A stretch of DNA of 64,000 bases from Candidatus Pacearchaeota archaeon (GTDB taxonomy: Archaea; Nanobdellota; Nanobdellia; Pacearchaeales; GW2011-AR1). The translations under genes and the position numbers were made by a program. Location of the stretch: assembly GCA_016866975.1 (NCBI GenBank), contig VGKP01000001.1, positions 54,454 through 118,453 on the forward strand. The letters are read 5' to 3'. Below are positions 1-64,000 of the stretch, in pieces (position 1 is the stretch's first letter; the number at the start of each line of letters is the position of its first letter). The notes under the pieces are model-generated. The model was not told where the DNA came from. It was given only the letters and a program-made list of their open reading frames with translations, and did not search any database.

Positions 1-8
1 AAGTAGTA

Positions 9-620
9 GTGGTCGCAACATATTTCCCCTATATGAGGCAAGACAAGCATTTCAAGAAATATGATAGTTTCTCTTCAAAATATATTCTGGATATGTTCAA
101 GCATGTTGATAAACTGCTTGTCATTGATCCCCACCTGCACAGAATACCTAAGATGGAAAAATTGCTGCCGCAAGCGCATGCTTTCACAGTGAATGACCTT
201 CTTGTAGAGTACATAAAGAAAAGATTCAAGGATGACTTTTCCATAGTCGGTCCAGATGAAGAGAGTGCACAGTGGAGCCAGAAGATAGCAGACAAGCTTG
301 GAAAGAAAGTGGTTATACTGAAAAAAACAAGATTCTCTTCGACACATGTCAAGATAAAAGAAAAACCTCTTGGAAAAAATATAATAATCATAGATGATAT
401 AATAAGCACTGGAAAGACAATAGTGGAGACGATAAAGATGGCCAAAAGGCAGGGAGCAAATAGGATAATCTGCATGGGTATCCATGGAGTACTTGTAAAT
501 AAGGCGGATAAGCACATCTCAAAGCACGCTGAACTGATAACTACCAACACCATAGAAAACAAATATGCAAAGATAGATGTTTCACCAGCAATTGTAAACA
601 TTCTGAAGAAATATCGCTAA
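9..620 (+). CDS. prs: Ribose-phosphate pyrophosphokinase (5'-truncated by window edge)
   Basis: Motifs YFPYMRQDK, IDPH, VGPDEES and the PRPP-binding IIIDDIISTGKT. Confidence 0.9.
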   Translation: MVATYFPYMRQDKHFKKYDSFSSKYILDMFKHVDKLLVIDPHLHRIPKMEKLLPQAHAFTVNDLLVEYIKKRFKDDFSIVGPDEESAQWSQKIADKLGKKVVILKKTRFSSTHVKIKEKPLGKNIIIIDDIISTGKTIVETIKMAKRQGANRIICMGIHGVLVNKADKHISKHAELITTNTIENKYAKIDVSPAIVNILKKYR

Positions 621-650
621 TTTTATAAGACATCTACCTCATACCATCTG

Positions 651-1943
651 ATGGTAAAAGACATAGTTTTTGTTGTATTTGGGGGGACGGGAGACTTGAT
701 GAGGAGAAAACTGGCTCCTGCCATATCAAAGCTTTCTGAGAAAAATCTTATAGGCAAAGATTCCATATTGATTGGGGTATCAAGAAAGAAACTTAGTAAT
801 GAAGAATATAAAGAATATATAAATTCTGGGGCTAGCGGACTGAATTCTTTAAAAGTGATTTATGAATCTGGAGATGCCTCGAAAGCTGATGGATTGGACA
901 ATCTCATGGAAAGGCTCAAAAATTTTAAAGATAAAGAGAAAATCTTTTATCTTGCGACCTCTTTCAAGCTTTTTCCTTCCATTCTTGGCAGACTTAAAAA
1001 AGAAGGATTTGATGATAATTCAAAGATAGTGTTTGAAAAGCCATTCGGAAATGACCTCAAATCTTCTGATTTGTTGAATGATGATATAAAGGCATATTTT
1101 CCAGAGGAGAAAACATTCAGAATAGACCATTATTTAGCGAAAGAGACTGTCCTTAATCTCACAACTCTAAAGTTCTCTAATCCAGTGATACACGACCTCA
1201 TGAATAATAATTATGTGGATAAGATAGAGATAATCGCACATGAAGATCTTGGAGTAAAGGATAGGATAGAATACTATAATGATTCTGGAGCGATAAAGGA
1301 CATGATACAAAGCCATCTTCTCCAGATACTAGCTTTGCTCCTTGCAGAAAAGCAAGGCAATATCCATGAAGAAAAAAGAAATATATTGTCCGATATTAAT
1401 ATCATGGATTCCCCGTTAAATATTATAGGGCAATACAAGTCATATGCTGATGAATTGAGAGCAAAAGAGATCCCCCATTCAAAGACAGAGACATTTGCAC
1501 AGATAGCATTGGAATGCAAGAATAGCACATGGGGAGGCGTGCCTTTGATAGTAAGCACTGGAAAGAAACTCAAGAGTAAATATGGCCAGATAAAAATATC
1601 CTTCAAAAGCGAGAAAGGCATTCCATCCAATATGCTTATCGTAGATATATATCCTAAACAAGATATAGCTATGATATTGAATTCCAGGATGCCTGGCAGC
1701 GATATGTTTAAACCTGTAAGACTTGAATTTTGCAGGGAGTGTGAATTTGGCCCCAATAGCCCAGATGAATATTCTGTCCTCTTAAACGAGATAATAAAAG
1801 GTGAGAATCTGCTTTTCCCAAAATATGAAGAAGTAAGAGAATCCTGGAGAATTGTAGAGGATATTGAATCTCTGAGGAAGGGTATGAATTTAGTAATATA
1901 TGATGATGGGAGCAATCTTGCCGACATTATTTCTAGGGATTAG
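651..1943 (+). CDS. zwf: Glucose-6-phosphate 1-dehydrogenase (bacterial type)
   Basis: GGTGDL Rossmann motif, EKPFG, RIDHYLAKE signature, DMIQSHLLQ. Confidence 0.93.
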   Translation: MVKDIVFVVFGGTGDLMRRKLAPAISKLSEKNLIGKDSILIGVSRKKLSNEEYKEYINSGASGLNSLKVIYESGDASKADGLDNLMERLKNFKDKEKIFYLATSFKLFPSILGRLKKEGFDDNSKIVFEKPFGNDLKSSDLLNDDIKAYFPEEKTFRIDHYLAKETVLNLTTLKFSNPVIHDLMNNNYVDKIEIIAHEDLGVKDRIEYYNDSGAIKDMIQSHLLQILALLLAEKQGNIHEEKRNILSDINIMDSPLNIIGQYKSYADELRAKEIPHSKTETFAQIALECKNSTWGGVPLIVSTGKKLKSKYGQIKISFKSEKGIPSNMLIVDIYPKQDIAMILNSRMPGSDMFKPVRLEFCRECEFGPNSPDEYSVLLNEIIKGENLLFPKYEEVRESWRIVEDIESLRKGMNLVIYDDGSNLADIISRD

Positions 1944-2218
1944 TTGACTTTTCTTCTTATTAGTGCAATAAACCCTAAAATCAAGCATAGAATGCCTATG
2001 AATAGAAAAAATGTTTGCCAAAATAAGAAATCTTGTTGTGTACATGTATGCAGAGAAATAAGACACGATCCAAAGAGACAGAGATATTCGCATTGTCCTA
2101 TTTGGAGAGGGCCTAGATGAATGAGGACGCCCACTATTGTAAAGACAAAGCCTACTAAAAGAGATATTGCTATTCCTAATTTGCTATCTTTGGGAAGAAT
2201 AATATGATTCTTTGCCAT
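1940..2218 (-). CDS. Small membrane protein
   Basis: 92 aa with two to three hydrophobic segments; TATA-like AT tract upstream. Confidence 0.55.
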   Translation of the reverse strand: MAKNHIILPKDSKLGIAISLLVGFVFTIVGVLIHLGPLQIGQCEYLCLFGSCLISLHTCTQQDFLFWQTFFLFIGILCLILGFIALIRRKVN

Positions 2219-2410
2219 TGAAGGAAACAGTAATATGCATTATAAAAATATTCCTAAGAGAATTTTATAAAAGATGAAGTTTTATTAAAAGATGAAAAAG
2301 TTGGTTGTATTTGTTTTTAATCCTTCTAATGATTAAAAATTCCTATTCCATCCTAATAAGATTTAAATCCGTAAGGATATGTTTAAATACGTCTTTCTTT
2401 TAATATTTCT

Positions 2411-2962
2411 ATGAAGAGTGTTGATTTCTTTATGCAATTCATAAAAAACAAGAGAGAGATAGGTGCTATTGCACCTAGCTCAAATTTTCTTGCAAGAAAG
2501 ATTACTGGATGCGTTGATTTTGATCGCGCCAAGCTCATAGTCGAACTGGGAGCAGGCACTGGAATCATAACAAGGCACTTGGCAGAAAGCCTTAGGCCTG
2601 AATCTAATCTCATCGTAGTTGAGCCAAATGATGAATTCCATAGGGATCTTATAAAACTTAAAAGAAGGAATATAAAAATAATAAAAGGATATGCCGAAGA
2701 CCTTTCTAAACATATTGAGGATAAAGGTTTCTGCAAAGCAGACTATATAGTATCAGGGCTTCCTTTGGCTGCTTGGAGTGAGGTGCAAAGGAAAGATGTC
2801 ATGGAATCAATAATGAGAGGGTTATCAGATAAGGGAGGATTTGTACAATTCCAGTATTCACTGCAATCCTATAGAAAATTCAAAGAATTATTCTCAGATG
2901 TACAGATAAAATTCACCTTAATGAACCTGCCTCCTGCCTTTGTCTATTCGTGTTCTATCTGA
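2411..2962 (+). CDS. SAM-dependent methyltransferase, phospholipid N-methyltransferase (PmtA)-like
   Basis: IGAIAPSS, VELGAGTG, IVSGLP, FVQFQYS, NLPPAFVY. Confidence 0.85.
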   Translation: MKSVDFFMQFIKNKREIGAIAPSSNFLARKITGCVDFDRAKLIVELGAGTGIITRHLAESLRPESNLIVVEPNDEFHRDLIKLKRRNIKIIKGYAEDLSKHIEDKGFCKADYIVSGLPLAAWSEVQRKDVMESIMRGLSDKGGFVQFQYSLQSYRKFKELFSDVQIKFTLMNLPPAFVYSCSI

Positions 2963-2964
2963 GA

Positions 2965-4973
<2,009 letters not shown>

Positions 4974-4977
4974 GTTC

Positions 4978-5412
4978 CTACAGCTCAGTCAGGGTTTTTA
5001 AAGATTTCTTTAGTAAAAAATACTTTTCCCCCTCACTACTTGATAAATCATTTACAGGCACTTTTAAGATATTTCCAAGAGTTCTGACCTCTGGTGTAGC
5101 GCAGGCCCTGTCAACTGTAGAACCTTGGATGGCTATCACATGAGGACCATTTATAGGTACTGCTATGTAAACGAGGCCCCGATTATCATGACGGAATGCG
5201 GCTGTTCTTTTTGAGTCTACCAATGGAGAAAAAGCATTTGGTTCAACCTCAATACGAGTCAGTAAAGGGGTAAATAAATTCGTATCAAGATTCTGGATGT
5301 ATATTAGAAAGGCATCAAGGACATTACCTCCTGAACTACAGAGATAGTTTATATCTATGCTTGCAGTTTTTTGGTCAATCCGAGCAGGAGATTCGTATTG
5401 GCCTGTTATCAT
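4978..5412 (-). CDS. Hypothetical protein inside the groESL operon
   Basis: 144-aa ORF starting 1 nt after the groES stop. Confidence 0.7.
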   Translation of the reverse strand: MITGQYESPARIDQKTASIDINYLCSSGGNVLDAFLIYIQNLDTNLFTPLLTRIEVEPNAFSPLVDSKRTAAFRHDNRGLVYIAVPINGPHVIAIQGSTVDRACATPEVRTLGNILKVPVNDLSSSEGEKYFLLKKSLKTLTEL

Positions 5413-5413
5413 C

Positions 5414-5686
5414 TTACTCTATTTTGGCCGCGATATCCTTTAATTCGATTATGAGATGTTTCTCGCTATTAATTTCAATTTCCTCAGAACTATATCCGCC
5501 ATATATTACTCTATCGCCTTCTTTTACAGGAAATGTTGAACCATTATTCATTGTACCTACTGCAACTACTATTCCTTCTTTTTTCTCATCCTTTGATTTG
5601 GGGAGAATAAGGCCAGACTTAGTCCTTTCTTCCGTTTGTTTAATATGTCTTAAAAGGACTCTCTCTCCTAATGGCTTGATGTTCAT
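5414..5686 (-). CDS. groES: Co-chaperonin GroES
   Basis: IKPLGERVL, TKSGLILP, VVAVG, VKEGDRVIY. Confidence 0.96.
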   Translation of the reverse strand: MNIKPLGERVLLRHIKQTEERTKSGLILPKSKDEKKEGIVVAVGTMNNGSTFPVKEGDRVIYGGYSSEEIEINSEKHLIIELKDIAAKIE

Positions 5687-5789
5687 GGTTCTTACGATAT
5701 TTTAGGGTTTTTAAGGTTTTTTGTGATTGACTGCCATCACTGTTATTGCACATGTGAAGGTTTATTAATGCCAATTTGTATTTTTTATT

Positions 5790-6002
5790 ATGGGAAAGGT
5801 TGACTCATGGGCAGTTGTTACGGGAGTAGTGTTTGTGGTAATTGGAGCGTTGCTCTTATTATTATCATTTCTTTTTATACCTGCCCTTATTTATGCAATA
5901 ATTGCTCTGGCTATAGGAATAGCCATACTTGTGACGCTTAAAGAACAAGATGCGATTGAACCTATAAAAGAGAAAAGAATAAAAAGGAGAAATAACAGGT
6001 AG
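5790..6002 (+). CDS. Small membrane protein
   Basis: Two hydrophobic helices and a basic tail. Confidence 0.6.
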   Translation: MGKVDSWAVVTGVVFVVIGALLLLLSFLFIPALIYAIIALAIGIAILVTLKEQDAIEPIKEKRIKRRNNR

Positions 6003-6006
6003 TAAC

Positions 6007-6327
6007 ATGAGCATTATAGTTTCTTCTACTTCTGAAGTGCCTGGGAAGAAAGTAAAGAAAATACTCGGAGTTGTCAAAGGGAATACTGTGCGCTCAAGGC
6101 ATATCGGGAGAGATATCATGGCAGGATTCAAGAATATTGTCGGAGGAGAAATAAAGAGTTATACTGAACTGCTTACGCAGGCAAGAGAAGAGGCATATAA
6201 CAGGATGGTAAACCAAGCAATAGATCTTGGAGCAGATGCTGTGCTCAATGTAAGATTTACAACATCAAATGTTATGAATGCTGCCTCTGAAATACTTGCT
6301 TATGGCACTGCGGTGAAGTTGGATTAA
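6007..6327 (+). CDS. YbjQ/UPF0145 family protein
   Basis: GVVKGNTVRSRHIGRD, VGGEIKSYTELL, AREEA, LGADAV, AYGTAV. Confidence 0.92.
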   Translation: MSIIVSSTSEVPGKKVKKILGVVKGNTVRSRHIGRDIMAGFKNIVGGEIKSYTELLTQAREEAYNRMVNQAIDLGADAVLNVRFTTSNVMNAASEILAYGTAVKLD

Positions 6328-6337
6328 TACTCCAGAA

Positions 6338-6420
6338 TCATACTATTTTTCTATGTCCAATCTTAAGGATGGTATTACTTGAGAAGCCTTGTCGATATCA
6401 ATTATTATCCTATAATCTCC
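6338..6420 (-). pseudogene. 3' remnant of a RelE/ParE-family toxin gene
   Basis: Minus strand reads GDYRIIIDIDKASQVI, then after a 1-nt frameshift ILKIGHRKIV*. This is the RelE C-terminal pattern (GDYRII...ILxIGHR). The 5' part is absent and the fragment starts 4 nt after the antitoxin stop. Confidence 0.65.
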
Positions 6421-6424
6421 TCTT

Positions 6425-6661
6425 TTAAAAGCCAAGAATTTTCTTAGCTTCTTCTTCTGTATAGAATTCTCCTTTCTTAATTCTTTCCCTTGCCTCTTGA
6501 ATTTCTATCATTACTTGCTTGCTTAATCTGGGATTTTTTTGAGCTGATTTAGCAATGTAGATCAATTTTCTAATGAGTTCATCATAGCTCTCGCTTTTAT
6601 ATTGCTTAAACATATCGAGTTCTGTTTTTGTTTCTGCAGCTAGCCTAATCGTAGTATCCAT
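6425..6661 (-). CDS. Archaeal RelB-like/RHH antitoxin
   Basis: TTIRL...KTELD...ESYDELIRKL N-terminus and ERIKKGEFYTEEEAKKILG C-terminus, typical of antitoxins upstream of relE. Confidence 0.7.
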   Translation of the reverse strand: MDTTIRLAAETKTELDMFKQYKSESYDELIRKLIYIAKSAQKNPRLSKQVMIEIQEARERIKKGEFYTEEEAKKILGF

Positions 6662-6675
6662 ACATATGTATACAT
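6661..6675. promoter_or_regulatory. Overlapping palindromes at the antitoxin start (probable TA operator)
   Basis: TACATATGTA (6661-6670) and ATGTATACAT (6666-6675) are perfect palindromes between the TATA-like box and the ATG. Confidence 0.5.
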
Positions 6676-6743
6676 TTGTAGATTATATAAATGTTTGTAT
6701 GCCTATTCAAAGTAATGAGGTACGAATCTGCTTGTATTGTTTG

Positions 6744-7931
6744 TTATTTCTTCAGCACTTCAAGACCTGGAAGCCTGTCACCTGCAAGATAAGCCATTAA
6801 AGCCCCGCCTGAAAGACTTATTGAAGAGAACCTATTTGGGATATGATATGTTGTCAAAGTTGTCGTAAGATGACCTCCACCCAGAAGAGAGTGACATCTC
6901 TTCTTAATTGTCTGGGAGCTTATTTCTTTAAGTATATCAACGGTGCCATAGCTAAACTTTGGATCCTCTGAATAACCTACTGGCCCTTTCATGAAAACTG
7001 CCTTTGCGTAAGAGATATGCTCCTTGAAGAGAGCAGAAGTCATATGGCCTATATCCCATATCTTTTCCTCTGATGGTGTATCTGATAAAAGAATTTCCTT
7101 TCTTTTCTTATTGCCTATCGCAAAATCTATTGGGAGTATAATCTGTCCAGGGTGCTTGCTGAACAAGTATCTCAGATTAGGATATAAAATATGAAAACCT
7201 TTCTTCTTCATCCATATATTTTCATATCCTAAATCTATGCCTTGTGCTGCTATAAATGCATTGCCTAAAACACCTGAAGTCAGAATTTTGTTATCCTTGT
7301 TTTTCAAGACTTTGAAGAATGATATATAGTCATCAAGCTTTGTACCTCCAAGGAGATATACTTTCTTCCCGCTCTTGTCCTTGACAAAATAATCAGCAGA
7401 CTTCAGCTCATTCTCAAAACTCCTGCCTATTGCGCTTGGAAGATACATTGGAGGGATGATTATGCTTCCTTGCTCCCTATGAGAGACTGAGAAAGCATCA
7501 TTTATGAAAAAATCAAAAAGAGAACAAAATCCCTTGAACCTGTTTTTTTTCCCAAGGCTCGTCTCATCATCTTGAAATCTTGTATTCTCTAGAAGAAGGA
7601 CTTCTCCAGGAGGCAAATGTGTTATATATTCGGATGCTCTCTCGCCAAACAAGTCATTGACAAAATGCACTTTTTTTCCAATATGTTTTGACAGAATTGA
7701 TGAATGATGTTTCAAAGATATGCAATCAGCTTCGCCCTGCCTGCCTTGATGGGCAATTATCACAACTTTCGCTTTTTTATCACATAACTCTGTTATTGTC
7801 TTTGAGTGTTCTATAAAGCGGGGAGAATCTAGAGGCTTGCCATTCCTTAGGGCTGAATTTATATCTATCCTAAGAAGGACTCTTGCATTTGAGAGATGAA
7901 AAGAGTCTAATGTTTTTAAGGCCATAGTCAC
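6744..7931 (-). CDS. pgk: Phosphoglycerate kinase
   Basis: LRIDINS, AHQGR, LLENTRF, NDAFSVSHR, LGGTK, GGGH, SLSGGA. Confidence 0.95.
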   Translation of the reverse strand: MTMALKTLDSFHLSNARVLLRIDINSALRNGKPLDSPRFIEHSKTITELCDKKAKVVIIAHQGRQGEADCISLKHHSSILSKHIGKKVHFVNDLFGERASEYITHLPPGEVLLLENTRFQDDETSLGKKNRFKGFCSLFDFFINDAFSVSHREQGSIIIPPMYLPSAIGRSFENELKSADYFVKDKSGKKVYLLGGTKLDDYISFFKVLKNKDNKILTSGVLGNAFIAAQGIDLGYENIWMKKKGFHILYPNLRYLFSKHPGQIILPIDFAIGNKKRKEILLSDTPSEEKIWDIGHMTSALFKEHISYAKAVFMKGPVGYSEDPKFSYGTVDILKEISSQTIKKRCHSLLGGGHLTTTLTTYHIPNRFSSISLSGGALMAYLAGDRLPGLEVLKK

Positions 7932-8947
7932 TTCCTTGACTTTTTAGGGACCTTCTCGCTTTCCAAGATCATCTGGGCTACATCAATAAGACGATTGGAA
8001 TATCCCCATTCATTGTCGTACCAACCAGCTATGCTTATAGTATCGTCTATCACTTGAGTGAAATGTGAGTTGAAGATACATGAGTGAGGATTGCCTATGA
8101 TATCTGAAGATACAAGGAAATCATCTGAGTACTCAACAATGCCTTTGTAGTCTGTAGATGTCTTCCTCTTGAAAACGGCGTTGACATCCTTCGCAGAGAC
8201 TTTCTTCTCGACTTTTGCAACAATACTTGTGATCGAGCCGTCTATGACTGGCACCCTAAGTGCGTAGCCTTCTATCTTACCTTTCAATTGAGGCAGGCTC
8301 TCAACCACAGATATTGCTGCCCCGGATGTAGTGGGAACAATATTATACGCTGCCGCCCTGCCTCTTGCAAGGTCGCGCTTGTCATGCCCGTCAACTAGGC
8401 GTTGAGTCGAAGTATAAGCGTGGGTTGTGACAAAGAATGCGCTCTTCAGATTGTATGCCTCGTGGAGTATCTTTATCATTGGAGCAGTACAATTTGTAGT
8501 GCAGCTTCCCGCAGATATTATTTTATGCTCTTTCCTGAAATCAGAATTATTGACGCCAGGTATAAGTGTGAGGTCATGGCCCTTTGCTGGGGCGGAAATA
8601 AGGACCTTCCTAGCGCCCGCCTTGAGATGTTTCTCTGCTCCTTCCTTTTCAGTAAAGAAACCTGTGCATTCAACCACGAGATCTATGTTCTCTTTCTTCC
8701 AAGGCAATTTAAGGGGATCTGTCTCATGGACTGTGAGGAATTTTCTTTTTCCTATGAAAAGATGTTTTCCATCATGATGAATAGGTTCCTGGATTCCATG
8801 ATGCACTGAATCATGTTTTAGTGTGTATACCACATAATCTGGGTCACCCATCTCATTTATGACAATATTCCAAGGCACATTCTTCTGTACGCAGGTCTGA
8901 AGAAAAAGCTTGCCTATTCTTCCTAAGCCGTTAATGGCAACATTCAT
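7928..8947 (-). CDS. gap: Type I (bacterial-type) glyceraldehyde-3-phosphate dehydrogenase
   Basis: INGLGRIG, VECTG, SAGSCTTNC catalytic motif, WYDNEWGYS. Confidence 0.96.
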   Translation of the reverse strand: MNVAINGLGRIGKLFLQTCVQKNVPWNIVINEMGDPDYVVYTLKHDSVHHGIQEPIHHDGKHLFIGKRKFLTVHETDPLKLPWKKENIDLVVECTGFFTEKEGAEKHLKAGARKVLISAPAKGHDLTLIPGVNNSDFRKEHKIISAGSCTTNCTAPMIKILHEAYNLKSAFFVTTHAYTSTQRLVDGHDKRDLARGRAAAYNIVPTTSGAAISVVESLPQLKGKIEGYALRVPVIDGSITSIVAKVEKKVSAKDVNAVFKRKTSTDYKGIVEYSDDFLVSSDIIGNPHSCIFNSHFTQVIDDTISIAGWYDNEWGYSNRLIDVAQMILESEKVPKKSRK

Positions 8948-9126
8948 GCTCCACCCACTCTTTCATAGACTCTTGAGGAGAAAGGCATATTTAAAAGTTG
9001 GGTTTTTAGGAGCAAAAGTAGTGTCACTTAAGAGGATTAACTTTTTGGAAAATTAATAACGATAATACCTCCTCTTAGAGGTCTTTTCTCAAGGATTTTT
9101 TATTAGCTTCAGGAGCTTCTTGATGA

Positions 9127-9810
9127 TCATTCTCTCTCGTTTGAGGCTAGGATATAAGAAGCTACACAACCTTTTCCTTTTTTATCACCTGCGTACACTC
9201 TGAGGTCAGATGTAACGTTTGGATCATCTGAATCCCTCATCATGACTTTTAGGGGAGACCTGATTGCTATTATGCTCCTTCCATCGAATCCTTCAGGGGA
9301 AAACTTTTCTGTAAATTCTCCCATGCCCAAGGCTTTTTCACTGTTTGTCGCTCCCCAGATGGCGACATATCCTTTTTCTCCTGGAAGATGAGCAGATATA
9401 CATGAAACGCCATATCCTCCTCTCTGGGAGCTTCTCCAAACCCCCCAAGTGCCAGCTTCTTTCTGTTCGAGAGAAAAGCCATCGCCTTGATAGCCTGCTG
9501 CTGAAGTGATTAGTGCAGCCTCTACATTCCCAGGTGAAGATATGCGGACAATTGTAGAACCAACAAGAGCGCGAGTAACATCTTTCACATCGTTGGCGAA
9601 AGGATTGCCTTGCACGTTAATTAGATAGTCTCGTGCCTGCCTTTTAAGGCCAGAGGTCAGTTCATCATGAACAGTAAAATCTCCATCGGCAAGCTTTAAT
9701 AGAAGAGGATTTTCTTGTATATCCTTTTGCAAGTCTGGGAATATCCCGGTCAGCACCCTTGTTATAAGGCCTGATGTGATGCCACCCAATTCCTTCTTTA
9801 AGCCACTCAT
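9127..9810 (-). CDS. Divergent alkylpurine DNA glycosylase (MPG/AAG)-fold protein, apparently lacking the catalytic Glu
   Basis: Colinear similarity to MPG motifs by eye: DVTRALVGSTIVR~VARxLLGKxLVR; LITSAAGYQG~RIVETEAYLG; AGTWGVW~PGHAYVY; GEKGYVAIWG~EGxPAAVLIRA; GMGEFTEKF~GPGKLCQAL; VTSDLRV~VxTPRIG. Confidence 0.5.
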   Translation of the reverse strand: MSGLKKELGGITSGLITRVLTGIFPDLQKDIQENPLLLKLADGDFTVHDELTSGLKRQARDYLINVQGNPFANDVKDVTRALVGSTIVRISSPGNVEAALITSAAGYQGDGFSLEQKEAGTWGVWRSSQRGGYGVSCISAHLPGEKGYVAIWGATNSEKALGMGEFTEKFSPEGFDGRSIIAIRSPLKVMMRDSDDPNVTSDLRVYAGDKKGKGCVASYILASNERE

Positions 9811-10850
9811 TCTTTTCTCCCCACATTAATGGTGTGGTGAATCCTGCTGTCATTTTGAAAAGACTCCATACTCTGGAACAATTGACAAGCTATATTTAAA
9901 GCTTTCCTTTCTTCCTCTCCTGCGCTGTTATATTTTAAACTTATGAGCTCATAAGCTTGTCCTGGAGAAATCGCATAGACTGGCAACATTTCATTCAACA
10001 CAAGGTTTACCAGTTGCTGTCTTAGAACTGCATTTGGATTAAATAAAACTCTGCCTGCAGAGCGCATATTTGCGAAAGACTCCCAGTCTATGAATCCTGA
10101 TCCTATAGTAGATGTTTTGACCCTTATTTTTCCAAAAACAGACTTTAGAGAGAGAGCATCATTTTGAGACTTTGGAAGCTCTGGCTGGGCTTGAATTCGT
10201 TCGGCATAACAGTCTCTTACAGCCTTAAGATCGGGGTCGATAATGACTTCTTTGGATTTTAATGACCTTCTATGTGACTCTTCAAGATTTTTATACAATT
10301 CTGAATCTAGGAGCGGTTCTAGTTCACTTAGAAGGTCTGTGCTTTGCTCAAAACGGAAAAGCAGACGTTCAAGAAGAGGAGAAAATCTTCCTTGACGATT
10401 ATCAGTACCTTTCATCATATACTCGAAAAAGTCTAATCCTGGACCGCGTTGCAATTCTACAAGATATTCATTAGCTGCCTCCCTTAAGAGAGTACGGTCT
10501 AAGATTATTTCGCGTAAACTAGAAGTGTCTGGACATTGAACCAGATTTGAAAGAAAAAGCCTCCCGACCAAAGGAGAGTTTCTCATAGAGAGCATGCTAT
10601 AATAATTTATCGGATTGCTGGATTTTGGAATTAGGAAGTTTGGCTTTAACACACTCTCTTCATTTGCACGTGCCTGATCAAACAATGATGGTATTATATC
10701 TTCCCACCTGTCTCCTTTATTTGACCAGTTATAACAAACTCCCCAGAGAGTGAATTCTGGTCTGTATTTGCAGGATTCGTAATTTGCCAGAATAGTGGAA
10801 GCTACTTCCTCACAAGCTCCTCTGATGTCATTTCCCATCGTATCCTCCAA
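9807..10850 (-). CDS. Hypothetical protein (operon gene 4)
   Basis: 347-aa ORF overlapping both neighbours; no motif recognised. Confidence 0.75.
   Translation of the reverse strand: MEDTMGNDIRGACEEVASTILANYESCKYRPEFTLWGVCYNWSNKGDRWEDIIPSLFDQARANEESVLKPNFLIPKSSNPINYYSMLSMRNSPLVGRLFLSNLVQCPDTSSLREIILDRTLLREAANEYLVELQRGPGLDFFEYMMKGTDNRQGRFSPLLERLLFRFEQSTDLLSELEPLLDSELYKNLEESHRRSLKSKEVIIDPDLKAVRDCYAERIQAQPELPKSQNDALSLKSVFGKIRVKTSTIGSGFIDWESFANMRSAGRVLFNPNAVLRQQLVNLVLNEMLPVYAISPGQAYELISLKYNSAGEEERKALNIACQLFQSMESFQNDSRIHHTINVGRKE
9891..9907 (-). promoter_or_regulatory. Putative internal BRE/TATA promoter upstream of the MPG-like gene
   Basis: Minus strand GGAAAGCTTTAAATATA, ~80 nt upstream of the 9810 start and the same pattern as other promoters in the window. 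Confidence 0.4.
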
Positions 10851-13800
10851 GGGCTGCTTTTATCTGAGAAAGAGCTGCAGAAACATCTTTTGGATCTGAC
10901 TTATTCAATATCCTATCTATCCTGCCATCATAATCTTCTCTCTCTACATCCACATTCGCAAGATTAAGCCCTGATTCTAGCTTGACGAAATATTCTGCAT
11001 GTAATGGAACTGATTTTCTTACCTTAGGTTCTGAAACTTCTTCTTGTATGCGATGTTCTATCACCTTTGTTTCAGGCTTAAGCCTCAATCCAAGAGGTTC
11101 ATTTGGCAAATTGACTTGGTGGCGTTGAGCTACTATCACATATGCCTCAACATTCTCTCCTCTTTCATCATCTCCTTTGCTTATCCTGCCCTGATATGTG
11201 CCTGTGAAATAAGGAATGACAGAAAAACCATAGTGCCCCATATCTTTTGAGAATGCGTCCCTACAAGAGTCGTCTATCTTCTTTGATGTCAGCACTGTTA
11301 CAAGATATTTTCCATTTCCTAGCACCCTATTTGCCTCCCGCAAGAAACTGTCCCTGCCTTCCCTATCAAGAAGATCTAAGACCAAAGAAGCTACCATTAC
11401 ATCTTGTGAGGCATTATCTATCCTTACTTCGTTCTGATAATGGCCTTCTGAGTTGAATACAGATTGAGGTGAACTGTTTAAAGGAACAAGCTTATTGAGA
11501 TTGCATATATCTCCCAAATAACATGTGCTTTCAGGTATCTTTGATTCTGAGCAAGCATCTATCCCATGATGCAATTGGAATGGATTCAAATCTATTGCAG
11601 TAGTTGGCCTTTTTATTGTCTGAGCGACTGCCAGCGGCCCAGCACCTGCATCAAGTATTCTTTCGAGAGAGGTACAATATCTTTTTTCTATTCCTAGAAG
11701 AATATCCTTGGTCAGCCTTGCGATGTTTCCTGCATAGGTCTCATCCCATTTTCTATTATATATTGATGAAATGAAGAACGCATTATTCGCATGAGAAAGG
11801 GCTGCGCTGTACGTCATGCCTCCTGCACCTTCCATGGAATTAAAATGGGCTGCCAAGACATCTCTCACTCTCAGATTTTTAAGAGTATCGATGACTGATT
11901 TTTGGTCGTCTCCCTCTATCCATGACAGCATTTCTGAATCACTGACCTCTCCAGGATTTTGATGAATCTCCTCGATAAGCTTCTCCTTTCTTATACGCTT
12001 TCTTTCAAGATAACTCTCAACTGTCTGCAAGATAGGGGAACGAACATTTAGTATGTGGACCTGTCTCCTCTGGCCAGATCTTACTGTCCGGCTTATCAAT
12101 TGCTCGTGCTTGCAAGGCACAGTAGTCTCCTCAAAATTTATTATATAAGTTGCTTCCTTTGCTTCCATGCCTTCCCTAAGGGCCCTTGTTGTAACCAGCA
12201 CAGAGACATCTGGATCTGTAGCAAACTCATGCAATACTTTCTCCCTTTCTGACATCCCATATATCTCATAAGGAAGTATCTTTAGATGTTGCCTTGCCTG
12301 TGGCGAGAGATCGGAAAGATATGTCTCATCTCCCCTCATAAAGCCATCTTCCACAAGTATGCATTTCTGCCATTCTTTTATCTTCACCTCTTTGACTTCT
12401 GCAGAAACTGTCTGGTCTATACGCCTTGCCCCGAGATCACTAAGCATAGACTCTAACTCAGTCGTCACATCTCTCTGATATTCGCATACCACCAAACACT
12501 TCTCACCTTTTTCTTTTATCTCCTTGACAAGGCCTCTAGTGAATTCCATACGCGATTTTTTGACTCTGCGTACTTTGTCTTCAAGACCTGGATTTGAATT
12601 GAAGAAAGATTGCATCCTCTCCTGCAAAGGATCATCGCCATCACATAAATGACCAAGATTGTCTGGAAGAAGCTTGCTTGGATTTGCTATAAGATATCTT
12701 AGAAGAAGGTACTTTTCTCTACCGTCAAATACTTCTGCTTCAAGAAGAGCACTGAAAAGTTCTGTCTCTGCATCAGTTATATCATATGTGCGAGTCTCTG
12801 AGATTGGTTTCTTGACACTAGGATCGACCTCTTCAAGAGTGCGGATAGGAAAAACAGACTTTAAGTCTATGAATGCCCTGACTTTCTTGGCAGTATCCTT
12901 GCCTTCTATAAATTTCTTGAAATCATCCGGGTCTTTTACAAATTCAGTCACATATGCTGCCCAAGCCAAGCCTTCAGGAGTATTTCCTATACCTGTACCT
13001 GACATCAATATGGCCCAGCGTGCAGGCCTGGCAATAGAAGCTATCGCCCTAGACCTTTTGGCGTCGGTACCAACAAGATTATGAAACTCATCCACTATAG
13101 CGTAATAAGGCATGTTCTCTGGAAAGACTTTCTGTTTCAGGGCGTCAAACACTGCCAAAGACTCTGACTTCGACTCTTCTCTAAGTATTATCTCGTGAAG
13201 CTCCGGTAAGGGAGTGTTTCTTTTCTTTAATTTTTCAACGCGCGTACTACCTATAAGAGGTCTAAGAAATTCATAGGCTTTGGAAGGTGTAGGATATTCG
13301 CAAAATACTCTGACCATTTCCCCCATTTCATCCTGAGGTTCAGAACCATTCCCCAGAGTTGCCCCCCTGAAAGTCATGTCATAACCTACAATGACAAAGC
13401 TTGTACCTGGAAGTGAAGCATGCCTTATCGCCTGTTCCCTGTTCTCTCTAGTTATTATCGCTATTTCGGGATTTACAAATAGCCTCTCAATCTCCCTGAG
13501 CCATATTGGCACTATATATCCTGGACAAGTTATGAATGTTTTTATGCTCTCTTGTCCTGCAGAAATCTCTGGGAGCATTCTATTGATGGGGACGATAGCA
13601 CTTAGTGCGCTTATAGTCTTCCTTGTGCCTGGCTTGCTGAGCTCAATGACTTTTCCTCTCTGTGCCACTGTTGCTCCAACAAGCTTCTGCTCAAGAGAAG
13701 GCAGAGGATGCCTCTCAAATGAAAAATATCCTGCAGGCGCTACTTTATTTATAAGCGCCTTGAATCCTCCTGGATAGTCTTTGGAACTATCTAAAAGCTT

Positions 13801-13941
13801 TTTCCAATAAGGGACTTGTTTTAGAAAATCAGTATCGAACGGCCTTGGCAAAAACCCTAAACGATCTACAACGGCCCTTAACCTGCGCTCGAGGTCTGAA
13901 GAAGATGCTAAGTCACTATTTTGTTGGATGCTGCCGCTCAT
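10828..13941 (-). CDS. SNF2-family helicase/ATPase fused to a C-terminal class I SAM-dependent methyltransferase
   Basis: KPGTRKT (motif I), IVDEFH (II), LMSGT (III), TRALREGMEA (V), QLISRTVRSGQ (VI); then ILDAGAG, AIDLN, GDICNL, QDVMVASLVL, FLREANRVL. Confidence 0.85.
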   Translation of the reverse strand: MSGSIQQNSDLASSSDLERRLRAVVDRLGFLPRPFDTDFLKQVPYWKKLLDSSKDYPGGFKALINKVAPAGYFSFERHPLPSLEQKLVGATVAQRGKVIELSKPGTRKTISALSAIVPINRMLPEISAGQESIKTFITCPGYIVPIWLREIERLFVNPEIAIITRENREQAIRHASLPGTSFVIVGYDMTFRGATLGNGSEPQDEMGEMVRVFCEYPTPSKAYEFLRPLIGSTRVEKLKKRNTPLPELHEIILREESKSESLAVFDALKQKVFPENMPYYAIVDEFHNLVGTDAKRSRAIASIARPARWAILMSGTGIGNTPEGLAWAAYVTEFVKDPDDFKKFIEGKDTAKKVRAFIDLKSVFPIRTLEEVDPSVKKPISETRTYDITDAETELFSALLEAEVFDGREKYLLLRYLIANPSKLLPDNLGHLCDGDDPLQERMQSFFNSNPGLEDKVRRVKKSRMEFTRGLVKEIKEKGEKCLVVCEYQRDVTTELESMLSDLGARRIDQTVSAEVKEVKIKEWQKCILVEDGFMRGDETYLSDLSPQARQHLKILPYEIYGMSEREKVLHEFATDPDVSVLVTTRALREGMEAKEATYIINFEETTVPCKHEQLISRTVRSGQRRQVHILNVRSPILQTVESYLERKRIRKEKLIEEIHQNPGEVSDSEMLSWIEGDDQKSVIDTLKNLRVRDVLAAHFNSMEGAGGMTYSAALSHANNAFFISSIYNRKWDETYAGNIARLTKDILLGIEKRYCTSLERILDAGAGPLAVAQTIKRPTTAIDLNPFQLHHGIDACSESKIPESTCYLGDICNLNKLVPLNSSPQSVFNSEGHYQNEVRIDNASQDVMVASLVLDLLDREGRDSFLREANRVLGNGKYLVTVLTSKKIDDSCRDAFSKDMGHYGFSVIPYFTGTYQGRISKGDDERGENVEAYVIVAQRHQVNLPNEPLGLRLKPETKVIEHRIQEEVSEPKVRKSVPLHAEYFVKLESGLNLANVDVEREDYDGRIDRILNKSDPKDVSAALSQIKAALGGYDGK

Positions 13942-15547
13942 TGACTACAGCCCCCTGAAATCTTGACCTTTGCGAGCCAATATAGTAAGTAAGGAGGCTC
14001 TCCATCATTGTGCCTCTCTTTCCATCCGGAGCAGCCAATGGCTCGTCTCCTTTAAGTGTGGTGAAGACAGATTGCCTTACTCTCTGAGGTATAGAATCAT
14101 AAATTTTTATGCCTAGCTGATAGTCATCTAATGCAGACTTGAGATCAATTTCTTTGATAGATCTTTCCTCGACCAATTTCTCGAATGCAGGCCATAACAC
14201 TGCATCATATTTATTGAATCTCCTCATCAGATGCTTTATAGGAAATCCATATTGCGTTGACAATCCTGCTAGCTCTCTATCACTCTCCCTGAATTCGTTT
14301 TTTTCTCCTGAAGAGTTTTCTATCTCTCCTCTCTTTGGAAGATAGCCTTTAAGCCATAATCCCTCAAAAATGAAATCAAGCTCGTTTGAAGAATATTGAA
14401 GACTTTGATTAATCATGTTTGCTGTCAGCGCCATCATACCTTCATAGACATGATTAGTTGTTGATTCACTCGTCTTTCCTCTGCTCTTATTGAAGAAAGG
14501 CGCTACTCTCTTCATTCTCTCGTCCTTGTCTATAACTTCGGCAGCTTTTGCTACTCTTATCCACCAACCCAGGCTCGTCCTTATCCTTGTCTCTAAAGCA
14601 GTATCATTACGAACAATTCTCAGTGTGCTAAAACGAAGAGCGTCAAACATTTCTTCAACTTCCACTCCTTCAACCCTATGTCTTGGATTTGAGAAGAATT
14701 CATAGGCCGGCCTTGCATTTGAGCTCTGCGCAAGATATTCAAAGGCATCTTTATAGTTAGCACCAAGATGAATAGACTGCATAAATTCGTTTATGCAGGG
14801 CGTAACCATCTCATTCGCGAGAAGAGAATTTATTCGATTCCTGTGTATCTTAAATATCTTGCCTCTATATGCCTTCATGAAGTCTATATTGCTCTGGAGG
14901 CTGAATGTGAATCCTGAATTTGCTGCACTATTGAGGACCTTCTCTGGAACACCTAAAGATCTCAATTCATCAAAAGATTCTAGAGCCTTGCCTTTTTGTC
15001 CGCTTATCTGACTAAATGCCTCTGCTATAAGATACCCTTTATGGCCCTTAAGATAACTGACAAGGGCTGGATCGACTATTACTTGATAGGAGGGCTTAGG
15101 AACACTCTGGATAGGCGGTTTATTAGGGCCTGGTTTATACTGCTTTGTATTCAAAGCTGGGACTCTGGGCAATGCGCATCCAGTAAATACGTTCTCTAGA
15201 AGATGTTCAAGACTACGTGCTCCAACCAGTCCTTCTCTTTCCAGGATATCTACCTGTAAATCCCTGATGTTCTGCCCTAGCTGCCCATTGTGGAAAGTAG
15301 TCATGAATTTGACCCTTGGATTGCCAAAAGGAAGCTCTATGCAGGCTATGTAAACCTGACTATTGGTTGATTGATAAGATTCTGTCTCTTGGGCGCACAC
15401 CTTCTGAATATCTGAAAGGATGCGCTCTAGTTCGTCAGTAGTTATCTGGCCTTTTGTAGATATCTTGCCTGATATAATTGCCTCAAAATACTTGTCATGA
15501 CCTAATCTTGCTACTATCTCCTCCCTGGAGCCTATAACCTTACTCAT
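13916..15547 (-). CDS. Hypothetical protein (operon gene 2)
   Basis: 543-aa ORF overlapping both neighbours; no motif recognised. Confidence 0.8.
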   Translation of the reverse strand: MSKVIGSREEIVARLGHDKYFEAIISGKISTKGQITTDELERILSDIQKVCAQETESYQSTNSQVYIACIELPFGNPRVKFMTTFHNGQLGQNIRDLQVDILEREGLVGARSLEHLLENVFTGCALPRVPALNTKQYKPGPNKPPIQSVPKPSYQVIVDPALVSYLKGHKGYLIAEAFSQISGQKGKALESFDELRSLGVPEKVLNSAANSGFTFSLQSNIDFMKAYRGKIFKIHRNRINSLLANEMVTPCINEFMQSIHLGANYKDAFEYLAQSSNARPAYEFFSNPRHRVEGVEVEEMFDALRFSTLRIVRNDTALETRIRTSLGWWIRVAKAAEVIDKDERMKRVAPFFNKSRGKTSESTTNHVYEGMMALTANMINQSLQYSSNELDFIFEGLWLKGYLPKRGEIENSSGEKNEFRESDRELAGLSTQYGFPIKHLMRRFNKYDAVLWPAFEKLVEERSIKEIDLKSALDDYQLGIKIYDSIPQRVRQSVFTTLKGDEPLAAPDGKRGTMMESLLTYYIGSQRSRFQGAVVNERQHPTK

Positions 15548-17180
15548 ATATATCTCCTAGAGAATAATTTCTCCAATTTACACCAAGCTTGCTCAGAACC
15601 TTTCTAGAGCGTGCTTCTTTGACCCTTTGTGTGAACCCTGAGATTAGACCAGTTGGATTAGAAGGCATCTCGAACTCAAGAGTGAAGATAGGGCTTCCCA
15701 AGCAGGAAGTTGTCCTACTACCTGAAATTTTCTCTCCTTGAAGAGATTCCTTGATTGAAGTTGACAAGTCATGATTAACTGCTCTTGTAAAATTAGTCTC
15801 TGCTGTCTCTTGAGTGCATGGAACGATATACGATAAAGATACCGTGTTTCCTGTACTTGATGCAAGAGTGACTATTGGTAGTGTGTATGGAAGTGTTGAA
15901 GAATTATAAGTTGCATGTGCAAGATTGTAATTTTCCCTGTTTGAATCCAAAACTCTTAAGAATTGATGAGCTATTGGTATTCCCTGCTCCCAGCCATTTG
16001 ACTGCGTAAGAAAATCCTGTATCGCCTTTTCAATATATTCTTTTTCTTTCAGAGAGAGTGAGGCACCCATACTGATAGCATTGTGCAAAGATAGAGCTCC
16101 AAGATAAGGCAATCTTAATTTTCCATATTCATTTGAATCTTTGAATTCTCTTGTTCTAAGTAAGGCAGCAGATTTGAGATCATCCCAAGATGAATCGAGA
16201 GGAAGGCCAATAGAGGATGCTAATGCTACCAATTCTGGAGTCAGTACGAAAGACCTCTCGTCGGTTTCAAGAGCATTGCGGACGAGATCTTCTATATTCT
16301 GAGGAAAAGCCACCTCATAAGCTTTTAAACATTGATCATAAGAAGCTCCTGCAATCCTACGCGCAGTCATAACGCCAAGCTCTTCCAAAGAAAATTCATC
16401 AGTCTTAGGGGCTGCGGCTAGACGAGAATGAAGGCCAACATTCTCCTCCCTGAGACGGTCAAGTGCCTCATTTGCTTCTAAAAGTGCGACCTCTGACTGC
16501 TCTGCCTGTCCACTCAAATTCTGGTATTCAGACTCAAGAGTGCTATAACTCTGGCTTAACTTGGAAGCAGTTTCCTCAGCTTTATTGGCGCGTGCATTTG
16601 CCTCTTCTAACAAAGTATTGCTTGAGCTAGTAAGTGTCTGAAGCTGATGGTTGAGTTTACCATTCTGTTCTTCAAGAGCCTGATTGGCTCCCTGAAGAGT
16701 TTCGTATTCCTTAATTTTAGCCACTAAAGCACGATTAGTAGTGCCAAGTTGTACCTTAGTATTTTCCAATCCTCTTTCAACATTAGTTAGCTTTCCTTCC
16801 AAATCTCTCTGAAGATTATTAAATTCTCTGCGCGAAACTAATTTCTTGCCAGAGGGTAAGATTTCTATAGTATATTTCTTAAAGCACCCAGAACCATGTC
16901 GGGCTGTAGTAGATGAAAGAAGAGATTCTACTGCTTGAGTAAGAATATTCTGTCCCAAATTATCTACTGAGATAACCTCTTTACATAGTCCTAAATACAC
17001 TTGAATTTTAGATTTATCTAATATTGGGATCACGCTTATTGGCAAACCATGTTTTCTGGACATTGTAGACGCGACATTTTTAAAATGATTATGAAAAGAG
17101 CTCCAGCAGTCTTGGTGAAACATTTCATAAACAATACGCATTACATATGGCTCTTCAGATTCTTGTTCTTGATTTGACAT
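15540..17180 (-). CDS. Coiled-coil hypothetical protein (operon gene 1)
   Basis: 546 aa with a long heptad-like L/E/Q/K/A-rich segment (about aa 120-255). Confidence 0.8.
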   Translation of the reverse strand: MSNQEQESEEPYVMRIVYEMFHQDCWSSFHNHFKNVASTMSRKHGLPISVIPILDKSKIQVYLGLCKEVISVDNLGQNILTQAVESLLSSTTARHGSGCFKKYTIEILPSGKKLVSRREFNNLQRDLEGKLTNVERGLENTKVQLGTTNRALVAKIKEYETLQGANQALEEQNGKLNHQLQTLTSSSNTLLEEANARANKAEETASKLSQSYSTLESEYQNLSGQAEQSEVALLEANEALDRLREENVGLHSRLAAAPKTDEFSLEELGVMTARRIAGASYDQCLKAYEVAFPQNIEDLVRNALETDERSFVLTPELVALASSIGLPLDSSWDDLKSAALLRTREFKDSNEYGKLRLPYLGALSLHNAISMGASLSLKEKEYIEKAIQDFLTQSNGWEQGIPIAHQFLRVLDSNRENYNLAHATYNSSTLPYTLPIVTLASSTGNTVSLSYIVPCTQETAETNFTRAVNHDLSTSIKESLQGEKISGSRTTSCLGSPIFTLEFEMPSNPTGLISGFTQRVKEARSRKVLSKLGVNWRNYSLGDIYE

Positions 17181-17294
17181 GTAAATGCCTTCATTTTCTT
17201 ATTTTTAAACCTTTCTATATGTTATCCCTTAGTAGTTACACTACTGGCTTCTGATATTTAAGAGAACCTATTTTATAAGATATTAGTGAGTGAT

Positions 17295-18203
17295 CTACGC
17301 TTTCCCCACACTTCCGAAAAGTCTAAGATGCTCTTCTACACTTCTTTGAGTGGCTTTCTGTGCATAAGAAAGAGCATCACGAGGGTTGATTGATTCTGGA
17401 TGCTTTTGCGTGTATTCTCTTAGGGCTGTGGAGAATGCAAGGCGGAGGTCTGTATCTACATTTATTTTGCAGATCCCTAAATTAATTGCTTTCTTTATTT
17501 GTGACTTTGGTATGCCTTGAGCTTTGCCGACCTGCATACCCAATGAACGTGCTTTGGTAAGCGCATGTTTGGGAACGAGAGAAGCACCATGAAGAACTAG
17601 GGGAATGGAAACACGTTTACGAATTTCTTTGAGAATATCGAGCCGGAGGCGGTCGCCTTTGACTTTGTATGCTCCATGACTCGTACCAATGGCGACTGCA
17701 AGAGAATCTATGCCTGTCTGCCTTACAAATTTTACGGCTTGCTTAGGGTCTGTACACCAACTAGTGCCCTCTAAATCATCTTCTTTTCCCCCTATAATGC
17801 CAAGTTCAGATTCTACAGTGATATTTCTCTTTTTAGCTGCTTTTACAATTTCTTTAGTGAGCTTAATATTTTCTTCAAATGGATGATGTGAAGCATCAAT
17901 CATTACGCTAGTGTATCCAATACTTATTGCTTTTTTTATCAATTTCATATCCCTTCCGTGATCGACATGAATGGCGATGGGTACTTTTGATTCTCTTGCC
18001 GCAATACGCATCATATCAATTAGTATCTCAAGACCTGCATAGGCTATGGCGGACTCACTTGTCTGTATGATTATTGGGGATTGAAGATTTTCAGCAGCGT
18101 CTATTGCTGCGTGAAGAGTTTCTATATTGTAGATGTTGAAAGCCCCCACTGCATACTTTCCTTTCTGCGCTTTATTCAGAATTGTTTTTGCTGTTATGAT
18201 CAT
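17295..18203 (-). CDS. fba: Class II fructose-1,6-bisphosphate aldolase
   Basis: GAFNIYN, IHVDHG, VMIDAS, VESELG, AIGTSHG, LVLHGAS, KINVDT. Confidence 0.95.
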   Translation of the reverse strand: MIITAKTILNKAQKGKYAVGAFNIYNIETLHAAIDAAENLQSPIIIQTSESAIAYAGLEILIDMMRIAARESKVPIAIHVDHGRDMKLIKKAISIGYTSVMIDASHHPFEENIKLTKEIVKAAKKRNITVESELGIIGGKEDDLEGTSWCTDPKQAVKFVRQTGIDSLAVAIGTSHGAYKVKGDRLRLDILKEIRKRVSIPLVLHGASLVPKHALTKARSLGMQVGKAQGIPKSQIKKAINLGICKINVDTDLRLAFSTALREYTQKHPESINPRDALSYAQKATQRSVEEHLRLFGSVGKA

Positions 18204-19111
18204 TCTAATTTTGTAAGGAGCCCTGTGTGGGCACCGATTGATGAGAGAACTGATTGAGACTCTTTTACACCATAGGATAGCGCAGTAGGCAGATCTTTGC
18301 CAATCATCCTTGCGTAAACAAAGCCCGCTGCGAAAGCATCTCCCGCCCCAGTGGCATTTATGGGATGGAGATTCTTTATTTTTTGAGTGTGATGTTGTTG
18401 GCCCATATAGGCATGCACTGGGTTCGCACCATCAGTGATGACAAGTATGCCTGGAAGATATTTTAATATAGCCATAGCTGCTTTGTTTAAGTCTCTTTTC
18501 TTTGAAATAAGCTCTGCTTCATCCCGATTAATTATGAGGATGCTGATTTTTTGAAGGAAAGATGAAAGTTTATGGGTGCCTAGTGAAGCAGCATATGAAC
18601 TTAGATTTGCTGCAACAGGGACATGATGCTCGCGTGCCACTTTTGCAACGCGCTGCGCAGTCTCGAAGCTTTTTCCATGGAGTGTAGATATGTATATCCA
18701 ATGAGTTTTGAATTCTGGGAGATCGTTAATTTCAAGCTGGTCATTGATCCCTTTATGGACCAAAATTGTGCGGTCCTCTTTTCCAGTCAAAATGATAGAG
18801 AATCCTGTAGGTCCATTCTTAATCTTACCTAAAAATGTCACGTTTTCTTTTTTGAGGTCATTGAGAATTGTATGCGCGTGTTCATCGTTGCCCAGGCAGG
18901 CAATTGATGCCGTCTTCAATCCCAGCCTTGAAAAAGCTATCGCAGTGTTTAGTGCACCTCCTCCTGTACAAAAAAAAAGATTTTCCACAAGTACTTTTTC
19001 ACCTTCATGGAAGCAGATATCCAGATGGTCGTGATGTTTCTTCTCTAGTTTTTTTCCTAAAACAAACAGGTCCCTGTTCATCCCACCTATAGTGATTATA
19101 TCGTAGCTCAT
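18200..19111 (-). CDS. PfkB/ribokinase-family carbohydrate kinase
   Basis: GGGALNTAIAFSRLG, INRDEA, NATGAGDAFAAGF. Confidence 0.92.
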   Translation of the reverse strand: MSYDIITIGGMNRDLFVLGKKLEKKHHDHLDICFHEGEKVLVENLFFCTGGGALNTAIAFSRLGLKTASIACLGNDEHAHTILNDLKKENVTFLGKIKNGPTGFSIILTGKEDRTILVHKGINDQLEINDLPEFKTHWIYISTLHGKSFETAQRVAKVAREHHVPVAANLSSYAASLGTHKLSSFLQKISILIINRDEAELISKKRDLNKAAMAILKYLPGILVITDGANPVHAYMGQQHHTQKIKNLHPINATGAGDAFAAGFVYARMIGKDLPTALSYGVKESQSVLSSIGAHTGLLTKLE

Positions 19112-20070
19112 TTGATCAAATTGATGGCTTTATTTATTAGGAAAGATTGGATATTTTCTATGGTAGTGAAAAGAATCCGTTGGACCGATTCCTTACTATA
19201 AAAAGCTGAATGTGGGGTGAAAAAAACGTCTTGGTGTGAAAGAAGATATTTTTGGTCTGGAGAGAGTTTGTTATGTTCCAATATATTATCCTCATTCTCC
19301 ATGACATCTAATCCTGCTCCTGAAATCTTATTTGACCTGAGAGCTTTTACCAGCGCCCTTGTATCTATAACTGGCCCTCTAGAAGTATTAATAATGATTG
19401 CGCCTTTTTTTACGTACTTGAAAGTCTTTTCATTAAGCAAATGTCTTGTCTGGTCTGTAAGAAGAACGTGTAATGTGATTATGTCTGATTTTTTGAGTAG
19501 TTCTGGCAAGTCTACATAAGTGTAATTCATTGTCTTCGCCGCCTCTTCATTCTTGAAAATATCATATGCAAGTACGTTCATTCCAAATCCTTTAGCAATA
19601 TGTATTGAAGACTGCCCTATCTTTCCTGTCCCAATCACTCCAATCGTCTTTCTTTTAAGATCAAAACAATTCATTTCTGCAATTGGCTTCTTATTCTCCA
19701 AGACTTCTTTCCTTGTCTGAGAGACTCTTCTTGATAATTCCAATATGAGCGCAAATGCATGCTCTGCCACAGTATTCTCGCCATAAGAAGGGACATTGCA
19801 TACAACTATGCCTCTTTTCCTGCATTCTTCAAGGCTTATATGGTCGAACCCGGTTGAACGTGTTGTAATAAGTTTAAGATTTGGGAGCTGATCAAGAATA
19901 TCTTTATTGATTTTTGAGCATATGTAAACAGAGAGAATCTCGGTATCCTTTACTTTCCTTACGTTCTTTACTGTCAGAATATCATCTGAGAAGAATAGCT
20001 TGTGCGACTTGAATGTCTTTTTAAGCTCTTCTTTTTCCCATGGATGGGTCTCGAAAAATGATATCTGCAT
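19108..20070 (-). CDS. D-isomer-specific 2-hydroxyacid (D-lactate) dehydrogenase
   Basis: TRSTGFDHI, NVPSYGENTVAEHA, GVIGTGKIG, INTSRG, GLDVME, FTPHSAF. Confidence 0.92.
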   Translation of the reverse strand: MQISFFETHPWEKEELKKTFKSHKLFFSDDILTVKNVRKVKDTEILSVYICSKINKDILDQLPNLKLITTRSTGFDHISLEECRKRGIVVCNVPSYGENTVAEHAFALILELSRRVSQTRKEVLENKKPIAEMNCFDLKRKTIGVIGTGKIGQSSIHIAKGFGMNVLAYDIFKNEEAAKTMNYTYVDLPELLKKSDIITLHVLLTDQTRHLLNEKTFKYVKKGAIIINTSRGPVIDTRALVKALRSNKISGAGLDVMENEDNILEHNKLSPDQKYLLSHQDVFFTPHSAFYSKESVQRILFTTIENIQSFLINKAINLIK

Positions 20071-20372
20071 ATGGTCTCCTTTTATTTATATGTTAAGAAA
20101 TGGATATATAAAAAGGTATGTGCCTGTTCCGAGCGTAATAGCACAATGTCTCTTTCTATTGGAATACAAGAATAATACAAGTCTCTTATAAGAGCAATTT
20201 GTTTTGTAGTCAGATGAAAATAGGTCTATATAGACACAAAGAAAGATGGGAGAAGATTCAAATTAAAAGGCTTATGTGATTTATTATAAGCTACGAAATA
20301 GGCATTTTTGGTCTGAGAAATGTTTAAAAAGGGTCGGTCTTACCCGTGCCTAATTAAACCCTTTTTAGCACC

Positions 20373-20516
20373 ATGAGAAAAAGCAAGATAGTAGAAGACA
20401 CGGAAGAAGAGGAAATTGAAGAAGCTTTTGATGAAGAGGCGTTAGAACATCTTCACGATGATGAGGAATTCGATGATGAACCTCAAAATAAAGAAGAAGA
20501 TGACCCTTTCTCATAA
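20373..20516 (+). CDS. Small acidic protein (47 aa, not in ORF track)
   Basis: MRKSKIVEDTEEEEIEEAFDEEALEHLHDDEEFDDEPQNKEEDDPFS*; TTTAAAAA box upstream. Confidence 0.5.
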   Translation: MRKSKIVEDTEEEEIEEAFDEEALEHLHDDEEFDDEPQNKEEDDPFS

Positions 20517-20574
20517 GCGCACCTAGCTAGGCAATCACCACTAATTTTAAAAGAGAGAAGGGCATTGCCAAATT

Positions 20575-22167
20575 ATGAGCGAGAAGCAGCCTGTATATGT
20601 CCTACCTGAACATGTTTCTAGAACTCTCGGCAAAGATGCACAACGCAACAATATTCTTGCTGCAAAGATCATTGCAGATATTGTGAAGACCACTTTGGGA
20701 CCAAAGGGAATGGATAAGATGCTTGTTGATGCAGCAGGAGATGTGATTGTCACAAACGATGGAGTAACTATATTGGAAGAGATGGAAATAGACCATCCTG
20801 CTGCAAAAATGCTTGTTGAGATAGCCAAGACACAGGAACATGAAGTAGGAGACGGAACTACTACTGCTGCTTTACTCGCAGGCAAATTGCTGGAGCATGC
20901 TGAAAAACTTCTAGATAGAAAGATACATCCAACTGTGATTGTAAAAGGTTACAGGAAGGCTGCAGAAAAATCACATCAACTTCTGCAAGAGCTTGCTTTG
21001 CCTGTGAGGGATGCAATCATTTTAAGGCAGATTGCTATGACTGCCATGACTGGAAAGGGTGCTGAAGGACATAAAGAAAAGCTCGCAGACCTTATTGTGA
21101 AAGCTGCTGAACAAGTAGCGGCCGGAAGAGAGATATCTTTGAATGATATAAAGGTGCAGAAGTTGAAAGGACAGGACGTTCAGGAAAGCGAGATAGTGCA
21201 AGGACTTGTTTTGGAGAGGGAGAGATCAAATAGTGCGATGCCCTCAATTGTCAAAGATGCGAAGGTTCTCCTTGTTGACTTTTCTCTTGAAATTAAGAGT
21301 CCTGAAAGCGAGGCTAAGATCGCTGTGTCTACCCCTGAGCAGCTAGATAGTTTCCTTGCATCTGAGGAAAGATATCTTAAGATGATGACTGACAAGATAC
21401 TCTCGACCGGGGCAAACGCAGTATTCTGCCAAAAAGGAATAGATGATGTTGCACAATACTATCTTGCGCAGGCAGGTGTATTTGCATGCCGAAGAGTGTC
21501 AAAATCAGACATGGAGTTTCTTTCCAGGGCTACTGGAGCAAAAATATTATCAAACTTGCATGATGTGCATGCCTCTGCCCTTGGAGATGCTAAAGAAGTT
21601 GAGGAAAAGACGAATGGTGATGATCATTTTATATATTTTAGAGGGTGCCAGAATCAAAGAGTAGCTACATTGATATTAAGAGGCCAGACTGTGCATGTTG
21701 TCGATGAGATAGAGAGGGCAGTAAAGGATGGCCTTGGAGATGTCATCTCTACTGTAAAGAGCGGAAAAATCGTGCCAGGAGGAGGAGCGATAGAGATTGA
21801 GTTGGCCAGAAGATTAAGAGTCTATGCAAAAAGCATGGGTGGAAGAGAACAGCTGGCAATAGAAGAGTTTGCGCACGCACTAGAGAGCATACCTGAATCC
21901 CTTGCTGAGAATGCTGGCCTTGACCCTCTTGATATTTTGACCGAGTTAAGAAAGAGACATGAAGCTGGAATGCAAGGGCATGGGTTGAATCTTTTTACTG
22001 ATACTATTGAAGATACTCTAAACGCGGGAATTGTAGAGCCCCTAAAAGTCAAGACACAGGCAATAAGCTCTGCATCTGAGGTCGCAATGATGATATTGCG
22101 TATTGATGATGTCCTTGTGAGCAAGAGAGGCGCGCAACAGATGCCAAGATATGAAGGCATGGATTAA
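20575..22167 (+). CDS. thsA: Thermosome subunit (group II chaperonin)
   Basis: [38 protein letters not shown]. Confidence 0.96.
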
Positions 22168-22180
22168 CGCTCGTAGAAAT

Positions 22181-22222
22181 CCTCTACCTTTAGGTAGAGG
22201 TTAAAACCCGAAGGGTTTTGTG
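22181..22222. repeat. Double-hairpin repeat family B, copy 1
   Basis: CCTCTACCT-TT-AGGTAGAGG and AAAACCC-GAA-GGGTTTT hairpins; 22189-22222 matches 37356-37389 at 32/34 nt. Confidence 0.65.
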
Positions 22223-22302
22223 GTGATCAAATGTACTTTGTGCCATAATGCCCTAAACCTCGAGGATGTGAATCCTTGAATGCCATCAATAATGGAATAT
22301 TA

Positions 22303-22336
22303 TTAAAGTGCTTGAGTTTTATTCAAGTAACTTGAC
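22303..22336 (-). mobile_element. Degenerate left-end remnant of the 120-bp element
   Basis: TAAAGTGCTTGAGTTTTATTCAAGTAACTTGAC|ATGA resembles TAAAAGCTGGAGTTTTAGTCAAGTTCCTTGAC|ATAA of the intact copies. Confidence 0.5.
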
Positions 22337-22344
22337 ATGATAAA

Positions 22345-22659
22345 ATGAAAAATGAGAATAGAGATAAAAGGATGAATGAGACTAGAGCTCTTACACCTGA
22401 ACAACTGAGCTTGCTTGAAAGAAATTTATTTGGAATTGGCGCAGCCATTGGATTTGTAAATGGTGCTTTTCTTGGAAATTTTGATGTTTCTTTAGAAGCA
22501 TATTTTATAACGGCCATTCCAATATTTACTCCTGCATATATTATAGCTTATCAATTAACATTTAAAGATAAAAAGAATTCATTTAGAATAGGAAGTTGTG
22601 CGTGTGGAGGATATTTGGTAGGTGAGGCTTTAGAGATGTTAGTTAGGAATTATCTCTAA
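22345..22659 (+). CDS. Small membrane protein
   Basis: 104 aa, three hydrophobic segments. Confidence 0.6.
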   Translation: MKNENRDKRMNETRALTPEQLSLLERNLFGIGAAIGFVNGAFLGNFDVSLEAYFITAIPIFTPAYIIAYQLTFKDKKNSFRIGSCACGGYLVGEALEMLVRNYL

Positions 22660-22662
22660 AAA

Positions 22663-23478
22663 TTAATGCTGTTTTTTCCTTCGCGCTTTCTTTTTCAATA
22701 TCCGGCCCAGATTATAATGTGCTTTCTTTACCGCTACTTTTTTTCTCTTTCTAATATGACTTGATATTGGATTGTATATTCTTTCATTTTCTGGTAATGT
22801 GGGGGATATTCTAGGATGTTTTATTAATACCGGAAAAATTTGTTCTGGAGTGAATATTCCTTCTCCTTTTAAGATATCCAATACAGTCTCTTCACTTAAA
22901 TTATGATTCCCTCCTCTGTACTCCCTATATAATTCTGATCGAGATTTTTGAACAACTGATACTCCATAGAATCCGGTTGTGTCAGCTTCATTTATATTTC
23001 CACAATAAAGAATTAGTTTGGGAGAAGTTTCGGGATTACCGAAATGATAATCTACAAATTTTCTATATTCGCTGAAATTTCTGAAATGTTCATCTAAAAA
23101 TTCTGTAATTTCTTTATTTTCTCTTCCTGTGCATTTAATAATTTGTTTAAAATCTCTAAAATTTTTAAGTTGGAGATGAATATGACGTTCGTCTTTTGAA
23201 TGGCAGTAACCTAGCTGACCTTGAATAAGCCTTATAAAATCGTCCCCGCATATTCCTTCGTAAAAATGATTATCGCTGATTATCGCTGAATATCTTTTTC
23301 CTAATTGTATTATATCTTTGAGATGTTCCATTGCCTCCACTGGACTCTCTGTATACTGAGTAAATTCTCCTGATTCTGGGAAAGCTAAATTGGCTGCTCT
23401 TTCTATAACTTCTTCTAGGTCTGAGATGTTTTCATACTCATTATCTACCATCAATATTGGGTCAAATTTATCATCCAT
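22663..23478 (-). CDS. Response-regulator receiver-like protein with internal insertion
   Basis: ILMVDNE, SPVEAMEHL, SAIISDNHF (phospho-Asp), GDDFIRLI; ~65-aa insert; then PKLILYCG and VVQKS. Confidence 0.6.
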   Translation of the reverse strand: MDDKFDPILMVDNEYENISDLEEVIERAANLAFPESGEFTQYTESPVEAMEHLKDIIQLGKRYSAIISDNHFYEGICGDDFIRLIQGQLGYCHSKDERHIHLQLKNFRDFKQIIKCTGRENKEITEFLDEHFRNFSEYRKFVDYHFGNPETSPKLILYCGNINEADTTGFYGVSVVQKSRSELYREYRGGNHNLSEETVLDILKGEGIFTPEQIFPVLIKHPRISPTLPENERIYNPISSHIRKRKKVAVKKAHYNLGRILKKKARRKKQH

Positions 23479-23659
23479 GTATTTATTGATTTAAAAAGGA
23501 GGTTTTTAAGTCTTTCTTAAAAGAAATATAGAAATACTATGTTTGTAATTTTCTCTCCCAGATTTTCTCTTAATCCTGAACAAAATTCTCTGTTCGGGAG
23601 AGTAGTATTTAGAAAAGGATAAGGAAAAGATTATAAACCTACTCCTGAAGAAATTTTGT

Positions 23660-24181
23660 ATGGAATTTAATAAAATTTCCTTGAAAAAATGTCTTGACTT
23701 AGTTGAAGCCTCACGCAAAATGGTATTTGACAAACGTATTCCTCCTATTGAGAAGTGCGATTCTCCTCTTTCAAGAAACAGATTAGTCTTAAAAGGAGTC
23801 CTCTCCGCAGGAGCGCGAAATGGATGTTTCAATTCCGGGCAATATAACTTTATTAAAAATGCTTTGCCGTATTATCAACGTATTGTTGATGCAAACAAGC
23901 AGATTGATGAAACTCCATTCTTGAGAGAATCTGGAGTTTCTTTGGTATCTGATGCCCTTACTATATCAGAAAATATCTGCTATAAAAGTTCTCCGCGAGA
24001 CCGCTTGCTGTTCCTTCTCAGAAAGCGACAGGAAACACTTGCCCAGAATGATGTTTATTTTGAGCAATTTTACTTCCATCCTGTAGAAAAAGTAATAAGA
24101 AGAATTGAATCTGAATATGACTCTTGTGTGCAACTTCGCCATGAACTTAATTCCTGGAGAGAACGCCTGCCCTGTTCTTAA
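23660..24181 (+). CDS. Hypothetical protein
   Basis: 173-aa ORF whose stop abuts the tRNA-linked repeat array. Confidence 0.65.
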   Translation: MEFNKISLKKCLDLVEASRKMVFDKRIPPIEKCDSPLSRNRLVLKGVLSAGARNGCFNSGQYNFIKNALPYYQRIVDANKQIDETPFLRESGVSLVSDALTISENICYKSSPRDRLLFLLRKRQETLAQNDVYFEQFYFHPVEKVIRRIESEYDSCVQLRHELNSWRERLPCS

Positions 24182-24447
24182 ATGCGCCCGCCGGCTGAAA
24201 GAATTTTCCTGCGAAATTCTTAGTGCCGTCTGTCGCACTTGTTTTCATTTCATTCAACAAGAAATGCGCCCGCCGGTGCTCGCAGACAAAGTCCGCGGCA
24301 ACTTTGATGCTTACGCATTCAAAGTGAATTCTTCCCGGCAATGTGCGACAACATGCGCCCGCCGGCTGAAAGAATTTTCCTGCGAAATTCTTAGTGCCGT
24401 CTGTCGCACTTGTTTTCATTTCATTCAACAAGAAATGCGCCCGCCGG
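24182..24447 (-). repeat. tRNA-Gly 3'-end-linked repeat array
   Basis: 13-mer ATGCGCCCGCCGG at 24182, 24264, 24353 and 24435 (the last is the tRNA 3' end); spacers A(69)-B(76)-A(69); 24182-24276 is identical to 24353-24447. Confidence 0.92.
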
Positions 24448-24506
24448 GAATCGAACCCGAATTTACTGATTGGCAACCAGTCGTTCTACCACTAAACTAC
24501 GAGCGC
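24436..24506 (-). tRNA. tRNA-Gly(GCC)
   Basis: GCGCTCG...CGGGCGCA acceptor, ACTGG-TTGCCAA-TCAGT anticodon arm, GGTTCGATTCC T-arm; no encoded CCA. Confidence 0.95.
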
Positions 24507-24585
24507 TTGATTGTTGAAGAAAAAAGGGTTATTTAAAAGTTCACATGGAATAAGAATCAGCCTAATTTTAGCCACCTCTTCCGAT

Positions 24586-24933
24586 TCATTGTTTCGTATT
24601 GGCCTTGCAAAAGATAAGAGGGATATCGTCACATTTATCGGCAATGTGGTCAAGAGATTTGCCTTGAGACGTCTCCTTCCGCGTCATTGCATTGTGAAGT
24701 CTGCCTCTTACGAATATTACCTTATATATCCCCTTATTTCTCTGGAAATATCCTCTTTCCCCATAGAGATAATCATCGAGAGTAGTTCCGCCATCTACAA
24801 TCCCTCTTAACGCCTTATCATGTATAGATTTTATTAGAATTTCTGCCCCAGATTCAGGTAAGGCAAGCATTGTCTTTTTCGTATGACCTTCATCACCAGG
24901 ATTATAAACGCTTATCTGATCAATAAAACTCAT
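24586..24933 (-). CDS. Hypothetical protein
   Basis: 115-aa ORF with TATA-like box upstream. Confidence 0.55.
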   Translation of the reverse strand: MSFIDQISVYNPGDEGHTKKTMLALPESGAEILIKSIHDKALRGIVDGGTTLDDYLYGERGYFQRNKGIYKVIFVRGRLHNAMTRKETSQGKSLDHIADKCDDIPLIFCKANTKQ

Positions 24934-25007
24934 TATGATAAAATAATTAGATGTTATTTAAAGATTGTTATGATTAGATTTATTAATTTACTGAATATCT
25001 TATAATT

Positions 25008-25247
25008 ATGAAAAAGAAGTATATGAAAATACCTAAAGTTGTTTTCATCTCGTGTTCTAACTGTGGAAAAAGATGTAAAAGGAGAGTACCTGAAGACTTT
25101 AGCCCTGGATTTTTCGATTGTGATAATTGCAGCAATAGGATGAATACTCCTGTTTCGTCATGTTGTATAATATGTGCGTATACTGGAAAGAAATGCGCCC
25201 CTACTCTGATAATGGAAGCAAAGATAAAAGGATTAGAGATAAGATAA
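25008..25247 (+). CDS. GDCCVxC-like Cys-rich zinc-binding protein
   Basis: CSNCG...FFDCDNC...SSCCIICAYTGKKCAP pattern. Confidence 0.7.
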   Translation: MKKKYMKIPKVVFISCSNCGKRCKRRVPEDFSPGFFDCDNCSNRMNTPVSSCCIICAYTGKKCAPTLIMEAKIKGLEIR

Positions 25248-25379
25248 CTTCAATAGAAAACATATGGCTTTAGGAAATAAAACTTGCAGATAGATTTAAA
25301 CTTTCATATTAACTTTATTTGTCTTAACAATACATCTGTATCTATAGGTTTAAATAGGATTTTTATTTGTTTTTGCTAA

Positions 25380-25450
25380 GGCCCATTAGGCTAATGGTAG
25401 ACCGGGTCGTTTACACCGACCATGCCGAAGTTCGATTCTTCGATGGGCCA
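25380..25450 (+). tRNA. tRNA-Val(TAC)
   Basis: GGCCCAT/ATGGGCC acceptor, GGTCG-TTTACAC-CGACC anticodon arm, TTCGATT T-loop. Confidence 0.92.
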
Positions 25451-25465
25451 TTTATATTTATTGAA

Positions 25466-25678
25466 TCAAACTAAAAGAGCCGGGAGATAAGGAAGATAGT
25501 TTTGGAGGTATACCTTAAGGGTATTGTAAGTTTTCTGTGCTGAGGGAGAGTTTTCCAATATCTTTTCCAAGGGTCTTCTTATCTGTGCAGATGCCTCTCG
25601 TGAGCATTCTATCACTGAAACTATGCTGAATAAAGCGCCTGAGATTGTATAGCTCTTAAAAGAGTCGGATTCTCCCAT
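25466..25678 (-). CDS. Hypothetical protein between two tRNA-Val genes
   Basis: 70-aa ORF. Confidence 0.45.
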   Translation of the reverse strand: MGESDSFKSYTISGALFSIVSVIECSREASAQIRRPLEKILENSPSAQKTYNTLKVYLQNYLPYLPALLV

Positions 25679-25729
25679 TTTTTTACTAAATTAGGTGATT
25701 ATAAATATCCTTGCATATTCAATCTAAGA

Positions 25730-25800
25730 GGCCCTATAGTCTAGTGGCAGAACGCCTCTTTCACGTGGAGGACGCCGGGGTTCGATTCCCTGTGGGGCCA
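25730..25800 (+). tRNA. tRNA-Val(CAC)
   Basis: GGCCCTA/TGGGGCC acceptor, CCTCT-TTCACGT-GGAGG anticodon arm, GGTTCGATTCC T-arm. Confidence 0.92.
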
Positions 25801-25824
25801 TTTAGTGAGTGTCAAAGAAGACAT

Positions 25825-26592
25825 TTAATCTAATTCGTAAGCTCCGTTCCCTTTGAAGCGTAGAAATCCTTTATCTCTGAGTATTTGAAGTTGCTGCCGT
25901 ATTTTGTCTTTAATGTGGAGATTATTAGGGTGGATTCTCGCGAGTTCTCCTTCAAATCTGTAAATTTCATCAAGCTGAAAAGTTTTCTTGCTAAGTGAAT
26001 GGATGACATTGAGAATATCAATTGTCCACCCTCTTTCCGAAAGAGGAGTTTTCTTCATAAAATCAACTTTTCTCCACTTTTCATTTACTTCTTTCTTTTC
26101 TAATATAGCACCATCTTTAATAATCGAGATTCTGCCTTCTTTGGGTATTTTTTCCATTAAGAGGTTGCATCCAACCCATCCTCTTCTTCGCGCATTCTCA
26201 GAGAGAGGTCTTCTCTTTTCTATAATTTCCTCAACAAAAAAGAAAGAAGGCACGATAAGCAGATTTTTGACACAATAGTCCTTAGTGTATTGGAGAAAGA
26301 GGAAATTGGGTCGCGTTCCTTCTTTAATTGACTGAATCATTGTAGAAAAGGCTCCATCTACAATTTTCTTAGCAAGAGTGTTATTTTGGCTTTTCAGTTG
26401 GAAAGTCTCTTGACAAATTTCACAAATAAAATCTGCGACGGGAGTTCCAGCTTTCAATTTTAGAATGTGTTCGCTTAAACAAGATACACAAAAAAGATTT
26501 TTCTCGGCCCAATCTTCGCTCAGAACACGTATTCGTTGCGTGTTGCTTTTGTACTTATCAAAAACACCTTGATTATACAATTGTAATTCCAT
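25825..26592 (-). CDS. DpnI-family type IIM (methyl-directed) restriction endonuclease
   Basis: YKSNTQRIRVLSEDW, FCVSC...CEIC Zn site, PVADF, FQLKS, IVDGAFSTM, RRRGWVGCN; winged-helix tail HIKDKIRQQLQILRDKG. Confidence 0.9.
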   Translation of the reverse strand: MELQLYNQGVFDKYKSNTQRIRVLSEDWAEKNLFCVSCLSEHILKLKAGTPVADFICEICQETFQLKSQNNTLAKKIVDGAFSTMIQSIKEGTRPNFLFLQYTKDYCVKNLLIVPSFFFVEEIIEKRRPLSENARRRGWVGCNLLMEKIPKEGRISIIKDGAILEKKEVNEKWRKVDFMKKTPLSERGWTIDILNVIHSLSKKTFQLDEIYRFEGELARIHPNNLHIKDKIRQQLQILRDKGFLRFKGNGAYELD

Positions 26593-26653
26593 CTTAAAGT
26601 TTTCTTAGAATATCATGGATCTATTTAAATACTCGCGAGATCACTGAAAAAAT

Positions 26654-26914
26654 ATGAAGATTACGCAGACAATCCTGCAGAAGACATTTCGTGTTGAACA
26701 TCATGGAAAAGTCTACTATGTGGATTATGTAAACTCTGATGGACAAGCATTAATTTTGTTAAATAGAGACAACTGGCAGATTTATGATGAAAATCATGAA
26801 GAATTGAACATTTACCTTTGGAAAGATTCAAATAAGAAAGAAAAGAAAAAAATAGAAATGAACTTATGTCTCGCAGAAAAGCTTATTTCTTTTTGTATTC
26901 TAAAATTTAATTAG
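26654..26914 (+). CDS. Hypothetical protein
   Basis: 86-aa ORF with TTTAAATA box upstream. Confidence 0.55.
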   Translation: MKITQTILQKTFRVEHHGKVYYVDYVNSDGQALILLNRDNWQIYDENHEELNIYLWKDSNKKEKKKIEMNLCLAEKLISFCILKFN

Positions 26915-26954
26915 TACCATCCACCAATATATCTGTAATGTTCCTCTAGAATGT

Positions 26955-27122
26955 ATGAAGGTACTCAAAGAGAGGTCACGAGTGTATAATGGGAAACCGT
27001 ATTACAAGTATAAGGTGAACATTCCTGCCGAGGATCTTGAGAAAGCAGGGTTTAAGGAAGGGGATGAGTTGGAGACGGATGTGAAGAAGGGTGAGATTGT
27101 TCTAAAAAAGAAATATGATTAA
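26955..27122 (+). CDS. AbrB/MazE/SpoVT-like small DNA-binding protein (55 aa, not in ORF track)
   Basis: YKVNIPAEDLEKAGFKEGDELETDVKKGEIVLKK. Confidence 0.7.
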   Translation: MKVLKERSRVYNGKPYYKYKVNIPAEDLEKAGFKEGDELETDVKKGEIVLKKKYD

Positions 27123-27182
27123 ATTTTCTATGAACGATGTTTCGAAGGCTTCTGCTATTGCTAATTTTAAAGAAGAATTAGC

Positions 27183-27329
27183 CTAAAATAAGTCGCTGCA
27201 AGAGCGAAAATACCCGCAGCGATTACATTTTATCTTGCATCTATCTTCTTGCATCTGAGCTCCACAGGATTCATAGACTCGATAATTGTCATCTTCTTTT
27301 TGGATGTCCAAGGAGTTAATTGTAGTCAT
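27183..27329 (-). CDS. Small zinc-finger protein (48 aa, not in ORF track)
   Basis: YESCGAQM...CKIKCNRCGYFRSCSD, like small archaeal CPxCG-type zinc fingers; starts 1 nt after the VIT1 stop. Confidence 0.6.
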   Translation of the reverse strand: MTTINSLDIQKEDDNYRVYESCGAQMQEDRCKIKCNRCGYFRSCSDLF

Positions 27330-27330
27330 A

Positions 27331-27849
27331 TTAAGCTAGTAAATAATTTATAAAATAACCTGCTGCGAATGCTAGAAGTGCCGCAACTCCTCCTATTAGG
27401 AGAGTCTCCACAGAAGATTTTATGGGACTTTTCTTTGAGATTATGCCTTTTGCAGATCCAATTATTATGAGTGCTATTGCGGTAAGGATGAATGAAAGAG
27501 TAAATTGTAAAGGGATAAGTTGCGGGATGAATGCTGCCAGGACAAATGAGAGTAGAGGGATGAATCCTATTGCGACGAATGATGCAAAAGTCGCCATGGC
27601 TGTCTTAATTGGTAGTTTTCCTTTCTTGCTTGGAGAAATGTCTTTTTGTGATTTTGTCGAAAGATAATTTGAGACTGCCATAGAGAATCCGTCTGCAAGG
27701 AGATTGGCAAAACCTAAGATGAGAATGATTGATGATGACAATGAAGCTCCAATCGCGCCTGTAACGACTGCAAATGTTGTAATTGAGCCGTCCGTGCCAC
27801 CATAGACAAACTCTGGAAGGTACTTTCTTTCCTCTCTTTTCCAAGACAT
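27331..27849 (-). CDS. VIT1/CCC1 family transporter
   Basis: EFVYGGTDGSITTFAVVTG, ANLLADGFSMAVSNYLS. Confidence 0.92.
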   Translation of the reverse strand: MSWKREERKYLPEFVYGGTDGSITTFAVVTGAIGASLSSSIILILGFANLLADGFSMAVSNYLSTKSQKDISPSKKGKLPIKTAMATFASFVAIGFIPLLSFVLAAFIPQLIPLQFTLSFILTAIALIIIGSAKGIISKKSPIKSSVETLLIGGVAALLAFAAGYFINYLLA

Positions 27850-27891
27850 AAATAAAAAAGAATGAGAGATTATATAAATGATTTGTGTGTT

Positions 27892-28857
27892 TTATTTTAG
27901 AATATCTTCGAGATTGATGCCCGCTTCCTGGGCAAGAAGGTGCATTTTTTGGGCATAGCGTGTTTCTGGACTCTTCATCAATACTTTTGCTTTTTGCGGA
28001 TTGTGCAGCATCGTCTTCCATGCTTCTGCTATGTCCTCTCCTACTTTTATCGAGCCATAAGCGCTAAAGACACCTTCGCGAGGCTCATGGAAAGATGCTA
28101 AGATAGTATTATACTCTTGAATGGCGCTTGAGTATTCCTGTGACTTTCTGTTAAATGCTTCTGCACGAGTATTAAACGTATTTACTCGAGTTAGGTACTG
28201 ACTGTCAGCAGGCGAATCATTTTCAAGACTCTCTCGTATTAGGAAAAGGTCTTTTTTTTCTTTCTCAAGCACTGGATACAGTGTTTCAACTTTTTTTCCT
28301 AGGGCTTTCCATCTCTCAATTTTCTCTCCGCTTCTCCATTTTGTTAAATCATTTTCCTCAGTATTATGATTGCCATAGTTAAATTTTGCAATTGCATTCC
28401 AGCGCGCTAAAAATCTTTCCCTATTTTCATTCGACAAGCTGTTTTCCCAGACATGCCCACATTCATGAAAGAAATTTCCATTCGTTAGTCCACCATGATA
28501 AAAAATTGCAAGTCCCCCATCGAGACCGCCACGGCCACCTACATTAGAATTATTTGATTCTTCGTCTTTATTATTTATCCTGACTTCTTTAAGAGATTTT
28601 CTGATTGCTGGGGGAAGTCTGGAGATTGCTTGTTCGAGACGAGCAATTGTGACGGAATTCGTCTGATTGAGATAAATTTGAAATCCTAACTTTTCTGATT
28701 CTGGCGCCTTAAAGTACCCTCTTTGTACATATTCTTGATGTCTTGCCTCTGGAGAGCCATAGACGACAAAATCCTCTGGATTTTCTGCTCTTGCTACACC
28801 TATGGCGAGCATCGATGTGAGCACTCCTGTTTGTATAATCTTCTTTAATCTTTTCAC
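27892..28857 (-). CDS. Secreted zincin-like metalloprotease with coiled-coil insert
   Basis: Signal peptide ending VARA; FFHECGHVW (HExxH); distal EDIAE; GTG start. Confidence 0.7.
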   Translation of the reverse strand: MKRLKKIIQTGVLTSMLAIGVARAENPEDFVVYGSPEARHQEYVQRGYFKAPESEKLGFQIYLNQTNSVTIARLEQAISRLPPAIRKSLKEVRINNKDEESNNSNVGGRGGLDGGLAIFYHGGLTNGNFFHECGHVWENSLSNENRERFLARWNAIAKFNYGNHNTEENDLTKWRSGEKIERWKALGKKVETLYPVLEKEKKDLFLIRESLENDSPADSQYLTRVNTFNTRAEAFNRKSQEYSSAIQEYNTILASFHEPREGVFSAYGSIKVGEDIAEAWKTMLHNPQKAKVLMKSPETRYAQKMHLLAQEAGINLEDILK

Positions 28858-28939
28858 ATTTTTATGGAGATTAAGAAGTATATAAATCTTCCTATTTGTA
28901 ACTATTTTATAGTGATAACTAATAATCGAAAAAGTTATA

Positions 28940-28961
28940 TATGCGTATGTGCATACGCATA
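28940..28961. promoter_or_regulatory. Inverted repeat just upstream of vapB (probable operator)
   Basis: TATGCGTATG-tg-CATACGCATA, perfect 10-bp arms ending 1 nt before the ATG. Confidence 0.6.
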
Positions 28962-28962
28962 C

Positions 28963-29199
28963 ATGGTTAAAGTGATTTCGTTATCTGAGGAGGCCTATAG
29001 GAGATTGAAGGCAAACAAAGGCAGCAAGAGCTTTTCTGAAGTGGTGATTGAATTTGTGCCTGAACGGAAGAAAAGAAATATTATGGAATTTGCGGGAGCA
29101 TTCAAGGACAATGCAGAGGAGTGGGAACGGATTGAGAAAGAAATTTATGCAGAAAGAAAGAGGGCAAAACTGCGAGACCGATGGCAACGTATTGCTTAG
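28963..29199 (+). CDS. vapB: VapB-family antitoxin (DUF217-like)
   Basis: MVKVISLSEEAYRRLK...KSFSEVV; overlaps the PIN gene; start moved to ATG 28963. Confidence 0.8.
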   Translation: MVKVISLSEEAYRRLKANKGSKSFSEVVIEFVPERKKRNIMEFAGAFKDNAEEWERIEKEIYAERKRAKLRDRWQRIA

Positions 29200-29576
29200 A
29201 CACTGGTATTGTTATTGCTTTTTTAAAGCAACAACCTTCCATCTTTGAGAAGATTGCTTCCCTCAGTGAGACGAACTCTATGTACATTACTTCCATTGTT
29301 CTGTGCGAACTTTATAAGGGTGTTTATCGCTCTTCAAATCTTGCGTATGAACTTTCAATCCTTGAAAAATTCATAGAAACAGTGCCTGTTTTAGATTTTA
29401 GTATAGAGGCGTGCCGTATCTTTGGAGAGGATTTTGTGAGATTGCAAAAAGAAGGGAATATGATTGATGATTTTGATGTTATGGTTGCCTCCATTGCGAA
29501 AGCCCATGGAGCGACAGTGGTGACGCGGAACAAAAAACATTTTATGCAAACAGGCGTCGCAGTCGAGGAATGGTAA
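29181..29576 (+). CDS. vapC: VapC PIN-domain toxin
   Basis: CLDTGIVI, IVLCELYKG, DDFDVMVASIA, VTRNKKHF. Confidence 0.9.
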   Translation: MATYCLDTGIVIAFLKQQPSIFEKIASLSETNSMYITSIVLCELYKGVYRSSNLAYELSILEKFIETVPVLDFSIEACRIFGEDFVRLQKEGNMIDDFDVMVASIAKAHGATVVTRNKKHFMQTGVAVEEW

Positions 29577-29625
29577 TTTTTTCCTTGAGCATAGTTTTAA
29601 ATATCCTTTTAGAGTGACATAGGGG

Positions 29626-31518
29626 ATGGCAAAGGAAAAAACACATTCTGATGATAATGCTGGGAAAAAAGACAAGGAAGAGAAGAAAGAAACGTATATT
29701 CCCCAGATAAAAATGCCTGCAATACCTCAAATGCCAACCAATGGAGCGCCTCTTTCTGGAAGGATGATGCCTCTGCCGCAAGGTGTGCCTGGAATGGTGC
29801 CTCAGTCGCCTCCTCCTGCTGCTATTGATTTTGAGAAGATAAAGCAGAAGCTTGAAGGATTGAAAAAGAATATAGTAAAGAAGTATCCTTTTACAATCGC
29901 ATTTGGTATATTGCCTCAACAAGCTGCGCCAATGTTTGAGGAAGATGATATGATTCCAAAAGAGATAGCACAGACAAGGCCCCTCTATGCAATTGTTTTG
30001 ATTCCTGAGGAGCAATACAAAAATATTCCGAAGATAAAGCCTGAGATTATAAAGATGGTTAAGGAAACTGGGGAGAACATATGGGTTATGATAAAGACTC
30101 CAGTGGACCTATGGAACTATGGTCTTGACAGCAAGTATGAATTCCTGGACGCTGTATCTGCAATGTTTCCTCTTCATGACAATGGATTCCTTGGAGCGCT
30201 TAGGGTAGCCAATATACACAAATCCCTTGCATTAAGGAAGTTTGACAAATATGTCGCGAGTTATGTCATAGGCGGGAGTCTTATAAGAGGGACAGCAAGC
30301 AAAGATAGCGATGTGGATGTATTCATAATAATAGACGATACTGATGTCAAGAGGATGAGCAGGATAGACCTTCTTGAAAGATTAAGGAACATAATAGTGC
30401 ATGATTTTATAAGAGAAGCGACTGCGCTTGCTGGAGTCAAAAATATATTGAGTGTACAAGTATGGCTCCTTACGGATTTCTGGCAAAGAGTGAAAGATGC
30501 AGAGCCTGTAGCATTCACATTTATCCGTGATGGAATTCCGTTGTATGATAGAGGGACGTTCATACCTTGGAAATTATTGTTGAAGATGGGAAGAATAAGG
30601 CCATCTTCAGAAGCGATTGAGATGTATATGAAGCAGGGAGAGCAGACAGAAGAGATAGTGAAGAGAAAACTGTTGGATGTGATGGTAGATGTATATTATG
30701 GCGTTGTGACTCCTACGCAGGCAATGGTGATGCTTGCTGGAGAAGGGCCTGAATCCCCTAAGAACATTGTTTCCCAGATAAAGCAACTTTTTGTTGAAAG
30801 AGAAAAAATGATGAGTGAAAAGGATTTGAAAACCCTTGAGAAGGCAGTACACCTTTTCAAGCAATATGAATATGGAAAGTTGAAAGAATTTTCTGGGAAG
30901 GAATTAGATGAATTCCTTAAAGAGTCACAAGAATATAATAAGATGCTTAAGGAGCTAAGGAAGAAGATAGAAAAGAACTTACAGCATAAGAGCGCACAAG
31001 AGCTGTATAATGAAGTTTTTGGACTGCTTAAGACATTCTTCGGAAACCAAAGACAGCAAGAGCTTGTAAAGAGCTTTGAAAGCCAGATGATTAAGAAAGG
31101 GAAGATATCTGGGCGATTCTCCTCAGTGATGAAAGAATTGGTAAATCTCAAGAAAAAGGTAACTTCAGGGAAGATGAACTCATTTGAGAGCGATAGGGCA
31201 AAAAAAGATGCCCTTGAATTGATTAATGCTCTCGTAGAGTATGCGCAGAGAGCCGACCTCATAAGCACGGAGAAAGGGATGGTGCAGATAACATATGCTG
31301 GGAACAGGAAGGCTGAGCTTGTACTTATGGGTAGAGTCAATTTCCTCGTGGAAGGTAAGGATATAAATAAGATTAGCGAAGGCAAATTAGTTCTTTCTAC
31401 ACAGGAAGAATTTGACAAAGTTCTTTCTGAGAACAAAGGGAAGCTGACGGCAAAAGTATCTGGTGAGCTTTTCCACCTCCTTGAGAAAGAGCTTGGCAAG
31501 TTTGAACTCGAGTTCTAG
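29626..31518 (+). CDS. Large nucleotidyltransferase-domain protein
   Basis: GGSLIRG..SKDSDVDVFIIIDD pol-beta NTase motif followed by a long helical region. Confidence 0.8.
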   Translation: MAKEKTHSDDNAGKKDKEEKKETYIPQIKMPAIPQMPTNGAPLSGRMMPLPQGVPGMVPQSPPPAAIDFEKIKQKLEGLKKNIVKKYPFTIAFGILPQQAAPMFEEDDMIPKEIAQTRPLYAIVLIPEEQYKNIPKIKPEIIKMVKETGENIWVMIKTPVDLWNYGLDSKYEFLDAVSAMFPLHDNGFLGALRVANIHKSLALRKFDKYVASYVIGGSLIRGTASKDSDVDVFIIIDDTDVKRMSRIDLLERLRNIIVHDFIREATALAGVKNILSVQVWLLTDFWQRVKDAEPVAFTFIRDGIPLYDRGTFIPWKLLLKMGRIRPSSEAIEMYMKQGEQTEEIVKRKLLDVMVDVYYGVVTPTQAMVMLAGEGPESPKNIVSQIKQLFVEREKMMSEKDLKTLEKAVHLFKQYEYGKLKEFSGKELDEFLKESQEYNKMLKELRKKIEKNLQHKSAQELYNEVFGLLKTFFGNQRQQELVKSFESQMIKKGKISGRFSSVMKELVNLKKKVTSGKMNSFESDRAKKDALELINALVEYAQRADLISTEKGMVQITYAGNRKAELVLMGRVNFLVEGKDINKISEGKLVLSTQEEFDKVLSENKGKLTAKVSGELFHLLEKELGKFELEF

Positions 31519-31803
31519 ATTACGTACAAATTACATAATTAATTAGGGAAATGCGTGTCTTGTTATCTATTGATCCTGTAATTAAGCGTTGGTTTAACGC
31601 TAGCAGAATACGATTTTGAAGGAGCGCATTATAACTTTTATGGATAAAAATATTATATTGCAGCTTTCTTTTGTCAGCAAAGTGTTGAACTTTGATCATT
31701 GATTTTAAGAACTAGGCGATTTCTTTTTTTATATCTACGAGAGCGATGTTCCTTATACCGACGTGTTATCTTCGGTTCTTGCATGGTTTTTCTTTTATTC
31801 GCA

Positions 31804-31817
31804 GAAAGATTTAAATA
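31804..31817 (+). promoter_or_regulatory. Archaeal BRE/TATA promoter
   Basis: GAAAGATTTAAATA ~22 nt before the pilin gene; same motif at 36246-36259. Confidence 0.6.
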
Positions 31818-31838
31818 CCCTTATGTTTTAACTAGTGA

Positions 31839-32360
31839 ATGCAAAGAAGAGGGTTATTGATGGAGGACAAAAAAGGTTTGAGTGAAGTTGTCTCTTCAGT
31901 ATTATTAATTCTGCTTGTATTGGCAGGAGTTGCGATTATGTGGGTAGTTATAAGACAGTTTATTGTTGGAACAACAAGTCAGTTGAGTTCAAGTGCTTTG
32001 GCTGTATCCTTTACAATTTTACCTGGTGAAAAAACTTGTTATTGGACCGGTAATACTCAAACTTTGACCTTTAATGTTCGGAGAGATCAGGGAGGAGGGG
32101 AGGCGCGTGTTTCCACTCTTAAGTTTGTTTTACGAGATGGGGCTGGCAGAGAGGTAACTCAAGACTGGAGTGTTCCAGGAGGAAATTTCAAAGAGCTTGA
32201 GGCGCAAAGAGTTGATTTAACTATTTCAGGCTTGCCGCTTAGAGGTAAAATCACTTCTATCAAAGTTCAACCTCTCCTCATTCTTCCTGATGGCACGACA
32301 CAGGTAGGAATGCTTTCTGCTGAGCAACTCATTAAGGAAAGTCAGTGTCAGGCATTTTAA
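31839..32360 (+). CDS. Archaeal type IV pilin-like protein
   Basis: Class III signal peptide KKG/LSEVVSSVLLILLVLAGVAIMW. Confidence 0.8.
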   Translation: MQRRGLLMEDKKGLSEVVSSVLLILLVLAGVAIMWVVIRQFIVGTTSQLSSSALAVSFTILPGEKTCYWTGNTQTLTFNVRRDQGGGEARVSTLKFVLRDGAGREVTQDWSVPGGNFKELEAQRVDLTISGLPLRGKITSIKVQPLLILPDGTTQVGMLSAEQLIKESQCQAF

Positions 32361-32377
32361 GGAAGGTGTCTGTCCCA

Positions 32378-32398
32378 TTTAGCCTCGGTGGGGCTAAA
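32378..32398. terminator. Intergenic stem-loop after the pilin gene
   Basis: TTTAGCCTC-GGT-GGGGCTAAA, 9-bp stem with one G:T. Confidence 0.35.
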
Positions 32399-32429
32399 GG
32401 TTTAAAAAGGTGTTTTTTCTTTAAGAAAG

Positions 32430-32699
32430 ATGAAAGGTATTTTAGTACAATTCCGTCGAAGCAGGCACAGAATTCATGAGAAGCATTATCTTATAGATTT
32501 GGGATGCACTACTCGTGATGAAGCAAAGAAATATGTGGGCAAACAAGTTTCATGGAAGAGTTCTTCTGGTAAAGTAATAGTTGGCAAGATTAGTGATGCT
32601 CATGGAAATAAGGGTGTTGTCCGAGCCATATTTGAGAAAGGATTGCCTGGACAGGCAATGACTGATGAGATTGAAGTGAGTGAAGGAGGGAAGAAGTAA
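32430..32699 (+). CDS. rpl35ae: 50S ribosomal protein eL33 (L35Ae)
   Basis: GKQVSWK, GKISDAHGNKGVVRAIFEKGLPGQA. Confidence 0.93.
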   Translation: MKGILVQFRRSRHRIHEKHYLIDLGCTTRDEAKKYVGKQVSWKSSSGKVIVGKISDAHGNKGVVRAIFEKGLPGQAMTDEIEVSEGGKK

Positions 32700-32700
32700 A

Positions 32701-33243
32701 ATGGCTTTAAGAAAAGCACTGGCATATTCTAAGAAGAAAGCTAGACCATATACTAGAAATTCAAGGAAAAAGGGCAAATCATACATAAAGACTATACCAT
32801 TTAGCAAGATTGTAAAATTTGATTCTGGAGTTAGAAAGGACTATGAACAAGGAAAGTTCCCCTATAAAATAAGCCTAGAGGCTGAGGAGGGCGTACAGGT
32901 AAGAGATAATGCATTAGAAGCGTGCAGAATGTTGCTCACAAAGCAAATGGATGAGAATGCTTTGGGACAGTATTTCTTAATGGTTAAAGTTCATCCTCAC
33001 CATTTTATTCGTGAGAATAAAAGCGCTGCTGCAGTAGCTGGAGCAGACAGAATTTCTACCGGAATGACTCAATCGTTTGGGGTAGTAATAGGAAGAGCTG
33101 CAAGAGTCAAGCCTGGACAGGAACTCTTCTTTATATCAGCTGCAACTGAAAAAGGCGCCCAGGCAGCCAAATCTGCTCTCAACATGATAAGGTCTAAAGT
33201 GCCTTGCAAGTCAAGAGTGGTTTTCCAGAAAGCAGGGCAGTAG
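32701..33243 (+). CDS. rpl10e: 50S ribosomal protein uL16 (L10e)
   Basis: RPYTR, RDNALEACR, HPHHFIRENK, GADRISTGMTQSFG. Confidence 0.93.
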   Translation: MALRKALAYSKKKARPYTRNSRKKGKSYIKTIPFSKIVKFDSGVRKDYEQGKFPYKISLEAEEGVQVRDNALEACRMLLTKQMDENALGQYFLMVKVHPHHFIRENKSAAAVAGADRISTGMTQSFGVVIGRAARVKPGQELFFISAATEKGAQAAKSALNMIRSKVPCKSRVVFQKAGQ

Positions 33244-33274
33244 ATTTATTAATCGCTATTTCTATATTTATTCA

Positions 33275-33526
33275 ATGCATACTAAAAGAGTTATTGCTGG
33301 AGTAGCGTCAATTATTGTCGGAACTCTGTCACTTTTGCCGTCCCTTACGGGATTTGTTACTTCTGAACAAGTATTGAGAGAAGGGATATCCCTAGTATAA
33401 TTTATATTGATAATAGGGGGGATATTAATTGCCTTCACAGGTACAAGAGATGAAAGAGAAAGCCGTTTGGTAGGACTCGTCCTGGAACCCCATAAAGAAC
33501 AGAGGCATCATAGTTTTGCCAGTTAA
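33275..33526 (+). pseudogene. Small membrane-protein gene with an in-frame TAA
   Basis: MHTKRVIAGVASIIVGTLSLLPSLTGFVTSEQVLREGISLV*FILIIGGILIAFTG...; the TAA at 33398-33400 interrupts a hydrophobic helix. Confidence 0.55.
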
Positions 33527-33626
33527 TACTTGATATTTAAACCTTTGTTTTACACTCTTTTAAGGTACGACTTTATATGGAGACCTACATGTAAATCTTT
33601 ATTAACCTAAATATCTTTTTGAAGAT

Positions 33627-36197
33627 ATGAAAAAAGAGGAGCAGAGGACCGACTTAGTGAAGTGGTTTTCTGAACTAAGCAATAAAGATATTGCAATTGG
33701 GGGAGGGAAAGGTGCAAGCCTTTCGGAAATGTATAACAATAAATTCCCAATACCTCCTGGGTTTATAATAACTGCACAGGCTTATTCTTACTTTATAGAC
33801 AAAGCCGGTTTAAAGATAAAAATAGAAGAGGTGTTGAAAGATGTCGACAAGGAAGACACCAAGGCTTTGGAAGAAGTTTCGAAGAAGATAAAACAACTGA
33901 TAGTGTCTTCAGAGATTCCTGTTGATCTTGCAGAGGCAATAACTGAATCTTATGATGTCCTTGATGTGGATAAAAGGGGTATTGAGAATGCGCATGGAAG
34001 TGCGCTTGCTATATTGAAAAGATCACATGAACCTCCATTTGTCGCTGTAAGGAGCTCTGCAACTACTGAAGACCTTGCAGATGCTAGTTTTGCTGGACAG
34101 CAAGATTCTTTCCTTAATGTAAAAGGCAATTCAGAACTCATTCAAAAAGTCAAGAAGTGTTTTGCTTCTCTCTTCAATGCACGTGCTATATATTACAGAA
34201 TGACTAAAGGATTCTCACAAACTGGAGCACAGCTTGCAGTGGTTGTGCAAAGAATGGTTGATTCAGAGAAATCTGGAGTAATGTTCTCAAAGAATCCTAC
34301 AAAGAATGATGGAAGTGTTGTAATAGAGGCAGTATGGGGCTTAGGAGAGGGAATAGTATCTGGGATGATAAAGCCAGACCACTATCAGTTGTCTGAGAAA
34401 GATGGTGAGTTTGATATAAAAGATGCTCAAGTCTCTGAAAAGAAGATAGCCATATTGAGAGATTCATCTGGAGAGAATAAAGTGATGAAGCTGACTCCTA
34501 CCAAGAGCATGCACAGAGTCCTATTGGATAAGGAATTAAAATCTCTTGCGAGATATGCCCTTAAGTTAGAGGAACATTATGGCAAGCCTCAAGATATAGA
34601 ATTTGCAATAACTGGGGAAGAGATATTCATTGTGCAGTCAAGGCCGATAACTACAAAGTTCCAGGAGAGGAAGAGCGACATTAAATTAGGAAAAGAACTT
34701 CTCTCTGGATTAGGAGCTTCTCCCGGAGTATCGTCTGGAGTTGTAAGGATAGTTCATTCACTTGAAGATCTAGACAAAGTGAAGAAAGGAGATGTATTGG
34801 TCACAGAAATGACAAACCCTGACATGGTCGTATCTATGGCAAGAGCAGCTGCAATCGTGACTGATGAAGGAGGGGTAACGAGCCATGCAGCCATTGTCTC
34901 AAGAGAAATGGGAATTCCGTGTGTTGTTGGCACCGGAAAAGCTACTTCAACACTTCATGAAGGACAGGAGATTACTGTAGATGGAAGCGCAGGAAAAGTC
35001 CATGAGGGGAAAGGAGAAGAACACTTGATAGAAGTAAGACCAATAGTCCCTACAAAGACTAAAATAAAAGTTATAGTCGACCTTCCATTGGCAGCTGAAA
35101 GGGCTGCGTTGTCTAAGGCACAGGGAATCGGATTGTGCAGGCTCGAAGGAATAATAGCTGCTTCAGGCAAGCATCCATTCTATTATGTGCAGAAAAAAGA
35201 CATGGAACCTTATTATAATACACTTCTTAAGGGCCTTGAGAATATATCTAGGCATTTTCATGAGACCTGGATTAGAACCTCTGACCTAAGAAGTGATGAA
35301 TTCAATCAACTTGAGGGCGCACCCAATGAAATTGAAGGGAACCCTATGCTTGGCGACCATGGAGTAAGGTTCGGTGTAAAACATCTTGATATTATGGAGA
35401 CTGAAGTAAAAGCAATACTTGATCTTGCAAGGAAGCATTCTGACAAGGTGTTTGGGATAATGGTGCCTCAAGTCATAAGTGTGGAAGAATTGCAACTGAC
35501 CAAGAAGATAGCAAGAGCAAACGGTCTTCCTTCTAATGTCAAAATTGGGATAATGGTTGAGACACCTGCTGCAGTACAGATAATTCATGACCTTTGCGAA
35601 GAAGGACTTGACTTCATAAGCTTTGGGACAAATGACCTAACTCAATATACCCTTGCAATAGACAGGAACAACGCAAGTGTCCAGCACCTTTTCAATGAAA
35701 TGAATCCTGCTGTTTTGTCATCAATAAAATATGTGATAAGAAAGTGCAAAAAATACGGCGTTGAGACATCTATTTGCGGCCAGGCGGGAAGCAAGGAAGA
35801 GATGGCCAAGTTCCTTGTTGGCGAGGGCATTGACAGTATATCTGTAAATGCTGATGCTGCTGAGAAAGTAAGCAAGATTGTAGCAGAGATAGAATCTCGG
35901 GCCAATACACACAATGAAGAATATGTTGAAAGCGGGAAGATAAAGAAGAATTCTGTGAGCGACCCTGAATTGTCTGAAGACCAGAAGCCTGTATCGAGAG
36001 GAGGGATAATTCCTGTTCCCGCGATAACTGCTGCACCTTTGCTATTGGAGCAGAAAGACATTGAGGAAGTCATACTTGAAGAACTGGATGGAAAGACAGA
36101 GCAGGAATATGAACCTGGAGAAAGCGACCCGAAGAAAGACATACCTGCATTAAATGATGCCATCCCCGTCAATAGTGAGATGCTTAACAATAAATAA
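33627..36197 (+). CDS. ppsA: Phosphoenolpyruvate synthase with acidic C-terminal extension
   Basis: GGKGASL, VAVRSSATTEDL, SFAGQQ, DEGGVTSHAAIVSRE, SFGTNDLTQ. Confidence 0.95.
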   Translation: MKKEEQRTDLVKWFSELSNKDIAIGGGKGASLSEMYNNKFPIPPGFIITAQAYSYFIDKAGLKIKIEEVLKDVDKEDTKALEEVSKKIKQLIVSSEIPVDLAEAITESYDVLDVDKRGIENAHGSALAILKRSHEPPFVAVRSSATTEDLADASFAGQQDSFLNVKGNSELIQKVKKCFASLFNARAIYYRMTKGFSQTGAQLAVVVQRMVDSEKSGVMFSKNPTKNDGSVVIEAVWGLGEGIVSGMIKPDHYQLSEKDGEFDIKDAQVSEKKIAILRDSSGENKVMKLTPTKSMHRVLLDKELKSLARYALKLEEHYGKPQDIEFAITGEEIFIVQSRPITTKFQERKSDIKLGKELLSGLGASPGVSSGVVRIVHSLEDLDKVKKGDVLVTEMTNPDMVVSMARAAAIVTDEGGVTSHAAIVSREMGIPCVVGTGKATSTLHEGQEITVDGSAGKVHEGKGEEHLIEVRPIVPTKTKIKVIVDLPLAAERAALSKAQGIGLCRLEGIIAASGKHPFYYVQKKDMEPYYNTLLKGLENISRHFHETWIRTSDLRSDEFNQLEGAPNEIEGNPMLGDHGVRFGVKHLDIMETEVKAILDLARKHSDKVFGIMVPQVISVEELQLTKKIARANGLPSNVKIGIMVETPAAVQIIHDLCEEGLDFISFGTNDLTQYTLAIDRNNASVQHLFNEMNPAVLSSIKYVIRKCKKYGVETSICGQAGSKEEMAKFLVGEGIDSISVNADAAEKVSKIVAEIESRANTHNEEYVESGKIKKNSVSDPELSEDQKPVSRGGIIPVPAITAAPLLLEQKDIEEVILEELDGKTEQEYEPGESDPKKDIPALNDAIPVNSEMLNNK

Positions 36198-36280
36198 TGT
36201 TTTATAAAAGATATTCTTGTTACTACTATATAGATACTACTAACCGAAAGATTTAAATAGTCGGAGTATATAGGTAGAGT

Positions 36281-37126
36281 ATGGCGAAAAGTAAATCGAA
36301 AAAACCAAAAAGTCCACCTAAACCAGGACAGGAAGAATTTGATTCTTGGAAGAATGCATCCAATAATTATTATTCACTTGAAAATGCAGGAAAGAATCTG
36401 AAATCTGAAAACCCTGATGAGAGAGGTGCAGCTAGAGGCAATTTAGAAAGAGTACTCAAGGCTTATACTGGAATAACTTTTGGAAGGCATGACGATGAAA
36501 ACCACATGTTAAAACATTATCCTGGCGCCTTAAATGATTTTTCAAGAAACTCTCTTGAAGAATTTAAAAAAAACCCTTCTGAAATTATTGACTATGCTTA
36601 TTCAGATCAAAAAAATCAGAAAAAGTTTGCTAATAATTATCTAAATATTGACCCTCATTTCCTTGAAGGTAAAGATGGAAAATATGAAAGAAAAAAAATT
36701 GAACTTGGAAAGAGTGAAGATGATAAAATTATAGCTGAAACACACAGCCTATACTTCCTTTTGAATGAAGAAACTGAAAAAGTCAAATCTGCAAAGGAAT
36801 TAGGAGCCACCGCCGAGTTTATCAGTAAAACTTCTCAACTCTTGGAAGGATCCTTGTTTCATCATTTTATCCTCTCTGGGTCTTCTGAAGTTGAGGCTGG
36901 TTCTCGCGCTCGATTAATTAGGGAAACCTATGATTCTTCTAACCCTAATGAAGCTTATCAGATACTCAATATTACTAAAAATCACATGAAGAATCATATG
37001 AATAGTCTTGTAAATGAATCTAATAGAGCAGAATATGCAATGAAACTTATAAAGGCTAAAGCGAATAAGAATGACCTTATAAATATCGGTCAAGCATCCC
37101 AAGATCTCTATAAGGCGCTGAAATAA
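36281..37126 (+). CDS. Hypothetical protein
   Basis: 281-aa ORF with BRE/TATA upstream. Confidence 0.7.
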   Translation: MAKSKSKKPKSPPKPGQEEFDSWKNASNNYYSLENAGKNLKSENPDERGAARGNLERVLKAYTGITFGRHDDENHMLKHYPGALNDFSRNSLEEFKKNPSEIIDYAYSDQKNQKKFANNYLNIDPHFLEGKDGKYERKKIELGKSEDDKIIAETHSLYFLLNEETEKVKSAKELGATAEFISKTSQLLEGSLFHHFILSGSSEVEAGSRARLIRETYDSSNPNEAYQILNITKNHMKNHMNSLVNESNRAEYAMKLIKAKANKNDLINIGQASQDLYKALK

Positions 37127-37217
37127 GGGTCTTTGATAAGCCTCGTGTTTTTCTGAAATAATCTGAATTAAGACGTGGAACGTGAGCAAAGTGGTTTTAT
37201 CTGTCTTAAGAGCTATT

Positions 37218-37337
37218 ATCAAAAAAACGATGCGCCACTGCGGCTTAAAAGCCGCAGTTTGATGCAGGCGCTCGTTTTTTGGATGCTCAAGGAACAACTC
37301 CAGCTTAAAAGCTGGAGTTTTAGTCAAGTTCCTTGAC
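37218..37337 (-). mobile_element. 120-bp non-autonomous IS200/IS605-type element (PATE-like), copy 1, intergenic
   Basis: TTAT|GTCAAGG...TTTTGAT|; two hairpins; identical to copies 2 and 3 apart from single substitutions. Confidence 0.85.
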
Positions 37338-37355
37338 ATAAAATATAAGGATCTC

Positions 37356-37389
37356 TTTAGGTAAAGGTTAAAACCCGAAGTGTTTTGTG
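37356..37389. repeat. Repeat family B, copy 2 (degenerate)
   Basis: 32/34 identity to 22189-22222; 18 nt from element copy 1. Confidence 0.6.
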
Positions 37390-37393
37390 AATT

Positions 37394-38218
37394 TTATTTT
37401 TTCTGCTCGTAGAGCTTGTCGATGATATTAGCCATATCTTTCATGAATTTCTCTGCTATGGCTTGCCATTTATCGATATCCGCGCCTTTTATCTCCGAGA
37501 TTTCCTGATGAAGGATTCCTTTGTGGATAGCATAAAGGTCGCGCATTGATTTAACTGCATCCATGCTCAGCATTCCTTTATCCACGAAGAACTCTTTTAA
37601 CATCAGAGGTATCTGCTCTGGAGAAGGAGGTATCTTGCCCGCCATCATAAGCGCGGCTTGTGCAGAGTCTGTCATGCACCAGTATATGCCTTCTATGGCG
37701 CTCATCTCGGATGCTTTGCTTCTTGAGAGATGGTCGGGAGCCCTCTGGAGGGCAGCATATATCGCTTCTGGAGTAGAATGTATCTTCCCCTTTAGAAGAA
37801 GGGCTTTGAGAGGAGTGAAGAATCCTCCAACATCTATAAGTGCCTCTCCGTACCTAAGTATATTTATCACTACGGGGTCGCCATACATAAGATCCTGCCA
37901 CCATGTAGTCAACTTTACTGTATTGATATGCAGATTTGCGCTCTGAGGATTTGTTTCTATAATTTTTGCAAGCTCTTCCCTATACCAGGATATTAACTCA
38001 AGATCCCAGCTTATCGAAGCGTCGTCTATTATTAATATAATATCTATGTCAGATCCTGGCTGAGGGGTATTCTTGGCATGAGAACCGAACAATATAGATG
38101 CTTTTACTATCCTATCAAATTTTTCATGGACCTTTATAGCAAATTCCCTTGCCAAGTTCTTCGCATCATTTAGCTTGCGCGTAGGACTGGGGGACGATTT
38201 CCTCTTTTTCCTCTCCAT
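37394..38218 (-). CDS. Nucleotidyltransferase-domain protein, paralog of 29626..31518
   Basis: FGSHAK...GSDIDIILIIDD; downstream TTWWQ..GDPVVINILRYG..PLKALLLKGKIHSTPEAI aligns with the larger paralog. Confidence 0.8.
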   Translation of the reverse strand: MERKKRKSSPSPTRKLNDAKNLAREFAIKVHEKFDRIVKASILFGSHAKNTPQPGSDIDIILIIDDASISWDLELISWYREELAKIIETNPQSANLHINTVKLTTWWQDLMYGDPVVINILRYGEALIDVGGFFTPLKALLLKGKIHSTPEAIYAALQRAPDHLSRSKASEMSAIEGIYWCMTDSAQAALMMAGKIPPSPEQIPLMLKEFFVDKGMLSMDAVKSMRDLYAIHKGILHQEISEIKGADIDKWQAIAEKFMKDMANIIDKLYEQKK

Positions 38219-38287
38219 ATTCTAATCAAGAGACTCTTGTTTTTAAACTTTGGGATTTGAATTAGTAGACATCGACTTAATAAATGC

Positions 38288-38716
38288 CTATAAAATAGAA
38301 CCTTCCTTTGTCTTCCTTTTCTTTTTATAATCGTCAAATGAAGCAAATCCATGTTTCCGCGCCCAATCTTCTCGATAAGCCTGAGCCGAAACATGATTAT
38401 GCCTCTTTGCCCAATTATCATAATAAGAGCTGAGTGATTTCTCACCTCTACTTAAAGCTAGTTTCTCAAGATATTCAGTAGTTGTTTCGCAGCCTCTTCT
38501 TCGGGCAATATCGAGAGCATATCCCTTTCTGCCACTTAATCCTCTTCTTTGGGCAATATGATCGTAATAATCCCTAGGATTTTCAGCATGAATGCAAGCT
38601 AAAACAGTGGTCCTACTGAGATTTACTATTCCGGCAATATCTCTGATACTATTATTCTCCATACGAAGTGCGCGAATATGTTCAATATCTCCTGAAGTCA
38701 CTTTCGATCTTTTCAT
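38288..38716 (-). CDS. HTH protein with five tandem 16-aa repeats
   Basis: IRALRMENNSIRDIAGIVNLSRTTV HTH, then Y-x4-A-x3-G units with exact 16-aa period. Confidence 0.7.
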   Translation of the reverse strand: MKRSKVTSGDIEHIRALRMENNSIRDIAGIVNLSRTTVLACIHAENPRDYYDHIAQRRGLSGRKGYALDIARRRGCETTTEYLEKLALSRGEKSLSSYYDNWAKRHNHVSAQAYREDWARKHGFASFDDYKKKRKTKEGSIL

Positions 38717-38728
38717 GCTGAATAGAAT

Positions 38729-40642
38729 TTACTCCATTGGTGCGCCAGAAAGGCGGTTTCTGCCTGCTATCTGACCGCCTAATTCTACAGGAAGACCTGA
38801 GAAACCTGCGCCATATATGCTATGGTGAATGTCTGGGTTGAAACCGTATCCTGAGAAATAACCTGAACTTGCGAAGGCTGCCTGATTCCATGCGGGAGCC
38901 ATTTGCATGCTATATAAGGGAGACCCGAATGCGGCTAGAGTCTCTCTAAAAGGTGTTGTCTTGAAATCCTTGAACCAACCTCCAGTCTCTATTATTTTTT
39001 TTGCTTTCTTAAAATTCTCATCCAATGATAAAATCTCTTTCGTAGCCACATTACCCATACCCATAGGAAGCTCAGTATGTTCGAGGCCAAAATTGTCTGA
39101 GAGATGAACGTGCTTTACATGCGGGGCGATTATTTTTGCTTCTTCAATTGTATCTTTTTTGCTGTAACCAAATTTCCTTATCATATTTATATGGCCTACA
39201 TCCCACGTGGCACCTATAATTTTCTTTGCTTGCTCTCTTGCTTGTTTTTCAGAGAGATTAAGTTCTGAAACTGCTTTCTCGACAAACTTATCCTGGCTCT
39301 TTTCAATCAAGTTCCTTAGATCTTTGGCCCTATCAAATGCTGTCGTGCCTGCTGGAGGATTCTCTATGCTGATTATAGGGGTTGTGTTCTTAGGCTTGCC
39401 ATGAGCAAATTCCTTATAAGCATTGAAAGCCACGTTAGAAAAAGTGTCTGAGGCTTTGTCCAGAGCAAACTCAGTAAGAGGCTTTCTTGTCTCTGGAGGA
39501 CTTATACTGCGCAATATATTGACACCCTTCAATATCTCATCCCCGAGTTTATCTATCTCTTGAGGCTTATCCAACTTATTCACTACTTGTGATATCTCTT
39601 TTTTGAATGCTTCGAGCATCTCCAGGTCTTTCCTAGCCCTTTCTTTTCGCTGATCATCATTAGATTTGGAATTTCTTTCTGCCGCCCCATATGCCTGATT
39701 GAAGAGATTCTTAAGATCACTATAAGCGTCCCTGAGATAGATGTCGCCATGTGCAATCTCCTGAATTTTTTTAGTTACGACTTTCTCATAAGCTGGCCCT
39801 AGAGCACTTATTTCTTTCTGCGTTTTAACGTCTCCATACTTTTCATAATATGTAAGGAGTGCTTCCGGCTTTTCCAGAACTTTCTTCTCTTCAAGATCTT
39901 TTGATTCCAGAGGATGGAGGGCATGGTCTACTATCTGCTTTCCTTGATAAGCATGATAACTTAATCCTTGAAGCTTTTTAGTCCATTCTTCTTTATTGGC
40001 CTTTTTAAGTTCATCATCAATTTTCTTAGCATCACCCACATCCCTTTCTTCTCCTGGAAAATATCTTTTTTCTGCAAGGGAGATGTTTGAAAATGAACCA
40101 GTAGATTCATCTGCAACCATGATTGACATTGTCTTTTCTTTCTTCTCCTTCTCATCCCAAATCTTTGTCTCTGGTTGCAATGAAGTTACTCCTGAATGGA
40201 AAGTGACTACTATGTTTCCGTCTGGGTTTACCTGATGGGCTCTTTGCACGGCACTCAACATCTTCTTCTCAGATTCAACTCTTTGTGATTCATCCCAACC
40301 TTGCCTTGTTATACCCGTAGGCTCTACAAGTGGGCCATGGAAAGTGAGGTCTACACCTGTAAGCTTCCTAAGACGATTTATTTCATCAAGATGCTGTTTT
40401 GGAATATAATCCAGAGCCTCCATCTGAATGGCAGTGATCTCAATGCCCTTGATACCTGTGGATATCTTGTCAGAGACTGCCTTAAGTTGATTGCTTGTCC
40501 TTGGATCTGTAGTTGCTCCTAATGATCCTGCAGAGACAGTGTAATTGGGCATAGTGTCAGATTGACCATAATCTTTTGTTATATTCGCCCCTACATCTAA
40601 GGGATACTGCCCGCCAGGATAGAATGTATGTTCGCCTCCCAT
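38729..40642 (-). CDS. Xylose-isomerase-like/AP-endonuclease-2 TIM-barrel protein with large helical insert
   Basis: TFHGP, VTFHSG, ISIEN, TWDVGHINM, HVHLSDNFG. Confidence 0.8.
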   Translation of the reverse strand: MGGEHTFYPGGQYPLDVGANITKDYGQSDTMPNYTVSAGSLGATTDPRTSNQLKAVSDKISTGIKGIEITAIQMEALDYIPKQHLDEINRLRKLTGVDLTFHGPLVEPTGITRQGWDESQRVESEKKMLSAVQRAHQVNPDGNIVVTFHSGVTSLQPETKIWDEKEKKEKTMSIMVADESTGSFSNISLAEKRYFPGEERDVGDAKKIDDELKKANKEEWTKKLQGLSYHAYQGKQIVDHALHPLESKDLEEKKVLEKPEALLTYYEKYGDVKTQKEISALGPAYEKVVTKKIQEIAHGDIYLRDAYSDLKNLFNQAYGAAERNSKSNDDQRKERARKDLEMLEAFKKEISQVVNKLDKPQEIDKLGDEILKGVNILRSISPPETRKPLTEFALDKASDTFSNVAFNAYKEFAHGKPKNTTPIISIENPPAGTTAFDRAKDLRNLIEKSQDKFVEKAVSELNLSEKQAREQAKKIIGATWDVGHINMIRKFGYSKKDTIEEAKIIAPHVKHVHLSDNFGLEHTELPMGMGNVATKEILSLDENFKKAKKIIETGGWFKDFKTTPFRETLAAFGSPLYSMQMAPAWNQAAFASSGYFSGYGFNPDIHHSIYGAGFSGLPVELGGQIAGRNRLSGAPME

Positions 40643-40681
40643 GATTATTCTAAGGAAAAGGTTTATTTAAATCCTTACAAG

Positions 40682-41176
40682 TCAAACTTCCCAGGGATAT
40701 CGCCTTCTAGAATCTCTTTTTTCAGGAGATTTAGAAAGATCATAGTTCTTCTCATCATTCATTGATTGGCCCCTTATGCCTTGTATATCTTGGCCTCTAT
40801 TCAATGGATTCCTGCCAAATGTAATGTCCTGAGGTATCACTGTGGCAGCAGTATTCTGAGCTTGATATTTTCTTCCCGCCTGTACAGCTGTCTGTGCGTA
40901 CCATCGCTTTACTTCCTGAGAATCTTCTTGAGGATTTTGCTGGAGGGCTGTGTTTCCTGCCCTAGGAGATGCTTGTGGTTGGACCGGTGACGGCCTTATC
41001 ATCATAGGGCTTGTCCCAGATGGCATAGAAATAATCTCTCTTTCTACTTCCTCTTCTCTTCTCTCAAGACCTGAGGGTCTTTGCGATTGATGCTCTTCTT
41101 TGGGAATCTGCCTTATTATCTTGACCTTGGCCGCCAACTCTTTTATTACCACTTTCTTTTTCCCTTTCTGGACCAT
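40682..41176 (-). CDS. Hypothetical low-complexity protein
   Basis: 164 aa, Q/P/E-rich. Confidence 0.6.
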   Translation of the reverse strand: MVQKGKKKVVIKELAAKVKIIRQIPKEEHQSQRPSGLERREEEVEREIISMPSGTSPMMIRPSPVQPQASPRAGNTALQQNPQEDSQEVKRWYAQTAVQAGRKYQAQNTAATVIPQDITFGRNPLNRGQDIQGIRGQSMNDEKNYDLSKSPEKRDSRRRYPWEV

Positions 41177-41217
41177 GATTTAACGAGGACAAGCAAGTAA
41201 ATAAATGTTATTAGTCT

Positions 41218-42765
41218 TCAGAAGGTTGGCATATTATGGGCGCTCTTGTAAAGGCCATATATTTTGCGACATTCTTTCCTAGCCTTTATTATAACTTGTG
41301 AACGCAGGACTGCCTCTAGATCGCTGTCTGGTTTAATCTCTCCTTTTTTATCTTTCTTCTCCTCTTCCTTCTTTTTCTTTCCAAAAAGGTCTTTCCATGC
41401 TTCAACTAGTGCTGAGAAAGGATTGCCTAAGTCTTTCTTTTCTTCCTTCTTCTCCTTTTTATTATCTTCTTCTAGGAATTCATTTATCTCCTCCTGTATC
41501 TGGGAAAGGCTTTCTGATGTAGCTCCTTCTATTAACGCAAATGTGTCGTCCAAATCATCCTTGTCCACTTCTTTTTTTAGGATGTCTATCTCTTCGTCAT
41601 TAAGAGAGTAGCTTGTGAACTCTATCTCAACCTTTCCCCTGTAGCCGTAACCCTGCTGTCCCGCTCTCTCTGGAATGCTTCTGAACCTGAACTGAACAAC
41701 GACAATTGTCCTTGGTTGCCTTATGTTCTTGTTGCTGAAAATCTTTGGAAGATTGCCCCTAATTATCTCATCTCCTACCTTGTATTCTCCTTCTGCAACT
41801 ATCAATAGTTCGAACATGGCAGTATTAAATACAGTCACAATATTGGCGTCTGGAGACATTCTCTGTTCAAGAGCCCTGGCAGCCTTAAGGTAAGGTTTTG
41901 CCCAATGCGCGTAGAGCTTAACTGCATTCACCTGGCTCTTCAGGTAAGTCTTCTCAATCTCATATCTCTTCCTCAACTCTTTATCTGACTCTTTGACCCA
42001 TAAGAAAAATTCATAGACCCTTTGCTGTACAATTCGCCTGACTCTTTCATTAAGGTCGAGGCCGCCTTTGTCTGAAGGCTTTGCCACATCATCAGCAGAC
42101 TCAGCAGACATGAATGCATCAATCAATGTAACATAATCGTACTGCTGAGCCATCATCTTTAGACCAGTATTGCCTCTCTTTGCATCAACTGTGTCCATCC
42201 AGACTTGCTTAAGCGACAAGAGTGCCGCATTTTTTTCTGCCTTGCTCTTGGCATCCTTGTATGTGTCGTAAAGGCCGAGACGAAGCCTGAATTCCTTGAG
42301 ATCGTAGACTATGTTCAAAATAGATTTCAGAACATTATTTGCATCACCAAGAAGTTTAAGGCCCTGGTTCTGCATAGTAGTGGCCTTCATCCCAAACTCT
42401 GAGAAGTGGCTTGAACCTGGAGAAGAGACAAAATTGTCTACAAGCTTATGGACATCCCTAATATCATCTAACTCTTTATTGATTGTATCTATTACCCAGA
42501 AGTATATCGCTTCCAATGATTCACTTGATGCGTCGTATGTCAATTTGTGCTTTTCTATTGGATTTCCATGCCCTGGTTTTTTGAAAGGGTTTTCGTACGC
42601 GATATCGTCAAAATTCATAAACTCTGACTTTAGTGGCTTTGCCTTCTTTGCTGCTTCTCTGATGCCTTTCTCTTTCTTAGTCTCCTTGACTTCTTTCTTT
42701 TTCTCAGAGTCACAATAAATATCGGGATTTATTGCTGCTATAAGATTATGGATATCTAGTGCCAC
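41218..42765 (-). CDS. Hypothetical protein
   Basis: 515 aa; GTG start with GGAGGTG Shine-Dalgarno upstream. Confidence 0.8.
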   Translation of the reverse strand: MALDIHNLIAAINPDIYCDSEKKKEVKETKKEKGIREAAKKAKPLKSEFMNFDDIAYENPFKKPGHGNPIEKHKLTYDASSESLEAIYFWVIDTINKELDDIRDVHKLVDNFVSSPGSSHFSEFGMKATTMQNQGLKLLGDANNVLKSILNIVYDLKEFRLRLGLYDTYKDAKSKAEKNAALLSLKQVWMDTVDAKRGNTGLKMMAQQYDYVTLIDAFMSAESADDVAKPSDKGGLDLNERVRRIVQQRVYEFFLWVKESDKELRKRYEIEKTYLKSQVNAVKLYAHWAKPYLKAARALEQRMSPDANIVTVFNTAMFELLIVAEGEYKVGDEIIRGNLPKIFSNKNIRQPRTIVVVQFRFRSIPERAGQQGYGYRGKVEIEFTSYSLNDEEIDILKKEVDKDDLDDTFALIEGATSESLSQIQEEINEFLEEDNKKEKKEEKKDLGNPFSALVEAWKDLFGKKKKEEEKKDKKGEIKPDSDLEAVLRSQVIIKARKECRKIYGLYKSAHNMPTF

Positions 42766-42892
42766 CTAAGACACCTCCGGTTTTGTGGTACAACTTCCCC
42801 TCTTTCATTAAGCAGTATAGACAGAGGTTTATTTAAATGTTTAGAGAGAAGATTTATAAATAAGTTCCACGTATTGATGCTGAGGTTGATGC

Positions 42893-44200
42893 ATGAATAT
42901 ACTTCAGTGGCGTTGTTTGCAATTATCTATCTTGTTCTTATTGTCTATCCTCATTAGTTTATCTGTTGTAAGCTTTACTAGTGCTGCTGTTAGCTGTGAC
43001 GTGGCAGTCAGCAGGACAACGGTGCTGCCCACAGATTTTACAGAACAACAGAAAACTGCACGCACCCTGGTCTTTGGGGAAGCCCTTGGACAGTTCAGTG
43101 AGACCAGTGTGCCTTCGGTCATGGTTGATTGCAATGCAAAAAATATTGAACCCAAGCCATTGGAAAAAAATGTCAAGGCCAGAGTCACATATTCTGCGAC
43201 ATCGTTATCCTACCGTGCTGATTGTTATTATCCTAGACCTAAAATTGATACAACCTATACTGTGGGAGCGACTTTGTTACCTGATAGTGTGCCTTGCGTG
43301 CTTTCAGTTGAAAGCGGGACCATAACTACACCTGGCTCGGGACAGGAAGACCAGAAAACAACACCTATAGAATGTGGAATTGCGGGAGCCAAGGTTTGTG
43401 AGAGCGGATATAAATGTAAACATCCTGCTGTACCTGATGGATATGGAAAATGCACTACCTGTCCGCAAGGAACTACGCCTAAAGATGGAAAGTGTGTAGG
43501 AGATTCTAAAGGAGATATTAAAAAAGGTGGAGAAGATACTTCTGGATTGGTATGCTTGGATGGAAGCAAGCCAGTCAATGGCAAATGCCCTGAGAGAAAG
43601 AAGATGGAAAAAGATTGTGGAGATAGATTTGTTTATGATAGCTTCAATGGGGTATGTATTGAAACTGGGAAGAAAGTCCCTCCGCCTAAAAAAGATGATG
43701 ATTTGCCTCAATTGCCTGAAGATGAGGAGACCTTGACTATCATCCTGAAGAATAAATATACTTTTATAGGTATTCCTTTTGAAAGTGCAGAACTAGTCAG
43801 CAGTACATGCACAGAGAGTGTATCTTATGCCTATGATGCACAGAAGAATTCATTCATCAAGTTTGATTCTACAGAGCCAGATGATTACGTTGGAAGAGGA
43901 CTTCTTGTAAAGATACCTTCTGGAGAATCTTGTAAGATAACATTCAAAGGCACATTCAATGAAGAGCAAACTTTTGCATTGAAAAAAGGATGGAATCTTA
44001 TAAGTCCACAGACTAGAGCATTTGAAGACATAAAGAATAGAAAGAGCGATTGCTCTTTCTTATCGCCATTTGTTGGACTTGATGGAAAGTACTTCAAGGA
44101 AAAGACAATGAAACCAGGATCTGGCTATCTTGTGAAAGTAAAAAGTGATTGCACCTTGTCCACAAAGAATGCATTAGATCTTCCGAGGTTACCTGAATAA
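42893..44200 (+). CDS. Secreted/surface Cys-rich protein
   Basis: N-terminal hydrophobic signal; CxxG Cys-rich repeats; C-terminal LKKGWNLIS...PGSGYLVKV domain. Confidence 0.7.
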   Translation: MNILQWRCLQLSILFLLSILISLSVVSFTSAAVSCDVAVSRTTVLPTDFTEQQKTARTLVFGEALGQFSETSVPSVMVDCNAKNIEPKPLEKNVKARVTYSATSLSYRADCYYPRPKIDTTYTVGATLLPDSVPCVLSVESGTITTPGSGQEDQKTTPIECGIAGAKVCESGYKCKHPAVPDGYGKCTTCPQGTTPKDGKCVGDSKGDIKKGGEDTSGLVCLDGSKPVNGKCPERKKMEKDCGDRFVYDSFNGVCIETGKKVPPPKKDDDLPQLPEDEETLTIILKNKYTFIGIPFESAELVSSTCTESVSYAYDAQKNSFIKFDSTEPDDYVGRGLLVKIPSGESCKITFKGTFNEEQTFALKKGWNLISPQTRAFEDIKNRKSDCSFLSPFVGLDGKYFKEKTMKPGSGYLVKVKSDCTLSTKNALDLPRLPE

Positions 44201-44838
44201 TGGTGCAACAAAATATTAGCAAGTATTACTGGTGGGGTTTTGGAGCGACTTTGGCTGTCCTAGCATTACTCGGTATAGCTTATTTGATTATGAACTCCAA
44301 TGATGACCTTCCTTCTAGTTTTGATGAATCTGAGCTCCCTCAATTGCCTGGAGAGAGCGGAGATGTGGTCGGCAATGATGCACCTTCACTGCCCGTTGAA
44401 AAGGGCCGGAATACTGTCCAAAGCAGTAACTTGGGCAATGGTGCTTCTAGTGATGCTAGAGATTCATTTTCAGGAACTTGGAGAGTCTACTCAGAGCGCT
44501 TGTTTTATGATGAAGGTGGGGGAGGCACCACCCTCTCTGCTTCAACAGGCACCGCCGTCACACAGAAACTCTCACTAAATGTTGATGGGACATGGAGTTA
44601 TGGTGAATCTAAAGGCACTTGGAAAACTTCCTCAATAAACGATGAAGATTGGAAAGCGTGGGGAATAGAATCTTATGGCCCTATACGAAAGATAATCCTT
44701 GAAGGATGGAATAAGGGTACTGCAAGCGGACCGGTTGAGGTGAACATGGAAAGAGTAGATTTTATATGGGTCCTTTACCGCACTGGACCTCCGACAGTTT
44801 CAAAGCATGGAACAGTGCACCTTAAGTTTGGACGTTAA
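44200..44838 (+). CDS. Membrane-anchored hypothetical protein
   Basis: N-terminal TM, linker, W/G-rich beta domain; start overlaps the previous stop. Confidence 0.7.
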   Translation: MVQQNISKYYWWGFGATLAVLALLGIAYLIMNSNDDLPSSFDESELPQLPGESGDVVGNDAPSLPVEKGRNTVQSSNLGNGASSDARDSFSGTWRVYSERLFYDEGGGGTTLSASTGTAVTQKLSLNVDGTWSYGESKGTWKTSSINDEDWKAWGIESYGPIRKIILEGWNKGTASGPVEVNMERVDFIWVLYRTGPPTVSKHGTVHLKFGR

Positions 44839-45166
44839 GAACATAGGTACTCCAAAGATAATTAACGAATTTTTTATTTCTTCTGAAAAATGAGATTGAT
44901 TTCGCTTCTGTCTCTGCTTCTGTTCTCGTTTTGTTGAGAAGGTCATCCTGAATATGAATTAATTCGTGAACCAAAGTTGCTTTTCCACATTCCTCTCCTC
45001 ACGTCTTATTCAAATGAACTGAATAGCAACGGCCTTGACTGTCAGGTGCATACCTGTCCCAAACACCGCAGTGATAATGAAATGGCCAACGCTTAAGAGT
45101 TATGGATGCAACATGGTGTTTTAGAATACATTCATAATGCTCTTGTTCTAGAGTACGTTTCGCCAT
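44822..45166 (-). pseudogene. HExxH (zincin-like) gene with an in-frame TGA
   Basis: MAKRTLEQEHYECIL...HLNKT*GEECGKATLVHELIHIQDD...EAETEA; TGA at 44999-45001; starts 4 nt after the rps9 stop. Confidence 0.55.
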
Positions 45167-45170
45167 TGAC

Positions 45171-45578
45171 TTAACGATAAGACTTCTGTCTCTTGGATCT
45201 TGGAGCTGAATCTCCTGGCTTGTTTGATTCCTTCCTTCTTGAGTCTGCGACTAGCATATTTCTATCGTATTTAAGATAGGCTTTCCTTAGAATATCCGAT
45301 GCTGTGGCCTGCACCAATGCCTTTGCGATGGCCAGTCTTGCGGCCTGAATCTGAGATTCTTTTCCTCCGCCCTGAGTCTTTATTGAGATATCATATTTTA
45401 AGTCTCCTAATTCTCTCTCGTATATCTTTAGAGGTTCCGAAAGGGATAGCCTATGGAAAAGATTTAATTCGGTATATGGCAAATGATTGTAGGTTACTTT
45501 ACCTGTACCAGCAGTTATCCTAAGCTTTGCTATGGCCGTCTTTCTCTTTCCTGAAATTATTGGATTTGATTTTGCCAT
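45171..45578 (-). CDS. rps9: 30S ribosomal protein uS9
   Basis: GKRKTAIA, GGGKESQIQAARLAIAKAL, RSKRQKSYR. Confidence 0.96.
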   Translation of the reverse strand: MAKSNPIISGKRKTAIAKLRITAGTGKVTYNHLPYTELNLFHRLSLSEPLKIYERELGDLKYDISIKTQGGGKESQIQAARLAIAKALVQATASDILRKAYLKYDRNMLVADSRRKESNKPGDSAPRSKRQKSYR

Positions 45579-45580
45579 AT

Positions 45581-45997
45581 TTAGATTTCCCTGCTAAGAT
45601 CCTCCAGGTCAATTGTCTTTGCTGTAGTCTTTCTCACCATTGAGATTTTTGAAGAATTGGCAAATTCTGAAGGGACATCGTTGTAGCACATTACTCTCTT
45701 GAAAGCATCCAGTCCACGCTGTTGCTGATAATTTAACATACCTCTTATTGTCCTCTTGACTATTCTTTCAGGATTTTTTGGGAAGAAAGGTCCTTTAAGG
45801 CTAGAACCTCCTCTTCTTCTTATTGCATTATATTCCTCTATCGAATTGCCTCTCCTTCCGGTAATCAAAACGTATTTGCAGTTTACTATTGCTATTACTT
45901 TTCCTAGAAGAGCTTGTTTTGCTGCATAACTTGCGACCCTGCCCAAAACTGCGCCTTTGGCATCAATCACAAGATTAGGAACAAAACTTGATCTCAT
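45581..45997 (-). CDS. rpl13: 50S ribosomal protein uL13
   Basis: IDAKGAVLGRVASYAAK, KRTIRGML; start set at the ATGA overlap with eL18. Confidence 0.94.
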   Translation of the reverse strand: MRSSFVPNLVIDAKGAVLGRVASYAAKQALLGKVIAIVNCKYVLITGRRGNSIEEYNAIRRRGGSSLKGPFFPKNPERIVKRTIRGMLNYQQQRGLDAFKRVMCYNDVPSEFANSSKISMVRKTTAKTIDLEDLSREI

Positions 45998-46443
45998 GAG
46001 AGCACCTTTATCCCTTCTGCTTTTGGATTTGATTGTATTTCTTGATAAAGAGGAACCCACTCAGACTTAGTCTTCTTTAATTTATCTTTTGCAGAAGATG
46101 AGATATAAAGAGAGGCTATCCTTACCTTTTTTGTTATATCTCCAACTGCCAAGACCTTTCCAGGAATAACGACTGTATCTCCTGCAGTTGTTTTCTGATC
46201 TATGTCTGATAAATTAAGAGTTGGCTGCAGTCTTGTTGACCCTGCGAGCTTCTTAGCAAGAGTCAGCCAGGCCTTGTTCTTCAAAGACGTTCTGATGGCG
46301 ACTTGAAGATGAGGGTGCGTTTTGAACTGAAGATGCCTTTTGATATTAGTCTTGCTTATCTTGCCTTTCCCTTTAGGAGGATTATATTTTTCAGTTATCT
46401 TTCTGTCAACTCTGGTCTTAACAAGATACTTTGTCAATTTCAT
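45994..46443 (-). CDS. rpl18e: 50S ribosomal protein eL18
   Basis: KTHPHLQVAI, VVIPGKVLAVG, SSSAKDKL; N-terminal extension. Confidence 0.9.
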   Translation of the reverse strand: MKLTKYLVKTRVDRKITEKYNPPKGKGKISKTNIKRHLQFKTHPHLQVAIRTSLKNKAWLTLAKKLAGSTRLQPTLNLSDIDQKTTAGDTVVIPGKVLAVGDITKKVRIASLYISSSAKDKLKKTKSEWVPLYQEIQSNPKAEGIKVLS

Positions 46444-46520
46444 ATTCCCATCGGGAAATGAAGGTATTTAAAGCTTGCCATGATAGAAAGATTTTTATAC
46501 TATAATGTGTGTAAGTGTGT

Positions 46521-46928
46521 ATGATTAGATATTCTGTAGCGAATGAGAGTGATGCTGCATTGCTTGCAAAAATAGACAAGACAGCATTCAAAGAAATGAA
46601 AACATGGGAAATACAGAAAGAGAAAGATTTTGCTAAATCATTAAGAAAGAAAGACTTCTATTTTGTCATAGCTTATCATGGACATGAGCCTGCAGGATAC
46701 ATAGAGAGTGAGTTTGATGCACCTAAAGAGATAGTCTGGATAAAAAACATATATGTCTTTAAGAAATTCAGAAGAAATAAGGTAGCTAAAGAAATGATTC
46801 AGCATGTGGCAAGGCACTGGAAAAAGAAAACGCGCCTGCTCGTGCTCCTGACTGCTGACCGCAACCTGAAGATTTTCCAGAAACTGGGATTTACCAAGAC
46901 GATGAATTATCTTGTGCAGGAGTTCTGA
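46521..46928 (+). CDS. GNAT-family acetyltransferase
   Basis: WIKNIYVFKKFRRNKVAKEMI, IFQKLGF. Confidence 0.85.
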   Translation: MIRYSVANESDAALLAKIDKTAFKEMKTWEIQKEKDFAKSLRKKDFYFVIAYHGHEPAGYIESEFDAPKEIVWIKNIYVFKKFRRNKVAKEMIQHVARHWKKKTRLLVLLTADRNLKIFQKLGFTKTMNYLVQEF

Positions 46929-47152
46929 TGAGCGGTAAAGTAAGAGTTAATATAACTGTAGATAGAGATAAACTAGAAAGAGCGAAGACTAAATTGCACC
47001 TGTTTGGAGGAAAATTAAGCACTCTATTCAATGCATATCTTGATGATTTCGTCAAATCAATAGATCAATCTCCTACCGAAGAACATAAAGAGCTTATAAG
47101 GAAGATGAAAGAGATTGAATCAAGAGTATTGAAATTAGAGAGCAAGAAATAA
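46928..47152 (+). CDS. Small RHH-like protein
   Basis: KVRVNITVDRDKLERAK...LSTLFNAYLDDFV; start overlaps the GNAT stop. Confidence 0.6.
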   Translation: MSGKVRVNITVDRDKLERAKTKLHLFGGKLSTLFNAYLDDFVKSIDQSPTEEHKELIRKMKEIESRVLKLESKK

Positions 47153-47163
47153 TTTGGTTATAA

Positions 47164-47247
47164 TGCGGGAGCGAGGATTCGAACCTCGGAAGGCACTAAG
47201 CCACAGCCACCTCAAGGCTGCCCATTAGACCGCTCTGGCACCCCCGC
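47164..47247 (-). tRNA. tRNA-Leu(GAG)
   Basis: GCGGGGG/CTCCCGCA acceptor, CAGCC-TTGAGGT-GGCTG anticodon arm, long variable arm, GGTTCGAATCC. Confidence 0.95.
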
Positions 47248-47318
47248 ATGTAAGAACGAGAGACGATGTGTTTTTAAAGATAGTGTTTATCTTGCTACTA
47301 TCTTTTTAAGCTCTTGAG

Positions 47319-48959
47319 ATGAGGAAAAGTTTGTCAATTGCTGAAATGTTTAAGTATTGTCCTGATGCCATTCATCTGGATGGATTCCCTCACTCTCCTT
47401 TTTCTTCGAAACTCTTCCGAGGATTGGGTCAGGAAGAAAGTCTAGCACAGTACGGAAAGCCTGACGAGCAAGGAAAAATGATTGTTATCCCCAGTTTCCC
47501 TCAAGAATATATCCAGCAAAGGCAACAATTCTTCCAACGCCTTGGGCGATCCCATCATATGAGAAAATCTGTCTTTGAACGTACATTTCCTAAGAGAAAG
47601 CCAAGAAAATACAATGCAGAAGAATTTATTGGGTTCTGTTCAGAAGTGAGACAGACGCTTGCGGATGCCCGTCAGGAACTTTTCAGATTGAGAGGAATCC
47701 CTGAAAAAAAGGGAATTTTGGACAGAATAAGAAGATTTGAAGAGGCGTATGGAAAACAATGCTGTACACTGGAACAGCTGGACAATATGAATACCTTTCT
47801 TATCAATACGGATAATGGCTCCATTGAAGGTTGGAGAACCCCTGGGAGAGAAAGCGGGCATCAGACCTCTTATGTCAAGGAACTTGACTAAAACTCCAGC
47901 TTTTAAGCTGGAGTTGTTCCTTGAGCATCCAAAAAACGAGCGCCTGCATCAAACTGCGGCTTTTAAGCCGCAGTGGCGCATCGTTTTTTTTATAATGGGG
48001 GAAATGCGTTAAAAAAGGTAAGAGTCACCATGAAACGTGCTGCACTGGAAGCCGTCGAAGGTGGAAAAGAAGATTTTAAAGCGAATATTTTTAGATTTGT
48101 AAGAGGGGAATTCAGTTTGAGAAAGGAAGAAAACCTTCGAGGGCTCGTTGAGAAAATAGCAGCACCTGTACGATTCCATAGAAATTATGGGAGGTTCATG
48201 ATGGGATATGCCTACCAAGAAAAAGACGATTGGGATCCTATGAATGATCCTGAACCTGAAGAAGACTTTCCTCTGCCCCATCATGACATTCCTGAACTTG
48301 TTACGCCCCAGTTTAAAGATTACTATCGGCTTGAGAATATGTTTCCCCTTACACTTTCACAACCCTATGAGGGACCTAGACAATTTGTCCCTATCAGTTT
48401 TAGTACCAAACGAGGCGAAAGAAAATTTATGCTTGCGGGTCTGCACAGCGGAGGAAAGAGTTTTTTTTTAGAAAACATTGTTCTCGGCTCGATTATGTGG
48501 CAAACAGGAGAACAAACTCCAGGAGACGCTATTATAGCTCCTTACTACAATCGCATTTTCTATTTTAGGAATGTATCTAATCGTGGAGGCGGGAAGGGTA
48601 AGGCAGAACAGGAACTTCGCCACATTTATGGCCATATTAAGAATAGTAATAAAGAAGACTTGATTGTTTTGGATGAGTTTCTCGATTCTGCAGAAGCTGA
48701 AGTTGCAGAATCCATGGGATCCAAATTAATGGATGGATTATACAAGAGTGAAGCAACCGTTTTTATCTCATCACATCGAGCACATGATTTTAGAAAGCTT
48801 CAAAAACAGGGATGGACAATTTATACACCTGAGCATACAGTTGCCTCCAGTGGTAAGATTGTACCGTGCAGGACCTTGCGAAGAGGTCTACCCAACAAAG
48901 AAATTAATGTTCTATTTATGAATCAACGATATGCAGATATTTTCAGTCAAGGACAGTAG
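47319..48959 (+). pseudogene. MutS-related P-loop ATPase gene split by the 120-bp element (track ORFs 47319..47891 + 47973..48959)
   Basis: GLHSGGKS Walker A, LIVLDEF Walker B, FISSH; removing 47874-47993 gives one ~506-aa frame (…HQTSY|NGGNALK…). Confidence 0.75.
47874..47993 (+). mobile_element. 120-bp element, copy 2 (intragenic)
   Basis: TTAT|GTCAAGG...TTTTTAT|; terminal TGAT changed to TTAT. Confidence 0.85.
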
Positions 48960-48964
48960 AAAAA

Positions 48965-49660
48965 TTACTTGAGAGCTTTCTCGAATTCATCGAGGTTTTC
49001 TTCAAGGGCTTCAATGGATTTTGCAAATACATCTTTTGCAGGCATGTTCCCGTAAGATTCAATTATAAAAACAAGTTCATCTAGCTGAGTTATAGCATTC
49101 TTGTCTACATTTGTGACTGCCTCTATATCTGCATCATTGAGGTCGCAGACCCATTTTGAACCTTTCTTCTCAGGCTTCATAGCACCTGAAGAATTCTGAA
49201 TTATCTTGTCAATATCAGGCGTAGATTTCACTTCAAGAATATGCCTGTAATAACAGAGCCCTGGAATGTATTTTGCATGATTAATGCCCTGCCCGAGAAT
49301 TGCTGTAGCTACAATCTCCAATTTGTTGCCTTCGGCGAGTATAGTAAGAGGTATCTTTGGATGAACGACTTCTGCTGATCCTTGAAGATCCTCGGAATAG
49401 ACTGTACATGGGCCAGTTTTTGATAGCTTGAAATCTACCTTTGTTTTTGAATTCATTGATTTCTCTGTTTTCAAAGGTATAAGACCGAGACGATGTGCGA
49501 GAACCTCGTCATAAAGGGCAGAGTCGTTCTTGAAAATCTCTACTTCGTCTATGGCTAGAGTAGGTATTTCAGAAACACTTCTTCTCAATGCATTTGCCAA
49601 TGATTCATTTGCAGGCATTCTCAGGATAAGCTTTTCAGGAGTTTTTTCGATGACTTCCAT
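48965..49660 (-). CDS. rpoD: DNA-directed RNA polymerase subunit D (Rpo3)
   Basis: ANALRRSV..EIPTLAIDEV, NDSALYDEVLAHRLGLIPL. Confidence 0.95.
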   Translation of the reverse strand: MEVIEKTPEKLILRMPANESLANALRRSVSEIPTLAIDEVEIFKNDSALYDEVLAHRLGLIPLKTEKSMNSKTKVDFKLSKTGPCTVYSEDLQGSAEVVHPKIPLTILAEGNKLEIVATAILGQGINHAKYIPGLCYYRHILEVKSTPDIDKIIQNSSGAMKPEKKGSKWVCDLNDADIEAVTNVDKNAITQLDELVFIIESYGNMPAKDVFAKSIEALEENLDEFEKALK

Positions 49661-49684
49661 AGTGTTACGGGGAAAAATTGATTT

Positions 49685-50191
49685 TTAAACTCTTCGGCCC
49701 CTCTTGCCGCCTTTCTTCTTGGGACCTCCACGTGGGACGCGTGTAGTATCGAGAATACTGATTATCCTGAAGCCTTCCTTGCCTAGAGATTTTACTGCAG
49801 CATGTGTTCCTGGACCTAGACCTGGAGAACCAGTCTTTGCCCTAGTTCTAATATACAATGCACTTACTCCTAGGTCGCGGGCACGCTCTGCAGCTTTCTT
49901 GGCTACGAACATAGCTACCGTCGGATCTGCCTTAAGACGAGAATGCTTTGTCATCATCCCTCCACTGACTCTGGAGAGAGTGTTTCCTGCAAGATCAGTT
50001 ATATGGACTTGCGTGTTATTTGAAGAACTGTAGATATAAGCTATTCCTGATTTTTCGTCTTTTTTCTCTTCCATTACTTCCTCTAACTCTGATTTATCTT
50101 CCTTGGATTCTTGCTTCACTTCAATCTCCTTATCAATCTTCTTAGTCTTTGTTTCCTTAATTTCTTGCTCTGGCTGTTTTTCTAAGCTCAT
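49685..50191 (-). CDS. rps11: 30S ribosomal protein uS11 with charged N-terminal extension
   Basis: YSSSNNTQVHITDLAG, PGLGPG, DTTRVPRGG, GGKRGRRV. Confidence 0.95.
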   Translation of the reverse strand: MSLEKQPEQEIKETKTKKIDKEIEVKQESKEDKSELEEVMEEKKDEKSGIAYIYSSSNNTQVHITDLAGNTLSRVSGGMMTKHSRLKADPTVAMFVAKKAAERARDLGVSALYIRTRAKTGSPGLGPGTHAAVKSLGKEGFRIISILDTTRVPRGGPKKKGGKRGRRV

Positions 50192-50679
50192 TGTGCGGCT
50201 CCTTCAATCTGATTTTTGTTATCGCTTTGAGGCTTGGGGGTCTGGGCCATTATTGAATTCTCTTCTTCTATACTGACTATATAGCTAGGTACATTTACCA
50301 CTTTACCTGAGACCTGAACTTTCTTGTGAACTACCATCTGTCTGGCTTGTTGAGGAGTTTTTGCTAAGCCCTTCTTGGCAACTATAGAGGGCAGTCTTCT
50401 TCGCAAGAGATCATCTATCTTCAATGCTAGGACATCAGCTATGCTATTTACCTTCAATCCTATATATTGTAATTTCTCGAACAATTTCTTCTGCTCATCT
50501 ATAGGAGCCTTAGAAAGAGCTTTTGCCCTGCTCCTGTAATAATTGATCTTTGCGAGAGTCTTCCAAATCTCTTTCTTATTCTTCAGACCATATTTTTCAA
50601 GCAAGATATTCTCTTCTTTTATACGCGCTGCCTGGTATAATTTCTTAGGCCTTGTGAAAAGTTTCTTTTTCCTTATCAT
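50188..50679 (-). CDS. rps4: 30S ribosomal protein uS4
   Basis: YGLKNKKEIW, RRRLPSIV, QARQMVVH. Confidence 0.95.
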   Translation of the reverse strand: MIRKKKLFTRPKKLYQAARIKEENILLEKYGLKNKKEIWKTLAKINYYRSRAKALSKAPIDEQKKLFEKLQYIGLKVNSIADVLALKIDDLLRRRLPSIVAKKGLAKTPQQARQMVVHKKVQVSGKVVNVPSYIVSIEEENSIMAQTPKPQSDNKNQIEGAAQ

Positions 50680-51203
50680 GCTTTCTTTCTCTTAACCCCC
50701 ATTGGTTTAGATTTAGTTCTAAAGTGCGACCTAGTCCTTTGCCCTCTGACTGGAAGCTTGGCGCCGTGGCGAATGCCCTTATAACTACGAATCTCCTTAA
50801 GTCTCTTGATATCGAACTCCTTTGCTATATCTAAATCCGACCCTAGATTGTGCCTTGTCTCTCCAGTCTCCCTATCATTGCGCCTATTGAAGAAAAAAGC
50901 AGGTAACTGAGGATTCTTAAGGAAGGCCTCTATCTTGGCTATCTCGTCTTTAGTCAGGGCCTCAATCTTCTTTGATTTTGGCATATTCAGCCTTATACAT
51001 ATCGCATTTGATATTGCCCATGACACGCCTTTGATCCTGGTCAGGCCGGTATGGATATTCCTTGAACCTGGTATATCATAGCCTAAGATACGGACAAGTA
51101 TTTCGTTTTTATCTTCTTCCATTCGAGGCTTCTTTTTATCTGCCTTCTCTTTCTCCATCTTGTCAAGCTTTTCTAATTTTTCTTGTTGTTTTTTATCTGC
51201 CAT
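50676..51203 (-). CDS. rps13: 30S ribosomal protein uS13
   Basis: LTRIKGVSWAIS, SYKGIRHGAKLPVRGQRTRS. Confidence 0.95.
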   Translation of the reverse strand: MADKKQQEKLEKLDKMEKEKADKKKPRMEEDKNEILVRILGYDIPGSRNIHTGLTRIKGVSWAISNAICIRLNMPKSKKIEALTKDEIAKIEAFLKNPQLPAFFFNRRNDRETGETRHNLGSDLDIAKEFDIKRLKEIRSYKGIRHGAKLPVRGQRTRSHFRTKSKPMGVKRKKA

Positions 51204-51549
51204 TTTCGTATTCTCCTGTATTTACTTGTAAAGGTTGTGCTGTGCCGATTAATTCCATTAATTCACATAATCTTATAGTGTTTTTATCTTGATTAGGGCT
51301 AATTAATTTTCCGACGAGATTTAATGAATTGAAATCAATAGTGACTGCCGAGTCTTGATAGAATCCAAATAACTTGAAAGTATCACCTTCATTAACCCTA
51401 GAAATGTCCGATGCAATTAAACCTCGAGATACATATGCATTGCGAGACCTGCTTATGAGGTTATCTGCAAAATTTTTTGCTCCTCCTAGTAAGGGTATGC
51501 TAAAACTTGCTTTTCCGTAGTTTCCGTAATCAGTAATTTCTATTGCCAT
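51193..51549 (-). CDS. Hypothetical protein
   Basis: 118-aa ORF co-oriented between DUF655 and uS13. Confidence 0.6.
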   Translation of the reverse strand: MAIEITDYGNYGKASFSIPLLGGAKNFADNLISRSRNAYVSRGLIASDISRVNEGDTFKLFGFYQDSAVTIDFNSLNLVGKLISPNQDKNTIRLCELMELIGTAQPLQVNTGEYENGR

Positions 51550-51550
51550 G

Positions 51551-52093
51551 TTATGATGTTATGAAAAGATTGAATCTTTGTCTCTCCGACAGCTCTTCGA
51601 TTATTCTTTTCTCTATCGCCTTCTTTGGATCTGGAACGCTCTTCAGCCTCGTCTTAAGGTCCTCAAAAGATTCGAATGGTTTCTCATCCCTCGCCTGAAG
51701 TATCTCCTGAGTATGTTTCTTGCCAAATCCTGGAAGCAGTTCCATCTGATGCATTCGTGTGTTGAGGGCCTGAGCTTTATTGAAGAAATCAACAAATCTC
51801 TTCTCGTTTGCGGTCACAAAAGCCTCAACATATTCCTGCAACTGCGCCTTTGCAGTCTCAGTCAGCTTCTCTTTCGGAAGTCTTCCTGATATGAAGTATA
51901 TCTTATCTCTCTTTTCTGGACCTATATAAACTTTTTCTTTAGTCTCTAGAGTCACTCCTCTCCTTGGAATAAGTTCAAGAAGAGTAAGATTCTTCTCGCC
52001 TATTGCTTGGGCGACGGGATTCATCTTGCCCCCCATAGGATAACCGTAAGGCAAGTAATCTAAAATGATTGCAAATTCTTCTTTCTCTGCCAT
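51551..52093 (-). CDS. DUF655 family putative RNA-binding protein
   Basis: IILDYLPYG, AQAIGEKNLTLLEL, RMHQMELLPGFGKKH. Confidence 0.9.
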   Translation of the reverse strand: MAEKEEFAIILDYLPYGYPMGGKMNPVAQAIGEKNLTLLELIPRRGVTLETKEKVYIGPEKRDKIYFISGRLPKEKLTETAKAQLQEYVEAFVTANEKRFVDFFNKAQALNTRMHQMELLPGFGKKHTQEILQARDEKPFESFEDLKTRLKSVPDPKKAIEKRIIEELSERQRFNLFITS

Positions 52094-52094
52094 G

Positions 52095-52397
52095 TTAATA
52101 TTTCTTCACTACTGAAAGAAGTGCCTGAGCTTCCTCTTCACTCAGGGAATTTTCTATGAATATCTTGTTGATGTCTTCAGTATCCTGAGGAAGAATGTCT
52201 GCCACTTTCACTGCCAGATCGTCCTTTATCTTTGGATTCTTCAGAGCCTTGACATCTTCAACCAAAGACTTTGCTTTATCAGGAGATAATCTTTCAAAAG
52301 ACTTTATGTAATCTGCAAGAACTTTGTTTTCACTCAGTGTCTCGCCAGCGTATGACTTTACTTCTGCAATCGTTAAAGGTGTTCTATTTAATATCAT
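52095..52397 (-). CDS. rpoF: RNA polymerase subunit F (Rpo4)
   Basis: Position between L21e and DUF655; PLTIAEV, KVADILPQDTEDI. Confidence 0.85.
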   Translation of the reverse strand: MILNRTPLTIAEVKSYAGETLSENKVLADYIKSFERLSPDKAKSLVEDVKALKNPKIKDDLAVKVADILPQDTEDINKIFIENSLSEEEAQALLSVVKKY

Positions 52398-52654
52398 TTT
52401 ATCTGTTGTATTTTCTTTAAATGTATTGGTTGTATCATATATTTCTTAGGCTTGTTGAGGTCTTTAATCTCCACCTCATATGACTTCCCTCGTCTTGCTA
52501 TGACTGTACCAGTCCTTCCCTGTAGCCTATGAGAGTATGGGAATGGGATGCTGAGTTCCTGGACAACTGCTACTTTGTCTCCTTCCTTAAGGCTTTGGAA
52601 AAATCTCATAAATGAGAATTTCCCTTTCTGTCGAATGTGTTTGTGTGTGAGCAT
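52394..52654 (-). CDS. rpl21e: 50S ribosomal protein eL21
   Basis: GDKVAV, RLQGRTGTV, PIHLKK. Confidence 0.9.
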   Translation of the reverse strand: MLTHKHIRQKGKFSFMRFFQSLKEGDKVAVVQELSIPFPYSHRLQGRTGTVIARRGKSYEVEIKDLNKPKKYMIQPIHLKKIQQIK

Positions 52655-52851
52655 ATCAGTACCTCTGTACGAGAGTTTAAAAAGCTTTGGTGGAAAGGCT
52701 TTGGTCTAGAAAAGGAGGAAAAACAGCCTTTGAATTTCTAGAAAACTTTGGTTTTAACAAAGTTTCCCTCGTATCTTAAAGTCAAATTATCAAGCCAAAT
52801 GGCTGGATCATATTTTTCATAGAAAAAATATGATTGTGCTCTACAACCCTA

Positions 52852-53058
52852 TTATCTGGAAAGCCTTGGTGATTGCGGTGCCTTGGGATCTGAGACAGAA
52901 CCCTGGAATAAATCTCCATTATCCCTTGACTTCTCCATGCTTGACACTATGGCCTTGAACATCTTCTCACCCCACACTCCAATGCCACAGCGCTCGCAGA
53001 AATCGATTACAGACTCTTCGTCAATGCCGTTTTTGCAATAAATACACTTTTTTGCCAT
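52852..53058 (-). CDS. Small zinc-finger protein
   Basis: KCIYCK...DFCERCG. Confidence 0.7.
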   Translation of the reverse strand: MAKKCIYCKNGIDEESVIDFCERCGIGVWGEKMFKAIVSSMEKSRDNGDLFQGSVSDPKAPQSPRLSR

Positions 53059-53126
53059 TTTACCTCTTTAGACAGGAGTGCTTATGAGCAAGAGTATTTA
53101 AACATTCTTGTTTTTTTGAATATAGG

Positions 53127-53360
53127 ATGAAAAAAATTGTGCTTTTCTGTGCAGGATTTGCTATATTGGTATTTTTATTTGTGTCGTATTTTATCCCGGT
53201 CTATTATACTGAAATAGAAAATGGAAATCTCGTACAAGTAGAGTCAATTTTGCTTGGAGAAATTATATTCCAGAGCCCGTGGATACTTGCGTTGCATATA
53301 TTTATTGCAGCTACATTGATATTTAAAAGTTGGATGGGGGCAAAGATAAGATTCCAATAA
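53127..53360 (+). CDS. Small membrane protein
   Basis: Two TM segments. Confidence 0.55.
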   Translation: MKKIVLFCAGFAILVFLFVSYFIPVYYTEIENGNLVQVESILLGEIIFQSPWILALHIFIAATLIFKSWMGAKIRFQ

Positions 53361-53361
53361 A

Positions 53362-53895
53362 ATGGTAAATTCGGAAATGTTTCGCGTCTGGAAATTGGTT
53401 TTTGGTCAGCCTAAATATATTTTTATCACACTCGTAATTGCGATGGGGTTTTATCTTGCTAATGCTGTTCTAGCCAATATCCAGAACTATTCTGTCTGGA
53501 TACCTGAACTGGGATTTTTTAACTCGCTTGAATTCATCCGTGAGAGTCTCTTTGGATTTCATGAAACTATAACAATAACAACATTTTATTCAATAATAGT
53601 CATTGGGCTCCTCACGGGAATATTTTTTTCAATCATACATTGTAAATTCAGTCTAACAAGAAAGCAGGAGACATCCTCTGGCTTAATTTCTACAATTGCA
53701 CTTTTCTTGGGATTCCTGGTTCCAGGATGCGCAGCTTGCGGAGTTGGAGTGATTGCATTGTTAGGATTTGGGTCAAGCATTGCTGCTTTGCCTTTCCAAG
53801 GCACTGAAATATCCTTCATAGCAATTTTATTGTTATGTTATTCCATTATCAAGGTCACATCATCTTTTGCTCGTTGTTCATTGCCCAAGAAATAG
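53362..53895 (+). CDS. Membrane protein with CxxC, next to DsbA
   Basis: Four TM segments; PGCAACG. Confidence 0.7.
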   Translation: MVNSEMFRVWKLVFGQPKYIFITLVIAMGFYLANAVLANIQNYSVWIPELGFFNSLEFIRESLFGFHETITITTFYSIIVIGLLTGIFFSIIHCKFSLTRKQETSSGLISTIALFLGFLVPGCAACGVGVIALLGFGSSIAALPFQGTEISFIAILLLCYSIIKVTSSFARCSLPKK

Positions 53896-53976
53896 CTTAA
53901 ATTGAAGTTTCAAAGAGTTTTTAAATCCTGAAAACCTGCCAAAAATAATGAAAACAGAGATTGAAAGGAGGTTATT

Positions 53977-54717
53977 ATGAGTGAAGAGACTATAACGATA
54001 AAGAAAGAAGCTCTGTGGAAGTATTCCACATTTGTTCTTGCAGCCCTTTTGATAGTGATGTCATTTATGTACTTCAACAAAGGAATTTCTACAACTGGAA
54101 GTGTAATGGCTGATGGGAAATTGCCTGGAAGCGATGCACCTCCTGTATATGCACAAGCAACTGTAGATGATGACCCTGTAGTTGGAAGTAAAGATGCAAA
54201 GGTGACAATAATAGAATTTTCCGACTACCAGTGTCCATTCTGCAGAAAGTTCTGGACAGAAACATATCAACAGTTGAAGAAAGACTATGTTGATACTGGA
54301 AAAGTCAAGTTGGTCTTCAGAGATTACCCATTGCCATTTCATGCTTCTGCTGAAGTTTCGGCTGAGGCTGCAAACTGCGTAAGAGAGAAAGGTGGCGATG
54401 AAGCATATTTCAAGATGCACGACAAGATATTCTCGGAAGGGAACAAGCTTGATGGAGGAGATCCATTGAAGGGCCCAGTAAAGGGTACGGCACAATATGG
54501 CGCAGCAGAGTTGAAGAAATGGGCAAAGGAGATAGGTTATGAAGTGGACAGTTGCATAGGTTCTGGCAAATATTCTGATGAGATATCTAAGGATATGAGT
54601 GACGGATCTGCAGCAGGAGTAGAAGGAACGCCTGCATTCTTCATAAATGGAAAGCTTATTTCTGGAGCACAGCCTTACAGCGCATTCAAGTCAGCAATCG
54701 ATTCTGCATTGAAGTAA
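53977..54717 (+). CDS. DsbA-family thiol-disulfide oxidoreductase, membrane-anchored
   Basis: EFSDYQCPFC, FRDYPL, GVEGTPAFFING, GAQPY. Confidence 0.92.
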   Translation: MSEETITIKKEALWKYSTFVLAALLIVMSFMYFNKGISTTGSVMADGKLPGSDAPPVYAQATVDDDPVVGSKDAKVTIIEFSDYQCPFCRKFWTETYQQLKKDYVDTGKVKLVFRDYPLPFHASAEVSAEAANCVREKGGDEAYFKMHDKIFSEGNKLDGGDPLKGPVKGTAQYGAAELKKWAKEIGYEVDSCIGSGKYSDEISKDMSDGSAAGVEGTPAFFINGKLISGAQPYSAFKSAIDSALK

Positions 54718-54744
54718 AATTTTATTTTTTATTTTTTATTTTTT

Positions 54745-55929
54745 TTAAAGACTTATAAGGTTAACAGAAGTATTATCTATACCTGAGAAAGTTGTAGCTG
54801 CCAGATGATTTATGCCTTCCTCTTCACATGACCTTACTATACTTGAAGTAGCTGCTCCATCCATTATTATTGCAAAAATCTTCTTGCGTGAAAGCTTTAT
54901 GTTTTTGCTAACTTCTTTTGCGCTAACTTTCTTGATGACATCGAAATTTTCATCCACAAGAATAGCCTGCTTGGACTCTTTTATTTTATCATATGCCTGC
55001 CTGGCCTTCTCTTTGACATCTCCATTAGCCATGGGTGTTACTTGCGATGGTGTTGATGGTGTAGATGGAGTTGAAGGTGTTGAGGATCCGTTACGGTCAG
55101 GAAAATCTCTTGATAAAGAGCGCATAAATTCTGATGTTGTCACTCTCTTCCTTAAGGCAATCAGTATTTCTTTTCCTACTAGCTCTTCCACTTCCTTTCC
55201 ATCTGGGGCAACAGCAACATACATAATCCTTGCATTATTTATTACATTCTGGGCAATAAGCTTTCCGCCTCTGTCGCCATCAATAAATAGCGTTATCTCC
55301 TTCTCCTGCCCAAGCCTTGCAATCTCTGCCGGCAATTTTGTGCCATTCATCCCAATGACATTGTTAACTCTGTTCTTAAGCAAGTTTACGACATCCGCCC
55401 TGCCTTCTACTACTATGACTTCCTTTCCTGTGAGGTCGCCTGCGGGGAGTTTTTCTTCACCATACTCTTGTATCTTAGCAGCCCTAGATTCTTCTTTGAG
55501 AGTCTTGCTCATCTCGCCAAAGTCTCCGCCCTCATCAAGTCCCTCAAGCAATTTCTTTGCTCGTTCTATAATGAAATCTCTCTTACTTCCCCTTACATCC
55601 TCTATCTTTGTGACTTCAATAGATGCTTCAGTGGGACCAATTCTGTCAATTGTCTCGAGTGCAGCCGCGATTATCGTGGTCTCTGACTTGTCAAGAGCAG
55701 TTGGTACTTGAATCTCTCCTACGCTCCTTCCGTCCACTGTCTCTAGATCTACTTCGATCCTGCCTATTTTGCCTTCTTTCTGTAACTCACGCATCTCCAA
55801 GTGCGAGCCAAGAAGGCCTTCCGTCTGGCCGAAGATAGCTCCGATTACATCTGGTTTCTCAAGATGACCTTCTGCCTTGAATGAAGCATAAATCATATAC
55901 TTGATTGATACTGGACTTATTTTTGCCAT
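54745..55929 (-). CDS. dnaG: Archaeal DnaG-type primase
   Basis: EKPDVIGAIFGQTEGLLG, VVEGRADV (TOPRIM), DGDRGG, KEVEEL. Confidence 0.95.
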   Translation of the reverse strand: MAKISPVSIKYMIYASFKAEGHLEKPDVIGAIFGQTEGLLGSHLEMRELQKEGKIGRIEVDLETVDGRSVGEIQVPTALDKSETTIIAAALETIDRIGPTEASIEVTKIEDVRGSKRDFIIERAKKLLEGLDEGGDFGEMSKTLKEESRAAKIQEYGEEKLPAGDLTGKEVIVVEGRADVVNLLKNRVNNVIGMNGTKLPAEIARLGQEKEITLFIDGDRGGKLIAQNVINNARIMYVAVAPDGKEVEELVGKEILIALRKRVTTSEFMRSLSRDFPDRNGSSTPSTPSTPSTPSQVTPMANGDVKEKARQAYDKIKESKQAILVDENFDVIKKVSAKEVSKNIKLSRKKIFAIIMDGAATSSIVRSCEEEGINHLAATTFSGIDNTSVNLISL

Positions 55930-56287
55930 TTTATTTCTCCTAGTTCTAATTGTTTGTTTGGCTTACGCCAGCAGTTTCTTCTGCATTAGAAAGAAAGTTG
56001 AAAGCTTACACTGATGTCCCGCACGGACGTGAATATGAAAGGGTAAATTTTCTTTCTATTAATGGATTATTGGAAATAATGCTATTTAAATCTTTGTTTT
56101 TAATATACTTGGTTTTATAGTATTTTATTTAAAGTATGCAAATGCTTAATCCTTGAACATATGCAAAGAACAGTTTGATATGCAAAAATGGCATTGGATG
56201 GAATATATAAATCTTTTGGGTATTTTACGACGGGAAAAAAATTGACGCAAGGTTTATATATCCCAAGTCGTAAGGGAAAATAGAAAG

Positions 56288-56398
56288 ATGGTAGTTAAAA
56301 AAGGGTCGACAGAGGAAGAAGTAATGGTCGATGAGCACGTGTCAGAGGAGTTTGATCCTGACGCGCTGTTTCAGGGACTTGATGCTACGGAAGAGTAA
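56288..56398 (+). CDS. Small acidic protein (36 aa, not in ORF track)
   Basis: MVVKKGSTEEEVMVDEHVSEEFDPDALFQGLDATEE*; TTTATATA box upstream. Confidence 0.4.
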   Translation: MVVKKGSTEEEVMVDEHVSEEFDPDALFQGLDATEE

Positions 56399-56476
56399 GC
56401 TCTATAATTCTTTTTATTTTTATTTTTCACTCGAGTTTAAAGTTAAGTTTAAATATTTGGAATTACTATAAAAGAA

Positions 56477-56890
56477 ATGAATTCTAGTGCAACGGGGCTT
56501 GGGGCAGTGATACTTGTCTTGATTATATTCTTGGGTGTCGTTATATGGGTAATGAATCAGGGAGTGCCGCAAAGCTCAGAAGATTACAAAGGCTTGGTAT
56601 CATCGAAGACACAGAGCTCGACTTCGGTTGAGCCTAGAATAATAAATGTAAAGGCCGAAAGATTCACGTACGCACCGTCTTTAATCAAAGTCAAGAAAGG
56701 AGAGAAAGTCAGATTGGTTGTGGAAAATGTAGACACTGCCCATGGTATAATGATATCTGAGCTTAGCGTAAGTGGGATCGATAGTGTAGAGTTCATTGCT
56801 GACAAAGCTGGAACTTATGAGTTTAGGTGCCCTACGATGTGTGGAAGCGGCCATAGAGAGATGAAAGGGAAATTGATTGTGGAGGAATAA
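56477..56890 (+). CDS. Membrane-anchored cupredoxin-domain protein
   Basis: DTAHG...CPTMCGSGHREM copper-ligand motif. Confidence 0.88.
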   Translation: MNSSATGLGAVILVLIIFLGVVIWVMNQGVPQSSEDYKGLVSSKTQSSTSVEPRIINVKAERFTYAPSLIKVKKGEKVRLVVENVDTAHGIMISELSVSGIDSVEFIADKAGTYEFRCPTMCGSGHREMKGKLIVEE

Positions 56891-56891
56891 T

Positions 56892-57308
56892 ATGAATCTT
56901 GATAAGGCAAAGAGTACTGCTCCGGTTATCTTGAGGATTGGATTGAGCTTGGTATTTCTTTGGTTTGGGATAAACCAACTATTGTATCCTCTGAACTGGA
57001 TAGGATGGGTTCCCGGTTTTGCTTCATCTACAATAGATCCATTTACTATTGTTTTTGTAAATGGCATATCTGAAATTGTTTTTGGAGTGTTATTGCTGAT
57101 TGGACTTTATACCAGAATCGCATCATTTTTACTTGCATTGCACATGCTTGGAATCACATTATCTGTAGGTTGGAATGAAATAGGCGTCAGGGATTTTGGA
57201 ATATTGATGGCACTGATATCTGTGTTTCTTCATGGAGCAGATGATTATTGTTTGGATAAAAAACTAAGAAAAAATCGATCAATCGTCAAGGCCAATTTCC
57301 TTAAATAA
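56892..57308 (+). CDS. DoxX-family membrane protein
   Basis: LRIGLSLVFLWFG, EIVFGVLLLIG, VRDFGIL. Confidence 0.85.
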   Translation: MNLDKAKSTAPVILRIGLSLVFLWFGINQLLYPLNWIGWVPGFASSTIDPFTIVFVNGISEIVFGVLLLIGLYTRIASFLLALHMLGITLSVGWNEIGVRDFGILMALISVFLHGADDYCLDKKLRKNRSIVKANFLK

Positions 57309-57953
57309 AGAAGATGTGGATTGAGACTCCTGAGATGGCCTCATGAATGAAGTCCTTCTTGAATTATCTTTTTGCTGAGGCTGCGATGGAGTACTCATTG
57401 CTTTCTTAAGACTGGCGCTCTCTACTATCTTTCCTAGCTTATCATATAGGAAAAGAAGTTGTTGTTGAATTTCTTTCTTCTCTAATGGATCGAGGTCCAT
57501 ACTCGCTATTTTCTCATAGGTCTCAAGGGCGTGCTTTCTTTTATCCTTTGACATGAACTCTTTTGCCTGTGCCTTGTACGCTTCCTTGACCTTGATCTTT
57601 ATTGCCACCTTCTGCTTGTCATTGGCTGTCGCCAATGCCTTTGCCACTGAGATGTCTGCTTCTGAGAAATTGCCTCCCTTGATGAACAAGTCTGCTGATC
57701 TGATGAAATCCCCTGCCTTGCCTTCATAAGTCGTATTAATGTCTGCGGCTATGCGTATAAGGCGGGCTGCTTCGAGATACATCTTTCTGGATTCATAAAT
57801 CGCAGCAAGTTTTGTTAGAACATATCTTCTTGTATCAAAATCTATCTGCATCTTAAGGCACCTCTGCAAGTAATCCATCTTTACATAATCACCGACGGAA
57901 GCTAGCTTGTCCTCTATCTCTTTCTTAGTCACACTCTTTTTTTCCATAGACAC
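57279..57953 (-). CDS. Helical-repeat (TPR-like) hypothetical protein
   Basis: 224 aa, alpha-helical repeat pattern. Confidence 0.65.
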   Translation of the reverse strand: MSMEKKSVTKKEIEDKLASVGDYVKMDYLQRCLKMQIDFDTRRYVLTKLAAIYESRKMYLEAARLIRIAADINTTYEGKAGDFIRSADLFIKGGNFSEADISVAKALATANDKQKVAIKIKVKEAYKAQAKEFMSKDKRKHALETYEKIASMDLDPLEKKEIQQQLLFLYDKLGKIVESASLKKAMSTPSQPQQKDNSRRTSFMRPSQESQSTSSLFKEIGLDD

Positions 57954-58051
57954 AATTGATTTAATGAAGTTTATAAGTATTGTGATGATTAAGAATCAAA
58001 CACTAAAGAATTATACATTAAGCTTAAAAAGGATTAATTAATCGTTTTTGA

Positions 58052-58603
58052 ATGGACAAAATCAAATTCACAACAGAAGAGCTAGATAAGTATATGGATA
58101 CCTGCATCTCCCTTGCGAAATGCTCTCCCTTTCCTATGGGGAGGCCATATGTTGGGGCGATGATACTAAATGAGGAAGGCAACATTCTAAGCAATGGATA
58201 CAAGACATTTCTTTCAGGAACCAATATGATTTTACATGCTGAGAGGAACGCAATATATAATTCAAATATTTCACCCATGTCAAAACACTCTAGGAGAAGC
58301 CATATATTAATAACAACATTGGAGCCTTGTTCGCAGACCAGAAGGACTCAGCAATTCTGCTCGTGCTCAGAACTTATCCTTCAATACCCTATCTCTACAG
58401 TAGTAATCGGAGATTTTGATGACGTAAGCTTCAGTAATGGCAAACCTTCATCTTTCCTGAGTTCTAGAGGAATAACAGTCATACCGCACCTGAACTTGAG
58501 AGAAAGAATAAAAGATGAACTAATAAATCCACTATATGGTTATGATTCTGGAAAAGTATATACTCCAGCAAAGACATTATATAAAATGTCTAGGGATAAT
58601 TAG
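58052..58603 (+). CDS. Cytidine/deoxycytidylate deaminase-family protein (RibD-like domain)
   Basis: PYVGA, LHAERNAI, TTLEPC...C. Confidence 0.85.
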   Translation: MDKIKFTTEELDKYMDTCISLAKCSPFPMGRPYVGAMILNEEGNILSNGYKTFLSGTNMILHAERNAIYNSNISPMSKHSRRSHILITTLEPCSQTRRTQQFCSCSELILQYPISTVVIGDFDDVSFSNGKPSSFLSSRGITVIPHLNLRERIKDELINPLYGYDSGKVYTPAKTLYKMSRDN

Positions 58604-58678
58604 CAGGAAAAATTAGCTTAAGCAATTTATTAATTATTAGATCAAAAGAGCAAATTGGGGTAAAAAGAAAATAAAGAG

Positions 58679-59959
58679 TTAAAGTGTCTTTGCCTTGACT
58701 TCAATGCAGACGCCTGCAGCTACTGTAGCTCCAGCGTCCCTTATAGCGAAACCCGACATGTGAGGATTGGCTGCCCGTGTCTCTAGAACAAGGTTCCCAA
58801 TAGGCTTAATTCTAACTTTTGCAACATCTCCATTCTTCAAAAAGTCTGGGTTCTTTGCAGTTGTTCCATCAGGCGAAGTCTTTTCAATCAATTCGATGAA
58901 CTGGCATGGAACTTGAGCTGTGTGAACGTGGAATACTGGAGTATATCCTTTAGCGATGACTGTTGGATGAGAAATAACTGCGATCTGAGCCACGAATTCT
59001 TCAGCAATTGTTGCTGGCATTGCTGCATCGCAAATGACATCTCCTCTTGCAATGTCCTTCTTTCCTACGCCTCTGATGTTTATACCTACGTTGTCTCCTG
59101 CTTCTGCTTGTTGGAGTTGTTCGTGATGCATTTCAATTGTTCTGACTTCTCCTGCAATACCTTTCCCAGAACGACCTGGAAGGATAATTACTTTGTGACC
59201 AATCTTCATTATTCCAGTCTCAATCTTTCCAACTGGAACAGTTCCAATTCCTGTTATTTCATATACATCCTGTAGAGGCATACGAAGTGGAAGCCCTGTT
59301 GGCTTTTCAGGTTGTGAAAATAAGTCAAGCTGCTCTATTACTGTTGGTCCCTTGTACCAAGGCATATTTGTTGATTTCTTTGCAACATTGTCTCCCTTGA
59401 ATCCAGAGATAGCCAGGAATGTTATTGTATCTGGTTTGTATCCTGCATGCTTTAAAATGACTGAAACATCTGCCTTTGTCTTATTAAAAGCATCTTCCTT
59501 GAAATCTACAGTATCCATCTTGTTGATGTTAACTGCGATTTGAGTAACTCCCATTGTCCTCAATAGCCAGACATGCTCTTTTGTCTGAGGCTGAACTCCA
59601 TCCTTTGCAGAAATAGTTAAGAATGCGCAGTCTGCTTGTGATGCTCCAGTAATCATGTTCTTGACGAAGTCTTTGTGCCCAGGAGCATCGATTATTGTAA
59701 CTTCATATTTGTTTGTAACCAATTTCTGATAAGAAAGGTCAATTGTTACTCCGCGCTCTCTCTCTTCCTTGAACTTGTCCATGACGAAAGCGAATTCAAA
59801 GCCTGCCTTTCCGTGCTTCTGTGCTTCTGCCTTCAATTTCTCAAGTTCTTCAGGAGAAATCTTACCTGAATCAAACATAAGTCGTCCAATTGTAGTGGAT
59901 TTTCCGTGGTCAACGTGACCTACGAAAACGACATTGAGTGTTGGTTTTTGTTTTGCCAT
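58679..59959 (-). CDS. tuf: Translation elongation factor EF-1alpha
   Basis: [31 protein letters not shown]. Confidence 0.97.
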
Positions 59960-60047
59960 GTGAATTTTATGTAATTGTAATTAATTTGGTGGGTATTTAA
60001 ATCTTTCTTTCATCAAGAACATGGTTTTTGTTTTTTTCGAGGGAGAA

Positions 60048-60653
60048 TTACTGAAGAAGTCTTATTATTTCTTCAGGCGATCGAATTATCTGTGTCGCGC
60101 CCGCTTTTACAAGCGATTTTTCTGAGTTGTATCCCCATGACACTGCAAATATCGGTACTCCAACTTTCTTGCATGCCTCGACGTCGCGTACTTCATCGCC
60201 TATATAGACTACATCATTTGGCGAGAGATTGTGGTTTTTCAAAACTCGCTTAAGCACTTTATCTTTTCCAAACAAAGAACTGTCAGATATTATCTTTATC
60301 TCGGGAAAATGGTGCTTTCTCAGCAATGCATCGATTGTCTCAAATGCATTAGAACTAAGTATCATAACTTGATGATCTTTAATAAGTTCCTCGAAAAGTT
60401 CGCGCATGCCTTGGAAAAGCTGCATGTCTTCTTTCAAGGCAGCCACCTCTTTCCTCATGGCTTTGATAAGGCGTAGCTGTTGGAAGGCATTCAATTTCAT
60501 CTCTTTCGTGAGTATATTCTTGAGATCATCATCTCGGTTTATTGTCGGAAAGGAATATTTCAATCTCTGGAACACAGCCCGAGCAGCCTTGTCAACTACA
60601 GGAAGGCTGTCTGCTATGACTCCGTCAAAGTCAAAGATCACCACATTAACCAT
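60048..60653 (-). CDS. HAD-superfamily hydrolase
   Basis: IFDFDGVIADS, LSSN, K, YIGDEVRD; start set at ATG 60653. Confidence 0.88.
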   Translation of the reverse strand: MVNVVIFDFDGVIADSLPVVDKAARAVFQRLKYSFPTINRDDDLKNILTKEMKLNAFQQLRLIKAMRKEVAALKEDMQLFQGMRELFEELIKDHQVMILSSNAFETIDALLRKHHFPEIKIISDSSLFGKDKVLKRVLKNHNLSPNDVVYIGDEVRDVEACKKVGVPIFAVSWGYNSEKSLVKAGATQIIRSPEEIIRLLQ

Positions 60654-60762
60654 CAGAAATGCAAGGAATGATGGTTTAAAATAGTTGACTATTACGTTGA
60701 TTAATGCTGATGTAAGGAACTTGATTCGTAACCTCTTTAAACTACTTCTCCTTTGCAAAGGT

Positions 60763-61536
60763 ATGAGGGGCATAGATATCCTGGGCAACATAGCGATTGT
60801 TAAATTCCCTTGGGATTCAAAAGACAGAGATAAGAAAAGAGAGGCTGATCAGATCCTGAAGACGCATAAGGGCGTGCAAACTGTTGTAGAGAAAGTTGAG
60901 AGGTTCAAGGGGAGATTGAGGACTCAGACTACTAGACATATTATGGGTGTAAAGACAAAAGAGGTCTTGTATAAAGAGAATGGGGGTGTATTTAGATTCA
61001 ATATAGATACATGTTATTTCTCTCCAAGACTATCACAGGAAAGGATTGAAGTTGCGAATATGGTGAAGAAAGGAGAGAATGTGCTTGTGATGTTTGGAGG
61101 AGTGGCCCCATTTGCTATTGTGATTGCGAAGCATAGTAAGGCCAAGAGAGTAGTCTCTGTTGAATTGTCTAGAGAATGCTCCAAATATGCTTTTGAGAAT
61201 GCCAAGAGGAACAAAGTAGATAAGGTTGTTGAGATAGTACAGGGAGATGTAAGGAAAGCAGTTCCAAAATTAAAGGAGAAGTTCGATAGGATAATAATGA
61301 CTAGACCAAACTTAAATGACCCTTTCTTGGATGTTGCATTGAAATCTGTGAAGAGGGGCGGAATAATACAATGGTATGGTTTCTATCCTGAAGAAGAGAT
61401 GAATAATATGAAAGAAATGATAATTAAGGAAATAAAGGAAAGTGAGGTTAAGGCAAGATTAATTGGAATCAAGAAAGCTGGAGACATTGGAGTTAGAAAA
61501 TTCAGGTGGAGAGCTGACATAAAAATAGGAAAATGA
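60763..61536 (+). CDS. Trm5/Tyw2 (Met-10+) tRNA methyltransferase-family protein
   Basis: DILGNIAIV, CYFSPRLSQER, VMFGGVAPF. Confidence 0.85.
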   Translation: MRGIDILGNIAIVKFPWDSKDRDKKREADQILKTHKGVQTVVEKVERFKGRLRTQTTRHIMGVKTKEVLYKENGGVFRFNIDTCYFSPRLSQERIEVANMVKKGENVLVMFGGVAPFAIVIAKHSKAKRVVSVELSRECSKYAFENAKRNKVDKVVEIVQGDVRKAVPKLKEKFDRIIMTRPNLNDPFLDVALKSVKRGGIIQWYGFYPEEEMNNMKEMIIKEIKESEVKARLIGIKKAGDIGVRKFRWRADIKIGK

Positions 61537-61577
61537 GTCTTGAAATTGGCGTTGTATTCGCATTTGTTGCGATTCTA

Positions 61578-62624
61578 TCATAGTTTCCATTGATGAAGAG
61601 ATGTGTTTTTTTGAGATTGAAAATACCTTCTTTTTCCAAGGCCTTGCTTAAGACGATGATATTTCCTGAACTCGCAGAGAGCGCCCTCGATGTTTGTAAG
61701 GGAGAGAAAGGGGATGTTAGATGATGCTTTTTTGAATGAGATGTCTATCCATGGAAGAGGTTCATTTAGATCCTTGTTTATTGTTGGAAGAATCTCTTCC
61801 TGGAGTTTGTGTAGGTGTTTAAGATCAAAAAAACGATGCGCCACTGCGGCTTAAAAGTCGCAGTTTGATGCAGGCGCTCGTTTTTTGGATGCTCAAGGAA
61901 CAACTCCAGCTTAAAAGCTGGAGTTTTAGTCAAGTTCCTTGACATAAATATATTGCTCTTTCTGATTTATGCTTTTACCTGCAAGTATCTCCAGACCCCA
62001 CTTTGCTCCAGGGCCTATGTTTACAAAGTCGTTGTCTGTCCAACCCTGTTTGAAAAATTTTAGGTAAGATAAATCGGTCCAGATTTCGCAGGCAAGGAAA
62101 GGGCCTACCATTGGTATTGACTGGAGAACATGGAGAGATTCTTCAGGAGTTTTTGCAATATCTATCCTACTTATCAATGCTTGCCAATTTGTAACCTGTA
62201 AATTATTTATTATACTCTCATGTTTCTTGGTCCCTTTATCACCTGATGAAATGAGATATGCGTCATTTAATATTATTTTACCTTGTTGCTGCATCTTTGA
62301 AAATGATTCAATCATCCTATTCTTGCAAGATTCATCAATTTTGTCCAATATCTTTATTTTGAGGTCCTCGTAAATCCCTCTCCTGTTGAAAAACCTGAAG
62401 AATACTATGTTAAGAAGCAGCTTTTCTCTATCCCTCTCTTTATCTACTCTATCCATCAAATATATTGTGCAGGCATCCAGTTCCCTATACATATTGATTA
62501 TCTTGAATTTCTGCAAAACCGCGTCTGAAGTCCACGGCTAAGGGAGATTTTGGACAAAACGCTTGTGGTATATTAACTGACGAGAATAGATAAATGAAAA
62601 AAACTCTTTCTCTAGAGGTGTCAT
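61578..62624 (-). pseudogene. DNA base-hypermodification-associated gene (aGPT-Pplase1/5-hmdU DNA kinase helical domain-like), with an in-frame TAG and an element insertion
   Basis: FFSFIYSRQLIY...LP*PWTSDAVLQKFK..N.YRELD...FRFFNR...GPFLACEIWTDL...NDFVNIGPGA...IEGALCEFRKY; TAG at 62538-62540; element at 61824-61943. Confidence 0.65.
61824..61943 (-). mobile_element. 120-bp element, copy 3 (intragenic)
   Basis: TTAT|GTCAAGG...TTTTGAT|; one C>T stem change; removal gives ...EQYIY|LKHLH... Confidence 0.87.
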
Positions 62625-62671
62625 TTATTTTCACCGATAGTGAACTATTTGAATTTTTCGAAAAAATATAG

Positions 62672-63826
62672 TCACTTGCCTAGCAACTTCTTTGCTATAT
62701 CAAGATCTTGATTTCCCAGCTTCAGGAAAAAGGATTTACCTTCGAAACTCTCGGCTGATTGAGATTTCATAGAGTAGATGTTTGCACGATTAACATATGC
62801 GTCTGCATTATGGGGGTCTTTTTGTATGATTTCTGTATATTCTGAAATCGCCTCATCCCAGCGATATGCCATCTCATAAAACCTGGCGCTAGTCATCGAA
62901 GCACCCAATCTCTTCCACGAAAGATAATCTGCAGCTACTGAGAAGACTGGCGCACCTTCAAAGAGATATTGCTCAGGGGTTATCTGAGATTTAAATGACT
63001 TAAGTTCTCCTGGTTTCGGAGCATCAGGAGTATATTTTCTGGCAACTTCAGTATAGACGATATGTGCTGCCTGCTCTACAAGCTGCTCGTGATTGTAGAC
63101 AATAAACTTCCAGTCTTCATCCTTGCTTTCAGGGTAATTTTTCTTCCATTGGTCTTTTAATTCGTTGAGATAATACGATGAAGGCAGAGTAGCCCCTGCA
63201 GTAGTCTCCCAATTGATGATGGTGCCATCGTCGTCATGCCATCTTACAAACATATGGCCTGGAAGATAGACCGCTTTGAGAGGGAACTCCCTGTTCTCTG
63301 CAATACTGAGATAAATGTAACTTCTCAAATCGCAATCAAGTTTATGATTTCTCAATCCAGTATTCAATAGAACGCAGGCCTCTGACTTAAATCCATTTTC
63401 TTCCAGAATCCCATGAATGATCTGCAAAGAATTTGTAGCATCTTGTAGAGTATATTTTTCCTTATAAGGTATCTTTTCTCTGGCCTTGTCCAGAATTTTG
63501 TCTAACGTATGCTTATCCTCTGCAGTTGCACCCACTCCTTGTTCCATCCTTAGCACAGCGTGCCCAATAGTCAGAGGTGGAAGTAAATCGAGAATTCCTG
63601 CCAGACTAAGACTTGTGAAAAATGGCTCATATTCAGGTTTTCCGCTATCTGGCCCGATGGGTGATGAATCAACTAGCTTTGACTGTTCTTGTGGAGAAAC
63701 ACGGGTTAAAATTGTGGAGCGTTTCTGGTAAGGAGGATAGAAATTGCAGCTTGTTGCAATAAATGCGCCTGCTAGCAAAGAGGCAGAGAGCAACTGAGCA
63801 AGAGTCTTTCTCATGATTTTTTTCAC
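62672..63826 (-). CDS. Secreted/lipoprotein transglutaminase-like protein with TPR tail
   Basis: Signal plus IATSC lipobox-like motif; KLDC...LPGHMFVRW...NWETT; C-terminal TPR; GTG start. Confidence 0.72.
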   Translation of the reverse strand: MKKIMRKTLAQLLSASLLAGAFIATSCNFYPPYQKRSTILTRVSPQEQSKLVDSSPIGPDSGKPEYEPFFTSLSLAGILDLLPPLTIGHAVLRMEQGVGATAEDKHTLDKILDKAREKIPYKEKYTLQDATNSLQIIHGILEENGFKSEACVLLNTGLRNHKLDCDLRSYIYLSIAENREFPLKAVYLPGHMFVRWHDDDGTIINWETTAGATLPSSYYLNELKDQWKKNYPESKDEDWKFIVYNHEQLVEQAAHIVYTEVARKYTPDAPKPGELKSFKSQITPEQYLFEGAPVFSVAADYLSWKRLGASMTSARFYEMAYRWDEAISEYTEIIQKDPHNADAYVNRANIYSMKSQSAESFEGKSFFLKLGNQDLDIAKKLLGK

Positions 63827-63874
63827 ATTTTTAAGGTATATAAAGCCTGCTAAAATAGAAGATCAGAAAAATTT

Positions 63875-63992
63875 ATCACAAAAACGATGCGCCACCTCGG
63901 CTTAAAAGCCGAGGTTTGTTGCAGGCGCTCGTTTTTGGAGATGCTCGGGAACCACCACACCTTGAAAGGTGTGGTTTTCATCGGTTCCCGAC
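63875..63992 (-). mobile_element. Divergent 118-bp element, copy 4
   Basis: TTAT|GTCGGGAACC...GTGAT|; same architecture with compensatory stem changes. Confidence 0.8.
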
Positions 63993-64000
63993 ATAAATAT

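What the first reader, a model, noticed from the sequence alone, without database searches (positions are those of the whole stretch)
37218..37337. Minimal 120-bp transposon family made only of two IS200/IS605-type end hairpins, with a readable target code
Seen: four copies (37218-37337, 47874-47993, 61824-61943, 63875-63992), each 3' of TTAT with no target duplication. Each starts GTC and ends TGAT (TTAT in copy 2). Each has two hairpins, CTCCAGC/GCTGGAG and CTGCGGC/GCCGCAG, inside longer bulged stems. Established: the HUH transposase TnpA cuts 3' of a flanking tetranucleotide (CL) and of the element's last tetranucleotide (CR). These are selected by 4-nt guides at the 5' foot of each hairpin (IS608: AAAG/TTAC, GAAT/TCAA; guide nt1, 2, 4 pair with site nt2, 1, 4). 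Here the guides are AAAA (predicts TTxT = TTAT) and CAAA (predicts TGxT = TGAT), which fits exactly, including in the divergent copy. Inference: a recently active, near-minimal non-autonomous (PATE-like) element mobilised in trans in a DPANN genome. No tnpA is present in this window.
Basis: partly seen in the sequence, partly recalled or inferred. Interest (0 to 1): 0.85.

Follow-up and report, generated by a model that had tools for sequence, protein, structure and literature searches.

The report
Hairpin mini-transposon of IS200 type
A 120-base, gene-less, two-hairpin jumping element has spread to more than 50 places in a tiny DPANN archaeon; its landing site can be read from four bases in its own DNA, as in the bacterial IS608 model, so it is a well-documented new member of a known kind of selfish DNA.

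Summary
All four copies exist at the stated coordinates. The 0.8-Mb archaeal genome holds 52 complete copies (75 profile hits), and 21 full-length copies are 97.5-100% identical. Copies lie 3' of TTAT (79% of 89 copies from all genomes; background 0.85%). They end in TGAT and have no target duplication or inverted terminal repeats. All four stems covary across species.

- Two window copies split genes. Removing exactly 120 nt restores frames collinear with intact orthologs.
- Copy orientation follows GC skew (43 of 52 copies, p = 2e-6), not gene direction.
- The genome does encode IS200-type TnpA, outside the window. That IS family has the same hairpins, some letter-identical.
- The IS family obeys the same guide rule: GAAA with TCAT in 17 of 17, GAAG with TCAC in 9 of 9.
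- In the mini-element, left ends with guide CAAA sit after TG-- in 7 of 9 cases, against 6 of 89 for guide AAAA.

Caveats: the code is a strong tendency, not a law. No autonomous element with the complete ends was found. Excision was not observed.

This is a PATE-like IS200/IS605 derivative, a known kind. I found no description for DPANN. This scan reported the family before on other DNA.

The parts
47874..47993 (+). Copy 2, subfamily A, 120 nt. It sits inside a MutS-V-like ATPase gene. Its last tetranucleotide is TTAT, a mutated form of TGAT.
47870..47873 (+). TTAT, the left cleavage/target tetranucleotide (CL). It is flank, not part of the element.
   Evidence: The intact G016 ortholog has GTT TAT at the aligned codon.
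47890..47893 (+). Left guide AAAA (element nt 17-20), directly 5' of the inner left hairpin. It predicts TTxT.
47894..47913 (+). Left inner hairpin CTCCAGC-TTTTAA-GCTGGAG, the presumed TnpA binding site. It is enclosed by the outer stem 47875-47883 / 47920-47928.
   Evidence: Hairpins of the same type, some identical, occur at the ends of C10-type IS200.
47950..47953 (+). Right guide CAAA (element nt 77-80). It predicts TGxT.
47954..47973 (+). Right inner hairpin CTGCGGC-TTTTAA-GCCGCAG. It is enclosed by the outer stem A6CGAGCGCC / GGCGCATCGT6 with a bulged A.
47990..47993 (+). Right cleavage tetranucleotide (CR), the last 4 nt of the element. It is TGAT in 49 of 52 G000 copies and TTAT here.
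37218..37337 (-). Copy 1, subfamily A, between convergent genes. Flank TTAT at 37338-37341 (minus strand), end TGAT at 37218-37221.
61824..61943 (-). Copy 3, subfamily A, inside a 5-hmdU DNA kinase-like gene. Flank TTAT at 61944-61947 (minus strand).
63875..63992 (-). Copy 4, subfamily B, 118 nt, with compensated stems. It lies about 48 nt upstream of the start of ORF 62672-63826. Flank TTAT at 63993-63996 (minus strand).
47319..48959 (+). Gene split by copy 2. Exact excision gives a 507-aa frame.
61578..62516 (-). Gene split by copy 3. Exact excision gives a 273-aa frame (PF18723 HMUDK_hel).

Best explanation
The repeat is a non-autonomous IS200/IS605-type ('peel-and-paste', single-strand) transposable element, i.e. 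a PATE-like mini-element. It consists only of a left and a right end joined by the linker GAGCATCC. Each end has an inner 7-bp GC-rich hairpin, which is the presumed binding site of a Y1 HUH transposase (TnpA) supplied in trans. Four bases 5' of each hairpin foot act as a guide. On single-stranded DNA the guide pairs with the cleavage tetranucleotide: guide nt 1, 2 and 4 pair with site nt 2, 1 and 4. The left guide AAAA selects TTAT in the flank, so the element is cut and inserted 3' of TTAT. The right guide CAAA selects the element's own last four bases, TGAT. Excision should give a single-strand circle with the joint TGAT|GTC and a sealed donor. Integration occurs 3' of a single-stranded TTAT, preferentially on one replication strand. 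Each inner hairpin sits inside a second, outer stem that is also kept by compensatory change; the role of that stem is unknown. The most likely transposase is the IS200-type TnpA on contig C10, or a close relative of it. What is shown: the element's anatomy, target specificity, lack of duplication, insertion into genes, strand bias, stem covariation and guide/site covariation, plus shared hairpins with an IS that encodes an apparently intact TnpA. What is inferred: TnpA binding and cleavage, the circular intermediate, and which TnpA acts.
For: 1. Target. TTAT flanks 70 of 89 independent AAAA-guide copies, against a background of 0.85% (binomial p ~1e-126). Flank position 2 varies among otherwise near-identical copies, so the tetranucleotide is flank and not element.
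2. Ends. There is no target duplication and no inverted terminal repeat.
3. Gene insertions. Copy 2: removing exactly 120 nt gives a 507-aa frame that is 221/500 identical over its full length to the intact G016 protein, which has TTAT at the aligned codon. Copy 3: removal gives a 273-aa frame collinear without a gap with the G016 and G004 orthologs.
4. Strand bias. The top strand lies on the G-rich strand in 43 of 52 copies (Fisher p = 1.8e-6). There is no link to gene direction (p = 0.26). IS200/IS605 members insert into the lagging-strand template (PMC5027513).
5. Structure. 97.2% of cells are paired. 23 of 37 pairs change on both sides (148 cells, against 5-17 in slid controls; 0 of 500 shuffles reach this). 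All four helices are supported and G:T cells are few. The DNA fold has z = -10.4.
6. The rule itself. The IS608 pairing rule is confirmed from PMC3201880. It fits both ends of the mini-element. It also fits the C10-type IS200 (AAAT with flank TTAA; GAAA with end TCAT) and the right end of the second IS200 (GATG with TCAC).
7. Covariation in the autonomous family. GAAA pairs with TCAT in 17 of 17 right ends and GAAG with TCAC in 9 of 9.
8. Covariation in the mini-element. Flank nt 2 is G in 7 of 9 CAAA-guide copies against 6 of 89 AAAA-guide copies (p = 4e-6). Flank nt 2 is A in 3 of 8 TAAA-guide copies against 6 of 89 (p = 0.025).
9. Transposase. C10 TnpA scores 77.8 bits on the NCBIfam IS200 model (cut-off 55) and has HUH at residues 71-73 and Y136 in YVRNQ.
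10. Shared hairpins. Hairpins of the C10-type IS family are of the same type as the element's inner hairpins, and some are letter-identical to them. Examples are CTCCACACTTTAGTGTGGAG, CCGCACCTTTTAAGGTGCGG and CTCCACCCTTTAGGGTGGAG.
11. Hybrid copy. One G000 copy of the IS left end (contig C21) carries the mini-element's right tail TGGCGCATCGTTTTTTTGAT directly after its hairpin.
Against: No autonomous element with the complete ends was found. The complete ends would be the GTCAAGG outer stem, the GAGCATCC linker and the GGCGCATCGT7GAT tail. I looked in G000, in 19 TnpA loci of relatives and in 54 public loci; only the inner-hairpin region matches. Spacing differs: the cleavage site lies 20 or 18 nt from the hairpin foot at the left and 16 nt at the right in the mini-element, against 12 or 16 nt and 5-6 nt in the IS. 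If the outer stems are closed, the guides and cleavage sites are held apart, so the stems must open for the proposed pairing. Several relatives with many copies show no Y1 transposase in the MAG: G008 (89% complete), G005 and G016. The code is not deterministic: 21% of AAAA-guide copies lie after other T-N-A-T sites. Two CAAA-guide copies have TGAG, which mismatches at nt 4, and two have TTAT. Two right guides read CAAG while the end stays TGAT. The covariation counts are not phylogenetically independent.
Confidence: 0.85

Rival explanations
1. The mechanism is the same, but the transposase is a different one. The element would be moved by the second, multicopy IS200-type TnpA, whose body is missing from the bin. 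Alternatively it is moved by an unassembled 'master' element, or by a TnpA carried on a virus, plasmid or host, that has exactly the mini-element's ends. The C10-type TnpA would then play no part.
For: The second IS breaks four contig ends, so it is multicopy and probably active. Its relative in G003 appears to lie after TTAT with guide AATA, the same target as the mini-element. G003 and G013 carry many mini-element copies and the second-type TnpA. No C10-type locus has the outer-stem ends. MAGs with many copies lack any detected TnpA.
Against: The second type's hairpins (CCCCACGG-TCTTG-CCGTGGGG) do not resemble the mini-element's inner hairpins. C10-type hairpins are of the same type and sometimes identical. 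The target tetranucleotide is set by the DNA guide and not by the protein, so a shared TTAT says little about which enzyme acts. A scan of viral contigs with the element core gave only a chance match.
Confidence: 0.25
2. The repeats are a REP/BIME-like (REPIN) system. A domesticated, single-copy REP-associated tyrosine transposase (RAYT) would maintain and spread paired palindromes that serve the host.
For: The element is two related palindromes in one unit at high copy number, mostly between genes. The stems are kept by selection. A Y1 transposase is present. Earlier notes of this scan filed similar DPANN repeats under REP/RAYT.
Against: C10 TnpA passes the IS200 model (77.8 bits, cut-off 55) and fails the REP-associated model (31.2 bits, cut-off 80). 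It lies within its own IS with defined ends (TTAA|...TCAT|) and has at least two genomic contexts. The two hairpins are in direct orientation, not inverted, and have distinct left and right functions. The element inserts after a specific flanking tetranucleotide and lands inside genes. Copies are near-identical, as after a recent burst.
Confidence: 0.05
3. The repeat is a host-function element that spreads by recombination or as a gene. It could be a small structured RNA gene, a bidirectional transcription terminator (A-run, stem, T-run), or a folded attC-like or Xer-type recombination site of the cassette systems noted elsewhere in this genome.
For: Covariation is strong in four helices. The right module has an A6...T7 terminator-like form. 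Most copies are intergenic. Earlier notes describe folded attC-like modules in this genome.
Against: No Rfam family matches. Orientation follows the replication strand and not the neighbouring genes. Copies interrupt coding genes with in-frame stops. One-sided G:T changes are rare, as expected for DNA pairing. Near-identical copies lie after a specific tetranucleotide with precise 120-nt boundaries. attC sites vary in sequence and sit at cassette ends beside an integrase, which is not the pattern here. A terminator effect as a by-product is not excluded.
Confidence: 0.05

Closest known systems
PATEs (palindrome-associated transposable elements) of Haloquadratum walsbyi and other haloarchaea (Dyall-Smith et al. 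2011, PMC3119063)
   Same: Neither has terminal inverted repeats or a target duplication. Both have near-terminal palindromes related to those of IS200/IS605-type transposons. Both are too short to encode a transposase and lie beside a conserved targeting oligonucleotide at the 5' side. Both have 'homogeneous' high-identity families, and both are invaded by other small repeats.
   Different: The published PATEs relate mainly to IS1341/IS605-type (tnpB-bearing) elements of haloarchaea. This family relates to a tnpA-only IS200 clade of DPANN archaea. Each inner hairpin is nested in a second, covarying outer stem. The guide/cleavage code is readable and shows natural covariation.
IS608 of Helicobacter pylori (IS200/IS605 family), the mechanistic model
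   Same: Both have subterminal hairpins. Both have a 4-nt guide 5' of each hairpin foot that pairs with the cleavage tetranucleotide in the same register. Both insert 3' of the left tetranucleotide without duplication. The left spacing is similar: 19 nt in IS608, 20 or 18 nt here. Both show a bias toward one replication strand.
   Different: The mini-element has no tnpA or tnpB. Its sites are TTAT and TGAT, where IS608 has TTAC and TCAA. The right spacing is 16 nt against 10 nt. The inner stems are perfect, without the extrahelical T. The outer stems are extra. The host is an archaeon.
C10-type IS200 elements of Woesearchaeota, Pacearchaeota and Nanoarchaeota (public MAG records)
   Same: The hairpins are of the same type and in some cases identical. 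The loops are the same (TTTTAA, TTTCAA, TTT-A), the guide register is the same, and the same nested modules occur in hairpin loops.
   Different: The IS encodes TnpA. It targets TTAA (or ATAA) and ends in TCAT or TCAC, with shorter spacers (12 or 16 nt at the left, 5-6 nt at the right). The mini-element has its own conserved start (GTCAAGG), linker and tail, which were not found in any IS copy.
REP/BIME (REPIN) elements and RAYT transposases of bacteria (PMC3333891, PMC8266576)
   Same: Both are high-copy, gene-less palindromic DNA associated with a Y1 HUH enzyme.
   Different: See the membership test. The TnpA here is of IS200 type. The hairpins are direct, not inverted. Cleavage sites are distant tetranucleotides chosen by guides. 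The element lands in genes.

Membership tests
IS200/IS605-derived non-autonomous element (PATE) | No terminal inverted repeats | tested here: met
   The termini match their reverse complement at only 5 of 8 and 7 of 20 positions.
IS200/IS605-derived non-autonomous element (PATE) | No target-site duplication | tested here: met
   Flanking direct repeats of 2-8 nt are no more frequent than in permuted flanks. Exact 120-nt excision restores two genes without gain or loss of residues.
IS200/IS605-derived non-autonomous element (PATE) | Near-terminal (subterminal) palindromes at both ends | tested here: met
   DNA fold z = -10.4. Four helices are supported, with 23 of 37 pairs changed on both sides.
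IS200/IS605-derived non-autonomous element (PATE) | Too short to encode a transposase | tested here: met
   The element is 118-121 nt. In the frame set by both disrupted genes (codons start at the element's first base) it reads GTC AAG GAA CTT GAC TAA, a stop.
IS200/IS605-derived non-autonomous element (PATE) | Palindromes related to those of IS200/IS605 transposons | tested here: met
   Inner hairpins are of the same type as, and sometimes identical to, the end hairpins of C10-type IS200. The outer stems, start and tail have no counterpart in any IS found.
IS200/IS605-derived non-autonomous element (PATE) | Insertion 3' of a specific tetra- or pentanucleotide that stays outside the element | tested here: met
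   TTAT flanks 70 of 89 copies, and T-N-A-T flanks 87 of 89.
IS200/IS605 family mechanism (IS608 model) | Cleavage tetranucleotides are chosen by 4-nt guides 5' of the hairpin feet (guide nt 1, 2, 4 with site nt 2, 1, 4) | tested here: met
   The rule is taken from PMC3201880. It fits both ends here and three IS ends in the same genome. Covariation is GAAA/TCAT in 17 of 17 and GAAG/TCAC in 9 of 9. CAAA guides go with TG-- flanks in 7 of 9 cases against 6 of 89. The match is statistical, not absolute.
IS200/IS605 family mechanism (IS608 model) | Orientation bias with respect to replication (lagging-strand template) | tested here: met
   43 of 52 copies have the top strand on the G-rich strand (p = 1.8e-6). 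That the G-rich strand is the lagging-strand template in this archaeon is inferred and was not shown.
IS200/IS605 family mechanism (IS608 model) | Mobilisation by a Y1 HUH TnpA through a single-strand circle | not testable with these tools
   An apparently intact TnpA is present in the genome. No circle junction or excision product could be sought in raw reads, because the runs are held only as contigs.
REP/BIME with RAYT | The associated Y1 enzyme is of the REP-associated (RAYT) type | tested here: not met
   NF047646 REP_Tyr_transpos scores 31.2 bits (cut-off 80). NF033573 IS200 scores 77.8 bits (cut-off 55).
REP/BIME with RAYT | Units are single short palindromes, paired in inverted orientation, almost only extragenic | tested here: not met
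   The two hairpins are in direct orientation with distinct ends. At least two copies lie inside genes.
Described RNA family (Rfam 15) | Match to a curated covariance model | tested here: not met
   No hit on any of the four copies at E <= 1.
Integron attC-like or Xer cassette site | Sits at cassette boundaries beside a tyrosine recombinase; the sequence varies and the fold is conserved | not tested
   This was considered only because of earlier notes. Near-identical copies, TTAT specificity, strand bias and insertion into genes argue against it.

The most novel reading that the evidence does not exclude
Two features may go beyond the textbook PATE. (a) Natural retargeting. Single-base changes in the left guide (AAAA to CAAA or TAAA) have redirected new insertions from TTAT to TGAT or TAAT in wild populations. 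If so, the family records in nature the 'programmable target' behaviour so far shown only by engineering IS608. (b) Nested architecture. The TnpA-type hairpin always sits inside a second, independently covarying outer stem, and further small hairpin modules insert into the loops. This could point to an undescribed requirement. The outer clamps might drive cruciform extrusion so that ends and targets become single-stranded without replication. Or there might be a modular 'hairpin-in-hairpin' assembly process with its own rules.
Probability: 0.25. Interest if true: 0.6.

Novelty: new member of a known kind. Interest (0 to 1): 0.45.

Why it matters
First, the element shows recent transposon activity in a strongly reduced symbiont-type genome. 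Complete copies make up about 0.8% of 0.8 Mb (52 copies of about 120 nt). At least two genes in this window alone were knocked out, one of them a 5-hmdU DNA kinase-like DNA-modification gene.

Second, the IS608 guide/cleavage-site code, worked out in a bacterium, holds in a DPANN IS200 clade and in its passenger element, with natural covariation. Ends and targets of such elements can therefore be annotated from sequence alone.

Third, the family causes assembly breaks in these MAGs. Many contig ends lie in copies, so recognising it helps genome closure and helps avoid mis-annotated split genes.

Fourth, a 120-nt substrate with a candidate cognate 155-aa TnpA is a compact system for testing single-strand transposition in archaea.

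Tried and rejected
1. Population-level empty sites or circle junctions. The runs holding this DNA are lake-water metagenomes kept only as contigs. I laid four runs on a 20-kb stretch with nine copies. Contigs simply break at each copy, no 120-nt skip appeared, and the three joints are repeat-mediated. This is uninformative.

2. Exact in-silico empty junctions of copies 3 and 2 in public metagenome contigs: no match.

3. Base-exact empty sites between species. Relatives are only 65-75% identical in coding flanks. L054 against C21 shows only that G000 lacks the element at a roughly orthologous spacer.

4. An autonomous element with the complete mini-element ends. None was found in 19 TnpA loci of relatives or in 54 public loci; only the inner-hairpin region matches.

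5. TnpB. It was not found in the genome.

6. Viral carriage. One viral contig matched a 20-nt core pattern, but the match lies in coding sequence, with no profile hit and no TnpA.

7. A family-wide pattern search sampled one genome per genus and found almost nothing. The specific left end is essentially restricted to the genus.

8. My first automatic reading of right guides in the IS family mis-anchored on nested hairpins. I replaced it with an arm-anchored reading.

9. Rfam: nothing on the element.

Full report
OBSERVATION. Copy 2 (47874-47993) is on the plus strand; copies 1, 3 and 4 are on the minus strand. Aligned in one orientation, each is preceded by TTAT and starts GTC. Copies 1, 3 and 4 end in TGAT, and copy 2 ends in TTAT. 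Copy 4 is a ~83% subfamily (B) in which both inner stems differ by paired substitutions. As single-stranded DNA the element folds into two long bulged hairpins (-42.2 kcal/mol, z = -10.4).

CENSUS. The window is part of an 805,708-bp, 31-contig assembly that is 89% complete.
- The organism is an archaeon with a full-length archaeal 16S gene.
- The closest public TnpA relatives come from Woesearchaeota, Pacearchaeota and Nanoarchaeota MAGs. The DPANN assignment therefore fits.
- nhmmer finds 75 hits. There are 52 complete copies. 21 full-length copies are 97.5-100% identical to copy 2.
- There are two main subfamilies (A and B), chimeras of their halves, a third right-end type, and longer variants that carry extra small hairpin modules inside a loop.
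- Many contigs end inside copies.
- The family occurs in 13 of 16 congeneric genomes searched. Outside the genus I found it in one genome of the same family (G024) and as a weak match in one of the same order (G032), at 75-89% identity.

ENDS AND TARGET.
- In 47 G000 copies with both flanks, the four bases before the element are T 46/47, T 38/47, A 46/47, T 47/47.
- Over all genomes, TTAT precedes 70 of 89 AAAA-guide copies, against a background of 0.85% per position.
- Position 2 of the tetranucleotide varies among otherwise near-identical copies, so it is flank and not element.
- 49 of 52 copies end in TGAT.
- Flanking direct repeats are at chance level, and there is no terminal inverted repeat.

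PROOF OF INSERTION. Two window copies lie inside genes.
- Copy 2. G016 has one 542-aa open frame where G000 has 193 aa. Removing exactly 47874-47993 gives a 507-aa frame that aligns over its whole length with the intact 526-aa G016 protein, 221 of 500 residues identical. The intact G016 gene reads GTT TAT|TTA at the aligned codon, so it has a TTAT there.
- Copy 3. G016 and G004 have 302- and 307-aa frames against 203 aa in G000. Removing exactly 61824-61943 gives a 273-aa frame that is collinear with both orthologs through the junction, without a gap.
- The disrupted genes are a MutS-domain-V-like ATPase gene (weak match) and a gene with a 5-hmdU DNA kinase helical domain (PF18723, 2e-28).

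STRAND. The element's top strand lies on the locally G-rich strand in 43 of 52 copies (Fisher p = 1.8e-6). Orientation is unrelated to the majority gene strand (p = 0.26). IS200/IS605 members are known to excise from and insert into the lagging-strand template (PMC5027513). That the G-rich strand is that template here is an inference.

STRUCTURE. I aligned 28 distinct copies from G000 and ten congeneric genomes and counted pairs on the four-helix structure.
- 97.2% of cells are paired.
- 23 of 37 pairs have changes on both sides: 148 cells, against 5-17 in the slid controls.
- None of 500 shuffles reaches these values.
- Both the inner and the outer stems are supported.
- One-sided G:T cells are rare, which fits pairing selected in DNA.
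- Rfam has no match.

THE CODE.
- The rule. In IS608 the cleavage tetranucleotides are read by guides 5' of the hairpin feet: C-3 pairs with G-35, T-4 pairs with A-34, and T-4 contacts A-2. CL lies 19 nt from the left foot and CR 10 nt from the right foot (PMC3201880).
- The fit here. AAAA predicts TTxT and CAAA predicts TGxT, and both are observed. The spacers are 20 nt (A) or 18 nt (B) at the left and 16 nt at the right.
- The rule also fits the autonomous elements of this genome. The C10-type IS200 has left guide AAAT after flank TTAA, and right guide GAAA before end TCAT. The second IS200 has right guide GATG before end TCAC.
- Across 26 readable right ends of the C10-type family, GAAA goes with TCAT in 17 of 17 and GAAG with TCAC in 9 of 9. 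By eye, left ends with AAAT follow TTAA and those with ATAT follow ATAA.
- Within the mini-element, I sought left ends whose first guide base is not A without regard to flank. CAAA guides follow TG-- in 7 of 9 cases, against 6 of 89 for AAAA (p = 4e-6). TAAA guides follow TAAT in 3 of 8, against 6 of 89 (p = 0.025).
- The relation is strong but not absolute. These counts are not free of shared ancestry.

TRANSPOSASE.
- The genome encodes Y1 transposases outside the window. There is a complete 155-aa gene on C10. It scores 77.8 bits on the NCBIfam IS200 model (cut-off 55) and 31.2 bits on the REP-associated model (cut-off 80). It has HUH at residues 71-73 and Y136 in YVRNQ.
- Fragments of a second, multicopy type lie at four contig ends.
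- The assembly's 127-nt overlaps give the C10 element two upstream contexts, C2 and C21. These define its left boundary, TTAA|TTGAGAAGAAAT-[CTACCAGCC TTT AGGCTGGAG].
- In the C21 copy the hairpin is followed by the mini-element's own right tail, TGGCGCATCGTTTTTTTGAT.
- In relatives and public MAGs, the end hairpins of this IS family are of the same type as the mini-element's inner hairpins, and several are letter-identical to them.
- No IS copy has the mini-element's outer stems, start, linker or tail. Some copy-rich MAGs show no TnpA.

COMPARISON AND NOVELTY.
- The element meets every published defining feature of a PATE (PMC3119063). It works like IS608.
- PATEs as small as 52 bp are known, and so is their invasion by other small repeats.
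- IS200/IS605 is the most widespread IS family in archaea (PMC13343696). I found no description of such passengers in DPANN archaea in the papers searched.
- This scan had already reported the same family on other pieces of this genome and in other DPANN genomes. I used those notes only as leads.

VERDICT. It is a new member of a known kind, of moderate interest.

Noticed in passing
G000 contigs C1:1-70, C20 start, C6:1-225, C12 end (outside the window): A second, multicopy IS200-type element breaks four contigs. Its right end is GATG[CCCCACGG TCTTG CCGTGGGG]AGCT TCAC|, which also fits the guide rule. On C6 it lies 400 nt upstream of the 16S gene. Its body and left end are missing from the bin.
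   Followed up: partly
G000 C2:40336-40556, C13:7454-7674, C3:37452-37668, C24:4549-4717, C8:3-126; relatives L106-L111, L116: Longer variants carry about 50-100 nt of small two-hairpin modules (GTCAAGGATT..AATCCTTGAGC plus TCAGAAA..TTTCTGA) inserted in an inner hairpin loop. The same nesting occurs in right-end hairpins of autonomous C10-type IS (L122, L126, L133). This recalls SMR-A repeats invading PATEs in Haloquadratum. How these modules move is unexplained.
   Followed up: partly
window 61578-62516 (-): The gene knocked out by copy 3 has a 5-hmdU DNA kinase helical domain (PF18723, 2e-28), a thymidine-hypermodification type of gene that is intact in G016 and G004.
   Followed up: partly
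window 47319-48959 (+): The gene knocked out by copy 2 encodes a ~507-aa protein with a weak MutS-domain-V-like ATPase part and an N-terminal part that matches no family. It is intact in G016.
   Followed up: partly
G000 C21:100-200 (reverse strand), against the C2 end: Two copies of the C10-type IS left end differ only in a ~20-nt segment after the hairpin. The C21 copy has the mini-element's right tail TGGCGCATCGTTTTTTTGAT there. It is a hybrid, which suggests recombination or aberrant joining between the IS and its passenger.
   Followed up: partly
flanks of 47 G000 copies: The target context extends beyond TTAT. T is enriched at -7 and -6 (35 and 32 of 47) and at +2 and +3 (32 and 29 of 47). 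This could be extra base contacts or just AT-rich spacers.
   Followed up: no
L124, L139, L147, L159 (public C10-type IS loci): Some autonomous IS left ends also enclose the inner hairpin in an outer stem (GGCGCGGGAAA...GAGAGCGCC). Nested stems are therefore not unique to the mini-element.
   Followed up: no
window 47165-47247 (-): There is a weak tRNA-Sec-like Rfam match (24.7 bits, E = 0.72, below the gathering score). It is probably an ordinary tRNA or chance.
   Followed up: no
G000 C3:33083-53082: Nine copies lie within 20 kb, all in the same orientation, in a region of negative GC skew. This is a local hot spot.
   Followed up: partly
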